From: a virus
Length of the DNA stretch: 47,187 bases
Direction: 5' to 3' (one strand)
IMG/VR virus record: IMGVR_UViG_3300027716_000003
Part shown: piece by piece, positions 1 through 47,187 of the stretch
Layout of the letters: the number at the start of each line of letters is the position of its first letter
How positions within the stretch are numbered: the stretch's first letter is position 1
Notes under the pieces: generated by a model
Told to the model about the DNA's origin: nothing
Database searches by the model: none
Seen by the model: the letters and a program-made list of their open reading frames with translations, nothing else
Translations under genes and position numbers: made by a program

Positions 1-99
1 GGGTGGCTCTCGGTCACGAAGGGGTAGGCGTGGTTTCGAAGGCGCCCCTCCTCGATGTCGACGCGCGAGACCTGGCGCGCCTCTCGCGCTCGGAGCGCG
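1..99. repeat. Terminal direct repeat, copy 1 (identical to 47089..47187); most likely an assembly overlap of a circular molecule
   Basis: Base-by-base comparison of both ends: 99/99 identical. Confidence 0.95.
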
Positions 100-335
100 A
101 CGACCGCCTGCTCCTCGAAGGTGACGAGCGACGCCTCGCCCGGCGCGGGCAAGTCGGCGGCCGTGAGCTTTCCGATCTTCACGCGAGCCACGTCGAGCTC
201 GGCCGTGTCGAACTGCACCCGGCGCCGCACCGCGACGCCGTCGATATCGAGCGTCACGCGCGCCCCCGTCTTGCCCGACGCGAGACGGACGGGCCTCGGC
301 TTGCGGGGGCGACCGGGCCTCTTCTTCTCGGTCAT
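1..335 (-). CDS. int: Tyrosine integrase, N-terminal part (continues from 47088 across the circular junction; full gene 1746 nt / 581 aa)
   Basis: Minus-strand ATG at 335 gives MTEKKRPGRPRKPRPVRLASGK...RNHAYPFVTESHP, which runs without a stop into the 45678..47105 ORF. Nt 1-99 duplicate 47089-47187. Confidence 0.85.
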   Translation of the reverse strand, partial: MTEKKRPGRPRKPRPVRLASGKTGARVTLDIDGVAVRRRVQFDTAELDVARVKIGKLTAADLPAPGEASLVTFEEQAVVALRAREARQVSRVDIEEGRLRNHAYPFVTESH

Positions 336-610
336 GGCTTCACCTTCTTCGCTGCCTCGCGCCACGCGAGCGCCGCTTCGCCGGCGAGCTCTGCCAGCTG
401 CTCGACGGTGAGCTGCGCCGCGAGGCCCGTGACGAGGTCCGTGACGCTGCCGCGCCAGACCGTGACGGGCTCCTTTCCCTGCCGCTCGACGATGAACAGG
501 CCTTGGCGAGCGAGCACCGAGCAGAGGGTCGCGACCGGCACGAGCGCGAGCTTCTCCTCGAGCTCGTCGAGCGGCACGATGACCGGGTCGGAAAACACGC
601 GCGTGCTCAC
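332..610 (-). CDS. Small protein immediately upstream of and overlapping int (position analogous to an excision/directionality factor); function unproven
   Basis: GTG at 610 overlaps the upstream stop (GTGA), and its own stop overlaps the int ATG (ATGA). An alternative ATG lies at 643. Confidence 0.55.
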   Translation of the reverse strand: MSTRVFSDPVIVPLDELEEKLALVPVATLCSVLARQGLFIVERQGKEPVTVWRGSVTDLVTGLAAQLTVEQLAELAGEAALAWREAAKKVKP

Positions 611-951
611 GCCGCACCGTCCTTTCGCAGCCACGACAGGCACGCCTCGAGCTCGAAGCGCGGGCTCTCGCCGAGCCTGAGGTGCGGCATGCCCTGCCGC
701 CGCATCTTATCGACCATGCTCGAGCTGCAGCCGAGGCAGAGCGCCAGGGCCTCCCGATCGAGCAGCACCGGCTGAGCCCGCCGCTCGCCGAGCGCGCTCT
801 CGACCGCCTGCCGCACGAGCCCCGCGAGCTCGCCCCGCGTCACCGTGAACGCCGGGGCCGTGTCGTTGTCCGCCGCACCCCCGCCCACACCCCCCGAAGT
901 CTCGCCCAAGCGCAAGAACTTCGGGCGCTTCTGCCCTCTGCCTTCTTCCAC
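607..951 (-). CDS. MerR/excisionase-type HTH DNA-binding protein (Xis-like)
   Basis: C-terminal LLDREALALCLGCSSSMVDKMRRQGMPHLRLGESPRFELEACLSWL resembles Xis/AlpA-type HTH. Start chosen at GTG 951, preceded by GGAGG; GTG 843 is an alternative. Confidence 0.6.
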   Translation of the reverse strand: MEEGRGQKRPKFLRLGETSGGVGGGAADNDTAPAFTVTRGELAGLVRQAVESALGERRAQPVLLDREALALCLGCSSSMVDKMRRQGMPHLRLGESPRFELEACLSWLRKDGAA

Positions 952-1008
952 GGCCACCTCCGTCAGGGCGTCTCCACCCTGGATTACCTCGGGCGCGTCC
1001 CTGCTCCC

Positions 1009-1047
1009 GGTGTCGACGCGGTGTCGACATGCGTCTACGTGTAGACG
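1009..1047. promoter_or_regulatory. Operator-like module cluster: GGTGTCGACGCG, GTGTCGAC and palindrome GCGTCTAC-GT-GTAGACG
   Basis: Direct repeat GTGTCGAC (1011-1018, 1021-1028) and perfect inverted repeat GTCTAC/GTAGAC (1033-1046). The same modules recur at 44809-44837. Confidence 0.5.
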
Positions 1048-1120
1048 AAGCGTGACGGAAGTGTATAGAGTCCCCGAGGGGGGCTGCCTCACTTTGGTAC
1101 GCGGGTGGAGTCGGGACAGA

Positions 1121-1140
1121 GGGGATGGACGGGGATGGAC
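1121..1140. repeat. Tandem 10-nt repeat GGGGATGGAC x2 in the divergent control region
   Basis: Read directly. Related GGGAC-containing words lie at 1113-1117 and 1153-1158. Confidence 0.6.
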
Positions 1141-1164
1141 GGCAGAGGTGGGTGGGACGGCGCG

Positions 1165-1193
1165 TTGCATGACTGGAATGAGTACCATAGGGT
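1165..1193 (+). promoter_or_regulatory. Candidate sigma70-like promoter TTGCAT-N17-TAGGGT for the + strand early operon
   Basis: Hexamers read by eye about 30 nt upstream of ATG 1226. No experimental or statistical support. Confidence 0.2.
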
Positions 1194-1225
1194 AGGAGCT
1201 TGTCCATAATCCCCGGGAACCGACC

Positions 1226-1465
1226 ATGACCCCCAATACCGAACTGACCACCGCGCAGAAACAAGCACTCGTCGCCTACCGCCGCCATTGCGACGAACAC
1301 GACGGCGAGCCCCCGACCGTGCGCTGGCTCGCCGACGCCCTCGGCAAGAGCCCCAACGCCGCCCACCAGCTCATTCAACGCTTGCGAGAGAAAGGTTACC
1401 TGTCGATGAAACCCGTCACCATCATCCGCTCCAAACTCACCGCCAAGGGCAGGGCCGCACGATGA
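1226..1465 (+). CDS. LexA N-terminal-domain-like winged-helix DNA-binding protein (79 aa, no S24 peptidase domain)
   Basis: LTTAQKQALVAY...GEPPTVRWLADALGKSPNAAHQLIQRLREKGYL parallels E. coli LexA (LTARQQEV...[34 protein letters not shown]). Confidence 0.7.
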   Translation: MTPNTELTTAQKQALVAYRRHCDEHDGEPPTVRWLADALGKSPNAAHQLIQRLREKGYLSMKPVTIIRSKLTAKGRAAR

Positions 1466-1674
1466 GCAGCGAAGAGGCGAAGGGCGAGCTGAACTTCCAG
1501 TCGACGCGCAAACGCATGCGCGCCGTCGCCGACATGCTCGACATCCTCGCCCGCTTCGAGAGCGCGAGCGACCGCGAGGCGCTGCTCGTCGCCGTCGTGA
1601 GCACGACGAGCGAACGAGCCGGCGATCTCATGGACGAGCACCTGCGCAAGCACTTCGAGAGGCGCGGGCGATGA
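1462..1674 (+). CDS. Hypothetical protein (70 aa)
   Basis: ATGA overlap with the upstream stop and ATGA overlap with the downstream start. Confidence 0.6.
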   Translation: MSSEEAKGELNFQSTRKRMRAVADMLDILARFESASDREALLVAVVSTTSERAGDLMDEHLRKHFERRGR

Positions 1675-1889
1675 ACCACTCCGCTCGCGTCAAAGGCTTC
1701 ATTCACTGCCGCACCTGCACCCTCGGTGGGCAAACGCAGCGCCTCGAAGTCGGCGTCACCGATGAGAGCCTCATCGTGCTCTGCAGAAAGCACGGGCTCG
1801 TCGGCGAGTGGTCCCCCCACGATCTCGCTCTGCTGCTCGCTCACCCGCCCGAATGCGAGTGCTGCCGCCACGGGGGGCCGCCGTCGTGA
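1671..1889 (+). CDS. Small Cys-rich (zinc-binding-like) protein
   Basis: CRTC ... CECC motifs; translationally coupled on both sides. Confidence 0.6.
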   Translation: MNHSARVKGFIHCRTCTLGGQTQRLEVGVTDESLIVLCRKHGLVGEWSPHDLALLLAHPPECECCRHGGPPS

Positions 1890-2155
1890 GCCGCAAGTAC
1901 CTCGAGCCGGGCTGGAAGCGCTTCGAGCAGCAATGCCTTCACCCCGATGCGGGCGACGTGCAGCGCCGCTCGATGCGCCAGGCGTTCTACGCCGGCGCCC
2001 TCGTCGTCTTCTCAACCCTCGAATCCCAGGTGAGCCAGGGCGACGAGATCACCGACGCCGACATGGATCTGATGTCGACCATCGACGCCGAGCTCCGAGC
2101 GTTCGGGGCCGAGCTCAAACGCCTCGCCGAGGCCTCGCGAAAGCGGTCGTCATGA
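1886..2155 (+). CDS. Hypothetical protein (89 aa)
   Basis: GTGA overlap start at 1886 and ATGA overlap at the end. Confidence 0.55.
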   Translation: MSRKYLEPGWKRFEQQCLHPDAGDVQRRSMRQAFYAGALVVFSTLESQVSQGDEITDADMDLMSTIDAELRAFGAELKRLAEASRKRSS

Positions 2156-2577
2156 AGCCGCTCGTCGCGCGTCCGGTGACCGACGACGCCTTCTTCACCG
2201 CCTTGTCGAAGCGGCTCGAAGCCGCCGACGTCGCCGACTGCTCCGAGTGGTCGCAGGGGCTACGGTTCACCGTGTGGCACGGCGGCTGCGCGTTCATCGC
2301 CATCATCGAGGTCGAGCCCCATCTCTACCCCGACGGCTCGGTGAAACCCTGGCGTCATCTGTCGGTGAGCTGCGCTCACCCGCCCAGGGTGCCGAGCTGG
2401 GCGGAGCTCGCGCACATGAAAGAGCTCTTCCTCGGCGACGAGAAAGCTCTGCTCGTGCTGCCGCCGCGCGCCGAGTACGTGAACGACCATCCCCACGTGC
2501 TGCATCTCTTCTCCGGGCCCGATGAATTGCCGGACTTCCGGAGCGAGTACGCGGTGAACGGGAGGCCGAGTATATAA
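2152..2577 (+). CDS. Conserved phage protein of unknown function (141 aa)
   Basis: ATGA-coupled start. The motif WRHLSVS...PSWAEL..MKELF resembles a recurrent phage family; the family name is not verified. Confidence 0.6.
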   Translation: MKPLVARPVTDDAFFTALSKRLEAADVADCSEWSQGLRFTVWHGGCAFIAIIEVEPHLYPDGSVKPWRHLSVSCAHPPRVPSWAELAHMKELFLGDEKALLVLPPRAEYVNDHPHVLHLFSGPDELPDFRSEYAVNGRPSI

Positions 2578-2583
2578 TGCCGC

Positions 2584-2943
2584 GTGGACTTCCTCGTCGC
2601 GTTTTTGCCCTTCCTCGCGCTCGCGGTCCTGCTCGCCGCGCTCGTCGTCTCCGTCAACGTGCTCGGGCGACGCCTCGAAAAGCACGCCGACTGGCTCCGC
2701 TTGCTCGACGTGCGCGTGCATAACCTCGACAAGGACCGCAAAGCCACCTGGGCGCGTCATCTCGAGCGCCCCTTCGCCCTCGAGATGACCGAGCGGCAGC
2801 TCGTGCCCCCACCCTTGCCGCCGCGCGCGCCAACACTCGGCGCCATCGACTGGGAAGAAGAACTCGTCGACACCGAAGAGCTGCAGAAGAAAGAGACCGG
2901 GCGCTACCCGCTCGGCAAACCCCCGGAAGGATCCGAACAATGA
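2584..2943 (+). CDS. Membrane protein (N-terminal TM helix)
   Basis: VDFLVAFLPFLALAVLLAALVVSVNVL hydrophobic N-terminus. GTG start with a weak RBS. Confidence 0.55.
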   Translation: MDFLVAFLPFLALAVLLAALVVSVNVLGRRLEKHADWLRLLDVRVHNLDKDRKATWARHLERPFALEMTERQLVPPPLPPRAPTLGAIDWEEELVDTEELQKKETGRYPLGKPPEGSEQ

Positions 2944-3452
2944 CACCGCAACCTGAACTCTTGCCCGAGGGAGCCCAGCTCCTCGAATGGAAGCTCACCC
3001 CCGACGTCTACACGCAGCACGGCGACGGCTGGCGCGAGTGGGGCCCGGGAGAGTGGGACAGTGAGCCCGATCGCGTCGAATGGCGCGTCGCAGGCTCGCC
3101 TCATCCTCGCCTGGCCATCCGCAACCGCTTCGGCGCGTGGTGCGGCTATGTCGGCGTGCCCGAGGGACACCCGCTCTTCGGCAAGAGCTGGGATGACGAG
3201 GCATTCCACGCGCTCGACGTGCACGGCGGGCTCACCTACGGCGAGATGTGCGCGGGCCTCATCTGTCACGTGCCCCAGCCCGGCGAGCCCGATCACGTCT
3301 GGTGGCTCGGCTTCGACTGCGCCCACTCGGGCGACCAGGCGCCTGGGCTGCGCAAGGGCACAATATTCGAGTGGGAGAGCTACAAGCCAGTCGGCTACGT
3401 CATCGCCGAGACGGAGAAGCTCGCGCGACAAGTCGAGGAGGCGGCGCAATGA
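2940..3452 (+). CDS. Conserved phage protein of unknown function (170 aa)
   Basis: ATGA-coupled. Motifs GAWCGYVGVPEGHP, HGGLTY and WWLGFDCAHSGD look like a widespread phage family; the family was not identified. Confidence 0.65.
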   Translation: MTPQPELLPEGAQLLEWKLTPDVYTQHGDGWREWGPGEWDSEPDRVEWRVAGSPHPRLAIRNRFGAWCGYVGVPEGHPLFGKSWDDEAFHALDVHGGLTYGEMCAGLICHVPQPGEPDHVWWLGFDCAHSGDQAPGLRKGTIFEWESYKPVGYVIAETEKLARQVEEAAQ

Positions 3453-3802
3453 CGACCGATGATGAACTGCCCGATCCGCCCCACGTGATCGAAACGCAAG
3501 AGCTCGCGCAAAGGGTCGTGACCGGAATCGTCGATTACCTCGCCCAGCTCGGCTGGGATTACGCCGTCGTGTCCATCGCGCGGCGCATCGATCTCGAGCC
3601 GGGCCATGCGATGGCGCCAGGCGCCACCGGTATGCACGTCGATAAGCGCCGCATGGCCCCCGCGCTCGAAAACGAAGCCGCCGCGCTCCACACCATCGCT
3701 CGCCAGCTCGAAGAGATGCATCAGGGCGCAGGCGCAACCATCTCGAGCTACGTGCAGGACAAGAGCAATTACGCGAGCGGGCGGCGGGAGTGGCCCCGGT
3801 GA
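3449..3802 (+). CDS. Hypothetical protein (117 aa)
   Basis: ATGA-coupled start at 3449. Confidence 0.6.
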   Translation: MTTDDELPDPPHVIETQELAQRVVTGIVDYLAQLGWDYAVVSIARRIDLEPGHAMAPGATGMHVDKRRMAPALENEAAALHTIARQLEEMHQGAGATISSYVQDKSNYASGRREWPR

Positions 3803-4050
3803 TCGCGAGCGTCGAGCGCGTGGTCTTGCGCGCCGCCGTCGGCCACGACAACTACGCCGACGTCGAGAAGCTCGCGGCTCTGCTCGATAGCCTCGAAGCG
3901 CGCGGCGCCATCAGCGCGGAGGGCCTCTCGGTCATCATCGCCGCCATCGCCGACGAGATCGTGACGCAGCGGGTGGCGGTCGAGTTCGGTAGTTTCTTGT
4001 CATGCGACCCGGCCGAGCGCGATACTCCCGTGCCGGAGGACCCCGCATGA
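3799..4050 (+). CDS. Hypothetical protein (83 aa)
   Basis: GTGA overlap start at 3799. The ORF track allows 3790. Confidence 0.55.
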   Translation: MIASVERVVLRAAVGHDNYADVEKLAALLDSLEARGAISAEGLSVIIAAIADEIVTQRVAVEFGSFLSCDPAERDTPVPEDPA

Positions 4051-4172
4051 ATACTCTCTGGCTGCGACTCATCTACACCGTGCACATGACCCTTCCCTTG
4101 CCGCTCGCCGCTGCGCATATCGCGCGGCTCGACGCGGCCACCGCCGAGCGCCTCCGGGTGCTCTTCTCCTAA
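4047..4172 (+). CDS. Possible 41-aa ORF (below ORF-track cutoff)
   Basis: ATGA overlap with the stop of 3799..4050. Translated by hand as MNTLWLRLIYTVHMTLPLPLAAAHIARLDAATAERLRVLFS. Confidence 0.3.
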   Translation: MNTLWLRLIYTVHMTLPLPLAAAHIARLDAATAERLRVLFS

Positions 4173-4218
4173 CCCACTGCCTCACCCCCCCCAACCCAGA
4201 ACCCCGAACACATGAACC

Positions 4219-4800
4219 ATGACCCGTCCACTCACCGCCCCTCTCGCGCAAGTCGCTCTGCATCGCTCGAACGTGGTCGACATGCCGCCGTCGACCTATC
4301 GCCCGAGCCCACCGAGCACGCGCCCGAGGAACATGCCCCCGAATGCCCTCGAACCCGATCGCTCGCTCGTCGTGGGCTACAGCCCGCCCGCGCGAGAGCC
4401 CACGCTCCGCAGCGCCCCCGAGCCGCCCAAGAACCCCGCGCCGAAGGTGAGTGACGTGGCTGCGAAGAAGACGCGCAAGCGCGCGAAGGTCACCGCCGAA
4501 ACGCGCTCTGTCGCCGTCGCACGCGTCGAAAAGCTCACCGCGGCAGGTAACCCGAGCGCGGAGGCGGTCGCCTCCGTTGCAAAGGAGTTCGGCGTGACCG
4601 AGGCGGCCGTCTACCAATGGCGCAAGGCGGCGCGGGATGCAGCGCCAGCGAGCGCGAACGGCCCGGCGAAAGCAGCGCCCGCGTTCGACGGGCTCGATCT
4701 CATTCTCGACATCATCGAGCTGTGCGAACGGGCCAAGAAGGGGCTCAGCAAGTCGCAGCGCGCGCGGCTCAAAGCCGCGATCGACGAGAGGCTCTCGTGA
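4219..4800 (+). CDS. HTH DNA-binding protein with Pro-rich N-terminus
   Basis: VAKEFGVTEAAVYQWRK is a classic HTH (transposase/small-terminase-like). Confidence 0.6.
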   Translation: MTRPLTAPLAQVALHRSNVVDMPPSTYRPSPPSTRPRNMPPNALEPDRSLVVGYSPPAREPTLRSAPEPPKNPAPKVSDVAAKKTRKRAKVTAETRSVAVARVEKLTAAGNPSAEAVASVAKEFGVTEAAVYQWRKAARDAAPASANGPAKAAPAFDGLDLILDIIELCERAKKGLSKSQRARLKAAIDERLS

Positions 4801-5246
4801 ACCGCAAGGAGCGGCGCGCGGCCGCCTCCCGCGGCGACGACACGATGGGCAAGAGCTACACGGTCTTGCCGGGGGTGCCCGCGAGTGTGCGCAACAGCCC
4901 GGCCTACAAGGCAGGGCAGGCAGCGGCGGCGAGCGGGCAGGGCTTCCCGCCCGAATACTTCGCCGAGATAGAGGGCGCGGCGCGCTGGGCGCGGCGATGG
5001 CTCGACGAGCACCGCGGCGCGGTGCTGCGCTGGCTCGAGTGGGATGGAGACAGGACGTTCATCGCGGCAGGGCTCGACACGGGCGCGCCCTATCTCGCCG
5101 ACAGTCCCGACGCTTTCCGTCTGCTCGCGTGGCTCGACGAGATGACCGGGCGTCGGCTCTCGCTCAATCAGGCGGGCTGGGCACTGCGCAAGCTCGGGCT
5201 GATACCAATGCCCGATGGCAGCACGTGGAAAGGAGAGCCGTCGTGA
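4797..5246 (+). CDS. Hypothetical protein
   Basis: GTGA-coupled start at 4797; an alternative ATG lies at about 4845. Confidence 0.55.
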   Translation: MNRKERRAAASRGDDTMGKSYTVLPGVPASVRNSPAYKAGQAAAASGQGFPPEYFAEIEGAARWARRWLDEHRGAVLRWLEWDGDRTFIAAGLDTGAPYLADSPDAFRLLAWLDEMTGRRLSLNQAGWALRKLGLIPMPDGSTWKGEPS

Positions 5247-5590
5247 TGCGCGAGGTCTCGTCCGACGAGATGACGACGGCGGCGGCTCTCGGCATCCTCG
5301 ATCGCGCCGTGGATCCGATCGGGCACTGGTGGCTCTATAAGCGCGTACTCGGCGACGGTCGCGTGCTCTATCTGCAAGCGATGCTGGGCAACAACCTACG
5401 CATCAGCCTGAGCAGGCACGAGCACGACATGGGCTTTCACTCAAACTACTGCTTCCACGACGTGAGAGAAGCGTGGCGCTCCGCGCTCGGCTGGGATGGC
5501 GAGGGCGATCCGGAGGGCTGGGTACGGCATATCGAGACCGGGCGGCGTCGTCCCGATGGCGACGCGGAACGGGAGTACGTGAGGCCATGA
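5246..5590 (+). CDS. Hypothetical protein (114 aa)
   Basis: GTG 5243 or ATG 5246 overlaps the upstream TGA. Contains the motif GWVRHIETGRRRPDGD. Confidence 0.55.
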   Translation: MREVSSDEMTTAAALGILDRAVDPIGHWWLYKRVLGDGRVLYLQAMLGNNLRISLSRHEHDMGFHSNYCFHDVREAWRSALGWDGEGDPEGWVRHIETGRRRPDGDAEREYVRP

Positions 5591-5796
5591 CCTGGGTGAG
5601 CGCGCCGCTGTGCATCGTGTGCTTCCGCAAGCTCAAAGGGCCCGCGGCAGAAGCCGTGACCGTGCAACATCTCGCGCCGGGCGAGCGCTGGCAGCCGTGC
5701 GCGCTCTGCGAGGGACCATGCGACGCCGTTCCTGGTATCTACTGGCGCCTGTATCTCGAAAAGCCGCCTGTTATTCCACCACCCCAGGCGGCCTGA
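5587..5796 (+). CDS. Small Cys-rich zinc-ribbon-like protein
   Basis: ATGA-coupled; CIVC ... CALCEGPC. Confidence 0.55.
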   Translation: MTWVSAPLCIVCFRKLKGPAAEAVTVQHLAPGERWQPCALCEGPCDAVPGIYWRLYLEKPPVIPPPQAA

Positions 5797-5803
5797 AAGG
5801 ACG

Positions 5804-6226
5804 ATGATGAACGGCCTCAATCGCGTGATGCTACTCGGTAACCTCGGCGCCGACCCTGAGCTGCGCATGACGGCAGGCGGGCAAGCCGTGCTCAAGCTGC
5901 GCCTGGCGACCACCGAGAGTTATCTCGACCGTGACAAGGCGCGGCAAGAGCGCACCGAGTGGCATAACGTGGTCGTTTGGGGCAAGCGCGCCGAAGGGCT
6001 CGGCAAGATCCTCGGCAAGGGCGATCGCGTCTGCATCGAGGGGGGGCTCCGCACGAGCAGCTACGAGAAGGACGGCGAGAAGCGCTACAAGACGGAGGTC
6101 GTCGCGACGAATGTCGTTCTTTCGGGTGGCGGCAAGAACGCGTCGCGACCCGCCAAACAGGACGACGCCGAGCCCCCCATGGGGCCCGGCGCCGGTGACT
6201 TCGATGACGATGACATTCCGTTCTAA
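5804..6226 (+). CDS. ssb: Single-stranded DNA-binding protein
   Basis: OB-fold signature NRVMLLGNLGADPELR...TEWHNVVVWGKRAE and acidic tail DFDDDDIPF. Confidence 0.95.
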   Translation: MMNGLNRVMLLGNLGADPELRMTAGGQAVLKLRLATTESYLDRDKARQERTEWHNVVVWGKRAEGLGKILGKGDRVCIEGGLRTSSYEKDGEKRYKTEVVATNVVLSGGGKNASRPAKQDDAEPPMGPGAGDFDDDDIPF

Positions 6227-6444
6227 GTGACGCTCCAAAGGCCGCTCCGGACGGTCTTCGGGACGTCGCGCACGAGACCCTTGCGCTCGAGCGCCAGCAA
6301 GTGGCGGTGGGCGACCTGGCGAGCAATCCCGAGCCGCTCTGCGACGGCGTAACTCGACGGTTGCTCGCCAGCGGCCACCAGGGCGGCCACGGCTTCGAGC
6401 GTCGCCTGCTCGGCGGGCGTCGCCCCCACGGCGGCGCGTCTCAC
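6223..6444 (-). CDS. Winged-helix (MarR/LexA-like) DNA-binding protein (73 aa)
   Basis: SYAVAERLGIARQVAHRHLLALERKGLVRDVP. GTGA-coupled start at 6444. The stop overlaps the ssb stop by 4 nt (convergent). Confidence 0.55.
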   Translation of the reverse strand: MRRAAVGATPAEQATLEAVAALVAAGEQPSSYAVAERLGIARQVAHRHLLALERKGLVRDVPKTVRSGLWSVT

Positions 6445-6713
6445 CGCGCCACCAGCCCGAGCACGAGCAGGACCACGAACGCGAGCGGGGCGAGGAAGAC
6501 CAGGAGCCACACGAGCAGCCAGCACAGGCCCGCCAGGCCCGCCACGGCCTGGAAGGGTAGCAGGAGCCACTCCGCGTCACCGGACGCGTCCAGGGGGCGC
6601 GTAGGGGCCACGGGGGGCAACGGCCGCCGGTAGCCCTCCCACACGTTGCGCAGGAAGAGCACGACCGGCACGCCGCCGACCAAGGCGATCCCAAAGGCCT
6701 GGGAGAGGGTCAC
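6441..6713 (-). CDS. Membrane protein (about 3 TM segments)
   Basis: Hydrophobic runs GIALVGGVPVVLFL and LAGLCWLLVWLLVFLAPLAFVVLLVLGLV. GTGA-coupled start at 6713; an ATG at 6725 is possible. Confidence 0.6.
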   Translation of the reverse strand: MTLSQAFGIALVGGVPVVLFLRNVWEGYRRPLPPVAPTRPLDASGDAEWLLLPFQAVAGLAGLCWLLVWLLVFLAPLAFVVLLVLGLVAR

Positions 6714-7159
6714 GCGATCCCCCACGGGGCGTCATCGTAGCCCGGCAGGCGGCGCACGGCGTGCGCCTCGATGGCGTCTACGAGCTTGCGGGCGGCGCTG
6801 TCCTGCCATCCCGGGTGTTCGCACGCCTGATAGGCGTAGCAGTGGCAAGCCTTGATGATGGCGAGGCGGGGCGTCATGCGCGCATCGGCCTCGATGGTGC
6901 GCGGGACATCGAAGCCGTCGTAGGCGGCCGCGTCGAGGTGATGGTCGCGCGGGTAGCGGTGGGCGAGGCTCTTCAGATTCTCGCTCGCGAGCATCGAGGC
7001 AACCCGCGAGATGGTGCGCCGGGTGGCGCCGGGCTTGTGTTCAAAGCCATCCCGCTCGAGCTCAGTGCGCAGCTCATACGGCACGGCCTCGAGCAGGTGG
7101 GCCACGGCGTACGCGGCGAGGATGCCGAGGTGACGATCGGAGCACATGAAAGCGGACAT
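6710..7159 (-). CDS. Conserved phage/plasmid protein of unknown function (149 aa)
   Basis: Good RBS (AAGGA) before ATG 7159. Contains the motif CHCYAYQACEHPGW...LPGYDDAPW. Confidence 0.7.
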   Translation of the reverse strand: MSAFMCSDRHLGILAAYAVAHLLEAVPYELRTELERDGFEHKPGATRRTISRVASMLASENLKSLAHRYPRDHHLDAAAYDGFDVPRTIEADARMTPRLAIIKACHCYAYQACEHPGWQDSAARKLVDAIEAHAVRRLPGYDDAPWGIA

Positions 7160-7231
7160 GTTCGGTTTCCTTGGTTTGGGTTGGCCGTCATCTCCGCGCC
7201 TTACCCTTGCGGGTGAGACGCGGAGTGATGG

Positions 7232-7507
7232 TCAAGGCTTGGGTTCGAGCGCATCGAGGCGTTGCTCGACGGCCCGCACGCGCCGCTCGAGTGACTGGCG
7301 GGCGTTGCGATCCTTGATTGCCTCGCGGCTCGTCTTGGCAATGTGAGCCTTGATGTCTCGGACATCGACCTCGATTAAGTCGAGCTTGTCGAGCGCTAGC
7401 GCGACATCCGTTTGAAGCTCGCGGATGTCGGACTGTATCGGCTCTAACGCGAGCGATAGCGCTTCGACAATGAAGCCGCGTAGTGCCTGCAATTCGGCCT
7501 CTGTCAC
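7232..7507 (-). CDS. Coiled-coil protein (91 aa)
   Basis: GTGA-coupled start at 7507; heptad-like sequence LQTDVALALDKLDLIEVDVRDIKAHI. Confidence 0.5.
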   Translation of the reverse strand: MTEAELQALRGFIVEALSLALEPIQSDIRELQTDVALALDKLDLIEVDVRDIKAHIAKTSREAIKDRNARQSLERRVRAVEQRLDALEPKP

Positions 7508-7659
7508 TTGCTCACCTTGCTTTCCCGGACGGCCTTCTCTGCCGCCGTGTAGGCCGCTTGCGTGTGCGTGCCGAGAGCCTTGAATGCAGCTTCGATGCGC
7601 GGCCACCCGAGCAATTGCACGAGTAGGACGGCGAGGATTCCAGCGATGAAACGGGTCAT
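7504..7659 (-). CDS. 51-aa single-TM peptide
   Basis: ATG 7659 preceded by GAGG. MTRFIAGILAVLLVQLLGW is a TM helix. Confidence 0.5.
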   Translation of the reverse strand: MTRFIAGILAVLLVQLLGWPRIEAAFKALGTHTQAAYTAAEKAVRESKVSK

Positions 7660-7733
7660 TGTAACCTCTAGGGTGAGTCGAGCTTGATTGCTCGCATCGC
7701 CCCGTTGCGCTTGCGACGGGGCGAGACGAGAGG

Positions 7734-8162
7734 TCAGGCAGCGGGGCGGACCATCGCCTCCAAACGGTTCCGCATCTCGAGCAGCGCGTCGCAATGGCGA
7801 GCGCCGGGCGTCGTCCCCATACCCTCGAGGCGGCCCGCATACGCCCATGCTTGCGCGGCCGCTCGCACGACGATCAACGGGTTAGTGTGCTCGAGCGCGG
7901 TCAACAGTGACTCGCATAGATAGGCGCGTAGCTGTTTCTCGCGTTCCCCCGGAAACGGCCGGCAGTAGAAGACACCAGACGAGCGAACCTCGACGGCCGG
8001 GTCGCAATAGTCGTTCTGAAGAGCCTCGCGATAGAGCCAAGCGAGACGACCGGTTTCCGCCTTAGCGGTGAGCGTTGCAATGTCCACTGTGTAACCCTTG
8101 GTTGTGTCGGCTGAAGTGCCGCACGGGACCGCGATTGCTCGCGAGCCCGAACGGAACTTCAA
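7734..8162 (-). CDS. Hypothetical protein (142 aa)
   Basis: TTG start overlapping the upstream stop (TTGA). Start uncertain. Confidence 0.5.
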   Translation of the reverse strand: MKFRSGSRAIAVPCGTSADTTKGYTVDIATLTAKAETGRLAWLYREALQNDYCDPAVEVRSSGVFYCRPFPGEREKQLRAYLCESLLTALEHTNPLIVVRAAAQAWAYAGRLEGMGTTPGARHCDALLEMRNRLEAMVRPAA

Positions 8163-8590
8163 TCGGCAAGCGGGCGCGTGGTGTCGTAGTTCGGGTCGTA
8201 CGACCCGAGAAACAAGCGCTTGCCGCCGCGCTGGACATAGGTAGAGCCGCTATTGGACCAGCACATGACGCGCACGCGGTACCAGCGTCCACCGATACGC
8301 AGCTGCCAAGCCGTTGGCAAGCGCCCGCCATAGCCGCTACGGGTCTGCCCGCTGGTGGGGACGGCCGTCACACGGCGCGCCTGGATGGTCGACTCGTCCA
8401 GATAGAAGGGCCCGCGTGCGGCGACTTGCTCCGCCACGCAACCGTCGCAAGTCATATCGCCAGCGCCCTGGTCCCCTGCAAAGACGGGCGTAGCGTGCCC
8501 GCACGCCACATCGTGCTCATCGATGTGCGCGTGTTCCGTGCAATAGAACGCGCCCTCGATTGCGTACCCAACGACATCATATGCTTTCAC
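8159..8590 (-). CDS. Hypothetical Cys/His-containing protein (143 aa)
   Basis: GTG start with GAGG upstream. Motifs YCTEHAH...TCDGC and RWYRVRVMCWSNSGS. Confidence 0.6.
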   Translation of the reverse strand: MKAYDVVGYAIEGAFYCTEHAHIDEHDVACGHATPVFAGDQGAGDMTCDGCVAEQVAARGPFYLDESTIQARRVTAVPTSGQTRSGYGGRLPTAWQLRIGGRWYRVRVMCWSNSGSTYVQRGGKRLFLGSYDPNYDTTRPLAD

Positions 8591-8667
8591 GGTTGAAACC
8601 TCGTGTGGCGGGCTGGAGTGCCCGGTATGCCTCGCTACCCTTGCGGGTGACGGGGCATGCCGGAGTG

Positions 8668-9054
8668 TCAGCCGTGCACGCGGCCGCGGTACGCCATGAG
8701 GTCGACCGAACCGTATGGCTTGCTTGCTTGCGAGAGACGCTCGCCTCGCTCACCGAGTCCACGGTCCCAAAAGCCCGCGCCGTGCCCATTGCGCGTGAGC
8801 CAGAAGTCATGCCCGCACTGGGATTCATCGAGACCCGCCAAGTCGTCCGCGTTGTCACGCTGGAAAGCTTTGCAGTCGCGGACCATCTCGAGCAGGGTCG
8901 CGCGCGCGATATCCTCGGGCCCGTAATTGTCATCGAGAGGGGCGCCCATGTTCCCATCGGCGTCGCACTCGGTGGAGGACCAGAGTGCGCACTCGATGTA
9001 GCCGGTGGTAAACGAGTCGAGAGAGGCGAGGATGTCAGACTTAGAACGTGCCAT
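8668..9054 (-). CDS. Conserved phage/plasmid protein of unknown function (128 aa)
   Basis: Motifs GYIECALWSS and GHDFWLTRNGHGAGFWD are typical of a widespread family. Family name not verified. Confidence 0.65.
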   Translation of the reverse strand: MARSKSDILASLDSFTTGYIECALWSSTECDADGNMGAPLDDNYGPEDIARATLLEMVRDCKAFQRDNADDLAGLDESQCGHDFWLTRNGHGAGFWDRGLGERGERLSQASKPYGSVDLMAYRGRVHG

Positions 9055-9145
9055 TGGAGTAACCTGGGTTGTTTGGGCGTGAGTGCCCGCCGTGAGTGCC
9101 CGGTAAGAGCCGCGACCGTTGCCAGTCGCGGCGCTTGCCGGAAGC

Positions 9146-9490
9146 TCACCAGCGGTTGTCTGCCGTGATCTCTCGCTGGTAGATCGTTTCGGCGTTCATC
9201 TCGGCCAGCTGAGCCACATCGATGCGACCCGCCAAACGCTCGCAGACGCCCGTTGCCTTGAACGCGCAGAAGTTTGCGAGCGCCCGCATGGCGGCGTCCG
9301 TGGTTTGATTGAAGCGCCGGGCGAACGCAGCGAGCTCACCGCCGTTGGCGCGCGCCTCGAGATCGGCGCCAAGCGCGGCGTAGTTGATCGGCGAGTGCGG
9401 GTCGCTCGGGTCGTTGCGGTTGGCATCGACGAGGGCGGTGAAGTAGGAGCGATCGTAGGGGGCAAGCGTGGCGAATCGGTGGGCTGTCAT
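9146..9490 (-). CDS. Hypothetical protein (114 aa); first gene after the non-coding gap
   Basis: ATG at 9490; ORF-track protein of normal composition. Confidence 0.6.
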   Translation of the reverse strand: MTAHRFATLAPYDRSYFTALVDANRNDPSDPHSPINYAALGADLEARANGGELAAFARRFNQTTDAAMRALANFCAFKATGVCERLAGRIDVAQLAEMNAETIYQREITADNRW

Positions 9491-9734
9491 GACTGGTAAT
9501 CTCGGTTGGATGGCTGAACGGTATGGTGATGGGAGCGAGAAACGGCGGGGGAATCAGTCGAATCTCTGCGCGTTTCGCACTGCCGACTCAGTAATTTTGC
9601 CACGGAGCTAGGTGCTAGGCACCCGTTATCCGAGCTCAGGGCGCAGATAGCTCGCCATTCTGGGACGATCCGGGGGGCAGGGCTGTCCGCTGCCTAAACC
9701 CGGGGCGGCGTCAAGCGGAAAGCGCGGCGCGCAA

Positions 9735-9894
9735 CCACTGAACGCCCTGTGCAACTCCTCAGCTGTTCAGTGCCATGCGCCACTGCTCAGAAGGTGCAGC
9801 TCCTCGAGTGTTCAGTGCTTTCCGTTCAGCTGCGCACTCGCCACTGAACGCGCGACACCTGAACGCGCGGCTGCAGCTCCTCAGGTGTTCAGTG
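9735..9894. promoter_or_regulatory. Repeat array: three 37-39-nt units (9735-9772, 9781-9817, 9856-9894) plus extra half-sites; seven GTTCAG/CTGAAC hexamers in about 155 nt
   Basis: The three units share C(A/C)CTGAACGC..TGCA(A/G)CTCCTC(A/G)(A/G)(C/G)TGTTCAGTG. GTTCAG at 9765, 9810, 9824 and 9887; CTGAAC at 9738, 9844 and 9859. Confidence 0.7.
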
Positions 9895-9920
9895 GTCGCC
9901 GGGTACCCCCTGGCCCCCCA

Positions 9921-9938
9921 CCCCGCCCAGAGGCGGGG
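9921..9938 (-). terminator. GC-rich hairpin (CCCCGCC-N4-GGCGGGG) about 30 nt downstream of the 9968 stop; possible terminator without U-tract
   Basis: Stem read directly. No T-run follows on the minus strand. Confidence 0.3.
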
Positions 9939-9967
9939 CGAACCACCCCATCCCACCGATCTAAAAT

Positions 9968-10201
9968 TTACAACTCGGACCCAGCAGGCCGGACCGGGCC
10001 GTAGACGCGGCAGCTCCGATGCGCCCGCCCGTACTCCCGCATGATGGCGACCGCCATCCCGATAGGCAGCGGGAGCGCCGCCCGGAACACGTCCCCGCAG
10101 TGCATGCAGACCAGCACCATCTGCTCGTCGGGCAACACCATCCACACGCTCCGCGGCGAGCTGTAGTCGTAGACGACGTGGCTGTCCTTCGCCTTGCTCA
10201 T
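9968..10201 (-). CDS. Small Cys-containing protein (77 aa)
   Basis: ATG 10201 overlaps the upstream stop (ATGA). Contains CMHCGD...HRSC. Confidence 0.55.
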   Translation of the reverse strand: MSKAKDSHVVYDYSSPRSVWMVLPDEQMVLVCMHCGDVFRAALPLPIGMAVAIMREYGRAHRSCRVYGPVRPAGSEL

Positions 10202-10365
10202 CGTTCCCGCTCGAAGACCCACCACACCACGCCATGCGCGAGCACCTGCCCGCCCGCGAAGTACATCGCGACCCGCGCAGCCGCTTCCGGGCTCACTGCG
10301 TAGTAGAGGAACAGCAGGAACGCGAGCAGCACGCACTGGACGCGCCATGCCGAGCGGGCGCTCAC
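10198..10365 (-). CDS. 55-aa membrane peptide (not in ORF track)
   Basis: Hand translation VSARSAWRVQCVLLAFLLFLYYAVSPEAAARVAMYFAGGQVLAHGVVWWVFERER. GTGA overlap upstream and ATGA overlap downstream. Confidence 0.5.
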   Translation of the reverse strand: MSARSAWRVQCVLLAFLLFLYYAVSPEAAARVAMYFAGGQVLAHGVVWWVFERER

Positions 10366-10547
10366 TGCGCCTCCCCGTAGAGCGCCGCCGCCACGCGATC
10401 AGCGCACCTCTTGCACTCCGCGCACGTCGCGAGCTGCCGGTCCATCACGGCCACCCACTTGTGCCCCGGTCCCCAGTCCTTCGGCAAGCCGTGGACGCTC
10501 CCGCAGAGCACCCGCCCGTAGAGCAGCACGTGGACCGTGGGACTCAC
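10362..10547 (-). CDS. Small zinc-ribbon-like protein (61 aa)
   Basis: GTGA-coupled. VLLYGRVLCGS...TCAECKRC. Confidence 0.55.
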   Translation of the reverse strand: MSPTVHVLLYGRVLCGSVHGLPKDWGPGHKWVAVMDRQLATCAECKRCADRVAAALYGEAQ

Positions 10548-10882
10548 CGTCCCTCCGGCATCGGGATGCAGGTGCAGTTGCCGCCGCTCACGCGGTACGC
10601 GCAGTCCCGATCGTGGTCGATGGGTACCGCCCCCCTGCAGTGCGGGCACTCGGGCCCGTGCGGCAGGATGGTCCGGAGGTAGCAGTCGACGTGCACGGGC
10701 TCACGCGACCAGACCACCTTGCCCTCTTCGACGGCGTGCACGACCGAATGAACGAGCCCCTGGCTACCCTCGATGATGGGCTCCCGGCAGCGCATGCAGA
10801 GCTCGCCGACAGGCGTCGCGACGTGGTCGTTCGGATCGCAACACGGAGCGCCCCAGCTCGCCCCAAACCACTGTTCCGTCAC
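10544..10882 (-). CDS. Cys-rich protein (112 aa)
   Basis: GTGA-coupled. Contains CC, CMRC, CPHC and CTC motifs. Confidence 0.55.
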   Translation of the reverse strand: MTEQWFGASWGAPCCDPNDHVATPVGELCMRCREPIIEGSQGLVHSVVHAVEEGKVVWSREPVHVDCYLRTILPHGPECPHCRGAVPIDHDRDCAYRVSGGNCTCIPMPEGR

Positions 10883-11064
10883 TGGTCCTCCCCATCCGAA
10901 GGCGAGTAGACGAACGACTCGCCCGGCACATCGACCTGCTTCGTGACCATCAGGTCGCAGTCGAGGCAGAACGTGTACCCCCCGATGCCGCCCCCGCCGG
11001 CGAAGCCATATCCGGAGCTCATCTCTCCGCCGCACACCGGACAGCGCCCGTCGTCCTCGCTCAC
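10879..11064 (-). CDS. Zinc-ribbon mini-protein (61 aa)
   Basis: GTGA-coupled. CPVCGG...CLDC. Confidence 0.55.
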   Translation of the reverse strand: MSEDDGRCPVCGGEMSSGYGFAGGGGIGGYTFCLDCDLMVTKQVDVPGESFVYSPSDGEDQ

Positions 11065-11297
11065 TCGTCCTCCCGGCATCCGCTGCAGAGCTTGCCAGGC
11101 TCGTGCAGCTGGTAGTGCTTCGTGCAGAGCTGCACGCTCTTCTCGCAGCAGGGGCACTTCGCGGTGTTCCGAGGAAACAGCTCCAGCGCAGCGACGAAGG
11201 CCTCGGCGGTCTTCCACGACGCCTCGATGCCGTCGTTCAGCCCATTCATCAGCACCACCGTCGCCACCAGCCGCTGGCGCGGCGTCGTCTCGCTCAT
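11061..11297 (-). CDS. Cys-rich protein (78 aa)
   Basis: ATGA-coupled. CPCC...CTKH...CSGC. Confidence 0.55.
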   Translation of the reverse strand: MSETTPRQRLVATVVLMNGLNDGIEASWKTAEAFVAALELFPRNTAKCPCCEKSVQLCTKHYQLHEPGKLCSGCREDE

Positions 11298-11584
11298 GGC
11301 TCCGCCACCACGCAGCGCAGCCGCATCACGCCGCCGGCGACCAGGTCGATGACGTCCCCCATCTCGGCCTTCGGCGCCTCGCCGAGGCGCACCTCGATGA
11401 TTCCATGGCGCTCCTGCCCCTCCACGGCGCGCAGCATGTGCAGCCGAACCCCCGCCTCCGTGCCGTCCGGGAAGCTCGCCCGCGAGAACACCGTCGGCGT
11501 GTCCGCGAGCAGCACCTCGAAGGCCTTCGGCACCAGGACACGCACGAGGATCGTCTCCCCGTCACCCTGAAGTTCAGTCCCCAT
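11294..11584 (-). CDS. Hypothetical protein (96 aa); first gene of the coupled chain
   Basis: ATG 11584; the stop overlaps the next start. Confidence 0.55.
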   Translation of the reverse strand: MGTELQGDGETILVRVLVPKAFEVLLADTPTVFSRASFPDGTEAGVRLHMLRAVEGQERHGIIEVRLGEAPKAEMGDVIDLVAGGVMRLRCVVAEP

Positions 11585-11776
11585 CAGCGCCGACTACCGG
11601 ATCTCGTCCGCAACGGGTAGCTGAACAGACGAACCCTGGGGGGACACCACCGCGGTTTCGGCGATTACGATGCCGTCTGGCGCTCCCGTCTCCGCAGCGT
11701 CGCTCCGCTGGACTTATCTTCTGTCCCGGCCGACGAGAAGTCCATCACTAAGTGACGCCTGAGCAGTGTCATCCGC

Positions 11777-12055
11777 TCAGTGGCTGCCGATGGTCACCCT
11801 CGGATTGCCCTGCAGGTGCCGGAAATGCGCGATGCACAGCCCCACCCCCCGCGCCGTCGTCCACTTCACCGCGCGCCGGCACGGGCCCGGGTAGCTCTCC
11901 CTGAGCATCGACTGATCACGAAGGAAAACCAGCACCCGATGCGGGGTCACCCGCAGGAAAGACGCGATCTCCTTCACGTAAAACCGCTCTCCTTTCGTGG
12001 CCTTCGTCGGAGGGGGCAATACTGAACGTTCGTCACTGGCCGGATGGCGTGCCAT
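11777..12055 (-). CDS. Possible HTH DNA-binding protein (92 aa), divergent from the late operon
   Basis: FYVKEIASFLRVTPHRVLVFLRD is HTH-like. Its 5' end carries the word CTGAACGTTC. Confidence 0.45.
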   Translation of the reverse strand: MARHPASDERSVLPPPTKATKGERFYVKEIASFLRVTPHRVLVFLRDQSMLRESYPGPCRRAVKWTTARGVGLCIAHFRHLQGNPRVTIGSH

Positions 12056-12066
12056 ATTGTCCTCGC

Positions 12067-12498
12067 ATGACGTTCTACCCGACGCCGATGCTCCGAGAAA
12101 TCAACGGGCAGGCCGAGAAAGAGGCCCGCCTCACCCGGATGCTCGAGATCGAGGACGAAATCTACCAGACCGCCGCGGGTATCCTCCACGCGACCCTGGA
12201 TTTCTGTCACGTGACGCCCGATCAGGAGGAGCCCCCCGAGGAATGGGTGGCCCGTTTCGGGGCAGACGCCGCCAAAAAGCGCCTCGCCGTCGCCAAAGCG
12301 GGCTGGCTCCCCCAATCCCTCGGCCCCTCGGGCCCCAAGTACGCCGTCCAGCTCGTCGCCGGCATCTCGCGCGCGCGCCGCATGCAATCCGGGCAGCTCG
12401 GAGCCCCCCGCGAGGTGAACGCCAAGATCGCGCTGCCCGCGCCCACCAGCGCCGGCATGCCCGGAGCCCCCGAATACCCCTCGAAGGAGATCGAGTGA
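12067..12498 (+). CDS. Hypothetical protein (143 aa); first gene of the late operon
   Basis: ATG 12067; the ORF track allows GTG 12049. Confidence 0.55.
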   Translation: MTFYPTPMLREINGQAEKEARLTRMLEIEDEIYQTAAGILHATLDFCHVTPDQEEPPEEWVARFGADAAKKRLAVAKAGWLPQSLGPSGPKYAVQLVAGISRARRMQSGQLGAPREVNAKIALPAPTSAGMPGAPEYPSKEIE

Positions 12499-12701
12499 GC
12501 GCTCTCGACGGCGGCACCTTCGGCCTCACCGAGGAGTTCGATCGCCTCGTCGACCGTCTCTTCGAGATCGCAGAGGCAGAGGGGCGTCGCCTTTCGATCC
12601 GCGTCAGCTCGCCGCGGGGCCTCGTGCGCGACGAGAGAGGACGCGTTCTCGGAAGGCTCCGCCAGGCGAAGCCGGCGAAGAAACGGAAGCGAGCGGCCTG
12701 A
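12495..12701 (+). CDS. Hypothetical basic-tailed protein (68 aa)
   Basis: GTGA-coupled. C-terminal KPAKKRKRAA. Confidence 0.5.
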   Translation: MSALDGGTFGLTEEFDRLVDRLFEIAEAEGRRLSIRVSSPRGLVRDERGRVLGRLRQAKPAKKRKRAA

Positions 12702-13045
12702 TGCTCATCGCCGGGCAGCGGATGGTGCGGGTCGACGACGGCATGAAGGGCCAGGTCGAGCTCGTCGCGATGCCCGGCTTCGAGCAGTACGAAGAGCTGC
12801 GCATCGTCTACATGGATCGGGGCGAGAAGCGCATCGCCGGCAAGCGCGAGAGCTGGCAGCCCGTGACCGAGCCGCCGAAGAAGCTCCGACCCGAGGAGAT
12901 CCAGATGGTCGCGATGGCTGCCGACCGGCAGCTCCGGGCGCTCGACGAAAACGCGCCCCTGATGTGGTGGGCGCCCCAGCTCGAGCGCGTGCACGACGGC
13001 GGGCTCGTGAAGGTCATCGCCGAATACCTGCTCGCGCGAGGCTAG
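12701..13045 (+). CDS. Hypothetical protein; small-terminase candidate by position only
   Basis: TGATG-coupled, and ends 1 nt before the terL start. No recognisable DNA-binding motif. Confidence 0.5.
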   Translation: MLIAGQRMVRVDDGMKGQVELVAMPGFEQYEELRIVYMDRGEKRIAGKRESWQPVTEPPKKLRPEEIQMVAMAADRQLRALDENAPLMWWAPQLERVHDGGLVKVIAEYLLARG

Positions 13046-13046
13046 G

Positions 13047-14558
13047 ATGCTCGACAGGTCGCTCTACTCCCCGAGCCCCTGGAGCTCGAAGTACCACGAG
13101 GCGACCGCCGATCAGGTGCTCGGGGGAGGAGCCGCGGGGCCCGGCAAGAGCTTGACCCTGCTCTGGGATTCCATCGCCACCCAGGCCGTCATCGAGCAGG
13201 CGCGCATGACGGGGCAGCTGCTCGATCAGTTCCCCGAGTGGCTCGCAGACCTCTGCAGGAAGCACCCCATCCGGCAGGGCGAGAGCGAGGGGCACACGCT
13301 CCACATGCGCCGCACGATGCCGCAGCTTCAGGAGACCATCGACCGCTCGATGCGCATGTTCCCGAAGTTCGACCCGCACGCGCGCTACTCGAAGGAGCTG
13401 CACCGCTGGGAGTTCGCGACCGGGTACAAGTACACGTTCGGCCACTGCCGCGAGAGCAACAGCCACGAGGACTACCTCTCCAAGCAGTACACCGCGCTCG
13501 ATCTCGACGAGGCCTACCAGTTCGAGGAGAAGCAGTTCGAGGAGCTCGACGGCCGCGTCCGCACCGCCGACCCCGTGCTTCGGCACTTCAAGCGCACGCG
13601 CCTCATGAGCAACCCCGCGCCGGGCTGGCTCAAGGACACCTTCGTCACCCCCGAGCGCAAGGGCAACACTCTCCTCAAGCGCAAGGTGCTCGACCCGCTC
13701 ACGGGCGAGTTCGAGTGGAAGACGCAACTGTTTCTCCCTGCAACACTCGACGATAACCCCGACAAGGGCTTCGTCCGTGACTACAAGTTCAAGCTGCTGA
13801 GCAAGCCCGCCCACATGCGCGCGCGCTATCTCTACGGCGACTGGGACAGCGTCGAAGGCGGCTACTTCGAGGACGACTACAACCCGGGCGTGCACGTGAT
13901 CGCGCCGTTCAAGATCCCGCGCGACTGGCCCAAGTTCCGCGTGATGGACTGGGGCTTCAAGACGCACGGCGTGTGCGGCTGGTTCGCGCTCGACCCCGAC
14001 GAGAACCTGTATCTCTTCTACGAGTTCAACTTCCGGCTGATGAAGGACGCCGAAGTCGCCAAGCGCATCATTGAGATCGAGAAGAGCTTCGGGTTCTGGG
14101 ACAAGAACGAGAACAAGAGCCGGCTGCTCTCGTCCGTCGCCGACACCCAGCTCTGGGAGGAGCGCGGCGACTCGGGCAAGAGCAAGGCGCAGGTCTTCGC
14201 CGATCACGGCATCTACTGGGAGCCCGCCGACAAGGCCTCGATCCAGCGCAACGCCGAGCGCGTGACGGAGCGGCTACGCGACTACGACGAGCGGCGCCCG
14301 CCGGCGCTGCTCATCTTCGAGAACTGCAAGAAAACTACCGAGATGTTCAGCAGCATCAAAGTCGACGAGAACGACTCGCTCATCCCCGACAAGAAGAGCC
14401 CGCTCAAGCACTGGTTCGACATCGTCGCCTACGGAGCCGCGCGCGCGAGCCGCGGGCGAGGGAGCATCGTCATGGAACTGCACGAGTTTGACAGGCCCGA
14501 CAACGACAACTCCGACGAGGCTCTGCCCAAAGCGAGCGGATTCGGGTACGGGAGCTGA
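13047..14558 (+). CDS. terL: Terminase large subunit
   Basis: Walker A GGAAGPGKS, Walker B-like ALDLDEA, and a C-terminal nuclease-like RVMDWGF. 503 aa. Confidence 0.9.
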   Translation: MLDRSLYSPSPWSSKYHEATADQVLGGGAAGPGKSLTLLWDSIATQAVIEQARMTGQLLDQFPEWLADLCRKHPIRQGESEGHTLHMRRTMPQLQETIDRSMRMFPKFDPHARYSKELHRWEFATGYKYTFGHCRESNSHEDYLSKQYTALDLDEAYQFEEKQFEELDGRVRTADPVLRHFKRTRLMSNPAPGWLKDTFVTPERKGNTLLKRKVLDPLTGEFEWKTQLFLPATLDDNPDKGFVRDYKFKLLSKPAHMRARYLYGDWDSVEGGYFEDDYNPGVHVIAPFKIPRDWPKFRVMDWGFKTHGVCGWFALDPDENLYLFYEFNFRLMKDAEVAKRIIEIEKSFGFWDKNENKSRLLSSVADTQLWEERGDSGKSKAQVFADHGIYWEPADKASIQRNAERVTERLRDYDERRPPALLIFENCKKTTEMFSSIKVDENDSLIPDKKSPLKHWFDIVAYGAARASRGRGSIVMELHEFDRPDNDNSDEALPKASGFGYGS

Positions 14559-14559
14559 T

Positions 14560-14817
14560 ATGACAGAATCTGTCACACCTCCGGATCCGCCTCTCGTCGA
14601 CCCCGAGACGGGCGAGACGCCGCCGCTGTCGCCGCCTCGCATGCGCCCGGACCCGCTCGCGTGGGCGTACAAGCTCGCGATGGAGAACGATCCCGAGTGG
14701 CAAAAGATCCTCGCCGAGCCCTCCGAGGGACCGGCGAGGTGGTGGAAGCCAGAGGAGGAGCTCGTGCCTAGCGGCAAGTACGTGACCGTGCAGTGGGAGC
14801 CCGACGATGCCGCGTGA
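14560..14817 (+). CDS. Hypothetical Pro-rich protein (85 aa)
   Basis: ATG 2 nt after the terL stop; overlaps the portal start. Confidence 0.5.
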   Translation: MTESVTPPDPPLVDPETGETPPLSPPRMRPDPLAWAYKLAMENDPEWQKILAEPSEGPARWWKPEEELVPSGKYVTVQWEPDDAA

Positions 14818-17065
14818 AGAAGAGACCCGCGAGGGGATGGAGGCGCCCCCCGAGGCGCAGAAACCGAACCTGTTCGAGCTCGGGCAGGACACGCCCGCGG
14901 GCGACCCCTTCGAGTACGACCCCGACGCGGTCAATCTCGTCACCGAGTTCAAGGCGCACCCCGAGGGACGCGCGGCGCTCAAACGCATCAGCCACAAGTG
15001 CCTCACCGAGTTCGAGAACGCGTGGGCGGCGACGGAGAAGTTCAGGAAGAACAACGCCGACGTCTGGAAGCTCTTCAGCGGGCTGCTCGATCCGAAAGAC
15101 CCGCCGTTCGATAAGATGGCCAACGCGCACGTGCCCATCCTGATGGAGAACACCATCCGGATGACGACGCGCCAGGCGTACGAGCTCTTCGGCAACTGGA
15201 CGAACGTGTTCGGCGTCACGCCCATCGGGCCCGACGACGAGAAAACGGCGAAGCTGCTCTCGCTTCACGGCAACTGGCAGATCCGAAAACGGATCAAGGA
15301 CTTCAAGCGGCAGATCGGCCACCGGGGCCTCTTGATGTTCGATCTGTTCGGCGACGTCGTCTGTCACAGCTACTGGGATCCGCAGCACCGGTGCAACAGA
15401 CACGAGGTGCTCTCGGCGAACGAGTTCGTCTGCGCCAACGCGCACGTCTCGACCATGCCCGACTTCTCGGATGTCTCCTGGGTGGCGAAAGTCATCTTCA
15501 TGGACGCCCACGAGCTCCGGAAGATGGAGGGGACGTGGGAAGATCTCGACACGACGCTGAAGAACCTGCCCCCCGACTGGGATGATGCGACGCTCACGCA
15601 GGAGCTCCGCGAGCAGGTCGACAAGAGCATCGGCGTCGACTCCTCCGCCTACCAAAAGGGCCAGTACCGCATCATCCAGTACGAGGGCTGGGCGAACCTG
15701 CCGCCGTCGACTGCGATGGACGCGCAGGGCGAGCCGGCCGAGGCGCGAGACCGCTACTGCAAGATCATCATCGACTACCAGACGCAGACCGTGCTCGCGC
15801 TCTCGATTCACGAGCGGGTCGATCCGTACGAAAAGCGCCGGTTCGAGTTTCAGATGCAGGAGCTTCAGCGCTACCAGGCGGGGCTGCAGGAGATCCAGGC
15901 GTTTCAGCAGGAGCTGCAGCAAACGCAGACCTCGGCGATGGAGCTCGCGCATTCCTTGCCCGCCGACGGCGACGGCCCGGCGCAGGCCATCATCATGGCC
16001 CGCTCGCTCGGCGACATCCAGCCGCCGCCCGAGCCCACCATGCCCGACTGGATGCAGGGCAACCCCCAGGCGCAGCCGCGCCCGCCCGAGAGCGTGCCGA
16101 TCCGCATGTTCAGCCACGGCGTGAACATCGAGCCCTTGCAGGGAATCATCGGGCTCGGCACGGGCATGATCCACGCCGCCCAGAACAAGGCCGCCAACAT
16201 CTCGCTCTCGGCCTTCATCGACCAGGCGACGCTCGGCAACTTCAAGAACTTCGTCGTCAAGGGCGGGGTGAAGTTCGCCGGCGGCGACAAGATCGCGATG
16301 GCGCCGGGCAAGCTCCACACCGTGCAGGGCGCGACGGACCTTTCGAAGGACATCCTGCCGCTCGACTTCGGGCAGGCAAACCCGCAGTTCCTGCAGCTCA
16401 TCGAGATGCTCGTGCGCTTCGGCAACACCGTGAGCAACACCCCCGAGGTGCTCTCGGGCGAGAGCGGCAAGAGCGGGGAAACCGCGCAGGGCATCAGCGC
16501 GCGCATCGAGCAGGCGACGAAGATGCTCTCGGTTCCGACCCAGAAGTACGCCGACTTCGTGACGCAGGTGCTCATCAACAACGCGCTTCTGAACGCCATC
16601 TTCCTCGAAGACGTCGAGTGGTTCAGCGTGAACAACCACGACCCCTCCGTCGGAGCGATGGGGCGGCAGACCTTCTCGGTCGGACGCGAGATGTACGACC
16701 GCCCCTATGACGTCGAGATCAGCGCCGACCTGAAGTTCACGTCGACCGCGCAGCGCATCCAGGAGGCGGACGCGCTCGTGCAGATGCCGAACGCGGTGCC
16801 CGAGCTCGCGGGCAACTTCGCCTTCAAGCACATGACCATCTCGAAGAGCCTCGAAGCGCGCAACCGCTACGATCTCATCGGGCTACTCGGCGCCCCGCCC
16901 CAGCCCCCGCAGCAGTTCGGCGTGCCGACGAGCCCGCCCATGCCGCCGCCGGGGATGGCGCCTCCGGGCGCGCCGCCAGGACCGGGGGGTCCGCCGCCAG
17001 GCGCCCCGCCGCAGAAGCCGCCGGGGCCGCCGCCGGCGAACCAGCAACAGAAGGGAGCCGCGTGA
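14807..17065 (+). CDS. Portal protein (752 aa) with Pro/Gly-rich C-terminal tail
   Basis: Size and position directly after terminase and before scaffold. No motif-level proof. Confidence 0.7.
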   Translation: MPREEETREGMEAPPEAQKPNLFELGQDTPAGDPFEYDPDAVNLVTEFKAHPEGRAALKRISHKCLTEFENAWAATEKFRKNNADVWKLFSGLLDPKDPPFDKMANAHVPILMENTIRMTTRQAYELFGNWTNVFGVTPIGPDDEKTAKLLSLHGNWQIRKRIKDFKRQIGHRGLLMFDLFGDVVCHSYWDPQHRCNRHEVLSANEFVCANAHVSTMPDFSDVSWVAKVIFMDAHELRKMEGTWEDLDTTLKNLPPDWDDATLTQELREQVDKSIGVDSSAYQKGQYRIIQYEGWANLPPSTAMDAQGEPAEARDRYCKIIIDYQTQTVLALSIHERVDPYEKRRFEFQMQELQRYQAGLQEIQAFQQELQQTQTSAMELAHSLPADGDGPAQAIIMARSLGDIQPPPEPTMPDWMQGNPQAQPRPPESVPIRMFSHGVNIEPLQGIIGLGTGMIHAAQNKAANISLSAFIDQATLGNFKNFVVKGGVKFAGGDKIAMAPGKLHTVQGATDLSKDILPLDFGQANPQFLQLIEMLVRFGNTVSNTPEVLSGESGKSGETAQGISARIEQATKMLSVPTQKYADFVTQVLINNALLNAIFLEDVEWFSVNNHDPSVGAMGRQTFSVGREMYDRPYDVEISADLKFTSTAQRIQEADALVQMPNAVPELAGNFAFKHMTISKSLEARNRYDLIGLLGAPPQPPQQFGVPTSPPMPPPGMAPPGAPPGPGGPPPGAPPQKPPGPPPANQQQKGAA

Positions 17066-17068
17066 TGC

Positions 17069-17284
17069 ATGCGTGACCTCGACCTGCTGGAACAGTACCT
17101 GCTCCGGCTACGACAGGAGTTCCTGCAGGCATCGCACCGCGCGCTCATCGGCGGCTTCGAAGACATCGCGCTGCGCGAGGCCCGGGGCTACGCGCTGCAA
17201 GCCGAGCTCTGCGACCGCATCCGCGGCTCGCTGAAGGAGCTCACGGACGACCCGGCGCAATTCATCAAGGTGTACCTCTCATGA
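17069..17284 (+). CDS. Hypothetical helical protein (71 aa)
   Basis: ORF track; coupled to the next gene (ATGA). Confidence 0.5.
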   Translation: MRDLDLLEQYLLRLRQEFLQASHRALIGGFEDIALREARGYALQAELCDRIRGSLKELTDDPAQFIKVYLS

Positions 17285-17970
17285 CAGCACGACCCATCTA
17301 TTCCTTCCCCGAGCCCGAGAAGACGAGCTCGTGGAAGCCCGAAGACCGCGGCGAAGTCCGCATCGAGCTGCGCGACACCGAGCGCGACGCGGCCACCAAA
17401 CGCACGGCGCTCATCAGAGCGCGCATGTCGCCGCCCGAGGTGCTGAAGCTCAGCCCGAAGCTCGAAGCCGCGCGGCAGAAGTGGGGCATCCCCGACGGCT
17501 TCTTCAAGTACGCCGCCGGCTTCGACCGCATCTTCGTCTTCCCCGTCGATCCGTTCGACCAAGACGACAAGCTGCCGAACTCTTTCCTGTTCCGCGCGCA
17601 GACCACGAAGCAGAAGGACCTTCAGGAGGGATTCCGCGGCGTGCTCATCAGCGCGGGGCTGACAGCGATGGATCGCCTCATGAGCCACGGCTACGAGCTC
17701 GGCGACATCGTGATGACGAACAAGAACGTTCCCTTTGCTCGGCGCATGGAGCTGCTCGAAGGAGAACCCATGTTCGTGCTCGTGATGCGCGACGGCGACC
17801 TCGCCGGTAACGAGACGCTGCAGGCGGACATCCTCGCCGGCAGGCGCCGCGTCGTCGATGTCGGCGGCGGCGATGGCTACGGCCACCAGCTCGCGGAGCC
17901 CTCGCCCGAAACCCCCGGCGAGTGGATCGTACGCAAAAAGCAATCCGTCTACATCAACGACACGTGGTGA
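17281..17970 (+). CDS. Morphogenesis-module protein with possible GroES/Cpn10-like C-terminal domain
   Basis: FDRIFVFPVD...FRGVLISAGL...YELGDIVM...MFVLVMRDGDL follows the GroES pattern (DRVIV...GEVLAVG...VGDIV...VLIMSESDIL). Compared by eye only. Confidence 0.35.
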   Translation: MTARPIYSFPEPEKTSSWKPEDRGEVRIELRDTERDAATKRTALIRARMSPPEVLKLSPKLEAARQKWGIPDGFFKYAAGFDRIFVFPVDPFDQDDKLPNSFLFRAQTTKQKDLQEGFRGVLISAGLTAMDRLMSHGYELGDIVMTNKNVPFARRMELLEGEPMFVLVMRDGDLAGNETLQADILAGRRRVVDVGGGDGYGHQLAEPSPETPGEWIVRKKQSVYINDTW

Positions 17971-17973
17971 CCC

Positions 17974-18873
17974 ATGAGTGGCTATTTCCAAGGCGATCCC
18001 GATAGGCAGTCCGTCGTCGTCCCGTTCAGCGACGACGAGAGCGTCCGCGACGACGAGCTCATCACCGAAGAGGACAAGCCCACCGACACCTTCGAGGAGC
18101 GCAAGACTCGGAAGGAGAAGCGGCAGCAGCGGCTGCAGGGCATCATCCAGCAGGGGCGCAAGACCGCCGAGGAGCTCGAAGGCGAGAAGAAGGCGAACGC
18201 GGAGCTGCGCGAGCGGCTCGCTCGCCTCGAAGGCGTGGTCGGCGCGACGCAGAGCCAGCGCCAGGCGGCGCCCGCCGACGGCAAGGACGAGTTCGAGCGC
18301 GAGCTCGACGACATCTACCAGACGCAGCAGAACGCCTACAAGGCAGCTCAGGCCGAGGTGAAGGCGGGCACACTCACCGAGGAGCGGCAGCGCTACTACG
18401 AGAAGATCGCGCGCGACATCGAGGCGCGCAAGAGCACCGTGCACACCCGGCGCGTGCTCGCGCAGACCGAGCCCGTGCGCCAGCAGAACCAGGCGCAGCA
18501 GGTGTGGGTGCAGAAGTACCCGGACGTCTACCGCAACCCGAACGCCTTCCAGTACGCGCAGGGCAAGGCGCAGCAGCGGCTCGCGCTCGGCGAGCAGATC
18601 ACCGCCCAGGTCGTCGACGAGATCATGGGCGAGACGATGACGACGTTCAAGCTCGGGCCCAAACCCGCGCCGTCGCAGAGCGAGCGGGCGAAGCTGTCCG
18701 GCATCGCGGCGAGCGGCGGGGGCGGCGGCGGGCGCTCCGACGCCGGCGTCGCGCTCACCCCGGCGATGCGACAGATGGCGATCGCCGCCTACGACCACCT
18801 GCCGGAGGCGGAAGCGATCAAGGCGTGGACGAACAAGACCGGGAAAAGACTGAGGGAAAAGAAGGTCGTGTGA
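17974..18873 (+). CDS. Scaffolding protein
   Basis: E/K/Q/R-rich predicted coiled coil, 299 aa, between portal and capsid genes. Confidence 0.6.
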   Translation: MSGYFQGDPDRQSVVVPFSDDESVRDDELITEEDKPTDTFEERKTRKEKRQQRLQGIIQQGRKTAEELEGEKKANAELRERLARLEGVVGATQSQRQAAPADGKDEFERELDDIYQTQQNAYKAAQAEVKAGTLTEERQRYYEKIARDIEARKSTVHTRRVLAQTEPVRQQNQAQQVWVQKYPDVYRNPNAFQYAQGKAQQRLALGEQITAQVVDEIMGETMTTFKLGPKPAPSQSERAKLSGIAASGGGGGGRSDAGVALTPAMRQMAIAAYDHLPEAEAIKAWTNKTGKRLREKKVV

Positions 18874-18883
18874 GCGCGCGCCG

Positions 18884-18905
18884 GCGCTCCAATGAATTGG
18901 AGCGC
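18884..18905 (+). terminator. Perfect palindromic hairpin GCGCTCCAAT-GA-ATTGGAGCGC just after the scaffold stop (attenuator/terminator/RNA-stability element candidate)
   Basis: 10-nt arms read directly. Starts 11 nt after the stop at 18873. Confidence 0.4.
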
Positions 18906-19020
18906 GTGCCAATCTATTGACACGCTGCCGGCCGTCTGCTTCCCTGTAGCGCGACAGTAGCCCGGCAGCCCGTCACCCACGACGCGCCTGTCTGAACCCG
19001 GTGGGAGTTCAGGCGGAGCA

Positions 19021-19494
19021 GTGGTGGCTGAAGCGACGGAGCAGGTACAGGGCAAAAAGGGTGGGATGCGGCGTGAGGATCCTCCGCCGCGCCCTGTCGA
19101 GCAGGTCGCCAACCGCGGCTTTCTCGAAGGCTCCGACGGGACGAAGCACTTCGTCTGGGTAAGCGAAGTCAACGACCCGACGCTGAACGTCGGATCGTAC
19201 CTCGCCCAGGGCTACAAGGTCTCGCAGTTCGACCCCGACGAGGCGAAGCCGACCGTCGGCTACAACGAATACAAGCAGGGGGACCCCATCAAAGCGATGG
19301 GCATGGTCCTGATGGAGATCCCCGTCGAGAAGAAGCGCGCTCTCGACGAGATCGGCTGGAAGCGAGCCGACGCCATCCAGGAGACCATCCGGCAGCGCGA
19401 CATCGATCCGCTCTCGAATGACGAGGCGGCGCGGTTCAAGGGCATCAAGAGCGTGCGCGCCGACAGCGACGATCGCCGCAAGTGGCAGTTCTGA
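19021..19494 (+). CDS. Hypothetical head-module protein (start uncertain: 19021/19024/19066)
   Basis: ORF track; position between scaffold and capsid genes. Confidence 0.5.
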   Translation: MVAEATEQVQGKKGGMRREDPPPRPVEQVANRGFLEGSDGTKHFVWVSEVNDPTLNVGSYLAQGYKVSQFDPDEAKPTVGYNEYKQGDPIKAMGMVLMEIPVEKKRALDEIGWKRADAIQETIRQRDIDPLSNDEAARFKGIKSVRADSDDRRKWQF

Positions 19495-19527
19495 AGTCCA
19501 TGACCTTCACCATGAGGTTCGACGACA

Positions 19528-20229
19528 ATGGCTAACACCCACCGATACGGCATCCGGTTCGTCCGCAGCATCAGCGGCAATGACACCCCGCAGATCTTCA
19601 CCCACCCGATCGCGAGCGGCTACGCGCCGGTCACCGTCGTGGGCGCGGGATCGAGCGTGAACCTCAACATCGGCGACCCCGTGAAGTTCGCCGAGGATGG
19701 CACGCTCATGCTCACGCAGACCGGGCAGGACAGCTCCGGCGCGAACGCCGACAGCGACGACTATTCGTTCGGCGTCATCGTGGGGTTCCCTCGCGTCATC
19801 GTCGGCGGCTACCCGCGTCCGGGCGGCTTCTACACGTCGGGCACGACCTACTCGGGCGGCATCGGCGGCGACAACGCCCCGCTCGTTTCGGTGATCCCCG
19901 TGGCGGGCAACATCTTCGAGATCGACGCCAACGCCGTCATCGGCGCCGGCACGAAGAACGCCGCGATGGCCGTGGTCGGACAGACCGCACGCATCGCCTA
20001 CAGCGTGCTGTCGAGCGGCAACGGGCAGCCGAAGGCAAACCCCCGTCTAAACGTCGCGGACCTCGCCGCTGGCGGCGCCAACCAGCTTCAGTTGCTGGTC
20101 GTTGGCCTCGGCAAGGCGGGCGACGCGATGGACTTCTCGTCCAGCGACGTAACCCTGCAAGTGATGTTCACCGCGCTCGATCTGGCGCAGCAATCCGACC
20201 CCGCCATCTTCGGCGCGAACGTCGAGTGA
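19528..20229 (+). CDS. Head-module protein (decoration/cement or auxiliary capsid protein candidate)
   Basis: 233 aa, immediately upstream of the capsid candidate. Call by position only. Confidence 0.35.
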   Translation: MANTHRYGIRFVRSISGNDTPQIFTHPIASGYAPVTVVGAGSSVNLNIGDPVKFAEDGTLMLTQTGQDSSGANADSDDYSFGVIVGFPRVIVGGYPRPGGFYTSGTTYSGGIGGDNAPLVSVIPVAGNIFEIDANAVIGAGTKNAAMAVVGQTARIAYSVLSSGNGQPKANPRLNVADLAAGGANQLQLLVVGLGKAGDAMDFSSSDVTLQVMFTALDLAQQSDPAIFGANVE

Positions 20230-20239
20230 GGAAGCGACA

Positions 20240-21154
20240 ATGAGTGAGATTTTCACCAGCACCGCGGCGCTCGCGCTGAAGGACACGCTCGAGGACATCG
20301 ACACCGACGAGCACGGGTCCGAGGGCAGCAAGGCCGTCTTCAACAAGTGGTGCACCGTCAAGAACATGACGGACAACTACATCGAATATTACGAGATCGC
20401 CGGCGGCGGTCTCGCGGGTGAGAAGCCCGAGGGCGAGAGCATCCCGGTCGGGACCATCATCGAGGGCCCCCTCACTCGCTTCAACGCGCGCACCTTCGGT
20501 CAGCGAATGATCGTGAGCGAAGAGGCGATGGAGGACATGAAGTACGACAAGGTCATCCAGGCGGCGAAGCGCAACAATCGCTCGCTCTGGAAGCTCGTCG
20601 ACTTCGACGCGACCCTGATGCTGGTCCGCGCCACGAGCACGAGCTACGTCGGCGGCGACGGCCAGCCCCTCGCGAGCACGACCCACGTGCTGCCGGGCGG
20701 CGGCACGTACTCTAATATGTTCCCCTCGGCGCAGTTCTCCCCGAGCAAGGCCGCGCTCGTCATCGCGCAGGCGCAGCTCATGCAGCAGGTCGGCCACGAC
20801 GGGCTCATCGACGGCGTCGAAGCGAAGAAGGCCGTGTTCCCGGTGCAGCAGTGGGGGATCTGGCGCGAGCTGCTCGGTTCGAGCTACGACCCGACCCCGG
20901 GCGCGTTCAACGCGATCAACGTCGTCAACCGCGACATGAACCTGACGCCGGTTCCGGTGAAGTACTGGAACACGACCACGACGAACTGGGGCCTCATCAC
21001 CGATGCGGAGCTCGGCGTGATGTTCTTCTGGCGGCGCAAGCCCAAGAGCAACACGTGGGTCACCGAGGACAAGACGATGATGAACTACGGCATCACCGCG
21101 CGGTGGAGTCGTGGCTGGGTCAACCCGCGCGGCTTCTTCTTCTCGAACGCCTGA
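20240..21154 (+). CDS. Major capsid protein candidate (304 aa)
   Basis: Strong RBS GAGGAAG. Size and position fit the module. HK97 fold not verifiable by eye. Confidence 0.55.
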   Translation: MSEIFTSTAALALKDTLEDIDTDEHGSEGSKAVFNKWCTVKNMTDNYIEYYEIAGGGLAGEKPEGESIPVGTIIEGPLTRFNARTFGQRMIVSEEAMEDMKYDKVIQAAKRNNRSLWKLVDFDATLMLVRATSTSYVGGDGQPLASTTHVLPGGGTYSNMFPSAQFSPSKAALVIAQAQLMQQVGHDGLIDGVEAKKAVFPVQQWGIWRELLGSSYDPTPGAFNAINVVNRDMNLTPVPVKYWNTTTTNWGLITDAELGVMFFWRRKPKSNTWVTEDKTMMNYGITARWSRGWVNPRGFFFSNA

Positions 21155-21166
21155 AGGTCACACGCC

Positions 21167-21247
21167 ATGGCCAAGTCGAAACCCATGCCGGTAGCCAAAC
21201 CGGCGCCCAAGCCCCCGAAGGGCACGAAGAAGGGTAAGGGCTGCTAA
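21167..21247 (+). CDS. Possible 26-aa Lys/Pro-rich peptide
   Basis: GAAGG 9 nt before the ATG. MAKSKPMPVAKPAPKPPKGTKKGKGC. TAATG overlap with the next gene. Confidence 0.25.
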   Translation: MAKSKPMPVAKPAPKPPKGTKKGKGC

Positions 21248-22134
21248 TGAGCACCACTCCGAACTTCGCCGGCAACTTCCTCGGCAACACGTCGCCGTTC
21301 CTCTCGAACTTCGCCGCGGTCGCGAGCCCGTGGGGAACGTTCGTCAAGCCTGGCGGGCGCGTCGCCGCCTACGTGCGCTCGACGGGCGCGCAGGATGGCG
21401 AGGACCACTTCGCCGCCTCGGGCCTGCTCGTCGCGACCATCAACGAAGGGCTCAAGCGCTGCCGCTCCGGGCAGAACGACATCGTGTTCGTGCTGCCCGG
21501 CCACACCGAGACGTACTCGACCACGGGCGCCGTGTGGGCAAACCTGGTGGCAGGCGCGCAGATCATCGGCGTCGGCTCTGCTGGCGCGACGAATGCGCCG
21601 ACGCTGAACCTGACGCACGCGGGCGCGAGCATCGCGCTCAACGTGGCGAACGTCACGCTCGCGGGCTTCAACATCGTGGGCGGCGTCGCGACGGCGACGG
21701 CGTCGATCGTCATCACCGGCGCGGGCGTGACCCTTGCCGGCAACTTCCTGAACTTCAGCGGCTTCGCCCTCGGCGCGAACTCCCCCATCGCGGTAACCGG
21801 CGCGGCAACGTGCTCGATCATCGGCAACAACATCGTTGCCGACTCGACCGCGACGATGATCGCCATCACGGGAGCGGCGAGCACGAACTTTCTCGTGCAA
21901 GGCAACATCGCGCGCCAGGCGCAGGCCACGAGCGGCGGCGGCTTCTCGTCGACGGCAAACACGAGCGGCATCAGCGGCCACTACTCCGACAACTACTTCA
22001 AGACGGCGACGACCTCGACCGGCGGCGCCGGCGTCATCGTGCTCGGGGCAGCCACCATCACCACGGTCGGCAATCACGAGAACTACGGCGGCGAAGAGAC
22101 GGCGGCCGCGAGCCTCCTGGTCACGGGCGCCTGA
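21247..22134 (+). CDS. Right-handed beta-helix repeat protein (pectate-lyase-like fold candidate)
   Basis: Repeated turns of the form NVTLAGFNIVGG, IVITGAGVTLAGNFLNFSG, AVTGAATCSIIGNNIV and IAITGAASTNFLVQGNI. Confidence 0.55.
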   Translation: MSTTPNFAGNFLGNTSPFLSNFAAVASPWGTFVKPGGRVAAYVRSTGAQDGEDHFAASGLLVATINEGLKRCRSGQNDIVFVLPGHTETYSTTGAVWANLVAGAQIIGVGSAGATNAPTLNLTHAGASIALNVANVTLAGFNIVGGVATATASIVITGAGVTLAGNFLNFSGFALGANSPIAVTGAATCSIIGNNIVADSTATMIAITGAASTNFLVQGNIARQAQATSGGGFSSTANTSGISGHYSDNYFKTATTSTGGAGVIVLGAATITTVGNHENYGGEETAAASLLVTGA

Positions 22135-22147
22135 TTCATGGAGAGCA

Positions 22148-22492
22148 ATGAGCCGGAGCGTCCCGCGCAACATCGACAGGAAGGGCGAGCACCTATCGCG
22201 TTGCGACGTGTGCGGCGTGCCGTTCCTGCGAAGCGCGCTCCGGCGGGGCCGCGACGGCCAGCTGCGCTGTGAGAACGACCAGCCCGGGCGCGACGAGCTC
22301 ACGCTCGCCGAGCTGACCGCAAACCGGGCCTCCGCGCTCAGCCAGCGACTCGGGATGACGGCGCCTGCCGACGGCGCCGTCCCCGATGTCGACAGCGCGG
22401 GACAGCCCTCCTCCGCCTCCTCCTACACCGGGCCGGCGCGGCGCTTCACCGCGAGCGACGTGTTCAACGGCACGCCGCCGACGGGGTTCTGA
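22148..22492 (+). CDS. Hypothetical protein with CxxC...C motif (114 aa)
   Basis: ORF track. Contains CDVCG...RCEND. Confidence 0.5.
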   Translation: MSRSVPRNIDRKGEHLSRCDVCGVPFLRSALRRGRDGQLRCENDQPGRDELTLAELTANRASALSQRLGMTAPADGAVPDVDSAGQPSSASSYTGPARRFTASDVFNGTPPTGF

Positions 22493-23223
22493 TGACGATC
22501 GCGACTTCGCCCTCGGCCCCGGTCAGCCTGAACGAGCTCATCCTGCTCGCGTACAAGCGCGCCGGCGTCTTGCCCGTCGAGGCTCGCCTGTCGGGCGCGA
22601 ACATGGTGCCCAAGCTCGAGCACGGGCGCCAGACCCTGAACCTCATCATGGACGCGCTCGCGACCGAGGGGTTCATCGCGCGCACGACGGGGTTTCACGA
22701 TCTCGCGCTCGTCGCGGGCGAGCCCTACTACACGCTGCCGAACGACATCCTCGACGTGCACGAGGATGCGATGTACGTGCCGCCCGAGAACCCCGACACG
22801 AAGTTCACGACGGGCGAGCTCGTCTGCAAACAGATCGATCTGTTCAAGTGGAGCACGCTGACCGTCAAGGGCAGCATCTCGACGCGCCCCCAGCTCTACT
22901 GCGTCTTCCGCCACGGCGCGCTCGTCAACGTGCGCTTCTGGCCCGTGCCGAGCGAGGCCGGGGTGATGCGGCTCAACGTCACGCGGCTCTTCGGGTCGAG
23001 CTCGGACGGGACGAAGAGCGCCGACCTCGAACGCTTCTGGTACGACTGCCTCTGCTGGCAGCTCGCCTACTACGTTGCCATCGATAGCTCGATGCCGTCC
23101 GATCGGGTGAGCCTGCTCGCCGGCATCGCCGAGTCGAAGAAGAGGCAGTGCGTCAACTTCTCCTTCGAGCACACGAGCGGCCCCCAGGTGGTGCTCGACT
23201 ACACGACGCAATGGAGCGCGTGA
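22492..23223 (+). CDS. Head-tail adaptor / tail tubular A-like candidate
   Basis: TGATG-coupled, 243 aa. Call by position in a T7-like order only. Confidence 0.3.
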   Translation: MTIATSPSAPVSLNELILLAYKRAGVLPVEARLSGANMVPKLEHGRQTLNLIMDALATEGFIARTTGFHDLALVAGEPYYTLPNDILDVHEDAMYVPPENPDTKFTTGELVCKQIDLFKWSTLTVKGSISTRPQLYCVFRHGALVNVRFWPVPSEAGVMRLNVTRLFGSSSDGTKSADLERFWYDCLCWQLAYYVAIDSSMPSDRVSLLAGIAESKKRQCVNFSFEHTSGPQVVLDYTTQWSA

Positions 23224-23285
23224 GATGTGGCGCGCTTCGGAACCGACCGCTGCGGTAGTTGCCTCAGGGAGCGAGGGCTAACCGT

Positions 23286-24884
23286 ATGCCCACTGCCCCC
23301 ATCCCCTTCGGGCCAACGCTCGAGACGAGCGGTGAGCCGATCAGCGGCGCGTCGAGCGAAGCCTTCAACGTCATCCTCGACGCTCGCGGAGTCCTCCGAA
23401 AGCGCCCCGGCCTCGTCGCCTACACGGGTGTCGCTCCCGCTACTGCCGTCGACGCGGCCGGCGTGCTCGGGCTGTACCTCACGGAAAGCAAAGTAGCCCA
23501 CACCTCCGGCACGCACACGGTCAGCGGTACGCACCCCGGCGTGCTCTACGCAGTGGGCGCCACGGTGAACGCCTCGGGCGGAGGGCACAATACCGGGCGC
23601 AACGTCTACCGAATCGCCGGGGGGACCGCGACCTTGGTCGGTACGGGCGCAGCCAATGAGGATCGTCTCGCGACTCCTGCTGCGATCGCCACGACGCGGT
23701 TCCCCAGGCCGGTGTTCGCCGAAACCGAGGCATTGCTCGTCATCGCAGGTGGCGCGGAGGTTGGGAGGATCGACATCCGCCCCGAGACGTTTGCGGCCCC
23801 CGACTTCACGACGAATGCCGACTACCAGGAGATGAAGTTCCTCGGCGGCTGCCCGCCGCTCGCGAGCCACATCCTCGGCAACAGCTCGCGCCTGCTCGCC
23901 AACGACACGCAGCTCGATCAAACGAAGCTCCGGTTCAGCGACATCACGCAGGGCATCGTCGACGTCACGGGGCACGAGACCTGGGCGCCGTCGCCCGGCA
24001 GCGCGGGCTTCTTCACGGCGGAGGCGCGGCCCGACTCCATCGTCGCCTGCGCCGAGAACACCAACGACATCTTCGTCTTCGGCAAGACGAGCCTGCAGCT
24101 CTTCAGCCCCGACACGAGCGTGACGTTCGCGCCGAGCATCACGCGCGAGGTCGGCTGCCTCGCAGCCTACAGCCCCGTCAAGGTCGACGACCGCTTCGTG
24201 TGGCTCGACCACCTGACCCGCATCGTCATCAGCGACGGGCGGGAATGGGAGGACGTCGGCAAGCCCGTGCAGGCGACGCTCGACGCGCTGACGACCCCGA
24301 GCGACTGCTACGGCTACCGCTTCAGCGAGAGCTTCGCCGACGCGGTCGTCTTCCGCTTCGAGACGGACGAAGAGACGCTCGTGCTTCAGCCCGGCATCGG
24401 CTGGGGCCGCTGGGCGCTGCACACGGCCGCGACCGACACGTTCACGATGTTCCCGGTGCTGAGCCACCTCTGCCGCCAAGACGGCGGGCTCAATGTCGTT
24501 GGGCTCTCCGACGGCACCATCCGCCTCCTCACGCTCGACGCGGAGACGGACCTCGGCGCGGCCATCGTGGCCTACTGCCGCACGGGCTTTCTCGATCGGG
24601 AGAGCAACAATCGCAAGCGCACGACGGCCGTGCATCTCGCCTTCAAGCGCGAGCCCGAGCTGAGCCGCGACGTCGTCTGCTACCTCGAATGGCGCGATGA
24701 CCTCTCGCCCGAGTGGAACGAGATCGCCATCGAGCTGTCGTGCGACGACGGCGACTTGAACCCCGTCATCCCGCTCTACTCGCTCGGCGTCTACCGCCGG
24801 CGGCAGTGGCGGTTCCGATTCCCGAGCGAGAAGGGCCTGTTCCTCGTCCGCGCGCTCGAAACGTTCGAGGACCTCGGCAGCTGA
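23286..24884 (+). CDS. Tail tubular B / nozzle-like candidate (532 aa)
   Basis: ATG 23286 preceded by GGGAGCGAGGG. Call by size and position only. Confidence 0.3.
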   Translation: MPTAPIPFGPTLETSGEPISGASSEAFNVILDARGVLRKRPGLVAYTGVAPATAVDAAGVLGLYLTESKVAHTSGTHTVSGTHPGVLYAVGATVNASGGGHNTGRNVYRIAGGTATLVGTGAANEDRLATPAAIATTRFPRPVFAETEALLVIAGGAEVGRIDIRPETFAAPDFTTNADYQEMKFLGGCPPLASHILGNSSRLLANDTQLDQTKLRFSDITQGIVDVTGHETWAPSPGSAGFFTAEARPDSIVACAENTNDIFVFGKTSLQLFSPDTSVTFAPSITREVGCLAAYSPVKVDDRFVWLDHLTRIVISDGREWEDVGKPVQATLDALTTPSDCYGYRFSESFADAVVFRFETDEETLVLQPGIGWGRWALHTAATDTFTMFPVLSHLCRQDGGLNVVGLSDGTIRLLTLDAETDLGAAIVAYCRTGFLDRESNNRKRTTAVHLAFKREPELSRDVVCYLEWRDDLSPEWNEIAIELSCDDGDLNPVIPLYSLGVYRRRQWRFRFPSEKGLFLVRALETFEDLGS

Positions 24885-24895
24885 AGGAGTGAGCA

Positions 24896-25426
24896 ATGGG
24901 ATTGTTCGACATCATCGCTAGCGGGATCAACCCGATCCTCGGAGAGGATACCGTTGCGCGCCTTCCGGTCGTCAACGGCTTGCTCGGCGCGGAATCCGAC
25001 TCGCAGAAGGCCCTGATTAAAAAGCAGGAGCAGCTCGATGCCGAGGCGAAGAAGCGCGAGCAGCAGAACGTTCAGGCGCGCATGCGGGCGCTCGGCCAGA
25101 GCATGCTCGCCTTCAACCCGCAGAACCAGATGATGGCTCAGATGTTCGGGCCGCAGGCGGCGTTCAGTCCGCAGCAGTTCGCTCAGATGACGGGCGACCC
25201 CGGTGCGCGCTCGGAGGCCGAGTACAAGCAGGCACACGCCAAGGCGCTCGAACAGCCCTGGGCGGGCGACAGGCGGCTGTCCACGCAGGGCTGGAGTGCC
25301 GCGGACATCCAGCGCATGCAGGAGAACGAGAAGCGCAAAAAGATGATCGCGCAGCAGATGACGCCGCTCGGGCCCGGCCCCGCGCCGCTGAACCTGCCGC
25401 CGGCAGCAGCCGCGAGGAGGTATTGA
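24896..25426 (+). CDS. Virion internal protein candidate (176 aa, Q-rich)
   Basis: ORF track; position. Confidence 0.4.
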   Translation: MGLFDIIASGINPILGEDTVARLPVVNGLLGAESDSQKALIKKQEQLDAEAKKREQQNVQARMRALGQSMLAFNPQNQMMAQMFGPQAAFSPQQFAQMTGDPGARSEAEYKQAHAKALEQPWAGDRRLSTQGWSAADIQRMQENEKRKKMIAQQMTPLGPGPAPLNLPPAAAARRY

Positions 25427-25427
25427 C

Positions 25428-27353
25428 ATGCCCTCGTATTCTTGGGATCTCGACCCCCAGTCGAACTACATCCAGCCCCCGCCGAAGCCCACGAGCAACA
25501 CGGGTTACTACGATCCGCGCATGGGGGCGACGACGCAGATGCAGACGTCGGGCCCCACGGCGCCGCAGCTGTCGACCGTCGACCGGACGGGCGCCGCCGC
25601 CGCGTTCGCTCCGCGCGATCCGATGCAGAACCCGGGCAACAACCTCACGAATCCCGGCTACGACGAGCAGGCGTTTCTATACACGCAGAATCGTTACTTG
25701 AACGATCCGAGCGCGGGGCTGCTGCAGGACCAGTACAACAACATGCAGAACCCGACCCAGGGTGAGCAGTTCATGAACGACAACCTCGGCACCCTGATGG
25801 GTCCGGGGCAAGGCGATCAGTATTGGAACCAGGTGCAAGGCCAGTACATGAACCCGATGGCGGGCGAGCAGTTCGCGCGCCAGGCGACGCAGAACTTCGG
25901 CGCGCAGGGCCCGGCGAGCGCCTTCTACGACCAGGCGATGGGGCAATACGATCAGTTCACGGGCTACACGGGCCCGCAGAACGCGCAGGGGCAGTACGGC
26001 CAGAGCGCGGCGAGCCTCGCCGGCGGCACGCAGGGCGAGCAGGGGCTCGGGCAGCTCGCGGGGCAGTACGGCGCCATCGGCCAGTACCAGGGCGGCAACA
26101 ATGCGCTAGGGCAGTACCAGCAGAACGCATCGAGCGGGCCGCTCGCGGCGCAGTCGTTCTACGACCAGATCGCCGGCAGCTACGGCTCGATGGGGCAGTA
26201 TTCGGATCCGAACCTCGCCGCGGGGCAGTACGCCCAGACGCAGCAGTCATTCGGGGCGCTACCGACGCCCGACTCGGCCGATCCCTTCTACGATCGGGCC
26301 ATCCAGCTCGGTACGCAGAAGTACAACAGCCAGGCGGCGGGGCGCGGCGTCTACGGATCGAGCGACGCGCTGTCGGGCGTCGGCAACATCATCACCGACC
26401 TGAACGCCCAGCGCGCTCAGAACCAGTTCGGTAACGAGATGAGCATCGCGCAGGAGAACCGCGCGCGACAGGAGCTGCTCGGTAACCAGGCCCGCATGGG
26501 CGACCTGTCGAGTCTCGCGGCATTCGGCGCGAACATGCAGGGGCTCCAAACGTACGGCGGGCTCGCCAACGCTGCCGGCAACCAGACGCTCGGGCAGCAG
26601 ACGATGCTCGGTAACCAAGCGCGCGCTGCCGACCAGACCTCGCTCGATGCGTTCAACAGTAACCTCGCTGGCGTGAACACCTTCGCGAACGTCAACAACA
26701 TGCAGGGCAACCTCGAGCTCAACAGGAACGAGCTGCTCGGCAACATGGCGAATAACGCCGACAGCCAGGCGCTCGGGGCGCAGCAGGCGAACATCTCGGG
26801 GCTCAACGCCTTCGGGAACCTCGCGAGCTCGGCCGACAGCGCGGAGACGAACCGCTACACCGCGACGACCTCGGCGATGAACAACGCCGACCGGACCGCG
26901 CTCGACCGGATGAACTCGGGCGCCGACATCGCCTTCCGCGGCGACGAGAACCAGCGCGCGAACTACGACAGCTCGATGCGGACGGCGGAGAGCGCGAGCC
27001 GCCTCGGCATGGACCGGAACAAGACGAGCGCCGACATCGCCAACACGCTCTCGAACAACGACCTGAACCGGCTCGACTCCTTCAACCGAGCGGCGAGCGG
27101 CGCAGAGGGCTCGCGGCAGGCGCGCCAGCAGGCCGCCATGAACGCCATCAGCGGCTACAGCCAGCAGGTGCAGGGCGCCATCTCGCAGGCGCTCAATGAC
27201 GTCATCGACGGCAGCCAGGCCGACATCGAAACGGCATGGCAGACCGACGTGCTGCCTGTCCTGCAGCGCGCGCAGCTCGACCAGAAGCAGATCGATCAGG
27301 TCTACGAGCTGGTCAAGGGCGTCGCCGAAGCCAAGGCGAAGGGCGGAGGCTGA
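25428..27353 (+). CDS. Q/N/G-rich low-complexity virion protein (641 aa)
   Basis: Many GQY/QY repeats, and repeated LGNQAR...D.SSL.AF..N..G modules. Confidence 0.5.
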   Translation: MPSYSWDLDPQSNYIQPPPKPTSNTGYYDPRMGATTQMQTSGPTAPQLSTVDRTGAAAAFAPRDPMQNPGNNLTNPGYDEQAFLYTQNRYLNDPSAGLLQDQYNNMQNPTQGEQFMNDNLGTLMGPGQGDQYWNQVQGQYMNPMAGEQFARQATQNFGAQGPASAFYDQAMGQYDQFTGYTGPQNAQGQYGQSAASLAGGTQGEQGLGQLAGQYGAIGQYQGGNNALGQYQQNASSGPLAAQSFYDQIAGSYGSMGQYSDPNLAAGQYAQTQQSFGALPTPDSADPFYDRAIQLGTQKYNSQAAGRGVYGSSDALSGVGNIITDLNAQRAQNQFGNEMSIAQENRARQELLGNQARMGDLSSLAAFGANMQGLQTYGGLANAAGNQTLGQQTMLGNQARAADQTSLDAFNSNLAGVNTFANVNNMQGNLELNRNELLGNMANNADSQALGAQQANISGLNAFGNLASSADSAETNRYTATTSAMNNADRTALDRMNSGADIAFRGDENQRANYDSSMRTAESASRLGMDRNKTSADIANTLSNNDLNRLDSFNRAASGAEGSRQARQQAAMNAISGYSQQVQGAISQALNDVIDGSQADIETAWQTDVLPVLQRAQLDQKQIDQVYELVKGVAEAKAKGGG

Positions 27354-27356
27354 GCG

Positions 27357-29606
27357 ATGCCCCTCGACTTTGCGAGCATGCTCCTGCAGCCGACGAAGGC
27401 GTCGCCGTGGAATCTATCCCCGGACGGTAGCGGAAGCGCCCGCGAGCAGCTCAAGCTCGCCCGCGAGCGCTTCGAGGAGGAGAAGCGGCAGAACGATCGC
27501 GCGGAGGAGCTGCGACGCATCGAGGAGGCGGGGCGCAACGCGCGCTCCGCGATGGAAGCGCAGCAGGCGCGCGCGGCGGCGGAGGCCACGCGGCAAGCGG
27601 CGCTGCTCAAAGAGCAGCAGGGCGCGATGCAGAAGTTCGGCGAGCTCGCCGGCAGCGGCAAGGTGCAGCAGGCGCACGCGATGACGCCCTACCTCGAGCA
27701 GCTCGGCATCGACGCGAATAACCTCGGCACCGTCGGGGGGCTGCCCGTCTTCCAGCTGCAGAACCGCGCCGAAGAGGCCGCGCGCGCCAGCGCCGAGTGG
27801 GAGCGGCAGCCGCGCGCCATCGACAGCGCCGACGGCACCGAGAGCGCGACCCAGTCGCTGAGCCGCATGGACGCGCTCGGCTACCCTACGAACGAGCGCG
27901 GCACGCTCGACGACCCGAGCGCGACGCGGGGGCCCTCGTCGGCCGAGGGCGAGCTCGGCTTCGAGGCGACCGGCGCGCTCGACGAGGCGACGACCGACGC
28001 GATCACCGCGGGAGAGGCGGACCTTGCGACCGCGGAGGAGTTCGCGGGCGATGGCGTCGCGGAGGTGAGCGTCGGGCGAGGCATGGTGCCGGCGTCGCTC
28101 TCGCGCGGCGACGCCTTCGCCCAGGCGCTCGCCGCGAGCCAGCACGCACGCGACACGAACAAGCCCCTGCGCGGCCCCGACGAAGAGGACTTCCAGGGCG
28201 CCGTCCCGCGCAACGTCATCGACTTGCCGGCGATGGCGGCCGAGACGAACGCGCGCCTGAGCCCGATGCTCAAGAGCATCGGCGGGTCGCTACCGACGCG
28301 AGCGCTCAGAGACACGGCCGAGGCCGTCGGCAAGGGCGCCGCGGGGCTCGGGCTCGAGGCGACCGACGCGCTCGGCGAGTTCACCAAGGGCATGGCCCCC
28401 GCGCTCGACATCTACAAGAGCGAGCAGAACATCCAGGCGCAGAAGGCGAAGGGCAACGAGCTCGGCCGTATGGAGCGGGGCACGCTGCGCAAGTGGGGCG
28501 AGGACCGGGGTAAGACGCTTTACGGCGACCGCGCGATCGATAAATCGATCAACTCGATCAACAAGGCGGACGAGGTCGATCGCGTCCTGAACAACAAGAA
28601 CCGCGAAGACGACGGCATGGTCGCCAACGCCGTAATGGAGGCCCAGAACCTCAAGGGCGCCCCGAGCAACACCGACCTCGAGTTCGCGTTCAACATCCCG
28701 AAGGGCGATCTGGTCACGAAGGGGTTCGCCATCATCCAAGAGGCCGTGCGGGGCGGGATGAGCGACGCGCAGAAGGCGGCCGTCAAGAGCTACATGCAGG
28801 CTGTGCGCGAGACGCAGCGCCGAAACCTCGACGAGTACCTCGACAACGCCTTCGACACCATCGACAACGACCGTTCACTCGATCCGGAGGAGCGCGCCGG
28901 CTTCAAGAGCTACGTCGAGCGGTCGGTGCCGGCGTCGGTCTATAACCGGTACTGGGAAGAGCGAGAGAAGCGAGAGAAGGCCTCGGGCGGCGCGCGGCGC
29001 AGCTCGGGTCAGGGCGCGACCGCGCCGGCCTCGGGCGAGGCGGGCGCGGAGCTGCAGCGCCAGGCCGACGCCGCCGGCCTCAACGGGCAAGTGCTCGGCC
29101 AGCTCATGGGCGGCGAGAGCGGCGGCGCGACGAACGCGGCGAACGACAAGTCGAGCGCAAAGGGTGTCTTCCAGCTCATCGACGGCACGGCGCAGCTCAT
29201 GGGCTACAAGGACGCCGCCGAGTACGCGAGCGAGCCGCTCGAAAAGCAGATCGAGGTCGGCCTCAAGCTCTTCAAGAACAAGGGCATCACGAAGGACAGC
29301 CCGCCCGAAGACTACGCGCTCGTGCTCGCCGCGCCCTCGTTCGTCGGCAAGTGGAAGAGCCGCGACGACGTCGTCTACAAGAAAGACTCCGACGAGTGGA
29401 AGGCGAACGCGCCGTGGCGCCCGGCGGACGGCGGCGACATCACGGTCGGCAGCATCGCCGACTACTACATCAAGGGCGGCAAGGCGCCGGCGAAGGCGGA
29501 CGCTCCCTCTCCCGCGCAGGCGGCGCCGAACGACCTCGGTCTGCCCGAGCCGAAGACGGCGGCCGAGAAGCGCATCATCGAGCTCTTGAAGAAGCGAGGC
29601 GGCTAG
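27357..29606 (+). CDS. Internal virion protein with C-terminal lytic transglycosylase (SLT) domain
   Basis: GGESGGATNAANDKSSAKGVFQLIDGTAQLMGY matches the SLT E-S...G(L/V)(M/F)Q motif. N-terminal coiled coil. Confidence 0.7.
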   Translation: MPLDFASMLLQPTKASPWNLSPDGSGSAREQLKLARERFEEEKRQNDRAEELRRIEEAGRNARSAMEAQQARAAAEATRQAALLKEQQGAMQKFGELAGSGKVQQAHAMTPYLEQLGIDANNLGTVGGLPVFQLQNRAEEAARASAEWERQPRAIDSADGTESATQSLSRMDALGYPTNERGTLDDPSATRGPSSAEGELGFEATGALDEATTDAITAGEADLATAEEFAGDGVAEVSVGRGMVPASLSRGDAFAQALAASQHARDTNKPLRGPDEEDFQGAVPRNVIDLPAMAAETNARLSPMLKSIGGSLPTRALRDTAEAVGKGAAGLGLEATDALGEFTKGMAPALDIYKSEQNIQAQKAKGNELGRMERGTLRKWGEDRGKTLYGDRAIDKSINSINKADEVDRVLNNKNREDDGMVANAVMEAQNLKGAPSNTDLEFAFNIPKGDLVTKGFAIIQEAVRGGMSDAQKAAVKSYMQAVRETQRRNLDEYLDNAFDTIDNDRSLDPEERAGFKSYVERSVPASVYNRYWEEREKREKASGGARRSSGQGATAPASGEAGAELQRQADAAGLNGQVLGQLMGGESGGATNAANDKSSAKGVFQLIDGTAQLMGYKDAAEYASEPLEKQIEVGLKLFKNKGITKDSPPEDYALVLAAPSFVGKWKSRDDVVYKKDSDEWKANAPWRPADGGDITVGSIADYYIKGGKAPAKADAPSPAQAAPNDLGLPEPKTAAEKRIIELLKKRGG

Positions 29607-29607
29607 G

Positions 29608-32310
29608 ATGGCGCTCACCCCCGAAGAAGAAGCCGAGCTCGCGGAGCTCTTGAAGGCGCACCCCGAGTTCGCGGCGGCGGCGCCGAAGAAGGGCGCCGTC
29701 ATCGACCAGAAGCCGACGCCCGGATCCGAGGAGGGGCTCGGCGGCATTCAGGCCGTCTACGGCAAGGACTGGACGGCGTACGGCCAGGGCGGGCAGCCCA
29801 TCGCGCAGACCCCGGACGATCGCGCGCGCGACGACGCCGCGGTGCAAGCGGAGGCCGAGCGGGTCGCGGGCATGCTCGATCCGCGCTTCTCGCTCGTGCC
29901 GCAAATCCTCGCGCTGCAGCCGGCGACGAACGACCCCCAGGGAGATCAGGCGGCGGCGGCGAAGTACCAGGCGGGGCAGCGCGACGCGATCTTCATCTAC
30001 GAGCCCCCGGTGGCGGTCGTGCGCAAGCACCTGCTCGAGAACCCCGCGATGCTGCGTGCGGTGAGCGACGAGGTGCCCTCGCAGCTCGAGCTCGACTCGA
30101 TGACCTCCGACTCGCCGCTCTACCAGGCGGCGGCTGACTGGATGTTCCAGCAGGTGGACAAGGCGGCGACCGAGAAGGGGCAGAAGATCATCCGCTACTC
30201 GCGGGCGCCGTGGCTGCAGAGCGACAAGAGCATCCCCGAGACGCTGAAGCTCAAAGTCCAGGGCGCCGACTCCGAATGGGCCAACCAGGCGCAGGCCTTC
30301 GTGCTCGGCGTCGACGACATGGGAGCCGCCGGCGCGGCGCGCGCATCGCAGGAGCGGTACGAGCCGACGTCGATGCTCACCCAGCCTCGCCCGGGCGTGA
30401 ACGAGAGCGTCCCGCAGTCGAGCGCGGAGGTGAACGCCTGGACGGAGCAGGAGTATCCGCTCTCCTACGGCGCGGGGCAGGTCGTCGGGATGCTGAGCCC
30501 GCGGAGCATCTTCAACAAGCTCTGGGGCGGGCTCGAGCAGGGCGGCGCCTGGCTGGCCCAGGCGGCAGCCAAGACGCGGCTCGGGGCCTATGCGGCCGAT
30601 GTGGCGGCCCCTGCCGTCAAGAGCGTGGCGGGGGCCGTGGGTGACGCCGCGACGGGCGCGGTCGCCGCCGGCACGGGGCAGGTCCTGCAGGAGTACGTCG
30701 ATGCTTCAGGGCGCGGCGAGATGCCCGACCTGGCGGAGGCGGGAGAACGCGTGCGGGACGTGGGGGAAACGGGCGGCATCCTCGCCGGCCTCGGCAGCGG
30801 CGGGCGGCGCCTGGCAGAGGCGGGCGCCGCCGGCATCCGCCAGTCGCCCCGCTTCACGGGGCCGCGCGGCCCTGGCGCCGTGGGGCGGACGGAGGCGAAC
30901 ATGGAGTATCGCTTCGGCCGAGAGCCGAGGCTCAGCGGCGAGACGCGCTCGCTCGTGAAGGAAGCGAACGAGGGCGGCTACCAGCCGAGCGACGTGCTCA
31001 CCGAGGAGATCGCGGGGCCCGTGGGCAAGGCCGCCGAGCAGAACGCCCGCGTCTCGGCCGACCGCGCCGGCGCCGTGCGCGCGAGATACGTCCGCGAGCC
31101 CGAGGGGGCCCAGCCGGTGCCGGTGACCCAGACGCAGGAGACCGCCCTCGAGAAGCTCCGCGACCACTACCAGCCGCAAGAGGGCGGGCGCTTGCGTGCG
31201 GTCGACGACCGCACGCCGCCTTCGTTCAAGGTGTTCAACAGCGTGGCCGGCGACGTGTCGACGTCTCCGGCGAAGGGAGCGGCGAAGCTCACCCCCGACG
31301 AGGCGGAGAACTTCCTCGGGGCGCGAGCGCGCTACAAGCTGCTCGAGGACGACATCAAAGCAGCGAACCAGCGCGCGGGCGCGGCTCCGAAGGAGCGCAT
31401 CGAGCGCGACTCGTACCTGCGGACGCTCGATCCGAAGAAGCGCGCGGCAGCCGACGAAGAGATCGAGGCGAGCATCGAGGACATCGTCGGCGACGTCACC
31501 CCGACGGCGGCCCGCCGCGACGCGGTCGAACAACAGGTGCTCCGCGAGCTGGTCGACGAGGCCTCGTTCGTGGAGGCGAACGGGACGCTCGGCGACTACC
31601 TGCGGCAGCGGGGCATCGATGCGGTGTACGTCTCGCCGCGCGCGCTCGATGCGCGCCGCGCCGACACCCTGATCGGGCTCTTGAAGGACGACGACCTGGT
31701 CAAGGCCGCCAAGCGCGACCGGGGTCAGTTCCCCGTCGGTGGCAAGCGGGGCGGGTACAACGAGCTGCTCGAGAAGCAGGACGCGGAGGCCGCGCGCCAC
31801 GCGAACATCCAGAAGTCGGTGGCGCCCGGGGGCGACGCCTTCCAGCCCGTCGCGGGCCTCTACCATAGCCGCCCCGGCGAGAAGCAGCTCGTCGACCAGG
31901 TCAAGACTCTCGCCGACCAGGCCGGCGTCCGCCCGCAGCTCGACCGCCTGCGCGGTCTGCAGGAGACGCTCGCCATCCAGAACCGCGCGAGCTTCCGCGG
32001 CCCGCAGGGGCAGACGCGCTCGCCCTTCGCGCCCCAGAACATGATGGACGCCGCCCAGCTCCGGCTCGCCTTCCCGGTGCTCCGGGCGCTCGAAGGCCCG
32101 CTCGGGCCCTTGCGCGGCTCGACCGCCGGGCGCCCTGCGCTCATGGGCGGCGGCGAGACGGAGGCGGCGCAGCGGCGAGCCGAGAGCGGCGCGCGCGGGC
32201 GCTACGAGGCGGCGCGCGACAAGCGGCTGAAGGAGATCGCGGAAGCGAAGGCCGCCGAAGAGAGCGAGAGCGAGCGGCGACGGACCGAGACGATCCAGAG
32301 GAGACGATAG
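29608..32310 (+). CDS. Large internal/ejection protein candidate (900 aa)
   Basis: Size and position after the SLT protein, analogous to T7 gp15/gp16. No motif. Confidence 0.35.
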   Translation: MALTPEEEAELAELLKAHPEFAAAAPKKGAVIDQKPTPGSEEGLGGIQAVYGKDWTAYGQGGQPIAQTPDDRARDDAAVQAEAERVAGMLDPRFSLVPQILALQPATNDPQGDQAAAAKYQAGQRDAIFIYEPPVAVVRKHLLENPAMLRAVSDEVPSQLELDSMTSDSPLYQAAADWMFQQVDKAATEKGQKIIRYSRAPWLQSDKSIPETLKLKVQGADSEWANQAQAFVLGVDDMGAAGAARASQERYEPTSMLTQPRPGVNESVPQSSAEVNAWTEQEYPLSYGAGQVVGMLSPRSIFNKLWGGLEQGGAWLAQAAAKTRLGAYAADVAAPAVKSVAGAVGDAATGAVAAGTGQVLQEYVDASGRGEMPDLAEAGERVRDVGETGGILAGLGSGGRRLAEAGAAGIRQSPRFTGPRGPGAVGRTEANMEYRFGREPRLSGETRSLVKEANEGGYQPSDVLTEEIAGPVGKAAEQNARVSADRAGAVRARYVREPEGAQPVPVTQTQETALEKLRDHYQPQEGGRLRAVDDRTPPSFKVFNSVAGDVSTSPAKGAAKLTPDEAENFLGARARYKLLEDDIKAANQRAGAAPKERIERDSYLRTLDPKKRAAADEEIEASIEDIVGDVTPTAARRDAVEQQVLRELVDEASFVEANGTLGDYLRQRGIDAVYVSPRALDARRADTLIGLLKDDDLVKAAKRDRGQFPVGGKRGGYNELLEKQDAEAARHANIQKSVAPGGDAFQPVAGLYHSRPGEKQLVDQVKTLADQAGVRPQLDRLRGLQETLAIQNRASFRGPQGQTRSPFAPQNMMDAAQLRLAFPVLRALEGPLGPLRGSTAGRPALMGGGETEAAQRRAESGARGRYEAARDKRLKEIAEAKAAEESESERRRTETIQRRR

Positions 32311-32313
32311 ATA

Positions 32314-32736
32314 ATGAGCAGCCAGACCATCATCAAATATGTCGACACGGCGCTGCCCACGACGGCCGCCGCGGTGACCTTGTTCAACAGCGTGACGTCG
32401 TTCCCGCCCGGCGGCAGCTTCCACCTGCTCGGACAGCAGTGGTTCCAGTACGGGCTCGTGTTCGACAGCGCCGGAGGCACCATCACCGGCACGGTAACCG
32501 GGCAGTGGTCGGACGACAAGGGTGTCACGTGGAACGAGTTCTATGCTTCGGGCACGTTGAACGACGACGTCTCGAACGAAGACGAGGTCTACGTCGGCAT
32601 GTTCAAGGACGTGCGGTTTCTGTTCACCGCGGCCACGCAGAACGCGACGGTGTTTATCGCGGCGCTGTCGCTCAACTGCCACAAGGCGACGAGCACGAGG
32701 ACGGCCACCGACGTGCTGGTGAACGCGCTCGCATGA
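32314..32736 (+). CDS. Hypothetical tail-module protein (140 aa)
   Basis: ORF track; coupled to the next gene. Confidence 0.5.
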   Translation: MSSQTIIKYVDTALPTTAAAVTLFNSVTSFPPGGSFHLLGQQWFQYGLVFDSAGGTITGTVTGQWSDDKGVTWNEFYASGTLNDDVSNEDEVYVGMFKDVRFLFTAATQNATVFIAALSLNCHKATSTRTATDVLVNALA

Positions 32737-33146
32737 CGCTCTCACTCGGCGCTCGTGCGTCGATGCTCGACGGGTTCGAGACCTACATGCTGGTGGGCTC
32801 GGGCACGGCGAACTTCACGCTCTACCAGACGAACACCTCGCTCGCGGTCTTCCCGCTCGCCGCTTCGCCCTTCGGGGCGGGCAACCTCGACAGCATCGTG
32901 GCCGCCTCGACCCCTATCAGCTCGACGGGGACGGAGGTCGCCGGCACGGCCAACCGCTTCATCATTACCAACCAGAACGGCGACACGGCGCTCTCGGGCT
33001 CGGTCGGCGCCATCGGCAGCGGCGCCGACATCGAGCTGCCGAGTCTGACGGTGACGGCGGCGGCGACGCAGACGCTCAACGCGCTCGTGCTTCGAATGGA
33101 CGCCTACGGCACCCTCTCGGTGGAGGCGAGCCTCACCCTGCAATGA
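32733..33146 (+). CDS. Hypothetical tail-module protein (137 aa)
   Basis: ATGA-coupled at both ends. Confidence 0.5.
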   Translation: MTLSLGARASMLDGFETYMLVGSGTANFTLYQTNTSLAVFPLAASPFGAGNLDSIVAASTPISSTGTEVAGTANRFIITNQNGDTALSGSVGAIGSGADIELPSLTVTAAATQTLNALVLRMDAYGTLSVEASLTLQ

Positions 33147-33493
33147 GCATCGCACTCGGCAACCGCTACACGTTCAGCTCGCCCACCTTCCAGACCTCGG
33201 CGGGGACGGCGACGGATCCGACGACCGTCAAGTTCTACATGCGCGAGCACGTGGACGGGACCGAGCTCGAATGGACCTACAACGCTTCGCCGACGGCGGG
33301 CACGCACTACCCCGTGGGTATGCAGCCCATCGTGCGGGCGAGCGCGGGGGTGTACTCGGTCGCCTACGACAGCCGCAAGCCCGAGCGGGTGACGGGGTTT
33401 TGGGTGGGGACGGGCACGGTCTACGACGCCGTGCAGGAGACGCTCTTCGTGCGGCACGCAGAACTCGCGCTCATCGACCCGCCGAGTAGCTGA
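33143..33493 (+). CDS. Hypothetical tail-module protein (116 aa)
   Basis: ATGA-coupled start; TGATG-coupled to the fibre gene. Confidence 0.5.
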   Translation: MSIALGNRYTFSSPTFQTSAGTATDPTTVKFYMREHVDGTELEWTYNASPTAGTHYPVGMQPIVRASAGVYSVAYDSRKPERVTGFWVGTGTVYDAVQETLFVRHAELALIDPPSS

Positions 33494-36400
33494 TGGCTGA
33501 TTGCGACGACCGGCAGCTATCGGAGGCCCAGCGCCAGGCGGGCTACCAGAACCAGCGCACGGGGGTGCAGCAGGCGGTGCGCCCCTTCAGCGGGCGGCCG
33601 ACGCTCGACAACCTCATCGACTACATCAACCGCGAGCTGTTCCCCGCGGTGAAGGCGACGCGGAACAAGGTCAACGACGTTTACCTACAGACAACGGACA
33701 ACGCCCCATCGGGCAATCCGCTGCAGTACTACTTCTCGACCGAGACGGCGGCTGCTGATCCCACGGCGGGGCGCGTGCGGCTCAACGCGAGCCCGCAGGA
33801 TACCGCGACGACGCTCCGGGTGAGCGAGCAGAACGCGCGACTCGTCGACGCACGGCCGTGGCTCGAGGTGATGGCGGGCGGCGCGACCACGCCGCTCGGG
33901 GTGGTGACGCTGAGCGACGCCGTGAACCCGGCGAGGTTCATTCGGTTCGACCTCAACTCGATGACCGATCAAGGGGTGTACTGGGATCTCTCCGTCACCG
34001 TCATCGAGAGCAGCCATGACGATCCCTTCGTCGACGGCGGCGGGCTCGTCATCTCGTTCATCCCTGGCGTCGCGAGCACGGGCACGACGGTGCCCGCGGG
34101 CGCGCTCACGCCCATCGGCCCCAACACCGTGCTCGGCAACCCGACGGCAAGCACGGCGGCGCCGACCGAGATCGCCATCGACGATCTGAGCGTGCTCGGC
34201 AGGGCGGGGCTCGCGGGGACCGGCAACCTCGAAGACATCACCGTGCCCGGGACGGGCACGTTCACCGGCGAGAGCGTGTTTCTCCGTTCGCCGTCGGTGC
34301 GCACGTCGCTGCAATTCCGGAACTTCACGCTCGGCGATCTGCCGCTCATCAGCGACAACCGCTTCGTCGGCAACGTGACGGGCGCCACGGCACGGCCCGC
34401 ATACACCGATCTCGCGCAGCTCGCGCAGGATCTATTCGGCATCGGCTGGGATGCGGCGACCCACAACTTCAGGCTCAGCGACGTGCTCGACAACACGTTC
34501 ATGGGCAACACTTCGGGCGCGACGACGTACCCCCAGCCCACGCCTCTTTCCGACCTCGATAGCATCAGCATCACGTATGAGAATGTCGGCAAGTCGTTCG
34601 TGCGCGAAGCGCTGACGGGCGACGTCACGGCGCTGCAGAACAACAACACCGTCACCGTCAACGCGAACGCCATCACGAACGCGAAGCTCGACGACATGGC
34701 GGCCAACACCGTCAAGGCAAACGCGACGGCGAGCACGGCGGATCCGACCGACTTCCCCGTCGGCACGAACAGCGTACTCGGCCGCGTCGCAGGCAACATC
34801 GTCGCCGCCCAGGTCGTGACGGCGCAGATCGCGGACGCGGCGGTGACCAACGCCAAGCTCCGCGACAGCGCGGGGATATCCGTCATCGGTCGCGCGACGA
34901 CCACCACGGGCGTGCCGGCGGACATCGTCGCGACGTTTGGGACCGGCGTCGTGTTGCGCGAGAGTGGCAGCACGATCGGGTGGGGCACGGTCGCTACCGC
35001 CGGTATCGCCAACAACGCTATCACGAACGCCAAGCTCGCTCAGATGGCGCAAAGCCGCGTCAAGGGCCGAGCCGAGGGGGCAGGCACGGGCGACCCCACC
35101 GATCTGACTCCAACCGAGGTCGTCAGCATTATCGACGGCGAGAATGCGACGTGGACGGGCGCGCACTCCTTCACGGGGGCGAGCCATACCGTCAACGTGA
35201 GCGGCGCGGCCAACACGACCGCGGGCGCGACGAGCACGATCCAGACGTCGGCGGGCAACCTGATCCAGGCGTCGGCGGTCGACTACTTGCTGACGGCGCA
35301 AGCCGACGTCGTCATCAACGCGGGCGACACGGCCGGCGGGGTCGCGATTCATGCGGGACTGACCCCCAAGACGGCGGCGAACGATAACCGCGTCACCATC
35401 ACCGCCGACGATCAGGTCGTGCTCGAACCGACGGGCTCGTGCCGCATCTTTACGGGTGGCGTCGAGCGCGTCGAATATGAGTCGACGGGCGCGTGGCAGA
35501 TATCGGGCGCCGTGGGGACCACGGGTCACACCATCGTCACGGCGGGAGCGGGAGCGCCGCCCGCCTGGGGCCAGCTACCGACGGCGGGCATCGCCGACGA
35601 TGCCGTCACGAACGCAAAGCTCCGGAACTCGGGCGCGCTCAGTGTCATCGGGCGAAGCGCGAACAGCACGGGCGATCCGGCGGACATCAGCGCGGTCGCC
35701 GCCTCGGGCTCGGTGCTACGCGAGAGCGGGAGCACGGTAGGGTTTGGCACCATCGCGACAGCGGGCATCACGGATGCGGCCGTGACGAACGCGAAGCTCG
35801 CCGACATGACGGCAGGGACCGTCAAGGGCCGTCAGATCGACGCCACAACGGGTGTTCCGGTCGATCTGACGGGGCTCGAGGTCGCCGAACTCATCCGCTT
35901 CGGCACCACCCAGGCGGTGACGCTCGCCGCGACTACCAACGACCAAACGCTCAACGCTGACACGACCGTCATGCGCATCACGCCCACCGGAGCGCAGACC
36001 CTTACGGGCATCACGGGCGGGGCGCAAGGACGCCTGTTGTTGCTCGAGAATATCGCGGCGGCGGGTAATCCTTTGACGCTCGCGAGCCTCGATGCGGGCT
36101 CGCTAACCGCGAACCGTCTACGCACGCCCGGTGGCGTCGCGCTCGTGCTCGGGTTTCGCGAGTCGGCGATCCTGCGCTGGGAAACGAACAACAACGACTG
36201 GCGTGTCGTGGCCGTGTCCCGCGCGACCGCGGTCGCCGATGCGGATTACGGCGATATCACGGTCACGAGCTCAGGCGCGACGTGGACCATCGACAACAGC
36301 GCCGTGACGCTTGCGAAGATGGCGAATCTCGCCGCCGGCACGGTCATCGGCAGGCAGATTGACGCGAGCACGGGCGTCCCGGTCGCGCTCGCGGGCGCCG

Positions 36401-38079
36401 AGCAGGGCGAGAACATCCGGTTTAACACGCGGCAGACCGTCGCGGCATCGGGCACGCTCGATATCACGCTCAACGATGACACCACCATACTCGTGCTGCA
36501 GCTCTCGGCGGATGCGACGCTACGCTCGATCAGCAACACGGCGAGCGGTGATGGGCGTCTCCTGCGCATCGAGCACGATTCGGGCTCGGCGTTCACGCTG
36601 ACACTCGGTCACAACCTGGCGACGCCCACGTTCTTCCCGCTCTACAACTCCGACGAGGCGGACATGCAGGTCCGGCGGGGCTCGACGGTCGTCTATCGCT
36701 CGCGGTCAGGGTTCTGGCGGCCGGAGATCCCGAGTTCGCGGATGCGAGTTCGCAAGAACTCGACCGGCACGGTGTTCGATCGCGGGCGGTTCAATCTCAT
36801 CGAGGGAACGGGCGTTACCCTCACGGTCACCGACGATAGCTCGAACAACGAGGTCGACGTCACCATCACGGGCGGCGTCGTCAGCGACGGCGACAAGGGC
36901 GACGTCACGGTCAGTTCGACCGGCACCGTCTGGACGATCGACAACGACGTCGTCACCGACGCGAAGCTGCGCAACTCGGGGGCTCTCAGTGTCATCGGGC
37001 GCAGCGCGAACAGCACGGGCGATCCGGCGGACATCTCCGGCACGGCGTCGAGCGATCAGGTTCTGAGGGTCAGCGGCACGACGCTCGGGTTTGGCACCGT
37101 GGCGACGGCGGGGATTGCGAACAACGCCGTGACCGACGCGAAGATCCGCCAGAGCGCGGGGCTCACCGTCATCGGTCGCGCCGCGAACAGTACGGGCGAC
37201 GTCGCCGACATCGGGGCGGGCGTCGACGGGTACGTGCTGCGCCGCATCGGAACCCTGCTCGGGTTTGGCCCCATCGCAACGGCGGGCATCGACGACGACC
37301 AGGTCACGAACGCGAAGCTGCGCAATTCGGGGGCTCTCAGTGTCATCGGGCGCAGCGCGAACAGCACGGGCGATCCGGCGGACATCTCGGCGACAGCGGC
37401 GAGTGGCGCCGTCCTGCGCGAGAGCGGCAGCGCCCTTGGCTTTGGCACCATCGCGACGGCGGGCATCGCGGACGCGGCGGTGACGCTCGCGAAGCAAGCA
37501 AACCTCGCGCAGTCGACCATCATCGGCCGGGCAGAGAGCGCGGGCACGGGCGTGCCCCAGGCGCTCACGAGCACCCAGGTCGCGGCCATCATCGACGGCG
37601 AGCCGTTTACTTGGCTGAGTTCGCACACGTTCAACGGCACGAACCACACCGTCACCGCCAGCGCCGACATCACGCTCACCGCCGGCGGCACGTTGACGCT
37701 CTCCGCAACCACCCAGGTGCAGGCGACGAGCCCGACCCGGCTAGCGAGTTCCGTTGCTCTCGACGGCGTCACGAGCACGGCGACGACGGCGGCCAACGAC
37801 CTCGTGATTGGCTCCGTTTCGGCTGTACGTTTCACGGGGCCTGTCGATCCTCTGACGGGAATGGTGGCCGTGGTGGGCGGTCAAACAGTGCTCCTCGTCA
37901 ACGCGCATGCGTCGACAAACATGGGCGTTCACATGGAGAGCGCGAGTTCGACGGCGGCGAACCGCTTCGCCGGCGTCGGGACCTCGCGTGTCATTCGTCC
38001 CGGCGAGATGGCTCTCGCGTGGTACGACAGCACGAGCAGTCGGTGGCGCCTGCTCTGCCGCGACGAGGTCGACCTATGA
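33493..38079 (+). CDS. Tail fibre (1528 aa) built from reiterated (A/D)AVTNAKL... modules
   Basis: More than 10 copies of the AVTNAKL / ITNAKL / VTDAKL motif. Longer module NAKLRNSGALSVIGRSANSTGDPADIS...LRESGS.LGFGTIATAGI repeated. Last large late gene. Confidence 0.8.
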   Translation: MADCDDRQLSEAQRQAGYQNQRTGVQQAVRPFSGRPTLDNLIDYINRELFPAVKATRNKVNDVYLQTTDNAPSGNPLQYYFSTETAAADPTAGRVRLNASPQDTATTLRVSEQNARLVDARPWLEVMAGGATTPLGVVTLSDAVNPARFIRFDLNSMTDQGVYWDLSVTVIESSHDDPFVDGGGLVISFIPGVASTGTTVPAGALTPIGPNTVLGNPTASTAAPTEIAIDDLSVLGRAGLAGTGNLEDITVPGTGTFTGESVFLRSPSVRTSLQFRNFTLGDLPLISDNRFVGNVTGATARPAYTDLAQLAQDLFGIGWDAATHNFRLSDVLDNTFMGNTSGATTYPQPTPLSDLDSISITYENVGKSFVREALTGDVTALQNNNTVTVNANAITNAKLDDMAANTVKANATASTADPTDFPVGTNSVLGRVAGNIVAAQVVTAQIADAAVTNAKLRDSAGISVIGRATTTTGVPADIVATFGTGVVLRESGSTIGWGTVATAGIANNAITNAKLAQMAQSRVKGRAEGAGTGDPTDLTPTEVVSIIDGENATWTGAHSFTGASHTVNVSGAANTTAGATSTIQTSAGNLIQASAVDYLLTAQADVVINAGDTAGGVAIHAGLTPKTAANDNRVTITADDQVVLEPTGSCRIFTGGVERVEYESTGAWQISGAVGTTGHTIVTAGAGAPPAWGQLPTAGIADDAVTNAKLRNSGALSVIGRSANSTGDPADISAVAASGSVLRESGSTVGFGTIATAGITDAAVTNAKLADMTAGTVKGRQIDATTGVPVDLTGLEVAELIRFGTTQAVTLAATTNDQTLNADTTVMRITPTGAQTLTGITGGAQGRLLLLENIAAAGNPLTLASLDAGSLTANRLRTPGGVALVLGFRESAILRWETNNNDWRVVAVSRATAVADADYGDITVTSSGATWTIDNSAVTLAKMANLAAGTVIGRQIDASTGVPVALAGAEQGENIRFNTRQTVAASGTLDITLNDDTTILVLQLSADATLRSISNTASGDGRLLRIEHDSGSAFTLTLGHNLATPTFFPLYNSDEADMQVRRGSTVVYRSRSGFWRPEIPSSRMRVRKNSTGTVFDRGRFNLIEGTGVTLTVTDDSSNNEVDVTITGGVVSDGDKGDVTVSSTGTVWTIDNDVVTDAKLRNSGALSVIGRSANSTGDPADISGTASSDQVLRVSGTTLGFGTVATAGIANNAVTDAKIRQSAGLTVIGRAANSTGDVADIGAGVDGYVLRRIGTLLGFGPIATAGIDDDQVTNAKLRNSGALSVIGRSANSTGDPADISATAASGAVLRESGSALGFGTIATAGIADAAVTLAKQANLAQSTIIGRAESAGTGVPQALTSTQVAAIIDGEPFTWLSSHTFNGTNHTVTASADITLTAGGTLTLSATTQVQATSPTRLASSVALDGVTSTATTAANDLVIGSVSAVRFTGPVDPLTGMVAVVGGQTVLLVNAHASTNMGVHMESASSTAANRFAGVGTSRVIRPGEMALAWYDSTSSRWRLLCRDEVDL
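36961..37037 (+). repeat. Intragenic 77-nt repeat, copy A (76/77 identical to 37312..37388)
   Basis: Aligned by eye. Single C/T difference. Copies are 351 nt apart (in frame). Confidence 0.85.
37312..37388 (+). repeat. Intragenic 77-nt repeat, copy B; a more diverged copy lies at about 35614-35690
   Basis: Aligned by eye. Confidence 0.85.
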
Positions 38080-38690
38080 AGAGCGCGATCATCATTCCCG
38101 CCTACAGCCACATCGATCACCGCCTCGAGCGGGTCATGCTGGAAGCGGGGCTCCCCTGGCTCGCGTTGCACGGTCACAGCGACGTGCCGCGGGTGCGGTC
38201 GCTGCTCATCGAGCAGGCCCTCGTGACGAAGGCCGAGCGCATCATCCTCATCGACGCCGATACGGTGCCGACCGTGGGCGTGCTGCAGGCTCTAGCCGAG
38301 CGCGTCGAGGTCACGCCGAGTCGGGCGGTCTGGGGCATGTACCCGCTGCGCGAGGGCGATCGGTGGAGCGTGAACCCACTGAGTGAGCGCGAGGCCGACG
38401 TCGCCATCCGGGAGGGGCGGGGCTTCCGCATTCGCACGGGCGGGCTTGGGCTCTGCGCCATACACCGAGAGAGTCTCGTGCGCCTGGGCGACGCCCTGCC
38501 GACTGTGAGAGAGGACACGGGCCTCGCGTGGCGACCATTCTGCGTCCCGTTCGTGCGGGGTTCGGACTACTTTGCCGACGACGGCTCGCTCTGCGTCCGG
38601 CTCGATGAGAGCGGGACCGAGCTCTGGTGTGAGCCGCGATTGAGGGCGGGGCATGTGGTAGAGTCGGTGCTCTCGGAGCTTCGAGGCTGA
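38076..38690 (+). CDS. Glycosyltransferase family 2-like protein (204 aa)
   Basis: SAIIIPAYS N-terminus, ILIDADTVP (DxD-like), FADDGSLCVRL. ATGA overlap with the tail-fibre stop. Confidence 0.55.
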   Translation: MKSAIIIPAYSHIDHRLERVMLEAGLPWLALHGHSDVPRVRSLLIEQALVTKAERIILIDADTVPTVGVLQALAERVEVTPSRAVWGMYPLREGDRWSVNPLSEREADVAIREGRGFRIRTGGLGLCAIHRESLVRLGDALPTVREDTGLAWRPFCVPFVRGSDYFADDGSLCVRLDESGTELWCEPRLRAGHVVESVLSELRG

Positions 38691-38700
38691 AGGGATCACC

Positions 38701-38910
38701 ATGGCCAACGCCAAACGCCGCCGCACCCAGGGCACGACCGACGACGACTTTGACATGCTGCTCAGTGCCGCGCTCGCTCAGCTCTTGCCCGCGCGCCACA
38801 TCGCGTCCGGTGACTCCTGGTACTTCCGAGTCGAGGGCTCGGGCGACGAGGCGCAGCTCGTCATCACGCGCTCGCGGGCAAACGTGACCACCCCTGATCC
38901 CGAGTCCTAG
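38701..38910 (+). CDS. Hypothetical protein (69 aa)
   Basis: ORF track. Its stop overlaps the convergent stop of 38907..39482. Confidence 0.45.
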   Translation: MANAKRRRTQGTTDDDFDMLLSAALAQLLPARHIASGDSWYFRVEGSGDEAQLVITRSRANVTTPDPES

Positions 38911-39482
38911 AACTCCTCGGGGTTCAATTCGAGGCAGGGCAGGCGCGAGCAGACGCTGTCGAGCGCCGCCGAGTCGATGACGTCGAGCCGCTCCTTCTGC
39001 CCCGACAGCACGCCGTTCGAGTCGACGTGGTCGCCGCCGAGCGCGTGCCCGAGCTCGTGCGATACAGTGCGCGTGCGCTGCGCGGGGCGGGCGTGCGCGT
39101 TGATCTCGATGCGGTCGCGCTCGGCGCTCGTCACGCCGGGCGCCTCGGAGCCATCCGGGCGCAGGACGCTCGCGACGAGCACGACGGGCACGCCGCCGTC
39201 GGCGACGTAGATGTCACAGCCGGTGGCGACGGCCCAGCGAGCGGCCGCCTCTTCCACGTCGCGCCGCAGAGCCTCGTCGGGACCGAATGCCACGTAGCAG
39301 TACGCCTCGCCGACTTCGGCGTCGGGGGGCGGAGTAGATCGCTCGCTCTGGTGGCTGGTTTTACCCGAGGGAGGGGGGGTACCTTCAGGCTTCTGGCACG
39401 CCAGAGCGAGCGGCAGACTGAGTAACAGACCGAGCGCGCGGGTGGGAAGCACAATCGGAAAGGAACGGCAAGAGGGCGCCAT
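38907..39482 (-). CDS. Secreted/lipoprotein zinc metalloprotease (metzincin-type HExxHxxGxxH)
   Basis: Signal peptide with lipobox-like LSLPLALAC. HELGHALGGDH motif. Opposite strand to its neighbours. Confidence 0.7.
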   Translation of the reverse strand: MAPSCRSFPIVLPTRALGLLLSLPLALACQKPEGTPPPSGKTSHQSERSTPPPDAEVGEAYCYVAFGPDEALRRDVEEAAARWAVATGCDIYVADGGVPVVLVASVLRPDGSEAPGVTSAERDRIEINAHARPAQRTRTVSHELGHALGGDHVDSNGVLSGQKERLDVIDSAALDSVCSRLPCLELNPEEF

Positions 39483-39552
39483 CCTTTAGCTTTTCACGTG
39501 AAACACCTCGGTGCAACACGCCCCATTCAGCACAGCGCCCCACAATGGAGCC

Positions 39553-39582
39553 GCCCCTCCCCGCGCTCACGTGGGGAGGGGC
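39553..39582. other. 10-bp perfect GC hairpin GCCCCTCCCC-N10-GGGGAGGGGC in the 39483-39805 gap
   Basis: Read directly. No U-tract on either strand. Confidence 0.4.
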
Positions 39583-39805
39583 CATGGCATGAGCGCCCCC
39601 GTCGGCCGCGCCGGGGGCCAGCGCTTTGACGCGGTTACAGCACGCCAGCCTGACAACGATTACCCGATCGTCGCCCTCGGGTCCGGCTCGCCCCGGACGG
39701 CTTTGCCCCAGGAAACAGGGACAGACCCGAACACTACCAGAGCTTGAGGCCGCGCCGGCCGTTCGTCAACTTTGACCACTGCTCGCCTGTGCGGTACTCT
39801 GCGGC

Positions 39806-40267
39806 GTGACGGACGAGCCACGCCGCCCGCGCTTCCCCCGTCCGTCCGAGCTGAAGGACGACGAGGTCGTCGAGATACCGCCGACCGAGCGTGTGCCGCG
39901 CCTGCCGCCGCCGCGAGGCGAGCCGTTCAAGAAGCTCGTGCAGACGCAGAGCGACACGATCGCCGAGATACTGAGCATCCAGCGAAAGATGGCGCTGCAG
40001 CTCGACGGCTTCGGCGGGATGATGAACCGCCGCTTCGATCTCTTCCACGAAGAGCTGGCGCTGCAGCGGTCGAGCATCGACGCTGTCGAGAAGCTCGTGA
40101 AGCAGGACCACGCGCCGCGCATCGAGAAGGTCGAGACGACGCTCGGGCACAAGGTGGCCAAGGGCGGGGGGATACTCGGCATCGCCATCGTGGCGTTGCC
40201 GCTCTTGTCGGATGTGCTGCCCAAGTGGAAGGGGCTGTTCGACGCGATCCTCGAGGCGCTTCGATGA
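39806..40267 (+). CDS. Lysis-associated membrane protein (holin candidate; coiled coil plus one C-terminal TM)
   Basis: GGGILGIAIVALPLLSDVL is a TM segment. ATGA-coupled to the endolysin. GTG start uncertain. Confidence 0.35.
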   Translation: MTDEPRRPRFPRPSELKDDEVVEIPPTERVPRLPPPRGEPFKKLVQTQSDTIAEILSIQRKMALQLDGFGGMMNRRFDLFHEELALQRSSIDAVEKLVKQDHAPRIEKVETTLGHKVAKGGGILGIAIVALPLLSDVLPKWKGLFDAILEALR

Positions 40268-40731
40268 GCTTCCGGCTCGGGGCGCTCAGCGAATCGAACC
40301 TCGTCGGCGTGCACCCCGATGTCGTAGCCGTCGTGAGGAAGGCCATCCTCATCAGCGAGATCGACTTCACGGTGCACGACGGGCTGCGGACGCTGGCCGA
40401 GCAGAAGAAGCTCGTCGCGTCGGGGGCGAGCCGCACGCTCGAGAGCTACCACCTGACGGGCGACGCGGTCGACCTCGTGCCCTTCGTGAACGGCAAGCTC
40501 CGATGGGAGATGCCGCTCTGTAACGAGGTGGCCCGAGCGGTGCTCGAAGCGAGCGGCAAGCTCGGGGTGCGGCTCGTGTGGGGTCGGGTCTGGGACGCGG
40601 AGCTCGTCGAGCTCGACCCGGACGACTTCGACGGCGAGCGCGCGCTCTACGTGCAGCGCTACCAGCGCATTCACGGCCTGAAGAAGTTTCCGCTCGACGA
40701 CGGTCCACACTTCCAGCGGGTGAGGTCGTGA
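40264..40731 (+). CDS. Endolysin, peptidase M15 (VanY / L-Ala-D-Glu peptidase-like)
   Basis: SYHLTGDAVDLVP (HxxGxAxD) and DGPHFQ zinc-ligand motifs. Confidence 0.8.
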   Translation: MSFRLGALSESNLVGVHPDVVAVVRKAILISEIDFTVHDGLRTLAEQKKLVASGASRTLESYHLTGDAVDLVPFVNGKLRWEMPLCNEVARAVLEASGKLGVRLVWGRVWDAELVELDPDDFDGERALYVQRYQRIHGLKKFPLDDGPHFQRVRS

Positions 40732-40913
40732 GCGTCTTCAAAGCGATCTGGAAGGTGGTCGACGTGCTGCTCGGCGTGGCCATCCGAGCCGACGAGCTGC
40801 GCGAGCGGCGGCGGGCCCGGAAGAAGTTCCGGGACGTGGTCGACGAGCCGCCGAAGGACAGCGGGCGATCGCGGGCGCCGACCGTCATCCTTCGGCGCCA
40901 GCCCCCGCACTGA
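40728..40913 (+). CDS. Small membrane-anchored basic protein (spanin/lysis accessory candidate)
   Basis: GTGA-coupled. VFKAIWKVVDVLLGVAI hydrophobic N-terminus. Confidence 0.4.
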   Translation: MSVFKAIWKVVDVLLGVAIRADELRERRRARKKFRDVVDEPPKDSGRSRAPTVILRRQPPH

Positions 40914-41162
40914 CTACCAGTCGCCGGGCGGCAGGCGCCGCTCGAGCGCCCACCGCGTCCAGAAGAGCAGGACCGCGTCGGACAGGACGCTCTCGATGCT
41001 GCGTCCTTCGGCTGCCGCTACTCGCCGGAGTCGAGCGCTGTGCTCGGGGGACAGCAGAGCACCTCGAGGATGAACGCCGCCGCCCGCTGCGCGCTCGTCG
41101 GATTGATGGCGTTCGCCCGGAAGAGCAGCACGCGCCAGCCCTGGCGCACGGCCTCGTTCCAC
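40914..41162 (-). CDS. Ribbon-helix-helix (CopG/Arc-like) protein; start uncertain
   Basis: LSPEHSARLRRVAAAEGRSIESVLSDAVLLFW. The nearest upstream canonical start found is GTG 41162, which overlaps the upstream gene by about 145 nt. Confidence 0.4.
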   Translation of the reverse strand: MERGRAPGLARAALPGERHQSDERAAGGGVHPRGALLSPEHSARLRRVAAAEGRSIESVLSDAVLLFWTRWALERRLPPGDW

Positions 41163-41368
41163 TTCTCGTAGTCCGCAGTCATCCCCTTGAACGACTGGTG
41201 TCGGCCGGCGCCGTTGATCTCCGCCGCGAGCTTCTGGCTCGGGAAGGCAAAGTCGAACTTCCACTTGCGTGCCTTGTCGAACGGGAACTCCCGGGTCAAG
41301 TCCCACCCCGGTAGGGCCTGCTCGGCGAGTGCGACCGCGAGCCATTCCTCAGCCTTGCTTCTGGGCAT
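41018..41368 (-). CDS. Vsr/DUF559-like PD-(D/E)xK endonuclease (116 aa)
   Basis: KFDFAFPSQKLAAEINGAGRH...DYEKWNEAVRQGWRVLLFRANAI matches the D..(A/L)vE.dG..H...D..R...L...GW.VLRF pattern. Confidence 0.6.
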   Translation of the reverse strand: MPRSKAEEWLAVALAEQALPGWDLTREFPFDKARKWKFDFAFPSQKLAAEINGAGRHQSFKGMTADYEKWNEAVRQGWRVLLFRANAINPTSAQRAAAFILEVLCCPPSTALDSGE

Positions 41369-41576
41369 GGTCGACCTGCCATTCGAGCACGACGCCCTGT
41401 TCCCCGACGGCGAACTCGTCGTCGAAGGGCGCCGGGTAGACGCCGATCGCCGCATCCGAGGGGATATGGATCCCCTTCGCCTGCGCGATCTCGACGAGCT
41501 CGCGCAGCAGGATGGTGACGGTGACCCTCGTCGTGGTCTTGGACTCGGCCTTCACACGCCACCGATCGCTTTCCAT
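41349..41576 (-). CDS. Hypothetical protein (75 aa)
   Basis: ORF track. Overlaps both neighbours by 20-25 nt. Confidence 0.45.
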   Translation of the reverse strand: MESDRWRVKAESKTTTRVTVTILLRELVEIAQAKGIHIPSDAAIGVYPAPFDDEFAVGEQGVVLEWQVDHAQKQG

Positions 41577-43300
41577 GCGGCGGACGCATCCCAGTCTTCA
41601 TCGTGCAGGTCGTCGCCCTTGTGCCAGAGCTCGAGCGCCGCGCCGAAGCGCATCGCCGCATTGCGCAGGGCATCTCCGATAATCTCCTTCTCGCGCGCGC
41701 CCGGGTCCTGCCCGTTCTTGCTCTGCGCGTTGCCGTAGCCGAGCCGCGTCACGCCGCAGACGGTGAGCTTGATCCAGAGACCGCCGGTCGCGTCGAAGAG
41801 CGGCAGCCCCTTCGGGTCGACGGCCATCGGCTCCCACGTCCACATGGGGTCGGCCTCGAGCAGCCTGTCGGTGAGCGCGGCGTGCCCGACGTAGTCGAGG
41901 TGAATGATGCGCGGGTGGTGCCAGCCGCCGCACACGTTGCAATTGCGCTTCTCGTTCGGCGGGCAGTTGTTCTGCTCCTTCGTGCCTTTCGGCAGCTTGC
42001 TAATCTGATGCTTCTCGAACGGGGCGCGCAGCAGGGCGAGCCCGCGCAAGTTGGCCTTGGCGGGCCCAGGCATGGCCAGGACGGGAGCCGGAGGATTGGG
42101 CACTGCACCGTTCTGTGTAGACGTGATGGTGCGCACGAATGGCGCAGCGGTCTGGGCGGCGCGGGGCTCGCCGAAAGGGATGAACTCCTCCCGCTTTGCC
42201 TTCCGCCACTCCTCCTCGCGCTTCTCCTCCTGCTCGTGCTGCTCGCGTGCCGCGCGGTCGGCGTTGCGCTCGCGCTCGTGCTCGGCACGGGCGGCCGCCT
42301 CCTGGCGCAGGAACTCGTCGGCGCGCGGGTCCTTGCCGATGAGGGGCTCACGCGGCACCGCCCCGCCGCGCGGCCCCTGCTCATACTCGGGCTTGCTCGC
42401 CTGGAAAGCGGGCTCCGCGTCTGCGGCGGCGGCGGCCGCGCTGAGCTCGTGCCGCGAGGGCTCGGGCATGGGCGTGGCGTTGCCCATGAAGCCGTCGAAC
42501 GCGAGCTCGACCTGGGGCGCCATCGTCTCGGCCACCTTCGGCTCGGCGCGCACGAGCAGGGCCTCGGCGTCGAGGTCGAGCTTCGTGTCGAGGGTCGTGA
42601 GCTTGAGCGACAAGACGAGCTGTTCCCAGTTCGCGCGCAGCGACTCCCACACCTTGCCCGAGCCGGTGGCGAGGTGCTCGGCGATGCCCGTCAGCGTCTT
42701 GTGCTCGCCGATGAGGCCGGCGGCTTTGACGGGGCCGATGCCCGGCACGCCCGGCACGTTGTCGCTCTTGTCGCCCGTGAGCGCCAGGAACAAGGGGATC
42801 TGCTCGGGGGTGACCTCGAACTTCTCCTTCACTTCCTTCGGGCCCCGGAAGTATTCGGCGCGCTCGCCGTGCTTGGGGACGAGCTGCAGCACGTTGTCGG
42901 TGACGCACTGAGCGAGATCCTTGTCGGCGCCGACGAGCCAGACCTCCGCCCAGCTCTCGCCGTAGATGCGGGCTAGCGTCGCGATGACGTCGTCGCCTTC
43001 CTTCCCCTTGACGCGCGCCATCGGGTAGCCGCGACTCTTGAGCGCGTCGTAGAGCCAGCGCTTCTGATAGATCTCGGTCGTCTCGGGCTCGACGCGGTTC
43101 GCCTTGTAGTCGGGGAATACTTCCTTGCGATCGTAGGGCGGGTAGTCGAGGCAGAGCACGACGCGGTCGACGCGGGCCGCGACTCGCTCAATCTCGGCGA
43201 GCGTGTTCTGTCCGCCGGCGTTGGGGTTCGCCTCGTAGGTGCGCTTGAAGAGGCAGCCGACGTCGACGAGGGCGATGGTCTTGTTCTGGGGCATGGTCAT
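41552..43300 (-). CDS. Fusion protein: FEN-type 5'-3' exonuclease (PIN+H3TH) + disordered linker + Rad52-like single-strand annealing domain
   Basis: N-terminal: LCLDYPPYDRKEVFPDYKANR, EGDDVIATLA, VGADKDLAQCV, ALTGDKSDNVPGVPGIGPVKAA. C-terminal: LDYVGHAALTDRL...WIKLTVCGVTRLGYG...KEIIGDALRNAAMRFGAALELW parallels the Rad52 core (YIEGH..I...N..FG..GW...V.V.L.DG..HEDVGYG...KEAVTD.LKRALR.FGNALG). Confidence 0.7.
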   Translation of the reverse strand: MTMPQNKTIALVDVGCLFKRTYEANPNAGGQNTLAEIERVAARVDRVVLCLDYPPYDRKEVFPDYKANRVEPETTEIYQKRWLYDALKSRGYPMARVKGKEGDDVIATLARIYGESWAEVWLVGADKDLAQCVTDNVLQLVPKHGERAEYFRGPKEVKEKFEVTPEQIPLFLALTGDKSDNVPGVPGIGPVKAAGLIGEHKTLTGIAEHLATGSGKVWESLRANWEQLVLSLKLTTLDTKLDLDAEALLVRAEPKVAETMAPQVELAFDGFMGNATPMPEPSRHELSAAAAAADAEPAFQASKPEYEQGPRGGAVPREPLIGKDPRADEFLRQEAAARAEHERERNADRAAREQHEQEEKREEEWRKAKREEFIPFGEPRAAQTAAPFVRTITSTQNGAVPNPPAPVLAMPGPAKANLRGLALLRAPFEKHQISKLPKGTKEQNNCPPNEKRNCNVCGGWHHPRIIHLDYVGHAALTDRLLEADPMWTWEPMAVDPKGLPLFDATGGLWIKLTVCGVTRLGYGNAQSKNGQDPGAREKEIIGDALRNAAMRFGAALELWHKGDDLHDEDWDASAAWKAIGGV

Positions 43301-43539
43301 GTTCCTTTCACGAGGCGGAGGTTGTGGCGGCGGGCGACGATCTGTTTCGCCCGGGCGAGCTGCGCCGCGAATGAGTCGCGCAGGGTGTTGTCGCCGACGC
43401 GGGGCAGGAGGTCGTCGAGATGGTCGATGAGGTAGTCGAGCACCCGGCGCGGGCTCTCGACCGAGAGCTCGAAGTGCAGCTGTTCGAGCTTCCTCGAAAA
43501 CTGCGTGCGGGCCCGGTGCTGGGCGTAGTGGGTCGTCAT
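43297..43539 (-). CDS. Hypothetical protein (80 aa)
   Basis: ATG 43539; the stop overlaps the exonuclease start (ATGA). Confidence 0.5.
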   Translation of the reverse strand: MTTHYAQHRARTQFSRKLEQLHFELSVESPRRVLDYLIDHLDDLLPRVGDNTLRDSFAAQLARAKQIVARRHNLRLVKGT

Positions 43540-43606
43540 GTCCACTGCCTTCGGTGTGCCATGACGTTGGGACAAGTACCAGTCGTGACTGTTGCGTGCA
43601 TGTCGA

Positions 43607-43906
43607 TTACCAGCCCGGAACGGGACAGTGGTGATAGAGCGAGCCCTCGGGGGCGGGCCCCGCGCCGGGCTTCCACTCGGGCGGGTAGTAGTCGGGCGCG
43701 TTCGGCCAGGGGTCGAGTATCTCGCAGAGCACGGGGCTGCTCCTGCGCTTGCCGTCCTCGAGCAGCCGCACGCGGGGCGGCTTCTGCCGGAGCTCGAGCG
43801 GCCAGCGCAGACCATCGAGCACGACGAAGAAGACGTCGCCCTTCTTCGCGTACTGGAAGGTCAGGCTCCACGGCACCGGGTGCATGCGCACGGTGGGCGG
43901 CATCAT
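43607..43906 (-). CDS. Hypothetical protein (99 aa)
   Basis: ATGA-coupled start at 43906. Confidence 0.5.
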   Translation of the reverse strand: MMPPTVRMHPVPWSLTFQYAKKGDVFFVVLDGLRWPLELRQKPPRVRLLEDGKRRSSPVLCEILDPWPNAPDYYPPEWKPGAGPAPEGSLYHHCPVPGW

Positions 43907-44151
43907 GTGACCACCTTGAGGTAGCGCAGGTAGTCGCGGCCCGCTTCGGTGAGCGCGAGCCCGCGCGCGATGCGCGGCGTCTTCGTGAGCATGCCCTTGC
44001 GCACGAGGGCGATCACGCTGCAGAAGCCGGTGTGAGGGCTGGTCGTCCCGAAGTGCTTGCCCATCTCCTCGAGCGTCGGGGGGTAGCCGTGCTCGGCGAC
44101 GAACGAGCCGATGAAGCGCAAGACCCGGGCCTGCTTTGGGGTGAGGCTCAC
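43903..44151 (-). CDS. LexA N-terminal-domain-like winged-helix protein (82 aa, no peptidase domain)
   Basis: LTPKQARVLRFIGSFVAEHGYPPTLEEMGKHFGTTSP...LVRKGMLTKTPRIARGLALT parallels the LexA DNA-binding domain. GTGA-coupled. Confidence 0.7.
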   Translation of the reverse strand: MSLTPKQARVLRFIGSFVAEHGYPPTLEEMGKHFGTTSPHTGFCSVIALVRKGMLTKTPRIARGLALTEAGRDYLRYLKVVT

Positions 44152-45278
44152 GCGACCTCCGGGATGGCGCCGCCCGGCGGGACCGGGCCCCACTGCTCGA
44201 GCTGCTCGAGGGTGAGCCTGCCCGTCGGGTCGAAGCCCGCGCGCGCTTGTTTGGCGGCGACGGTGAGCCGCTCGCCGAGCACGTCGCGCCTCGACAGCGG
44301 GGCGGGCAAGGGCTGGGGGTGGTCAGCGAGCACACCTTTCAGCAGAGCCTCGAGCGGGAGCCCGTGCTTGGCCGCGAACGCCCTCTGGCGCGCGTCGGGC
44401 TCGAAGGGCTCCACCGGGAGCGCCGGGCCACGGAAGCCGCTCCTAGGGGCCGTAGCGGCGGAGCGTTGGGCATCCTTCGCCCGGTTCGTCTCCTCCCACG
44501 TTCGCCAGTTGCCGAACTGCTGCCTCACCCACTCGCGTTGATCGCGCACGCCCGACCGCCCGCCGATGCTGGCGAGGTTGCGAGCGGAGGCGAGGCGCTC
44601 GCGGAACCACTCGCGGCTCACGCCGGCGAGCACGGCTTCGTCCTCGAGCCCCGTCTCGTCGAGGCCTTCGAGGTCGTGGAAGCGGCGCACGACGGGGATG
44701 GTGTCGAGCTCTTCGTTATCGAAGCCCTCGCGCGCGGGAGGTACAACAACTTCAGAAGAGGGTTTGGGTTTAGGTTTCGGTTTAGGTGCGTCTACGGTTT
44801 CGCTACTCGCGTCTACGTGTGGACGGGTGTCGACGCGCTCACCGGTCGCGAGGAAGTGATCCTCGGCGTCGTACGGCAGCGGGCCGGTCTCCTCGGGGAA
44901 CGGCAAGGGCAGCTGCTTCGCGCGCTTCTGCTTGGCCCAGTTGCGCTTGCGTGCCTTCTCGGCCTCGCCCTTGGCGCGCTCGCGGTAGGCGACGAAGTTG
45001 ACGATGTGCCAGCCGCGCTCGACCTTGATCGCGCGACGCCCTTCGAAGTCGGGCGTCGAGGAGTAGGGGTCGGGGCTCTCGATGAGAGCGATGGCGGCCT
45101 TCGCCTGGTCGAGGGTGACGCCGGCCTGCTGCGCGACGCCGGGCACGGTGCCGACGACGAAGCCCTCGGGGTCGGCCATGAGCAGGAACCAAATCCAGAC
45201 GCAGCGCGTGGCCGGGTCAGCCGCCCACATGCTGCTCGTGAGGAAGTCGCGGAAGACGGGGGTGTAGGGATGCCTCAT
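44148..45278 (-). CDS. Replication initiation / replisome-organizer-like protein (376 aa)
   Basis: The N-terminal FRDFLTSSMWAADPATRCVWIWFLLMADPEGFV resembles the phage replisome-organizer N-domain. Central PKPKPKPKP linker. Position in the replication block. Confidence 0.45.
   Translation of the reverse strand: MRHPYTPVFRDFLTSSMWAADPATRCVWIWFLLMADPEGFVVGTVPGVAQQAGVTLDQAKAAIALIESPDPYSSTPDFEGRRAIKVERGWHIVNFVAYRERAKGEAEKARKRNWAKQKRAKQLPLPFPEETGPLPYDAEDHFLATGERVDTRPHVDASSETVDAPKPKPKPKPSSEVVVPPAREGFDNEELDTIPVVRRFHDLEGLDETGLEDEAVLAGVSREWFRERLASARNLASIGGRSGVRDQREWVRQQFGNWRTWEETNRAKDAQRSAATAPRSGFRGPALPVEPFEPDARQRAFAAKHGLPLEALLKGVLADHPQPLPAPLSRRDVLGERLTVAAKQARAGFDPTGRLTLEQLEQWGPVPPGGAIPEVA
44761..44837. 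promoter_or_regulatory. Candidate origin region inside the organizer gene: (GGTTTN)x4 followed by GCGTCTACG, GCGTCTACGTGTGGACG and GGTGTCGACGCG
   Basis: Read directly. The 17-mer is 16/17 identical and the 12-mer 12/12 identical to modules at 1009-1047. Confidence 0.4.
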
Positions 45279-45481
45279 CGGGTGGCCCCCTCCGGGGGGC
45301 GCTCGCCGGGTTCGAAGTCGACGAACTGGAAGAGCTGGCGCGCGATCCATGGGTTCTGGCGGAGCTTCTCGAGCGCGCGGTGTTCGAGCTGCTTGACGCG
45401 GTTGGTGGAGATGTGGAGGGCCTTGGCGATCTCGCGCACGGTCATCCCGTCGCGCCGCAGCCAGTCGTGCGCGGTGCTCAC
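45275..45481 (-). CDS. Sigma-70 region 4 / LuxR-type HTH-only protein (68 aa)
   Basis: MTVREIAKALHISTNRVKQLEHRALEKLR matches the region 4.2 pattern. GTGA-coupled start; ATGA-coupled to the organizer gene. Confidence 0.6.
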   Translation of the reverse strand: MSTAHDWLRRDGMTVREIAKALHISTNRVKQLEHRALEKLRQNPWIARQLFQFVDFEPGERPPEGATR

Positions 45482-45681
45482 ATGCCCTCCGGCAGGGGCA
45501 AACCATCCTCCGGCAGGGGCAAACCATCCAGCCTAGCGAGCAGAGTCTCGGCGTGCCGGCGCAGCTCGTCGTTGCTCTGGCGCAGCTCGGCGACCTGCTC
45601 GCGCAGCGCGGTGATGGTGTCGCGCATGACGGCGATGGTGTCGTCGGTGTAGGTGCTTTCGGTTCGGCTGAACTCGGTCAT
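45478..45681 (-). CDS. Coiled-coil protein (67 aa) with duplicated DGLPLPE C-terminus
   Basis: ATGA overlap with the int stop. Helical sequence ALREQVAELRQSNDELRRHAETLLARL. Confidence 0.5.
   Translation of the reverse strand: MTEFSRTESTYTDDTIAVMRDTITALREQVAELRQSNDELRRHAETLLARLDGLPLPEDGLPLPEGM
45488..45529. repeat. Perfect 21-nt tandem duplication TCCGGCAGGGGCAAACCATCC x2
   Basis: Read directly, at 45488-45508 and 45509-45529. Confidence 0.9.
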
Positions 45682-47187
45682 GACTTCCTCCGGCGGGCGT
45701 CGAGTGAGGAGACGTTGTCGGGGGCTACCGCACGTCGGCGCTTGGCGACCTCCAAGAGGGCCGTGGCGGAGTCGAGATCGCCCTCGCTCATCGCCAGGCG
45801 CACGGCGAGCTCGAGGGCCTCGTCGAGGCTGCCGAGTAATGGCCGGGAGTTCTGGCCGGCGGCAGTCGCACCGAGTGGTTTGGCGTCGTTTTCGAGGTCA
45901 CCCGAAACGACTCTTCCATGCGAAAACCCCTTAAAAACAGCTTCGGTCTTGGACTCCGAAGCCAAGGGTCGAAGGTTCGAATCCTTCCGGGCGCGCAGCG
46001 ATATCATTGAGCTTTCTCCTTCCTTGGATACTTTCTCAGACCGAGTTTCGGCCGAGAGCTGGCCAATATTCGGTGAGCCGAAGGTGCTCGCTGGGTGAGC
46101 AGAAGGGGCGATGGTCATCACCTGGCGCTCACCTTCCCGCGACTGACCCGAGGGCAAGAGTCTGCTCGGCACCGCCCCCGCCGGCACCGCGAGCGCCTCC
46201 GTCGGGTTCTGCAGATAGCGGCCGTGGGCGCGCAAGTCGGAGGCGTGCCCCGTCAAGGCCGCGCTCGTCTGCACGTTGACCCCCGCCTTGCCGAGCGCCT
46301 GGCTCCACGCCCGTCGCCAAGAGTGGAAGTCGACGGGCAGCGTGTACTTCGTCTCCTCGAACAGCTCCCGCTCCTTACCCGTCATCGGGCGACCCGGCAC
46401 CCAGCGGCCGACGGGGCCCCTCTGCCCGCGGCCGGCGTCTGGGTCCCAGCGCTCGATACCGAGCGCGCGCCGGAGGTCCTGGCGCATCGCGTGGGCGTGG
46501 CTGTCCTGCGTCTCGCGCAGGCCGCCGGCGCTCTCTCCCCGGAGCAGCGGGAACACCGGACCCTTGCGGGGCCGCCCCTGGTGCACCCACCAGCGATAGA
46601 CGACCGGAGCGAGCCCCTCGGGCACCTCCATGCGCTGGGGCGCCGCGCCCTTCGTGCGGGGCACCCACGCCTCGGCGAACGAGGGCTCTCCGCTCGCGTC
46701 CTCGTCGAGCAGAAAGTTATCCTCCCAGGTCGCGACGTGCAGATCGTTGGTGCGCTCGCCGCCGAGGCAGCGCGCGATGCAGCTCATCGTCTGGCGCATG
46801 AGCACCCCGACGCGGTGCCGGGGCACGGGGTGCTGCCAGGCGAGATACGCGAGCAGGACCTCGTCGCGCGCCACGGCCCGCGTCTTGTCGAGCGTCGCCT
46901 TGAAGAGCGGCATCCGCGCCTTCGGATCGTCCATGGTGGCGAGCCCCGCGCTCTCGAACGTGAACTTGAGCGCCTTTCGGAGATGCTTCACGTGGTCGTC
47001 CGAGTAGCCCCGGCTGCGCTGATCCTCGAGCAGCGCCTTCACTTCGTCCGGGGTGATGGCCGCGATGGGGCGCGCTCCGAATGGCAGTGGGTGGCTCTCG
47101 GTCACGAAGGGGTAGGCGTGGTTTCGAAGGCGCCCCTCCTCGATGTCGACGCGCGAGACCTGGCGCGCCTCTCGCGCTCGGAGCGCG
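45678..47187 (-). CDS. int: Tyrosine integrase, main part (N-terminus continues at 335..1); carries a 178-aa extension after the catalytic Tyr
   Basis: R (GGERTNDL), HSWRR, TGH and HGRYLQ, with the Tyr codon at 46215-46217. The ORF continues to 45678 through the tRNA-like attP core. Confidence 0.9.
   Translation of the reverse strand, partial: ALRAREARQVSRVDIEEGRLRNHAYPFVTESHPLPFGARPIAAITPDEVKALLEDQRSRGYSDDHVKHLRKALKFTFESAGLATMDDPKARMPLFKATLDKTRAVARDEVLLAYLAWQHPVPRHRVGVLMRQTMSCIARCLGGERTNDLHVATWEDNFLLDEDASGEPSFAEAWVPRTKGAAPQRMEVPEGLAPVVYRWWVHQGRPRKGPVFPLLRGESAGGLRETQDSHAHAMRQDLRRALGIERWDPDAGRGQRGPVGRWVPGRPMTGKERELFEETKYTLPVDFHSWRRAWSQALGKAGVNVQTSAALTGHASDLRAHGRYLQNPTEALAVPAGAVPSRLLPSGQSREGERQVMTIAPSAHPASTFGSPNIGQLSAETRSEKVSKEGESSMISLRARKDSNLRPLASESKTEAVFKGFSHGRVVSGDLENDAKPLGATAAGQNSRPLLGSLDEALELAVRLAMSEGDLDSATALLEVAKRRRAVAPDNVSSLDARRRKS
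45949..45995 (+). other. attP core candidate: 3' portion of a tRNA-Arg(CCG)-like sequence (anticodon arm to discriminator), antisense inside int
   Basis: TTGGA/CTCCGAA/GCCAA anticodon arm (anticodon CCG; the 31-39 pair is mismatched), variable GGGTC, T-arm GAAGG-TTCGAAT-CCTTC, and acceptor CGGGCGC plus G. No D-arm and no 5' acceptor GCGCCCG upstream. Confidence 0.7.
47089..47187. repeat. Terminal direct repeat, copy 2 (identical to 1..99)
   Basis: Base-by-base comparison. Confidence 0.95.

Follow-up and report, generated by a model that had tools for sequence, protein, structure and literature searches.

The locus considered here raises the question of what a dense cluster of short repeats, placed in a non-coding gap in the middle of a phage operon, might do. 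The window, that is, the whole stretch of 47,187 nt that was analysed, represents a nearly complete temperate phage genome with a GC content of about 67%, in which terminase and portal genes are present. The following proteins are also encoded:

45678-47105, integrase-like protein
38907-39482, peptidase of the IrrE/ImmA type
41552-43300, exonuclease fused to a strand-annealing protein
5804-6226, SSB, an assignment based on the sequence and on the presence of PF00436 in the syntenic genes of L006 and L027-L029

A polymerase, primase or helicase could not be recognised in the phage. The gap is located in the middle of a leftward (minus-strand) operon, which starts at about 12055, divergently from the late genes, and ends at 6223. 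A comparison with a reference collection of isolated phages revealed no match to the gap DNA or to the portal, and the terminase showed less than 30% identity. The host lineage is probably myxobacterial, namely the Polyangiaceae, an assignment made solely from two binned contigs and from base composition; phages of the Polyangiaceae are essentially unstudied. The first-pass annotation of this DNA proposed that the repeats could be an operator bank, iterons or a set of structured RNA hairpins, and pointed to a resemblance with the LexA box of Myxococcus xanthus.

The repeat array and its composite unit

Across the 47,187-nt window, 36 copies of the hexamer GTTCAG/CTGAAC were counted, whereas shuffled sequences contain 17.6 +/- 4.4; seven of the 36 copies fall within 9738-9892. 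The 29 copies found elsewhere in the window give an expectation of 0.096 per 155 nt, and the Poisson probability of at least seven in the array is about 1e-11, which confirms the original count of seven hexamers where fewer than 0.1 would be expected. The exact 8-mer CACTGAAC is found five times in the 47-kb window, in every case inside 9736-9894, and a repeat finder reported inverted arms as well as a family of three copies (9750-9779, 9795-9824 and 9872-9901). The gap itself (9491-9967) displays no codon-position GC bias, in support of the initial view that it contains no convincing ORF; the minus-strand genes flanking it, 9146-9490 (114 aa) and 9968-10201 (77 aa), have GC3 values of 0.8-0.96.

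The repeats are organised into a composite unit of 37-38 bp, CACTGAAC-N4-GAGGAG-YKKCAC-N5/6-GTTCAGTG, which is accompanied by orphan 8-mers. The three units and the extra GTTCAG-N14-CTGAAC pair that had been described from the letters of the sequence were both recovered, the former at 9736-9772, 9781-9817 and 9856-9894 and the latter at 9824-9849. Read along the gene strand, the array consists of the following elements:

9856-9894, minus strand, unit 1, the N6 variant, CACTGAAC-ACCT-GAGGAG-CTGCAG-CCGCGC-GTTCAGGTG
9841-9853, minus strand, orphan half-site GCGCGTTCAGTGG, 15 nt past the 3' arm of unit 1
9822-9832, minus strand, orphan half-site CAGCTGAACGG
9781-9817, minus strand, unit 2 with a variant 3' arm, CACTGAAC-ACTC-GAGGAG-CTGCAC-CTTCT-GAGCAGTG
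9736-9772, minus strand, unit 3, a perfect match to the consensus, CACTGAAC-AGCT-GAGGAG-TTGCAC-AGGGC-GTTCAGTG

Homologues of the 114-aa protein are encoded on metagenomic contigs, each with a non-coding gap of 395-760 nt upstream. A scan with the pattern CACTGAACNNNNGAGGAGN{11,12}GTTCAG retrieved seven contigs of IMG/VR as well as two that had been binned in Polyangiaceae MAGs, while a pattern for block A, a conserved element described below, added one contig, and contigs carrying a 79-aa winged-helix (wHTH) protein added three. Two further matches, one to the repeat pattern in a Gemmatimonadota genome (L024) and one block-A-like (L026), lie inside genes and were rejected as chance. IMG/VR scans seeded with both flanking proteins gave no match, and a profile scan found nothing among genome contigs and, among metagenome contigs, one distant locus that lacks the array.

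In all, 19 distinct versions of the gap share the conserved array; they belong to related metagenomic phages, so that the conservation counts are not independent; the order of the elements is the same in all 19 versions, although the neighbouring 114-aa protein is only 65-83% identical. The possibility that the repeats are missing or unconserved in relatives, which had been raised at the outset, was looked at, and the repeats are kept in these versions. The array is real, non-random and under selection.

From 30 units (27 distinct sequences) at 15 loci, the consensus CACTGAAC-A-N3-GAGGAG-C-(TG|GT)-CAC-N5(6)-GTTCAGTG was derived, and among 24 distinct units of 37 nt, 16 of the 37 positions are invariant. 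Unit 1 has identical copies in L009 and L020. A direct pair of GTTCAGT copies, 14-15 nt apart, follows unit 1 and is present in the window and in L001, L003, L006, L009, L020 and L021. Orphan arms of the form YGTTCAGTR, as well as the variants GAGCAGTG and GCGCAGTG, are located between or beside the units. The arm of unit 2 that had been called degenerate, GAGCAGTG on the gene strand, is a recurrent conserved variant in relatives, where it also occurs in L009, L020, L021 and L025.

The orientation of the unit is not fixed. Two of the three units of L011 are reversed as a whole relative to the genes, whole units are also reversed in L023, and degenerate units are likewise reversed in L022 and L027. 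Most hexamers of L003 and L001 are direct repeats without a partner. A covariation analysis in relatives, which had been suggested as a check, found the arms to be conserved and not covarying: among the 27 distinct units, a compensatory change was seen at stem pair 1 alone (two units), and six distinct unit sequences carry an uncompensated break at arm pairs 6-7, of which five represent the conserved GAGCAGTG variant and one represents GTCCAGTG. The arms are probably recognised as sequence, not as a stem.

Multi-hairpin regulatory RNAs of the CsrB/RsmZ type carry GGA or Shine-Dalgarno-like motifs in their loops. If the array were a structured RNA, the units would be hairpins of the early transcript or of a small RNA, whose GAGGAG loops could operate as a CsrA-type or Shine-Dalgarno-mimic sponge, or the hairpins could act as antitermination or processing signals. 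An 8-bp stem is possible in each unit, the gene strand can be drawn as tandem stem-loops that place GAGGAG in the loop, and the folding of the region is better than that of shuffled sequences (z = -3.0 for the gene strand and -3.2 for the other). However, z-scores that are equal on both strands are as for DNA palindromes, and the units flipped in L011, L023, L022 and L027 turn the GAGGAG loops into CUCCUC. The pair-1 compensation in two of 27 units is set against six uncompensated breaks, and the partnerless direct repeats of L003 and L001 also speak against a stem. A search of Rfam at a permissive threshold yielded only chance hits, none below E = 1, for 9000-10500, and neither a terminator nor a sigma-70 promoter brackets the array in a generic scan. 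Conservation of the arms without covariation and the flipping of units in relatives argue that the array is read as DNA and not as a strand-specific RNA, and a structured RNA is highly improbable. Hairpins in read-through RNA, or cruciforms at the DNA level, could still arise from the inverted arms.

Several other identities were tried for the array and rejected. A CRISPR array does not fit unit spacings of 45 and 77 nt with a shared inner sequence, and a scan for tRNA and tmRNA found none. For genome ends or a packaging site, contigs do break nearby, at differing positions, and these are therefore probably repeat-induced assembly breaks. The units are too short for integron attC sites (RYYYAAC...GTTRRRY), and an integron integrase is absent; a promoter for an ECF sigma factor (TGAAC...CGTC) would have a spacing of just 10 nt.

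Promoter-like module and operon start

The array is one part of a longer control region, whose elements follow each other on the gene strand in the order junction motif, block A, array, spacer, box, 17 nt, palindrome, 11 nt, hexamer and leader. The elements outside the array are as follows:

9952-9969, minus strand, AT-rich junction motif AAATTTTAGATCGGTGGG, which overlaps the 77-aa gene upstream at its stop codon
9899-9944, minus strand, block A, composed of invariant GGTTCGCCCC, a G- or C-rich stretch and invariant GGGGGTACCCGG
9642-9657, minus strand, conserved box TGGCGAGCTATCTGCG (YGGCGAGC-W-R-W-S-TGC), the sole exact copy in the window
9611-9623, minus strand, palindrome GGTGC-cta-GCACC, in a fixed position in 14 versions
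9594-9599, minus strand, candidate -10 hexamer CAAAAT, preceded by TGG (extended -10)
9488-9505, minus strand, ribosome-binding region and ATG of the 114-aa gene (9146-9490)

The junction motif AAATTTTAGATCGGTGGG has one copy in the window and keeps its position in relatives; in L018, L020 and L021 it is repeated ahead of other small early genes. Block A is present in all 19 versions, its GGTTCGCCCC and GGGGGTACCCGG columns are invariant in a 7-way alignment, and the array begins 13-21 nt past it. Three identities of block A were rejected: a terminator hairpin (the fold is inconsistent and a U-tract is absent), a G-quadruplex (roughly half of the versions have a G4-type motif, which may lie on one strand or the other) and a small ORF (the frame is not conserved with respect to the invariant bases).

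The spacer between the array and the box varies from 17 to 278 nt among versions. From the box onwards the geometry is fixed. The box lies exactly 17 nt ahead of the palindrome in 14 versions, with GGCG invariant and TGC retained in 12-13 of 14. The palindrome of L011 reads CATGC-gcc-GCATG, with both arms altered together. The candidate -10 hexamer follows exactly 11 nt past the palindrome, with A at position 2 in 13 of 14 versions and T at position 6 in 12 of 14; TGG precedes the TAGGAT-like hexamer in every case where position 1 is not T, and the hexamer is retained in L006 and L019 despite the degenerate palindrome there. Transcription would start near 9585-9588. The hexamer is followed by a leader of about 95 nt and then by a ribosome-binding site and ATG. 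The first gene 3' of the control region differs among phages, which indicates that this region belongs to the head of a transcription unit and not to one gene.

An A kept at position 2, a T kept at position 6, a fixed place and an optional extended TG are features of a sigma-70-type -10 element, and the hexamer has them. A generic scan of 9300-10200 for promoters and terminators returned none, and the -35 is poor. We favour a sigma-70-type promoter over a sigma-54 one as the probable identity of the module; the palindrome can then be read as lying over the -35 region, and the box, centred near -61, as a regulator site. Both promoter types are nevertheless candidates, since the box also fits a sigma-54 -24/-12 element.

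If YGGCGAG-N4-STGCW is taken as the -24/-12 element, the array would be an enhancer (an upstream activating sequence) in which a host AAA+ enhancer-binding protein (EBP), bound to the 8-bp half-sites, turns on the distal early genes through looping of the DNA. GG-N10-GC is retained in 12 of the 14 fixed-register versions, and, according to version, the box agrees with the consensus TGGCACG-N4-TTGC(T/A) (PMC9765219) at 8-9 of its 12 specified positions. Putative sigma-54 promoters of M. xanthus include the similarly deviant GGGCGCG-N4-TTGCA, and its EBP targets, such as those of Nla28, have two to five eight-bp half-sites located upstream at variable spacing (PMC9765219). The array is comparable to these in its 8-bp half-sites, in their variable spacing and distance and in its position upstream of GG-N10-GC, and, like that of an enhancer, its arrangement is not tied to any one orientation, number or distance. 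The palindrome, in which L011 shows paired changes, would give the RNA a 5'-terminal hairpin.

Several features make this enhancer unlikely. The -24/-12 element is imperfect: positions -22/-21 deviate in all versions (GA, not AC), and the GG-N10-GC register is broken in three relatives, the GC being shifted by one base in L019 and L023 and replaced by AC in L001. The sigma-70-type -10 just downstream, 41 nt from the box, is conserved at least as well and is kept in L019 in spite of the broken sigma-54 spacing there. The half-sites do not resemble the Nla28 site in sequence, and no match to an EBP family was found among the scanned proteins of the window, which include all GC3-supported ORFs of at least 250 aa apart from 20240-21154 and 21247-22134 in the structural module. 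The fifth point concerns the start of the operon, where a lone copy of the array-type 8-mer stands without a neighbouring box:

12020-12038, minus strand, lone array-type 8-mer at the early operon start, TACTGAAC on the plus strand and CAGTGACGAACGTTCAGTA on the gene strand

The 8-mer [CT]ACTGAAC is found six times in 47 kb, comprising the five copies of the array and this one at 12020-12027. The roughly 75 nt in which it lies hardly vary among ten phages, nine of which keep GTTCAGTA, though the overlapping protein is just 50-90% identical. In three more loci of 20 kb, the 8-mer is again limited to the early operon. It is the site at 12022-12038 that the first-pass annotation had singled out as one of its best LexA-box matches. 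The simplest reading is that one regulator would act both at the operon start and on a bank about 2 kb inside the operon.

Iterons are the repeats of a phage replication origin that an initiator binds. Lambda ori and P4 ori/crr, the latter with octamer repeats, are phage origins that use such repeats. As in these, a short motif recurs in the array in either orientation, within non-coding DNA of the early region, and a phage in which no polymerase, primase or helicase can be recognised needs an origin able to recruit the host machinery. Against this, no AT-rich unwinding element lies beside the array (GC is 0.64 in 9001-10000), the array spacings of 14-15, 29-30, 45 and 77 nt are out of helical phase, and no initiator-like gene adjoins it, the neighbouring proteins matching no replication family. 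The array is, moreover, coupled to a promoter-like module of fixed geometry, and its 8-mer also occurs at the operon start. Iterons therefore appear very doubtful.

Resemblance to LexA boxes and candidate binding proteins

The M. xanthus LexA box, given in the first-pass annotation as CTRHAMRYBYGTTCAGS, matches the published consensus, and its real boxes include CTACACGTCTGTTCAGG (lexA) and CTAAAAGCGCGTTCAGG (recA2) (PMC9705874). GTTCAG/CTGAAC is the strong half of this SOS box, as had been noticed. The accompanying statement that no copy is a full box also holds: a scan of the window found no copy of the imperfect 17-nt palindrome with at most about one mismatch, and the array sites have three mismatches at best. 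With up to three mismatches allowed, the 17-mer has 17 matches in the window against 14.9 expected, for a consensus that may not be that of the host.

The half-site spacing is different as well. The arms are separated by N21/22 within units and by N14 in the extra pair, in contrast to the N4 of the M. xanthus box, the flanking base in the array is T as against G/C, and the inner GAGGAG-YKKCAC is an addition. Each unit can be described as two back-to-back pseudo-boxes that share perfect outer halves, namely CTCCTC-N4-GTTCAGTG, in which the inner half is poor, and CTGCAC-N5/6-GTTCAGTG, in which the inner half fits and the spacer is 1-2 nt long. With no full box, and with pseudo-boxes that are poor or wrongly spaced, binding by a LexA of the M. 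xanthus type is unlikely.

A LexA of the Polyangiaceae host might still use the units as operators made of strong and weak half-sites, which would link the distal early genes to the SOS response. In favour of this, the hexamer is the strong half of the sole defined myxobacterial SOS box, the inner CTGCAC fits CTRHAM, and two contigs with the array are binned in Polyangiaceae MAGs. On the other hand, the M. xanthus box matches at chance level, and even at the best array sites either 3-4 bases mismatch or the spacer exceeds the proper length by 1-2 nt, whereas the recN box of M. xanthus, with two mismatches, is not bound by LexA (PMC9705874). The base that follows GTTCAG is mostly T and not S, and the sites stay clear of the candidate core promoter, the array being upstream of it and not over it. 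Control by the host LexA is thus quite improbable.

The phage encodes LexA-like proteins of its own:

1226-1465, plus strand, winged-helix protein similar to the LexA N-terminal domain, with no cleavage/peptidase domain
43903-44193, minus strand, protein of the same kind
6223-6570, minus strand, protein of the same kind

These three wHTH proteins, which had already been mentioned as candidates, all match the LexA DNA-binding domain (LexA_DNA_bind in Pfam, with E-values of 1e-10, 8e-15 and 2e-5). The 79-aa wHTH protein aligns with this domain over residues 7-63, including the KSPNAA that starts the recognition helix. It is conserved in the phages of this family and is one of a large group of related stand-alone proteins, each about 80 aa long. 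When the phage wHTH was used as the seed of protein searches, only phage-type 80-aa proteins and LexA of Chlorobiota and other unrelated phyla were retrieved.

A homologue of the 79-aa protein and the array share a contig in all six checkable cases (the window, the contigs of L016 and L020, and L027-L029). The last gene of the array operon is a second LexA-like gene in the window, L006, L010, L017 and L019. On the strength of this co-occurrence and of the half-site likeness, we infer that the three LexA-like wHTH proteins are the best candidate binders. The recognition helices differ among the three paralogues, which would suit a composite site with several conserved motifs. The connection with LexA is one of half-site resemblance, not of membership.

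A putative regulatory bank within the early operon

On balance, the array is probably a cis-regulatory bank that operates at the DNA level, binding sequence-specific proteins and controlling an internal early promoter, with the wHTH proteins as the likeliest binders. Among the three options offered at the outset, the operator bank stands, given the lack of covariation, the flipped units, the module downstream and the 8-mer at the operon start, while hairpins and iterons are disfavoured. The proteins would bind the two outer 8-bp arms (CACTGAAC/GTTCAGTG) and the asymmetric inner GAGGAG-YKKCAC, and the orphan arms between the units would form part of the bank. The resulting complex, located 20-330 bp upstream of the promoter module of fixed geometry, would set the expression of the distal early genes (from 9490 to about 6223). 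It may do so by blocking or repression, possibly together with the single 8-mer found 2.1 kb upstream, where the operon starts, or by activation of the internal promoter. Simple occlusion is not the mechanism, since array-type sites never overlap the candidate core promoter.

Operator banks and distant cooperating sites are found in temperate phages, as in OR/OL of lambda and the flanking sites of coliphage 186, and mycobacteriophage L5 carries 'stoperators'. The array resembles these systems in that several copies of a short motif are confined to the early region, with a single site where the operon starts and a cluster in the operon some 2 kb downstream of it, and in that the phage, which encodes an integrase and an IrrE/ImmA-like peptidase, is temperate. 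It differs from them in its unit, a composite of 37-38 bp with arms far apart instead of a dyad of 14-17 bp, and in its regulator candidates, which are similar to the LexA N-terminal domain and not of the CI/Cro type; unlike the L5 stoperators, the unit is free in its orientation. The array would be a familiar kind of phage regulatory element, in which the composite, invertible unit is unusual.

A more speculative proposal, to which we give a modest chance, is that the phage family has built a private code from the SOS code of its host, with LexA-like paralogues (three per genome, lacking the cleavage domain and each with its own recognition helix) reading the strong half-site of the host LexA along with the inner motifs of a new, orientation-free composite operator of 37 bp. 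If so, the host LexA and its phage mimics would compete or cooperate on the same DNA, and the distal early genes would be gated independently of RecA-mediated cleavage. Binding by the LexA-like proteins would mean that the phage reuses the half-site of the host SOS system in a different architecture; if they do not bind, the array would be an ordinary operator or enhancer bank of a phage. Among the non-coding features of the family, the control region is the most conserved, and it provides an entry point into the regulation of these phages through a 37-bp site, three small candidate binders and a predicted internal promoter.

Divergent early and late operon starts

The leftward early operon (about 12055 to 6223) and the late genes diverge from a region that carries the first of two conserved elements considered here.

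About 12015-12090: near-invariant DNA stretch of approximately 75 nt around the starts from which the early and late operons diverge
11642-11665, minus strand: ATCGCCGAAACCGCGGTGGTGTCC, within the non-coding gap 11585-11776, the early operon's second conserved non-coding element

Across ten phages the DNA of the first stretch is almost constant, while the protein that overlaps it is merely 50-90% identical, and the stretch holds one 8-mer of the type found in the GTTCAG/CTGAAC repeat array ([CT]ACTGAAC). This region probably acts as the main control region for the early and late genes. Near-identical copies of ATCGCCGAAACCGCGGTGGTGTCC, reading GAATCGCCGAAACCGCGGCGGTGTCC, occur in three loci of related uncultured metagenomic phages (L011, L015 and L017).

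Small LexA-like and sigma-like proteins

Three paralogous stand-alone proteins with a LexA DNA-binding domain are encoded in the window, and a sigma-70-like protein is encoded in some of the relatives.

1226-1465, plus strand: LexA-DNA-binding-domain protein
43903-44193, minus strand: LexA-DNA-binding-domain protein
6223-6570, minus strand: LexA-DNA-binding-domain protein
L027-L029, about 6.3-7.2 kb: protein of 67-68 aa matching sigma-70 region 4 (PF04545), encoded in the operon on the integrase side

The recognition helices of the three window paralogues differ from one another, and all three lack the S24 peptidase domain. The 79-aa LexA-like type belongs to a large metagenome family whose members are around 80 aa long. 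The window's 67-aa ORF at 45478-45681, which adjoins the integrase gene, gave weak coiled-coil matches only.

Sequences flanking the repeat array

Two elements lie upstream of the array on the gene strand, and an insert adjoins them in one relative.

9899-9944, minus strand: block A, GGTTCGCCCC...GGGGGTACCCGG, unchanged in all 19 versions of the array-bearing gap
9952-9969, minus strand: AT-rich junction motif TAAATTTYAG.T.G.TGGG, also in L018, L020 and L021
L021, about 225-310 of the locus region: tRNA-like insert directly upstream of block A

Between GGTTCGCCCC and GGGGGTACCCGG, the middle of block A is rich in G in certain phages and in C in the others, with a G4-type motif on one or other strand; a consistent hairpin was sought across the versions and none was found. 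Independent assemblies of four relatives (L010, L014, L016 and L018) end at differing positions within some 100-330 nt of the array. The repeats probably caused these breaks during assembly, and the contig ends are then not physical ends of the genomes.

The junction motif recalls sequences of mosaic phage genomes that are start-associated or mark boundaries; relatives carry it where several of their small early genes end. The tRNA-like insert of L021 (GGGGTAGCTCAG...GGTTCGAATCC...), seen in this relative only, has a copy of the motif on each side.

Follow-up and report, generated by a model that had tools for sequence, protein, structure and literature searches.

The two-component (SynExo) recombinases of phages, such as lambda Exo and Beta, Rac RecE and RecT, and SPP1 G34.1P and G35P, consist of a 5′–3′ exonuclease and an annealing protein. 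The classical exonuclease partners (lambda Exo/YqaJ and RecE) have PD-(D/E)xK folds. Nucleases of the FEN family, including the Pol I 5′ nuclease, T4 RNase H, and T5 D15, remove RNA primers or 5′ flaps. As a rule, these enzymes show lower processivity than lambda Exo, which is toroidal, and for many of them flaps are the main substrate. In phage T7, recombination requires the FEN-family protein gp6, a duplex 5′–3′ exonuclease stimulated by gp2.5, an annealing SSB (PMC4124056). The two T7 proteins are separate, and gp2.5 is an OB-fold SSB rather than an annealase of the Rad52 or RecT type. T7 is also virulent and has its own replisome, unlike the phage described here, in which no polymerase, primase, or helicase is recognizable.

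We analyzed a window of 47,187 nucleotides, the whole stretch of virus record IMGVR_UViG_3300027716_000003. In it, an exonuclease and an annealase, which are usually split in phages, are joined in one FEN–Rad52-like protein, and close relatives carry RecT in place of the Rad52-like domain. Like the SynExo systems, the locus pairs a predicted 5′–3′ exonuclease with a predicted annealing protein and has both in the early region. SynExo recombinases are two interacting proteins, whereas here the coupling is covalent, through a tether of ~160 residues, and the nuclease is of the FEN type rather than the PD-(D/E)xK type. Judged from its domains, the fusion could work in a SynExo-like manner while falling outside the classical Exo/RecE pairings.

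The gene is an uninterrupted ORF of 582 codons (41552..43300). It lies on the minus strand; the sequence-only reading had given no strand. That reading had described a single polypeptide fusing a FEN-type exonuclease to a Rad52-like annealase, and this is confirmed, for the nuclease by Pfam and for the annealase by PHROG and fold comparison. The codon-position GC values (GC1 0.69, GC2 0.45, GC3 0.91) match those usual for genuine genes of this genome (68% GC), and GC3 is uniformly high throughout the ORF. A second ATG at 43294 (residue M3; context AAAGGAACATGACCATG) follows an AAAGGA by ~10 nt and is also the start of a 93%-identical homologue (P0001). This ATG may be the true start.

On its motifs and Pfam matches, the N-terminal half (residues ~5–255) is a complete FEN/Pol I-type 5′ nuclease. 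It matches Pfam 5_3_exonuc_N (PF02739; E 7.9e-20, 71.6 bits against a cut-off of 34.3) and 5_3_exonuc/H3TH (PF01367; E 2.5e-22, 79.6 bits against a cut-off of 40), which together span residues 43–246. The two matches correspond to an N-terminal, resolvase-like nuclease domain (residues ~5–161; 42818..43288, minus strand) and an H3TH (SAM-fold) DNA-binding domain (residues ~163–255; 42536..42814, minus strand), and the model of residues 5–255 has pLDDT >90. The hallmark motifs quoted earlier are all in place, namely DYPPYDRKEVFPDYKANR at residues 52–69, EGDDVIAT at 101–108, GADKDLAQ at 124–131, and GDKSDNVPGVPGIGPVKAA at 176–194, and the carboxylate set is complete. Seven carboxylates lie in the nuclease domain (D13, D52, E101, D103, D104, D126, and D128); two more, D177 and D180, lie inside the PF01367 match, as does a GVPGIG motif. 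All nine, together with the helical-arch residues Y65, K66, and R69, are invariant in 40 of 40 fused homologues. D52/E101/D103/D104/D126/D128 align with Taq D67/E117/D119/D120/D142/D144 and D177/D180 with Taq D188/D191, while D13 corresponds to Taq D18 by eye only.

Sequence matches of this half in the PDB are mycobacterial Pol1, Taq Pol I, Xni, and T5 FEN (E 8e-25 to 1e-12); the NCBIfam models for Pol I and 5′–3′ exonucleases all scored below threshold (Pol I 160 bits against a cut-off of 720). Its closest sequence relatives are bacterial DNA polymerases I, in which, likewise, an N-terminal FEN domain is tethered to another DNA-processing module, a precedent for this layout. In Pol I, however, the partner is a polymerase, and here it is an annealase.

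The linker had been estimated at ~170 residues, rich in E, R, K, and A. Its E/R-rich part is indeed present, but the length is about 160 residues (256–415). Although mostly disordered, the linker has features of its own, namely a predicted helix of 48 residues and short conserved motifs. The first disordered segment (residues 258–323; 42332..42529, minus strand; pLDDT <50) carries a conserved FDGFMGNATPMPEP motif, in which P279 is invariant and P277 nearly so among 40 homologues. A PMPE-type motif occurs in 25 of 43 Rad52-type and 36 of 70 RecT-type fusions. The predicted single helix follows (residues 325–372; 42185..42328, minus strand; pLDDT about 60–79; E 29%, R 21%, A 19%), capped by a conserved IGKDPRADEFLRQE motif (residues 321–334; 42299–42340, minus strand). 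Here G322, D324, and P325 are nearly invariant in the 40 homologues, and GKDP-type motifs are found in 35/43 Rad52-type and 49/70 RecT-type fusions. A search with the linker alone returned nothing meaningful in Pfam at E <= 10.

Next comes an EFIPFGEP motif (residues 372–379; 42164..42187, minus strand), where the BLASTP match to the nearest RecT-type protein also ends. This protein (P0031) is 73% identical to the window protein over residues 3–379 and has no match beyond. EFIPFGEP marks the swap junction because it is the last segment in common with RecT-type relatives, and residue ~379 is, as judged from this alignment, a sharp junction for exchange of the annealase cassette. The second disordered segment (residues 373–415; 42056..42184, minus strand; pLDDT <50) is the leader of that cassette.

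The C-terminal domain has a predicted Rad52-fold annealase core at residues ~416–556 (41633..42055, minus strand). Residues 418–572 match phrog_3290, "single strand annealing protein", with E 2e-49. An AlphaFold model built from a 45-sequence alignment (pLDDT 89.4, pTM 0.77) has a strand-helix core with a β-hairpin at 507–524 and a long helix at 533–550. In Foldseek, the 19 best PDB matches were all Rad52-type annealases, each of them human RAD52, yeast Mgm101, or phage 80alpha Sak, with probability 0.99–1.00, E 6e-5 to 1.7e-2, and moderate TM-scores of 0.41–0.55 against full-length chains. RAD52 (5xrz_A) matched at E 6.1e-5, Mgm101 (9yi6_A) at E 1.2e-4 (TM 0.49/0.55, rmsd 3.2), and Sak (8qe9) at E 5.4e-4. 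Among predicted viral structures (BFVD), the matches run by degrees from orthologues in actinophages to proteins that carry the names Rad52/59/22, SAK3, and ERF.

Sequence comparison gave a fainter signal. Pfam Rad52_Rad22 (PF04098) matched weakly in 20 of 45 family members (best E 0.0055), and no other family recurs. The C-terminal half of the window protein itself had no Pfam match, Rad52_Rad22 included, even at E <= 10; a profile of the C-domain family run against PDB sequences found no solved Rad52 structure, only noise at E > 1; and BLASTP of the C-domain against human RAD52 125–178 gave no alignment. Identity to Rad52-type annealases of solved structure is 11–20%. On the fold comparison together with a weak but recurrent Rad52_Rad22 signal, the confidently modeled domain belongs to the Rad52 superfamily at the fold and superfamily level, and not at the level of the Pfam family. 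The proposal that it would fall in this superfamily has thus held up against Foldseek, BFVD, and PF04098, with none of the structure searches leaving the domain unplaced. The "annealase" label of the phrog_3290 clade rests on remote homology. DdrA also has a Rad52 fold and mainly protects 3′ ends, so the fold is no guarantee of annealing.

The motifs quoted for this half are likewise present: CNVCGGWHH at residues 454–462, LDYVGH at 468–473, GVTRLGYG at 516–523, and KEIIGDALRNAAMRFGAALELW at 538–559. The first two form a Cys/His cluster, CNVCGGWHHPRIIHLDYVGH (residues 454–473; 41882..41941, minus strand), a candidate zinc site that may bind metal. Throughout 45 diverse family members, and also in the actinophage orthologues, C454, C457, H467, and H473 do not vary, and H461 is nearly invariant. 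The sequence-only reading took the CNVCGGWHH knuckle for an insertion in this protein; it is instead a hallmark of the whole clade, stand-alone actinophage genes included. The core fold is common to RAD52, Mgm101, Sak, and the C-domain (Foldseek probability 1.00), but the C-domain differs in its invariant CxxC...H...H cluster, its fusion to a nuclease, and its short C-terminal tail. To our knowledge, the RAD52, Mgm101, and Sak structures lack the cluster.

The KEIIGDALRNAAMRFGAALELW segment (41624..41689, minus strand) is the counterpart, by eye, of human RAD52 144–165, the helix that lines the inner ssDNA groove (segment 125–178 was checked in 1h2i/1kn0). In this by-eye alignment, invariant R546 lies opposite K152, N547 opposite R153, and invariant R551 one position after R156; K152, R153, and R156 are the basic ssDNA-binding residues of the RAD52 groove helix. 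A GYG...KExxxDxL(K/R)xAxxxFGxAL pattern can also be traced by eye in both the C-domain and RAD52 125–162. Within phrog_3290, the CxxC...H...HLDYVGH cluster and the GDALRNAxMRFG helix are invariant. The clade comprises 2117 clusters at 50% identity and has no Pfam family, an annotation gap of more than 2,000 clusters, and our literature search found no biochemical characterization of any member.

The protein ends in a short acidic and aromatic tail, ELWHKGDDLHDEDWDASAAWKAIGGV (residues 557–582; 41555..41632, minus strand; low pLDDT), with the consensus LHxEDWDAxxAW conserved among fused forms. In these forms the short tail replaces the 80–200-residue C-terminal extensions of stand-alone members, which would fit the loss of a partner-docking tail.

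The same annealase clade provides an example of the usual arrangement, in which exonuclease and annealase are separate proteins, as the earlier reading had supposed for phages in general. In mycobacteriophage Marvin, gp62 (exonuclease; phrog_466, E 3.8e-61) and gp63 (annealase; phrog_3290, E 2.5e-82) are encoded by adjacent, overlapping genes, gp63 lying directly downstream. Marvin gp63 is an orthologue of the C-domain, with 49–55% identity and the same Cys/His cluster, but it carries a ~200-residue C-terminal extension that is absent from the fusion, and its phrog_466 partner is a non-FEN protein encoded by its own gene. No Pfam or PDB sequence match was obtained for gp62. Annealases of the gp63 type also occur in actinophages WIVsmall, Plumbus, and Eish and in Streptomyces phage ZL12 (pZL12.29c). 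On two long metagenomic contigs inspected, we found no separate FEN or recognizable nuclease beside the stand-alone annealase.

The fused architecture recurs in dozens of clusters at 38–93% identity and ~100% coverage and is intact in P0001–P0047. Among the 120 closest protein clusters, 70 are FEN-RecT, 43 are FEN-Rad52-like, and one (P0064) has the Rad52-like domain first and the FEN domain second, giving 114 fused clusters (113 FEN-first and one reverse-order). A survey of fused and split homologues, which the sequence-only reading had called for, thus returned fusion in 114 of 120 closest clusters and a split gene pair in mycobacteriophages. The RecT cassettes were identified by Pfam and PHROG matches, and the sister proteins carry a genuine RecT domain, as in SynExo annealases. 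The two types occupy the same syntenic slot and are intermingled on the FEN tree (at least 14 switches). Because the Rad52-like cassette is swapped with an established annealase family, the repeated exchange argues that it does the same job as RecT. Recurrent fusion, interchange with RecT, the shared slot, and the sharp junction together suggest that the nuclease and annealase domains are functionally linked.

Neither a FEN-Rad52-like nor a FEN-RecT fusion was found in 50,697 deposited phage records. Likewise, the SSAP surveys and reviews that we searched, along with Lopes 2010, do not mention an exonuclease-annealase or FEN-annealase fusion; an earlier precedent may exist. A scan of genome contigs turned up a single fused copy, carried by a Thermomicrobiales MAG contig of 5 kb; all other matches were either C-domains standing alone in proteobacterial genomes or FEN/Pol I genes with no relation to the fusion.

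Could the fusion arise from assembly or annotation, a frameshift error or chimeric contig having joined adjacent FEN and annealase genes? The exact window protein is absent from the gene-position collection, and on one 2.5-kb contig (P0032) a 441-aa FEN-linker ORF overlaps a 131-aa RecT-like ORF. We rejected P0032 as a natural split; since its parts sum to the fused length (~572 aa), it is better read as one frameshift in one contig. Against an artefact stand the intact fusion in 113 FEN-first clusters and one reverse-order cluster, the protein-level conservation of the linker motifs, and the evenly high GC3 across the ORF. The fusion is also intact, with the same neighbors, on independent contigs of different samples (SRR26556840, SRR26556795, SRR26324621, GCA_040384165.1, and JGI samples). 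These homologues and shared positions confirm that the ORF is not split in the linker. The fusion is not an artefact; intact, syntenic fused homologues effectively refute that explanation, whose probability we regard as negligible.

We conclude, with a probability of roughly two in three, that the gene product is a single-chain exonuclease-annealase recombinase of the SynExo type, its activity being predicted. The FEN domain would engage a double-strand end, thread the 5′ strand through its helical arch, and degrade it in the 5′–3′ direction, exposing a 3′ single strand, with T5 D15 and T7 gp6 as models. The Rad52-fold domain, kept near by the ~160-residue tether, in which two disordered segments flank the ~48-residue E/R-rich helix, could bind the nascent strand ahead of SSB. 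Presumably forming a ring or filament like other Rad52-type annealases, it would then anneal a complementary strand, offered perhaps by a second resected end, a gap at a replication fork, or a terminal redundancy. The covalent link would stand in for the protein-protein contact needed by lambda Exo-Beta and RecE-RecT, and it may also anchor a poorly processive FEN to its substrate. Finally, flap cutting by the FEN domain could trim 5′ flaps left by annealing. In this scheme the polarity on duplex DNA, annealing, oligomerization, zinc binding, and hand-off are all inferred. The biological role may be genome circularization or concatemer formation, repair, or mosaic exchange. Given the processivity and flap preference of FEN enzymes, efficient long resection is not assured, and we count against the recombinase that a Rad52-type ring would have to hold eleven or so bulky N-terminal appendages.

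A phage SSB ending in DFDDDDIPF (5804..6226, plus strand; phrog_44, E 5.5e-47), correctly named in the sequence-only reading, is likely a recombination accessory. Its presence would also suit a replication or repair enzyme, whose FEN domain removes RNA primers or 5′ flaps and whose Rad52-like or RecT domain does no more than bind ssDNA and so bring the nuclease to gaps, forks, or displaced strands. FEN proteins are primarily flap and primer-removal nucleases, and the best sequence matches here are Pol I 5′ nuclease domains and Xni. Prim-Pol or Toprim/DnaB genes are found close to divergent fused members, and T7 gp6 also removes primers (PMC4124056). In this phage, however, there is no evident replisome need for a primer-removing FEN because no polymerase, primase, or helicase is recognizable, and host Pol I would supply primer removal. 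Two annealase families have been exchanged repeatedly while a plain OB-fold SSB is the partner domain in none of the 114 fused clusters, which points to annealing as the selected activity. The actinophage split counterpart, an exonuclease and annealase gene pair, also speaks against flap processing, and we consider this explanation unlikely.

Less probable again, and in our view improbable, is a factor for end processing or protection, host takeover, or anti-defence. Its Rad52-like domain would cap 3′ ends in the manner of DdrA without annealing, and its FEN domain would break down the DNA of the host or of competitors or reshape the ends of phage DNA. T7 gp6 has a part in host DNA breakdown (PMC4124056), and, with DdrA as the example, a Rad52 fold by itself is no proof of annealing (see PMC515370). 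The frequent cassette swaps could moreover reflect an arms race with annealase-sensing defences, an idea raised for Firmicutes SSAPs (PMC8093625). Such an arms race would fit the recombinase as well and is no substitute for it, and the alternative cassette, RecT, is an established annealase family, contrary to a role in end protection. The genome also looks temperate, which makes wholesale degradation of host DNA unlikely. It has weak integrase-like and ImmA/IrrE-like matches and a LexA-like repressor gene (43903..44193, minus strand; phrog_362 transcriptional repressor, E 1.3e-12). The repressor gene, of the LexA DNA-binding type, lies upstream in the same leftward operon as the fusion, and LexA_DNA_bind also occurs in syntenic relatives.

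For the single-chain recombinase, we tentatively suggest a more specific form that is possible but far from secure. In it, a normally distributive FEN nuclease stays on its substrate, an annealase ring tethered by an E/R-rich spacer helix takes the 3′ strand directly from it, and the annealase cassette (RecT, or Rad52-like with a zinc cluster) has been swapped at least 14 times at a fixed linker junction under selection acting on the annealase. That selection would be for compatibility with host SSB or for escape from annealase-sensing defences, with the nuclease and tether retained. If this is true, one gene would be enough for dsDNA recombineering.

A natural covalent exonuclease-annealase would allow a direct test of what contact between the two activities gives: proximity, stoichiometry, hand-off, or processivity. 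It would also widen the range of nucleases that partner Rad52/RecT annealases to one of the FEN type, for which the sole precedent we found is the unlinked T7 gp6/gp2.5 pair. As a compact single gene with two interchangeable annealase flavors and many natural variants (114 clusters in the top 120 matches alone), it is a recombineering candidate for high-GC or non-model bacteria. The junction-precise exchange of annealase cassettes between near-identical phages is a clean natural case of domain-level modularity and may report selection by host factors or defence systems.

The large terminase of this phage has at most 29% identity to any isolate phage, and megablast of 17 kb of the window found no match among deposited phages. 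The window contains no tRNAs, and no Gam-like gene was recognized near the fusion gene. The downstream gene (41018..41368, minus strand), previously called a Vsr-like nuclease, is a DUF559 (Vsr-like fold) gene only by a weak PF04480 match (E 4.4e-4), whose 20.5 bits fall narrowly short of the 20.6 cut-off. It also matches phrog_503 (E 3.7e-18) and is syntenic in relatives. A 75-aa ORF without a PHROG match (41349..41576, minus strand) shares 25 nt with the 3′ end of the fusion gene, and ORFs of 68–92 aa fill the same slot in four relatives (L085, L089, L091, and L092).

The fusion gene occupies 41552-43300 on the minus strand as an uninterrupted open reading frame of 582 codons. Its codon-position GC profile (GC1 0.69, GC2 0.45, GC3 0.91) fits that of real genes in a sequence of 68% GC. 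Within its start context, AAAGGAACATGACCATG, the first ATG shares bases with the codon that terminates the preceding ORF. A second ATG (43294, residue M3) stands at a more favourable distance from the AGGA, and a 93%-identical homologue, P0001, starts there; the two candidate starts differ by only 2 residues. All eight motifs quoted in the sequence-only reading of this protein are found at the residues assigned to them.

That reading took the N-terminal half for a flap-endonuclease (FEN)-type 5' nuclease, and domain searches bear this out. The Pfam models 5_3_exonuc_N (residues 43-161, E 7.9e-20) and H3TH (residues 163-246, E 2.5e-22) both match well over their gathering scores. By sequence, the closest solved structures are mycobacterial Pol1 (6vde, E 8e-25), Taq Pol I, Xni and T5 FEN. 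Aligned with Taq, residues D52/E101/D103/D104/D126/D128/D177/D180 fall opposite D67/E117/D119/D120/D142/D144/D188/D191. Like these catalytic residues, D13 and the arch positions Y65, K66 and R69 show no variation in 40 aligned fused homologues, and residues ~5-255 of the full-length model have pLDDT above 90. Judged from its sequence, this part of the protein is a complete FEN/Pol I-type 5' nuclease with no sign of degeneration.

For placing the C-terminal domain, sequence methods by themselves are nearly blind. This half of the protein has no Pfam match even at E <= 10, a profile of its 45-sequence family retrieved no solved structure, and BLASTP found no match to residues 125-178 of human RAD52, a segment confirmed against 1h2i/1kn0. 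In PHROGs, residues 418-572 match phrog_3290, 'single strand annealing protein', with E 2e-49. We modeled residues 405-582 with AlphaFold2, using the 45-sequence alignment as input (pLDDT 89.4, pTM 0.77), and searched with the model in Foldseek. Its best 19 PDB matches are Rad52-type annealases without exception: human RAD52 (5xrz, 5jrb, 8bjm, 1kn0, 8rjw and 8rj3; best E 6.1e-5), yeast Mgm101 (9yi6, 9yi7 and 9yi9; best E 1.2e-4, TM 0.49/0.55, rmsd 3.2 Å) and Sak of phage 80alpha (8qe9 and 8pq8; best E 5.4e-4). Among viral predicted structures, the matches begin with a mycobacteriophage orthologue (E 7e-17) and grade into proteins named Rad52/59/22, SAK3 and ERF. Pfam Rad52_Rad22 also matches 20 of the 45 family members weakly (best E 0.0055), and no second family recurs. 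Compared by eye, the stretch GYG...KEIIGDALRNAAMRFGAAL (residues 521-556) resembles the GYG motif stretch of RAD52 (125-162), with the invariant R546 opposite K152. The Rad52-like assignment thus holds up, at the level of the fold: because the structural matches and the weak but recurrent Rad52_Rad22 signal agree while sequence searches are nearly empty, we place the predicted fold in the Rad52 superfamily and do not file the domain in the Pfam family Rad52_Rad22.

Within this domain, the sequence-only reading had noted an inserted CNVCGGWHH knuckle. The knuckle is present, but it is not an insertion peculiar to this protein. C454, C457, H467 and H473 are unchanged in 45 diverse relatives, H461 is nearly so, and Mycobacterium phage Marvin and Streptomyces phage ZL12 retain the same residues in their stand-alone genes, so the Cys/His cluster defines the whole clade. 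We infer that it is a candidate zinc site. The phrog_3290 clade comprises 2117 clusters at 50% identity, 893 of them at E <= 1e-30, and at least 7973 clusters at 90% identity. No Pfam model covers it, and its members in deposited phages are labelled inconsistently as single-strand annealing protein (SSAP), SSB, DprA-like, RecT-like or hypothetical. In other proteins the domain is joined to an HNH endonuclease (P0108), accompanied by a long uncharacterised C-terminal region (P0113, P0106 and P0120) or duplicated in tandem (P0306, P0330, P0339 and P0352).

The two domains are joined, as described earlier, by a linker, and it has features of its own. In the full-length model (pLDDT 74.4), residues 258-323 and 373-415 are disordered, and residues 325-372 form, at intermediate confidence, a single long helix containing 29% E, 21% R and 19% A. 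ER/K single alpha-helices are semi-rigid spacers, and by analogy we read the linker helix as one. Three conserved motifs are common to Rad52-type and RecT-type fusions: FDGFMGNATPMPEP (42452-42493), IGKDPRADEFLRQE at the helix N-cap (42299-42340) and EFIPFGEP at the helix end (residues 372-379; 42164-42187). Lying within a largely disordered linker, IGKDPRADEFLRQE and FDGFMGNATPMPEP may be binding sites for some partner or may make intramolecular contacts. Linker length is broadly kept, with medians of 158 aa in Rad52-type (n=43) and 150 aa in RecT-type (n=70) proteins.

The motif at the swap junction, EEFIPFGEP (EFDPIG in some relatives), follows an acidic helix and looks like an SSB tip that has become internal; the SSB encoded by this phage (5804-6226) ends in DFDDDDIPF. 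EEFIPFGEP may perhaps descend from a C-terminal docking tail that a free-standing FEN ancestor once carried. In the annealase clade, some stand-alone members (P0255, P0317 and P0249, all in the 45-sequence alignment) end in DDDIPF, EDNIPF or EDSIPY, a copy of the bacterial SSB tip, which suggests recruitment of SSB-interacting partners. The SSB-like tail is absent from fused proteins.

Full-length fused homologues number in the dozens in a large protein database, at 38-93% identity. When we re-classified the best 120 clusters by domain queries, 70 were FEN-linker-RecT and 43 FEN-linker-Rad52-like. A further five carry the Rad52-like domain without FEN, one has the Rad52-like domain ahead of FEN (P0064, confirmed with Pfam) and one is a frameshifted FEN-RecT (P0032). 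In this last case, the gene lies on a 2.5-kb contig (L087) as two overlapping ORFs of 441 and 131 aa; a frameshift error or a pseudogene on one contig most likely explains the split, with programmed frameshifting a less likely cause. Intact fusion genes occupy one syntenic slot on independent contigs from several samples, which, together with the full-length homologues, shows that the single polypeptide is real. The slot runs from a sigma-r4-like HTH gene through a ~350-aa protein, a LexA-type repressor, two small ORFs, the fusion, an overlapping small ORF and DUF559 to lysis genes on the opposite strand. The overlapping ORF in our phage (41349-41576, minus strand; 75 aa) shares 25 nt with the 3' end of the fusion gene, and all syntenic relatives examined have an ORF of 68-92 aa at the equivalent position. 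It has no PHROG match and may encode a Gam- or Orf-like accessory factor.

A RecT-type phage is syntenic throughout. As far as residue 379, our protein shares 73% identity with its nearest RecT-type relative; past that point the two are unrelated. In a FEN-domain tree (n=112), the annealase types are intermixed throughout, and parsimony calls for at least 14 switches, a rough count from a midpoint-rooted neighbour-joining tree. More divergent fused members sit in other early-gene settings, one near Prim-Pol and DUF968 and another downstream of Toprim and DnaB.

Neither fused form, Rad52-like or RecT, occurs in 50,697 deposited phage records, none of which covers >=80% of either query. The C-terminal domain is present among them as a stand-alone gene. 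In Marvin, gp63 is such a gene (phrog_3290, E 2.5e-82), and it overlaps and lies directly downstream of gp62, whose product is an exonuclease from another family (phrog_466, E 3.8e-61). Marvin thus has the classical two-gene exonuclease and annealase arrangement, whereas our phage has one fused gene. Beside the two metagenomic stand-alone members that we inspected, no nuclease neighbour was recognised. Among species-representative genomes, stand-alone domains are common in Alpha- and Betaproteobacteria, and the only fused copy is on a Thermomicrobiales MAG contig. Phenylobacterium sp. J367 (NZ_JAJONA010000001.1; loci L011 and L012) carries two equal-scoring stand-alone genes ~45 kb apart on one chromosome, which could reflect two related prophages or one duplicated element.

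The most economical interpretation is that the fusion would act as a single-chain exonuclease-annealase recombinase, each biochemical step of which we infer. We favor it because the Rad52-like cassette has repeatedly given way to RecT, an established annealase family, with an unchanging junction and no change of genomic slot; because the fusion is found in both domain orders; and because actinophages pair the same annealase clade with an exonuclease encoded separately. A precedent for such a partnership is T7 gp6, a FEN-family enzyme that works with an annealing protein to produce single strands for recombination (PMC4124056). The chief alternative, in which an ssDNA-binding domain would direct a nuclease to process flaps or primers, is weakened because the partner domains are exclusively of annealase type and a phage replisome is absent: no polymerase, primase or helicase was recognised in the window. 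The phage is probably temperate and probably relies on the host replisome.

The components and overall logic of exonuclease-annealase recombination are known. Novelty lies in variations on them: both activities share one chain, the nuclease partner is a FEN, the tether is structured, and annealase cassettes are exchanged recurrently. In the searchable portion of the literature, SSAP surveys and reviews and Lopes et al. 2010 included, neither a natural fusion of exonuclease and annealase nor a FEN covalently joined to a Rad52- or RecT-type annealase turned up.

The genome itself belongs to a tailed phage whose structural genes form a module at ~12-38 kb; no cultured phage was found to be closely related. 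Because bases 1-99 are identical to 47089-47187, an exact direct repeat of 99 nt that is an assembly overlap, the window holds the complete genome, either circular or terminally redundant, of ~47,088 bp; related contigs measure 47.4-48.4 kb. On the minus strand it encodes three indications of temperate growth: a repressor with a LexA-type DNA-binding domain (43903-44193), a 475-aa protein with a weak Phage_integrase match (45678-47105, E 0.0024) and a weak match to ImmA/IrrE M78 peptidases (38907-39482, E 1.2e-4). No attachment site or tRNA was found in the window. On the plus strand, a 1528-aa tail-fibre-like gene (33493-38079) contains internal repeats, a ~281-nt unit in four copies and a ~49-nt unit in 12 copies spaced ~174-177 nt apart, which a repeat-built fibre or adhesin would explain.

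Follow-up and report, generated by a model that had tools for sequence, protein, structure and literature searches.

The IMG/VR virus record IMGVR_UViG_3300027716_000003 (47,187 nucleotides; this whole stretch is the window analysed here) raises the question of why a block of short repeated words in the middle of one gene recurs in part at a second locus upstream of an Xis-like gene, and which protein might read both. A preliminary description of the sequence had proposed a replication origin at the first locus and a regulatory site at the second. When the ends of the window were compared, bases 1-99 were found to be identical to 47089-47187, which gives a circular phage genome of 47,088 bp; the two loci therefore lie about 3.3 kb apart in one minus-strand operon and not 43.8 kb apart. 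This leftward operon has the syntenic order xis-like, int, o67, o68, initiator, LexA-wHTH and FEN-SSAP, and four small DNA-binding proteins are syntenic across relatives: a sigma-70 region-4 HTH protein (68 aa), two LexA-type wHTH proteins (79 and 96 aa) and an Xis-like HTH protein. The genome has a GC content of 68% and carries a tyrosine integrase gene and a tRNA-like attP at about 45,940-46,000, indicating that the phage integrates; ARAGORN found no intact tRNA. On the 1-kb scale, GC skew gave no interpretable origin or terminus signal. Neither megablast of the 43-47 kb region nor tblastn of the 376-aa initiator-like protein found a match among 50,697 GenBank phages, and a scan of genome contigs returned a single MAG match, binned as Microcella. 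Among the approximately 30 early-region proteins scanned against PHROGs, the only replication or recombination proteins were SSB and a FEN-SSAP fusion, with no phage helicase, primase, polymerase or other replication initiator.

The gene that contains the first locus (44148..45278, minus strand) encodes 376 aa, with a predicted winged helix (residues 1-121), a disordered linker (~128-191) and a helical C-domain; in the AlphaFold model, pLDDT is above 90 in the N-domain and below 50 in the linker. The protein and its two halves gave no Pfam or PHROG match at E values up to 10, a sequence profile search of the PDB returned noise only, and Foldseek against the PDB returned generic winged helices only (E >= 0.6). 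Fold matches in BFVD include DUF1376, a replication initiator and a weakly matching replication protein O (E 0.06). We detected 97 homologues, none of which is annotated and which so far come from uncultured soil and groundwater phages only. In L009, L027 and L028, relatives whose similarity is confined to the N-domain, this domain is fused to C-domains that match the PHROG 'replication initiation protein' (1.5e-16, 4.9e-8 and 1.5e-16), and L027 alone also matches 'replisome organizer' (E 0.61). The gene immediately downstream in L028 matches Pfam Inhibitor_G39P (8e-7), a G39P-type helicase loader, and the L009 gene is followed by primase-like and helicase-like ORFs; in the window, the gene after the initiator encodes a LexA-type wHTH protein, with no G39P-type loader and helicase there. 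The earlier label 'replisome-organizer-like', for which the gene itself offers no Pfam or PHROG match, is thus backed by the fold, by the C-domains of distant relatives and by the G39P-type neighbour. The predicted structure of the product, a winged helix followed by a disordered linker and a helical C-domain, matches the layout of lambda O and G38P-type initiators.

All of the words previously listed for the in-gene locus are present, namely (GGTTTN)x4 at 44761-44784, GCGTCTACG at 44788-44796, GCGTCTACGTGTGGACG at 44809-44825 and GGTGTCGACGCG at 44826-44837, as is the mid-gene GC dip (0.53 at 44730-44819 versus ~0.70 elsewhere in the gene); a degenerate repeat in the middle of the array (CGCTAC on the top strand, 44801-44806) had been overlooked. 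On the gene strand, the first of these words is an A-rich hexamer run, (CCNAAA)x4 (44761..44784; 24 nt, 50% GC), which is unique in the genome, encodes PKPKPKPK and is a putative DNA-unwinding element. The 6-nt periodicity of this 24-nt run could partly be a coding compromise. The run is adjoined by the last iteron, GTAGACGCA (44787..44795, gene strand), the most conserved word of the element. Beyond it lie the degenerate iteron GTAGCG (44801..44806, gene strand) inside AGTAGCGAAACC, the iteron GTAGACGC(G) (44809..44816, gene strand) at 21 bp from the last iteron, and the distal repeats GTGGAC, an imperfect inverted partner of the 44811 repeat, and GTCGAC (44819..44834), which differ in number and orientation among relatives. 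Such variability is typical of binding-site arrays. The array thus comprises five hexamers starting at 44790, 44801, 44811, 44819 and 44829, spaced by 11, 10, 8 and 10 bp; they cover 44790-44834, or residues ~149-165, inside the linker with pLDDT below 50.

The preliminary description had also held that the co-occurrence of shared words at two loci exceeds chance, and both word counts and simulations bear this out. The only genomic occurrence of (AAACCN)3 is at 44761-44789 (0.02 expected), and GCGTCTACGTGTAGACG with up to three mismatches has four matches in the genome against 0.16 expected. Clusters of the hexamer GTMKAC (M = A/C, K = G/T; at least three within 60 nt) occur in the whole genome at the in-gene and promoter-side loci only; four within 60 nt were reached in none of 300 Markov-1 simulations, and three in six of the 300. 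Stoperators such as those of mycobacteriophage L5 gp71 are numerous, asymmetric and scattered genome-wide, all facing the same way with respect to transcription. We rejected this type of site for the present repeats, which form two clusters only, the five other copies of GCGTCTAC/GTAGACGC being isolated and pointing either with or against their genes.

The array is kept in about 20 metagenomic relatives as five hexamers with spacings of 8-11 bp, the last being TAGACGCA, directly followed by (CCNAAA)n, which always starts 3 nt after TAGACGCA. The last-iteron word, [C/G]T[A/C]GACGCA, is shared by about 20 relatives, among them L028 and the frame-shifted L009 and L027. In alignment A2, AGTAGCGAAA and the core GTAGACGCGAGTAGCGAAACC[C/G]TAGACGCACCnAAACCnAAACC are at least 90% conserved, with unconserved flanks around the core. 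GTAGCG or CTAGCG is a full repeat unit in L008, L024, L006, L009 and L028, and in L028 (58% GC) seven ACTAG(A)CG repeats ~10-11 bp apart are followed by an (AGAAAG)n run in the same place. Sliding windows of synonymous identity showed weak contrast (0.85 versus a background of 0.65) because codon bias is strong everywhere; the informative tests were those of rare codons and of frame and recoding. Across 18 homologous genes, Lys is encoded by AAA in 64 of 65 cases within the island versus 21 of 240 outside, GC3 is 0.43 versus 0.88, and the island codons are rare and A-ending, with free drift at the third positions of Pro in the repeat. Most relatives translate the repeat as PKPK, L008 as TKTK and L024 as SKSK, and the run itself takes the form (ACNAAA)n, (TCNAAA)n or, in another frame, (GAAACC)n; in the distant relatives L009, L027 and L030, CTAGACGCACC(GAAACC)n is read as ARRTETETE. 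Checked in this way in related phages, the conservation beyond what the protein needs is strongly DNA-level, as judged by synonymous sites, recoding and frame change, the opposite of the outcome that the preliminary description had named as a refutation. What is conserved is the DNA of the element, whichever peptide it encodes and in whichever frame, and its repeats travel with the N-domain, also across relatives with swapped C-domains.

At the second locus, GGTGTCGACGCG (1009-1020) and GCGTCTACGTGTAGACG (1031-1047) occur exactly where they had been placed. The former, the word shared with 44826-44837, lies within two direct copies of GGTGTCGAC 11 bp apart (GTCGACACC on the gene strand; 1009..1028), which adjoin the palindrome GCGTCTAC-GT-GTAGACG (1031..1047), a predicted operator with the same half-site as the iterons. 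A conserved TATACA block on the minus strand (1062..1067) is -10-like and may be the early leftward promoter that heads the operon. A scan of 850-1300 for sigma-70 promoters and terminators found nothing; with no sigma-70 consensus match, we infer the promoter from the conserved TATACA block only. GTCTAC-NN-GT[A/C]GACGCA lies 15 nt downstream of TATACA in the window and in L001-L004, L007, L012, L014, L023, L033 and L035-L038; at least 14 genomes have this palindrome, as GTCTAC-NN-GTAGACGCA, at that distance past the block. In relatives it is followed by one or two copies of GT[C/A/G]GAC, and their intergenic region also keeps a ACCAAAATGAGGC-N17-CCTATACA-cttcGTCAC block; other palindromes (GGACA..TGTCC) are present in the intergenic region, which spans 960-1226 in the window, as well. 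In L009, L027 and L028, the repeats stand directly upstream of the start codon, on either side of a TTGACA box or ahead of it. Between the promoter and the in-gene array there is covariation of the repeat subtype (GTAGAC/GTCGAC, GTAGCG, or CTAGAC/GCTAGC); that of the first half-site base (G or C) is imperfect, L007 being an exception. The sites thus exist, are non-random and co-vary between the two loci. The second locus (1009-1047) has no A-rich run and is therefore not a second origin; its sequence suggests that 1031-1047 is the operator of the operon holding the initiator gene, and that it serves autoregulation. Of the earlier proposal that the same protein also regulates the lysogeny/excision promoter region, the operator reading stands, and the target is best taken to be the operon with the initiator itself rather than lysogeny or excision specifically.

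We consider that 44761-44834 is probably a theta-type phage replication origin lying within its own initiator gene, where the linker is encoded, which lends in silico support to the earlier suggestion of an origin of the lambda O/ori type at an interdomain linker. The N-terminal winged helix of the 376-aa protein would bind the phased T[A/C]GACGC(A) repeats, and five hexamers 8-11 bp apart would for this reason lie on the same face of the helix. The resulting nucleoprotein complex would open the adjoining A-rich (CCNAAA)4, and the C-terminal domain would bring in the helicase and replisome of the host. Binding of this protein, probably as a dimer, to the palindrome at 1031-1047 just downstream of the -10-like block would exert feedback on its own operon. 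In this scheme, the identity of the binder, the melting of DNA at the run and the start of replication at the element are the parts that we infer. As to the binder, it could also be another conserved protein of the operon (the sigma-70 region-4 HTH protein, one of the two LexA-type wHTH proteins or the Xis-like HTH protein). Further points that weigh against the scheme are the lack of a Pfam, PHROG or PDB family match for the 376-aa protein, the shortness and 50% GC of the A-rich run, the uninformative GC skew, a second conserved repeat cluster at 9736-9894 and L034, which has the in-gene array and no promoter palindrome.

The A-rich run itself may be more than an easily melted tract. In every reading frame and peptide recoding, (NCNAAA)n keeps a strict 6-nt 'xC-N-AAA' period; this period, the fixed start 3 nt after TAGACGCA and the retention of the run despite swapped C-domains raise the idea, for which we would give a rather low probability, that the run is a sequence-specific, phase-locked recognition element comparable to DnaA-trios, which adjoin a DnaA box. 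The non-AAA+ winged-helix initiator, or the helicase that it recruits, would then read one strand in 6-nt steps during opening, and the linkers built of PK, TK, SK or TE dipeptides would be a side effect of the DNA code.

Two other accounts accept the sites as protein-binding sites and differ from the origin reading in what they do. The TAGACGC sites might be operators of a separate regulator (a LexA-type wHTH, the 68-aa sigma-70 region-4-like or the Xis-like HTH protein), the in-gene cluster being a secondary operator that loops with the promoter site 3.3 kb away or acts as a roadblock. The promoter-side site is indeed a classic dimer-type palindrome just past the -10-like block, candidate regulators are at hand in the four small DNA-binding proteins in conserved synteny, a LexA-like ORF lies 2.2 kb from the L009 gene, and a spacing of 3.3 kb falls within the range of OL-OR looping in lambda. 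We nevertheless regard this account as unlikely: it leaves the rigidly spaced, DNA-conserved A-rich hexamer run unexplained; the repeats also accompany the N-domain in L028 and L027, two relatives in which tblastn detected nothing LexA-like, o68-like or Xis-like, and no LexA-type domain turned up among the L028 ORFs scanned; and in L034 the in-gene array persists although the promoter palindrome is absent. The GGACA..TGTCC palindromes and the GTTCAG cluster also stand against it, the latter being a better fit to a LexA-type protein, whose recognition sequence is GAAC/GTTC. Alternatively, the initiator might bind these sites for autoregulation, titration or handcuffing while replication starts elsewhere, for example at the GTTCAGTG cluster at 9.7-9.9 kb. 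All five genomic copies of GTTCAGTG lie at 9736-9894, in a stretch of ~0.7 kb with no confident gene call; a short AT-rich patch follows them, the cluster is kept in at least five related contigs, and local GC skew switches sign near 9.7 kb. However, GTTCAG bears no relation to TAGACGC, the motif that accompanies the initiator N-domain; the PHROG scan identified no initiator-like gene among the adjacent ORFs that it covered; and it is the iterons and A-run at the domain linker that are kept in distant relatives with different genome contexts, so that we judge a start elsewhere to be distinctly improbable. A search for loci related to the nearby 9146-9490 protein gave no relatives.

The remaining accounts fare worse. 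HTH and wHTH proteins also bind phased short repeats at centromeres and pac sites, and the element might be such a partition or packaging site bound by the winged-helix protein; this is very unlikely, since an integrating phage (tyrosine integrase, tRNA-like attP) is not expected to have plasmid-type partition, the terminase genes at 12-14.5 kb are ~15 kb away from the element across the circular junction, and the C-domains and neighbours in relatives are replication proteins. The concentration of rare A-ending codons in the interdomain linker might instead reflect a constraint on RNA or translation, in the form of a structured mRNA or of rare codons that slow ribosomes at the linker. Yet the RNA fold of the region is no better than that of shuffles (z = -0.23) with no Rfam match, and the conservation goes beyond rare codons to specific words, which also appear in promoter DNA outside coding sequence and in another frame; this reading is already largely refuted, and we would give it only a very slim chance. 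That chance word coincidence was combined with a conserved peptide motif (VDASSETVDAPKPKPKP) could appeal to the conservation of the island in the protein alignment, but the simulations and expected word counts exclude chance, the peptide is recoded to TK, SK or TE while the DNA is kept, and synonymous sites are frozen on rare codons. The rare-codon test, the frame and recoding comparison and the simulations together refute it, leaving it a negligible probability.

The comparisons support the view that the element is a newly found case of the lambda O/ori and SPP1 G38P/oriL kind, in an initiator family that was previously unannotated. If so, functions (origin-binding initiator, origin and operator) would be assigned to an unannotated family of 97 homologues, with the precise predicted binding motif T[A/C]GACGCA, and the element could help to locate origins in metagenomic relatives. 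It would also be an unusually clean case of overlapping codes, in which a cis-acting DNA element dictates a disordered linker (PKPK, TKTK, SKSK or TETE according to lineage and frame), and a warning that conserved low-complexity peptide islands are not necessarily protein motifs.

In ori-lambda, iterons and an AT-rich tract lie in the middle of gene O (PMC7466680). The present element resembles it in its position mid initiator gene, where the linker that joins the N-terminal DNA-binding domain to the C-terminal one is encoded, and in having an array of putative initiator-binding repeats with a strand-asymmetric, A/T-rich tract immediately after it. The lambda origin is transcribed from an early promoter and uses the host replisome, and both would apply here. 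Unlike lambda O, the 376-aa protein shows no sequence similarity to Phage_rep_O (no Pfam match even at E <= 10), and no P-like loader gene was recognised in the window phage; where lambda has four palindromic iterons of 19 bp, the element has cores of 6-9 bp spaced 8-11 bp apart; its A-rich tract, (CCNAAA)n with a 6-nt period, is only 24 nt long in a genome of 68% GC, and an additional palindromic copy stands at the operon promoter. Lambda O is not known to autoregulate through such a palindromic promoter copy.

In SPP1, which has both an oriL and an oriR, the AB boxes and DUE of oriL are embedded in gene 38, G38P binds a second locus too and PF09524 has been assigned to G38P (PMC5737612). The window protein falls outside PF09524 and Phage_rep_org_N (no Pfam match), no G39P or G40P homologue is recognisable in the window phage, and the second locus here is palindromic, at a promoter and devoid of an A-rich tract. 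The likeness lies in a predicted non-AAA+ organizer that would bind repeats and a DUE within its own gene plus a second discrete locus, and in the G39P-type loader gene that comes next in the distant relative L028. Iteron-plasmid Rep proteins (pPS10 RepA, F RepE and P1 RepA) offer a third comparison. The system described here differs from them in belonging to an integrase-carrying phage, in its predicted single winged helix, linker and helical domain rather than a WH1-WH2 fold, and in an operator that heads a long operon also holding xis-like and int. As in those plasmids, direct repeats at the origin are here accompanied by an inverted half-site repeat at the initiator promoter; the pairing hints at two binding modes, one for initiation and one for autorepression.

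The middle of the initiator-like gene (44148..45278, minus strand) contains the words from which the preliminary description had argued for a replication origin: (GGTTTN)4 (44761-44784), GCGTCTACG (44788-44796), GCGTCTACGTGTGGACG (44809-44825) and GGTGTCGACGCG (44826-44837). The drop in GC is also present (0.53 at 44730-44819 versus about 0.70 in the remainder of the gene), and the second locus carries GGTGTCGACGCG at 1009-1020 and a perfect GTCTAC-GT-GTAGAC palindrome within 1031-1047, as described. The word list was correct as far as it went, but a degenerate middle unit, GTAGCG (CGCTAC on the plus strand, 44801-44806), had been overlooked. Read on the gene strand, the array comprises five hexamers with start-to-start distances of 10, 8, 10 and 11 bp (GTCGACaccc GTCCACac GTAGACgcga GTAGCGaaacc GTAGACgca), followed directly by an A-rich run of 6-nt period (CCTAAA CCGAAA CCTAAA CCCAAA). 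The peptide VDASSETVDA is the read-through of three repeats spaced 10/11 bp, of which the first and third are in phase and give Val-Asp while the second is out of phase and gives Ser-Ser. Co-occurrence of the modules at two loci, held not to be chance, withstood genome-wide counting: with up to three mismatches the 17-mer has four matches (0.16 expected), and three or more GTMKAC hexamers (M = A/C, K = G/T) per 60 nt are found in the whole genome only at the two loci. In Markov-1 simulations (n = 300), four hexamers per 60 nt never arose and three arose in six runs. (AAACCN)3 occurs at a single place in the genome, 44761-44789. Five additional single copies of GCGTCTAC/GTAGACGC lie at 6774, 10001, 24787, 26347 and 41436, in mixed orientation relative to genes, giving a genome total of eight (1.46 expected).

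The 376-aa gene product has 97 metagenome homologues, many on contigs of ~47 kb, and their linker is hypervariable except for the island VDASSETxDAPKPKPKP. Codon readings at about 20 distinct homologous loci show that this island is conserved as DNA. Lysine is encoded by AAA at 64 of 65 island positions, versus 21 of 240 in the remainder of these genes, and GC3 is 0.43 within the island and 0.88 outside. In the island, Ala uses GCA, Glu GAA and Val/Leu GTA/CTA, so that the third-position A is constant while the first base varies; the third positions of island Pro codons drift freely. Among the related metagenomic loci, L008 has TKTKTK, encoded by (ACN AAA)n, and L024 has SKSKSK, encoded by (TCN AAA)n. 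L009, L027 and L030, related through the N-domain alone, retain CTAGACGCACC(GAAACC)n but translate it in a frame shifted by one base, as ARRTETETE. Alignment of 21 elements gave a core conserved at ≥90%, GTAGACGCGAGTAGCGAAACC[C/G]TAGACGCACCnAAACCnAAACC, with unconserved flanks. Since the peptide is recoded or frame-changed over a conserved DNA core, a peptide motif is excluded, and conservation of the modules exceeds what the protein requires. This is a clean demonstration that a 'conserved' disordered peptide can be the shadow of a DNA element.

Sequence searches of the protein itself against Pfam, PHROG and PDB gave no match, and it has no relatives among 50,697 GenBank phages. An AlphaFold model built from a 43-sequence alignment predicts an N-terminal winged helix with a long helix after it (residues 6-121, pLDDT about 90), then a linker that is disordered and contains the element (residues 128-191, pLDDT <50), and finally a helical C-domain. 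A PDB fold search returned only generic winged-helix regulators (E ≥ 0.6); in BFVD the best matches (5e-7) were uncharacterized phage proteins, followed at 2e-3 to 6e-2 by DUF1376, HTH, 'Replication initiator' and 'replication protein O' entries. Stronger evidence for initiator identity is modular. Relatives whose similarity is confined to the N-domain (42-44% identity, E 1e-24 to 1e-30) carry C-domains matching PHROG 'replication initiation protein' families (L009 and L028, each 1.5e-16; L027, 4.9e-8). The gene next to the L028 homologue matches Pfam Inhibitor_G39P, the SPP1 helicase loader, above the gathering score (8e-7); primase-like and helicase-like ORFs lie downstream of the L009 homologue. 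Among the early genes of the window phage we detected neither a helicase, primase or polymerase nor a further initiator, only an SSB and a FEN-SSAP fusion.

These N-domain-only relatives keep the arrangement of repeats at the same place. In L028, immediately past the N-domain, seven ACTAG(A)CG repeats at intervals of about 10-11 bp lead into an (AGAAAG)n run, and extra CTAGAC copies lie directly upstream of the start codon. In L009 a TTGACA box is preceded by four GCTAGC/GCTAGAC repeats, spaced 11 bp, and followed by another two; in L027 the box is flanked by an inverted CTAGAC pair. L009 also contains, at 5376-5590 upstream of its distant initiator homologue, ~18 tandem copies of a 12-bp unit GACGCTGKCCCY, starting with GTAGACGC, which are probably protein-coding on one strand.

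Bases 1-99 recur without change at 47089-47187, a 99-bp terminal redundancy whose junction lies within the integrase gene; the genome is thus a 47,088-bp circle on which the two loci lie 3.3 kb apart, not 43.8 kb. Both fall within one minus-strand operon: the conserved promoter-like block, the Xis-like HTH gene (about 607..957), orf103, a tyrosine integrase (335 to 45678 across the window junction) with a tRNA-like attP in its 3' extension, a 67-aa coiled-coil protein, a 68-aa sigma-70 region-4-like protein, the 376-aa gene, directly after it a 96-aa LexA-type wHTH (43903-44193) and, farther downstream, the FEN-SSAP fusion (41552-43300, 582 aa). The fusion joins a 5'-3' exonuclease (FEN, Pfam 5_3_exonuc_N/C) to a single-strand annealing domain (PHROG 3290) and is kept across the family, the annealing domain being RecT in some relatives. 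A second LexA-type wHTH (1226-1465, plus strand, 79 aa) diverges from the early operon; the two are small paralogues consisting of the DNA-binding winged helix alone, without a cleavage domain, and are syntenic in relatives. The integrase ORF (45678-47088 and 1-335) extends ~180 codons beyond the catalytic Tyr region and includes a tRNA 3'-end-like sequence, GGTTCGAATCCTTCCGGGCGCGC (plus strand, about 45940-46000), so that int seems to contain attP within its reading frame, as is reportedly the case in Myxococcus phage Mx8; ARAGORN found no intact tRNA. Elsewhere, a 1528-aa ORF (33493-38079, plus strand), whose internal repeats have periods of ~175 nt and 49 nt (families D1 and D2), is probably a repetitive tail-fibre or adhesin protein.

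The intergenic region between the divergent LexA-type and Xis-like genes is syntenic in relatives and holds a conserved block, ACCAAAATGAGGC-N17-CCTATACA-cttcGTCAC. This block is the putative promoter of the leftward operon, inferred from its conservation; no sigma-70 consensus is present in the region. GTCTAC-NN-GT[A/C]GACGCA follows TATACA by 15 nt in the window and in L001-L004, L007, L012, L014, L023, L033 and L035-L038. The minus-strand positions of TATACA (1067..1062) and the palindrome (1047..1031) would place a bound dimer roughly where leftward transcription begins. The half-sites are those of the in-gene repeats, the right one sharing the GCA extension of the last repeat. Across clades the promoter subtype tracks the in-gene subtype, with L007 as an exception: GTAGAC/GTCGAC at most loci, GTAGCG in L008 and L024, and CTAGAC/GCTAGC in L002, L038, L009, L027 and L028. 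As the A-rich run is absent here, the second locus looks like an operator rather than a second origin. L034, the most distant full-length homologue, keeps the array and lacks the palindrome, which indicates that the in-gene element is the primary, universal feature. On the LexA-gene side (about 1130-1215), GTGGACA and GGACA..TGTCC palindromes, also found in the intergenic regions of L001, L002, L024 and L036, are probably a separate operator set.

We consider it probable that the in-gene element is a replication origin within its own initiator gene and the palindrome a feedback operator. That a separate regulator binds the sites, by operator looping or as a roadblock, is unlikely: it leaves the A-rich run unexplained, and the repeats accompany the N-domain into loci without detected LexA-like, o68-like (the 68-aa protein) or Xis-like homologues. 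It is somewhat less probable still that the initiator binds the array while the origin lies elsewhere. The top candidate would be a non-coding cluster at 9736-9894 (gap about 9491-10197) holding all five genome copies of GTTCAGTG, in mixed orientation and three within ~23-nt repeats TGCAGCTCCTCnnGTGTTCAGTG, after which come a conserved GGGTACCCCCTGG...GGGGCGAAC block and a short patch rich in AT. At least five related contigs (L048, L050, L051, L057, L058, L061) share this conserved cluster. It is unrelated to the TAGACGC motif. LexA clades commonly recognize GAAC/GTTC, so it may instead be a target of the LexA-type proteins; it could be a LexA-type operator cluster, a packaging site or an alternative origin. 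That the in-gene element is a centromere or a pac site is very improbable, and an RNA or translational effect scarcely more than remote, the fold z-score being -0.23 with no Rfam match. Chance combined with a peptide motif is refuted and retains practically no credence.

In the favoured reading, an origin with a feedback operator, the winged helix of the initiator would bind the phased repeats, the complex would open the adjoining A-rich run and the C-domain would recruit host replication proteins, while binding to the palindrome at the early promoter would feed back negatively on the operon. As at ori-lambda, transcription running across the origin may play a part as well. That the hexamer run keeps a constant phase relative to the last repeat leaves room for specific, DnaA-trio-like recognition of that run, a possibility we regard as unlikely. 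In lambda, iterons and an AT-rich tract midway along gene O likewise form the origin, and the gene product also binds single-stranded DNA of the AT-rich part (PMC7466680). In SPP1, AB boxes and a DUE are embedded in gene 38 as oriL, and G38P binds a second locus (PMC5737612), as the window has repeats and an A-rich run in the gene and a second locus elsewhere. To place an origin of iterons and an AT-rich tract within the initiator gene, and to add an autoregulatory copy, is a well known design; the window would provide a new example in an unannotated protein family of uncultured phages. Less ordinary are the fixed phase of the hexamer run, the peptide that shadows a DNA element, and the deep conservation of one binding word with a rigidly spaced, 6-nt periodic A-run, kept by relatives that differ in their C-domains and span 58-69% GC.

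Follow-up and report, generated by a model that had tools for sequence, protein, structure and literature searches.

Why does part of a tRNA gene lie, in antisense, within the integrase gene of a phage, and what would become of the integrase if recombination took place there? The question is raised by the window analyzed here, the whole 47,187-nucleotide stretch of IMG/VR virus record IMGVR_UViG_3300027716_000003. An earlier note on this DNA had read the 3' part of a tRNA-Arg(CCG) at 45949-45995 on the plus strand, with no 5' half beside it, and had proposed an attachment site inside the integrase coding sequence in the manner of myxophage Mx8 (Tojo et al. 1996). The reading favored in this study, to which a probability of about 0.85 is assigned, is that a temperate phage of soil Polyangia (Myxococcota) uses the 42-bp block at 45954-45995 as its attP core, and that this block, lying inside int, reproduces a tRNA-Arg(CCG) gene of the host from anticodon loop to discriminator base.

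The letters themselves confirm the tRNA portion of the earlier note. On the plus strand, 45949-45995 consists of an anticodon arm (TTGGA-CTCCGAA-GCCAA, anticodon CCG), a variable loop (GGGTC), a T arm (GAAGG-TTCGAAT-CCTTC), a 3' acceptor strand (CGGGCGC), and the discriminator (G), all antisense to int, in whose frame the segment is translated as RARKDSNLRPLASESK. The absence of a 5' half is also borne out, in that ARAGORN finds no complete tRNA in the window; the Rfam tRNA model aligns with the segment over model positions 9-63 of 71 with 17.8 bits (E 0.67), and an alignment this partial and low-scoring identifies 45949-45995 as a tRNA fragment. Its likeness to a tRNA is not due to chance, because dozens of metagenome tRNA-Arg genes, several of them tRNA-Arg(CCG) according to ARAGORN, end in exactly the 29 nt at 45967-45995.

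The common core is somewhat shorter than the fragment. The exact 42-mer at 45954-45995 (+), corresponding to tRNA positions 32-73, is common to three independent, otherwise diverged phages (the window, L005/L006, and L044), with divergence on either side, and this block would be the segment that is identical in attP, attB, attL, and attR. The only core change in a sister group (L004, L077, and L080) is compensatory, the T-stem GAAGG/CCTTC being replaced by GGTGG/CCACC. Identity begins on the left at tRNA position 32 in the three phages, and the repeat in L103/L125 has the same edge. The anticodon stem, TTGG(A)/GCCAA, is an imperfect inverted repeat flanking the 7-nt anticodon loop CTCCGAA (45954-45960), and together they make up a putative core recombination site at 45949-45965 (+). 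The crossover is placed in the anticodon loop on the basis of tRNA-targeting tyrosine integrases in general, and CTCCGAA is likely to be the strand-exchange (overlap) region here. The earlier note had the exchange of Int residues begin after about 45949; the exchange of the tail is upheld by the relatives described below, but the identity starts at 45954 (C32, in the anticodon loop), so that the residues concerned would be 491-581, or 91 in number. The same note called for a host tRNA-Arg with a 3' end of 42 nt equal to 45954-45995, and none was found: the exact 42-mer has 0 matches in 185,579 species-representative genomes, and neither it nor the anticodon arm of the window occurs in any of the 69 metagenome loci that share the 29-mer. 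The nearest complete tRNA among those loci (L043) is mismatched at 3 of 42 positions.

The gene that reads across this core encodes a tyrosine recombinase. The minus-strand frame (45678-47187) is open from the window edge at 47186 to a stop codon at 45680-45678 and reads ...SLRARKDSNLRPLASESK... across the tRNA fragment. Its N-terminus is cut at the window edge, where the first 79 residues of the full-length protein (P0001, 581 aa, 100% identical) are missing. Translation agrees with the earlier note both on the 89 residues that follow the K of ASESK and on the catalytic Tyr403 (motif HGRYLQ, codon 46215-46217, minus strand), after which 178 residues remain before the stop. Among 27 aligned sequences (alignment A1), R224, K258, H367, R370, and Y403 are invariant and H393 occurs in at least 90%; the R-K-H-R-H/W-Y catalytic residues of tyrosine recombinases are thus present in conserved order. 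The AlphaFold2 model of Int has a mean pLDDT of 71.7, with values of 80-92 in the domains, and its fold, with a core-binding and a catalytic domain, is matched by Foldseek to Cre, lambda Int, IntI, XerA, and Tn1549 Int, the top 30 matches having E values of ~1e-6 to 1e-5; the Brujita Int structure is also among the fold matches. The lineage is nevertheless very divergent in sequence. PF00589 scores below its cut-off for the window Int (18.2 bits vs 27.1; Pfam), with precomputed matches to PF00589 or PF22022 in several relatives of P0001, and no PHROG or NCBIfam family was found for P0001. Neither blastn of 45000-47187 against GenBank phages (INPHARED) nor tblastn of P0001 against 50,697 phage records gave a match. 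All of the catalytic residues are encoded upstream of the core, and the integrated form would therefore keep a complete catalytic domain.

Downstream of the catalytic domain, a region the size of an attP (45837-46106) has a composition like that of non-coding DNA. GC3 in the int frame falls from ~0.9 to 0.53-0.63 across this region and rises to 0.97 in the tail that follows; the encoded residues, ~421-526, have a pLDDT of ~30 and are hypervariable and indel-rich in alignment A1. They are predicted to form a variable, disordered linker between the catalytic domain and the tail. The whole attP, ~230-270 bp, appears to be contained within the 3' third of int, with the core in the middle and GAGTnnnGGCCG arm motifs on either side. 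The motif GAGTNNNGGCCG has four copies in 47 kb where 1.17 are expected, and three of the four, starting at 45834, 45847, and 46043, are within 220 bp around the core; these repeats are candidate arm-type integrase-binding sites. Two of them are in tandem on the tail side of the core (GAGTAATGGCCG and GAGTTCTGGCCG, 45834-45858, +), where they encode the conserved peptide GQNSRPLL, and similar tandem repeats are found at the same place in L004, L005, L044, L077, L080, and L081. The third copy, GAGTTTCGGCCG (46043-46054, +), is on the int side of the core, within an imperfect palindrome (TTCGGCCGAGAGCTGGCCAA) that is seen again in relatives. An initial candidate for the arm motif, WTNTGGCCR, was dropped in favor of GAGTNNNGGCCG, having one match against 3.6 expected. 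Adjoining the tRNA 3' end is a further DNA motif, CGATATCATT (45999-46008, +), which is conserved as DNA in six phages even though it is read in two frames, as SMIS or NDIE. Conservation that is independent of frame suggests a constraint at the level of DNA, that is, a putative protein-binding site in attP.

Residues 528-581 (45681-45842, minus strand) make up a C-terminal tail that is distinguished by its GC3, its pLDDT of 81-89, and its own HMM. It is predicted to fold into a hairpin of two helices (533-546 and 550-564), after which comes the motif PDNVxSLDAxRRKS. The tail HMM matches all long-form relatives as well as the attR ends of L119 and L163, while searches for relatives of the tail in Pfam and the PDB gave nothing meaningful, the only matches being designed helical repeats. 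Values of dN/dS for the tail are mostly 0.3-0.7, which indicates only moderate constraint. Two small genes (45275-45681, minus strand) follow int in translational coupling: an ATGA at 45681-45678 joins the int stop to the start of the first (67 aa), and the second (68 aa, with a sigma-70 region-4-type HTH) begins in a GTGA overlap at 45481-45478. They form the beginning of the early operon, which integration would sever from int and its promoter. A 92-aa candidate excisionase is encoded upstream of int. The tail and downstream genes are 93% identical in nucleotides between the window and L078, with the similarity beginning at 45854, in the left arm of attP, whereas the Int of L078 belongs to another subtype, is ~30% identical to the window Int, and has a different core. 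The same tail is fused to two Int subfamilies, and it moves together with the genes that follow it, not with the catalytic domain. Protein searches with the tail never found a free-standing tail gene with its own start. Seven 'orphan tail' proteins (P0051-P0057) had been considered as evidence of attR, but are long-form genes cut by contig ends or split by gene callers. Candidate repressors (LexA_DNA_bind-type) are genes separate from int.

The long form of the integrase is common among relatives. Some 30 homologs, 540-590 aa in length, align over 97-100% of the P0001 query, and all 21 of the long homologs that were aligned keep both the tRNA-derived motif and the tail (A1). In 12 of 13 IMG/VR relatives, which are 28-57% identical, int extends well past the catalytic Tyr, and in most of them the frame includes a peptide derived from antisense tRNA. 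Very distant members with other tRNA targets also have a helical segment and then an NVxSL...R-rich terminus.

Relatives in bacterial genomes present the integrated counterpart. The family extends to 106 matches in Myxococcota genomes and ~30 free-phage contigs, uses at least 15 different tRNA targets, and includes both phages and small satellite-like elements. The Myxococcota host suggested in the earlier note fits this distribution, with 80 of the 80 genomic relatives listed coming from Myxococcota MAGs; in ~48 of those 80, the catalytic domain is followed at a distance of 0-150 nt by a complete tRNA gene in antisense. In integrated relatives, int is beside attL and converges on the tRNA, and in L001/L104 the end of a 454-aa Int falls within a complete tRNA-Arg(CCG), on the far side of which are host genes. 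Both att repeats are present in five loci (L110, L119, L135, L163, and L175), as exact repeats of 35-47 nt, these paired attL/attR cases being small elements with an Int only ~29-38% identical to that of the window. The att repeats of the relatives' lysogens run to the tRNA 3' end, and those in L119 and L103/L125 begin in or beside the anticodon loop. L119 and L163 are small elements in tRNA-Arg(CCG) in which a truncated int, its product stopping within the tRNA at ...ALSS*, marks one end and the tail marks the other; excision in silico yields in-frame ORFs of 561 and 543 aa, respectively, with tails that match the tail HMM. L093, the one locus from the 'orphan tail' candidates that looked like a true attR, has, as its sequence reads, an attR-type junction, with the tail followed by a tRNA-Lys 3' fragment and then a probable host gene. 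Exchange of the Int C-terminus on integration can thus be reconstructed in silico for relatives, and it is by extension from them that the window phage would integrate in the same way. The prophage junctions anticipated in the earlier note were accordingly seen in part: int of relatives ends inside a host tRNA with the tail at the other end, but a search for a lysogen of the window phage itself or of a close relative (Int >60% identical) found none.

The proposed mechanism begins with the free or circularized phage, in which int, apparently third in a long early operon of translationally coupled genes, would be translated into the full 581-aa Int. Int would then catalyze recombination between attP and the tRNA gene, with the anticodon loop as the probable place of exchange, and one of the junctions would restore an intact tRNA with its 3' part supplied by the phage. 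At this junction, int would keep residues 1-490 and then read antisense into the host half of the tRNA; with the predicted host 5' half joined to the core (...GCTCAGCTGGATAGAGCG-TTGGC|CTCCGAA...), the D-arm sequence would give a TGA stop a few codons on (...ALSS*), as it does in silico for integrated relatives, and the predicted prophage form of Int would be residues 1-490 plus ANALSS, ~496 aa. The 91-residue segment (491-581) and the downstream early genes would be carried to the other junction, ~47 kb away and off the int promoter, and excision would make the full int gene again. By analogy with IntP and IntX of Mx8, the free and integrated states would be expected to differ in integrase activity or directionality as a result of the exchanged C-terminus. 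In that phage, Magrini and colleagues reportedly found in 1999 that the C-terminal exchange from IntP to IntX changes integrase activity.

A more far-reaching reading is offered tentatively, and is somewhat doubtful: the tail may be a portable 'integration-state' module that is removed by integration, the state being read through the Int C-terminus and through connection or disconnection of the operon. The tail would then always be fused, across attP, to whichever integrase is upstream, and two Int subfamilies only ~30% identical do carry near-identical tails. The Int C-terminus would control directionality or activity, possibly with the 67-aa and HTH proteins, and the early operon, either joined to its promoter or severed from it, would provide a second readout. 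If the tail is such a module, then attP-spanning translation would be no oddity of Mx8 but a general lysogeny switch among the phages and satellites of Polyangia.

It is conceivable that the long frame is only an accident of a 68% GC genome, in which case Int would end soon after the Tyr, attP would be intergenic, and the tail would be a separate gene. Spurious long ORFs are indeed common in this DNA (its 47 kb contain 175 ORFs with 100 aa or more), the att region does resemble non-coding DNA in composition, and the linker is predicted to be disordered; however, the linker is only 54-66% GC, and in 16 diverse free-phage loci it contains 0 stops in the int frame, while the other two frames contain 43 and 54. 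When the linker sequence is shuffled, a frame stays open with a probability of 0.003-0.17 per locus. Indels across the int family preserve the frame (A1), no int-frame start codon that could serve a separate tail gene is present between 45965 and 45803, and excision of L119 and L163 in silico restores the same frame. Early stops in relatives, which the earlier note had named as a sign that the read-through is an artefact, are absent from the 16 loci but do occur, since int of L082 stops early and the extension is therefore not universal. An accident of composition is very improbable, and the frame across attP appears to be under selection. It is scarcely credible that the tRNA fragment is instead a relic of imprecise excision or recombination, with the active attP elsewhere. 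The exact host tRNA was not found in the species-representative genomes or the 29-mer metagenome loci, as a relic might lead one to expect, and position 31 (A at 45953) breaks the anticodon stem; but a mismatch just beyond the identity block is expected at an attP boundary, the 42-mer is unchanged in three otherwise diverged phages, the fragment is placed relative to int like the att repeats in the relatives' lysogens, and arm-like repeats flank it.

If the frame is genuine, its purpose could still be other than a change in the integrase. The frame may be kept open across attP for continuity of the operon (polarity, and coupling across ~270 bp), with the helical hairpin working with the downstream early genes and its fusion to Int being incidental; integration would still split the operon. 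The ATGA overlap at the int stop, with overlaps that go on down the operon, is what this would predict, as are the near-identity of tail and downstream genes with those of L078 despite its other Int subtype, the occurrence of one tail on two Int subfamilies, and the moderate constraint on the tail. It is harder to reconcile with a tail that is always fused in attP-form phages and never free-standing, or with distant members that keep the helical segment and NVxSL...R-rich end with other tRNA targets. In addition, the C-terminal exchange in Mx8 is reported to change integrase activity (summarized in PMC6070905), and continuity alone seems rather unlikely. The tail could also, or mainly, be made as an independent protein of ~109 aa from an internal ATG at 46007-46005, a start just outside the core, so that integration would abolish this product too. 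A strong Shine-Dalgarno sequence (AAGGAGA) is ~7 nt upstream of the ATG, and the 'SSMIS' context is found in P0002, P0003, P0015, and P0023 as well; most family members, however, have NDIE with no Met at this place, and because CGATATCATT is conserved as DNA whatever the frame, the ATG may be a mere part of the DNA site. An internal start is judged quite improbable since the ATG is not conserved.

With the 42-bp block taken as an attP core inside a translated int, the locus has consequences beyond this phage. To our knowledge, the 'reversible covalent modification' of an integrase has so far rested essentially on Mx8, together with Mx9, for which Julien is said to have placed attP within int in 2003. 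No literature was found on the integrase family of the window or on an attP-in-int architecture in Polyangia; on the evidence of the sequences, this design is the norm in a large integrase lineage separate from that of Mx8. Integrases that alter the 3' end of their own gene with every reaction would then be represented by a large separate family and not by Mx8 alone, and a disordered linker within a translated protein could encode a whole attP (core and candidate arm sites). Such loci are mis-annotated by gene callers and island finders, which give split tail 'genes' and antisense-tRNA peptides, while prophage boundaries in Polyangia MAGs should be predictable from the int ORF itself. The int-attP cassettes are also candidate site-specific integration tools for Polyangia (Sorangium-type producers), as the Mx8 int-attP is for Myxococcus.

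Of the known systems, Mx8 is the closest in architecture, with its attP core and flanking repeats inside intP (PMC6070905; PMC4383910). In both phages a tyrosine-integrase ORF contains the core in its 3' part, beyond the catalytic Tyr codon, with repeats on either side; the core is antisense to a tRNA 3' segment, which in the window phage would be that of its host, integration exchanges the Int C-terminus in Mx8 and would do so in the window phage, and the host is a myxobacterium (PMC6070905). In Mx8 intP (GenBank D86464, NC_003085) the core measures 29 bp and precedes the stop by 113 codons, and it is flanked on each side by repeats within intP, compared to 42 bp in the window with 91 codons after the core. 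The target is tRNA-Asp in Mx8 but tRNA-Arg(CCG) in the window phage, the host is Myxococcus as opposed to Polyangia for the window family, and the tail of the window Int is a conserved helical hairpin common to a large family and to two Int subfamilies. The Mx8 style proposed in the earlier note therefore holds for the architecture, which is also seen in relatives, but not for membership in the IntP subfamily. BLASTP of P0001 against Mx8 IntP gives no match (E >1), hhalign gives a probability of 91% that is confined to residues 36-292 in the N-terminal half, and comparison of the tail with the Mx8 tail gives a probability of 0.3%; by these comparisons, the two integrases appear to be only remotely related and their tails unrelated. 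Mx9 integrates on a similar principle to Mx8, with phage and host attachment sites recombined (PMC6070905).

Other systems share single elements of this design. The fusellovirus integrases of the SSV type also have attP within the int ORF and a tRNA gene as the target, and integration alters int (PMC4383910). Their hosts are archaeal and that of the window phage is bacterial. Integration of the SSV type splits int in two and disrupts the gene, whereas the window family would keep the whole catalytic domain and exchange only a C-terminal appendage. In the integration-dependent immunity of mycobacteriophages BPs and Brujita, which Broussard and colleagues are said to have described in 2013, attP is in the repressor gene and a C-terminal degradation tag is removed. 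The likeness is that attP is in a coding sequence and the integration state is written in the C-terminus of a protein; however, the gene that is split is the repressor in BPs and Brujita and int here, where attP is not in a repressor gene, and the tail of the window Int is a folded helical hairpin ending in RRRKS rather than an ssrA-like tag. Ordinary tRNA-targeting integrases, such as those of P4, P22, HP1, and genomic islands (Williams 2002 classes), use the same block from the anticodon loop to the 3' end, and there too the element restores the 3' part of the tRNA and int is beside attL. In those elements int stops before attP, while int of the window reads on across the core and the arms on both sides of it, and encodes another domain after them.

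On the + strand, positions 45949-45995 comprise the anticodon arm (TTGGA CTCCGAA GCCAA, anticodon CCG), variable loop (GGGTC), T arm (GAAGG TTCGAAT CCTTC), 3' acceptor strand (CGGGCGC), and discriminator (G) of a tRNA-Arg. Since ARAGORN reports no complete tRNA anywhere in the window and the Rfam tRNA model aligns over positions 9-63 of 71 (17.8 bits), this is a 3' fragment without D arm or 5' acceptor strand. Over its last 29 nt it matches, without a mismatch, the 3' ends of dozens of genuine tRNA-Arg genes from metagenomes; ARAGORN assigns several genes with this end to tRNA-Arg(CCG). The nearest complete tRNA differs from the core at 3 of 42 positions, and the tRNA resemblance is not by chance. 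The common core, the 42-mer CTCCGAAGCCAAGGGTCGAAGGTTCGAATCCTTCCGGGCGCG (45954-45995, + strand), is exact in three independent phages: the window phage (together with L002), L005/L006 (an NCBI MAG bin), and L044 (a JGI metagenome); sequences of the three part immediately on either side of it. In a sister group (L004, L077, and L080) the core differs in the T stem only, with a compensatory difference (GAAGG/CCTTC to GGTGG/CCACC) that fits the pattern expected for copies of different hosts' tRNAs. The left edge of the identity block is C32, the first anticodon-loop base, while the phage retains TTGG of the 5' stem strand; the resulting TTGG-N9-CCAA around the 7-nt loop would be the usual core-site layout with an overlap region.

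The motif GAGTNNNGGCCG has four copies in the 47-kb window (1.17 expected for the whole window), three of them within 220 bp around the core (45834, 45847, and 46043), and six relatives have equivalent tandem repeats and a TTGGCC...GGCCAA palindrome at matching positions. The "conserved" peptide GQNSRP is encoded by two tandem GAGTNNNGGCCG copies, so its conservation may be a DNA-level constraint. The motif CGATATCATT (45999-46008) directly adjoins the tRNA 3' end and is conserved in six phages, among which it is translated in two frames, as SMIS or NDIE; conservation irrespective of frame points to constraint on the DNA. Just outside the core, an in-frame ATG (46007-46005) with a near-consensus Shine-Dalgarno AAGGAGA upstream (46005-46026) could give a 109-aa tail-only product, and is absent from most relatives.

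The minus-strand integrase gene (int) is open from the window edge to a stop at 45680-45678 and passes through the tRNA fragment as SLRARKDSNLRPLASESK; 178 residues follow the catalytic Tyr (HGRYLQ, codon 46215-46217). The coordinates and counts in the earlier note for the fragment, the ORF, and the Tyr codon are all correct on re-reading the sequence. P0001, encoded on a 47,722-nt contig and 100% identical, gives the complete integrase (Int), of 581 aa. GC3 in the int frame is about 0.9 down to 46107, 0.53-0.63 over 46106-45837, and 0.97 over 45836-45747, indicating an att-sized stretch that looks non-coding and, behind it and still in frame, a tail that is clearly coding; the int frame has no start codon from 45965 to 45803. 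Homologs number about 30 (540-590 aa, 45-83% identity) and match 97-100% of the protein, including the tail, with coverage through the tail confirmed for the 21 that were aligned. Among distant relatives in IMG/VR (28-57% identical), the ORF extends well beyond the Tyr in 12 of 13, most of which have an antisense-tRNA-encoded peptide within Int. The linker in 16 free-phage loci has no stops in the int frame and 43 and 54 in the others, and after shuffling an open frame arises by chance with a probability of 0.003-0.17 per locus; selection therefore acts on the reading frame through the att region. The earlier claim that int reads through the tRNA fragment is thus upheld. The linkers are 54-66% GC, and their open frame reflects neither chance in high-GC DNA nor an error of sequencing.

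The Int family profile, run against 185,579 species-representative genomes, found 106 relatives. The 80 listed all come from Myxococcota MAGs (Polyangiaceae, Polyangiales, "Myxococcales", Nannocystis), and about 48 of the 80 have a complete opposite-strand tRNA gene 0-150 nt past the catalytic domain; targets among those listed include tRNAs for Arg (CCG, TCG, TCT, ACG, CCT), Pro, Gly, Val, Asp, Met, Asn, His, and Phe. On a 3.48-Mb Polyangiaceae contig (L001/L104), a 454-aa Int terminates within a complete tRNA-Arg(CCG), beyond which lie cellular-type genes (Lactamase_B, PilZ, protein kinase). Five loci (L110, L119, L135, L163, and L175) hold a small integrated element with both of its ends, marked by exact direct repeats of 35-47 nt that finish at the tRNA 3' end or slightly beyond it. 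Two of these, L119 (8.5 kb) and L163 (4.8 kb), are in tRNA-Arg(CCG); a tail HMM matches the ORF spanning their distal repeat, and in-silico excision rebuilds an in-frame Int with tail of 561 aa and 543 aa, respectively. Their integrated genes end in ...PEA[DV]ALSS*, and all integrated Ints of this family in tRNA-Arg(CCG) end in ...ALSS* (L119 11267-11343, L163 6269-6343, L001 7301-7376), whose TGA stop lies in the conserved D-arm sequence GCTCAGCTGGATAGAGC read in antisense. With relatives' int ending in a tRNA and in-silico excision rebuilding the tail, the proposed Mx8-style reading of an attP within int gains support.

At L093, an attR-type junction, the order is tail, tRNA-Lys 3' fragment, and then a probable host gene, which we read as a lipoprotein gene. 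Contig CAWIGY010000035.1 has two tandem family elements (L103 2667-2706; L125 11229-11303) at one tRNA-Arg(CCG), with a common 44-nt repeat starting at C32; the upstream Int runs through this core and stops 9 codons later in the second element, while the tRNA-adjacent int appears to be a pseudogene, its ORF broken after 226 aa. The five small elements (4.8-11 kb) share the int design and tRNA 3' repeat borders, with the tail confirmed in L119 and L163. L119 (2723-11313, Polyangiaceae MAG JAFGIS010000511.1) has genes for a D5_N/DUF5906 primase-helicase and for an HTH_17 protein, and in appearance is closer to a phage satellite or a small integrative element than to a complete prophage.

For the window phage, we infer integration at the core. 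Int residues 1-490 (...RPLASE) would be kept and 491-581 replaced; should the host D arm follow the consensus of the family, Int would then finish in about six residues of host origin, (A-N-)A-L-S-S-stop. The tail would be carried, together with the early genes coupled to it, to the opposite end of the prophage and so be parted from int and the promoter of the operon. These genes include a 67-aa protein, a 68-aa sigma-70-r4-type HTH protein, and a 376-aa protein, among others. A perfect 21-nt tandem duplication (cctccggcaggggcaaaccat twice, 45487-45530) at the 3' end of the 67-aa gene repeats DGLPLPE at the C-terminus. The host tRNA-Arg predicted by the earlier note, with a 3' end equal to 45954-45995, was not found in species-representative genomes or among 69 metagenome matches, nor was a lysogen of any close relative; the host probably belongs to a Polyangia lineage that is still unsampled. 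The phage has no relative in the GenBank phage collection, and contigs of 42-52 kb related to it come from several metagenomes and MAG bins. Of ten large window ORFs, Pfam gives a recognizable identity to just two, a capsid protein (PF25209) and a 5'-3' exonuclease (20240-21154 and 41552-43300).

AlphaFold2 gives confident N-terminal beta, core-binding, and catalytic domains, a pLDDT of about 30 for the translated attP (residues 421-526), and a confident helical hairpin at 533-564. Foldseek matches the model to Cre, full-length lambda Int, IntI, and XerA; R224, K258, H367, R370, and Y403 are invariant in the alignment, where at least 90% of sequences also have H393. The PF00589 match is below threshold, and P0001 has no PHROG or NCBIfam family. 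The tail may be a regulatory Int C-terminus, as in Mx8, or the frame may stay open mainly to keep the operon continuous and its translation coupled. Tail dN/dS is mostly 0.3-0.7, and no informative Pfam or PDB relative of the tail was found. ATGA (45681-45678) combines the ATG of the next gene with the int stop, and that gene likewise overlaps the one after it. L078 has the other Int subtype (about 30% identical) and a different, non-tRNA-looking core, despite 93% nucleotide identity to the window from 45854 leftwards (45854-44175) over the tail and downstream early genes, so the tail travels with those genes; the mosaic break is within the attP left arm. Similarity of L086, L088, and L092 to the window begins at the same point (45854-45862).

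L007 (11880-13319, IMGVR_UViG_3300046656_000389) has a different integrase of the ...LLGH...Y type, seemingly unrelated to the window family, which likewise reads, as the peptide RARKDSNLRPTAPEA, through a tRNA-Arg(CCG) 3' fragment with the same 29-nt end. L025 and L041 contain family members that are more distant and adjoin fragment-type copies of this 29-mer. L095 has two direct copies of CGTCAGTGCGAAGGAGAGGACTTGA[GA]CC (51-80 and 188-217, 137 nt apart) upstream of a distant tail-like ORF (P0059); these copies may be att-related or tRNA-derived. Public gene calls at these loci are systematically misleading (P0032-P0035, P0039, P0051-P0057): prophage int products contain translated antisense tRNA (e.g., ...DSNLRHPACKASALPTELPA), and long-form tails are sometimes annotated as separate small "hypothetical proteins".

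Alignment with Mx8 IntP, suggested earlier, gives no close kinship: the BLASTP E-value is above 1, hhalign reaches 91% probability over the N-terminal half only, and the tails are unrelated. The window Int is thus only remotely related to IntP, and P0001 has no match in 50,697 phage records. The Mx8 sequence (D86464) has its 29-bp attP core (2387-2415) inside intP (1154-2755), 113 codons before the stop, and six repeats (2315-2632) also inside intP. Integration of Mx8 gives int a new 3' end and alters the attachment-site specificity of the enzyme, and Mx9 integration follows a similar principle (PMC6070905); Mx8 and SSV integrases have been described as extending across attP (PMC4383910). The architecture is therefore already known, while what is new is its generality: attP-spanning int genes are the rule in a large, separate, Polyangia-specific family of phages and satellite-like elements.
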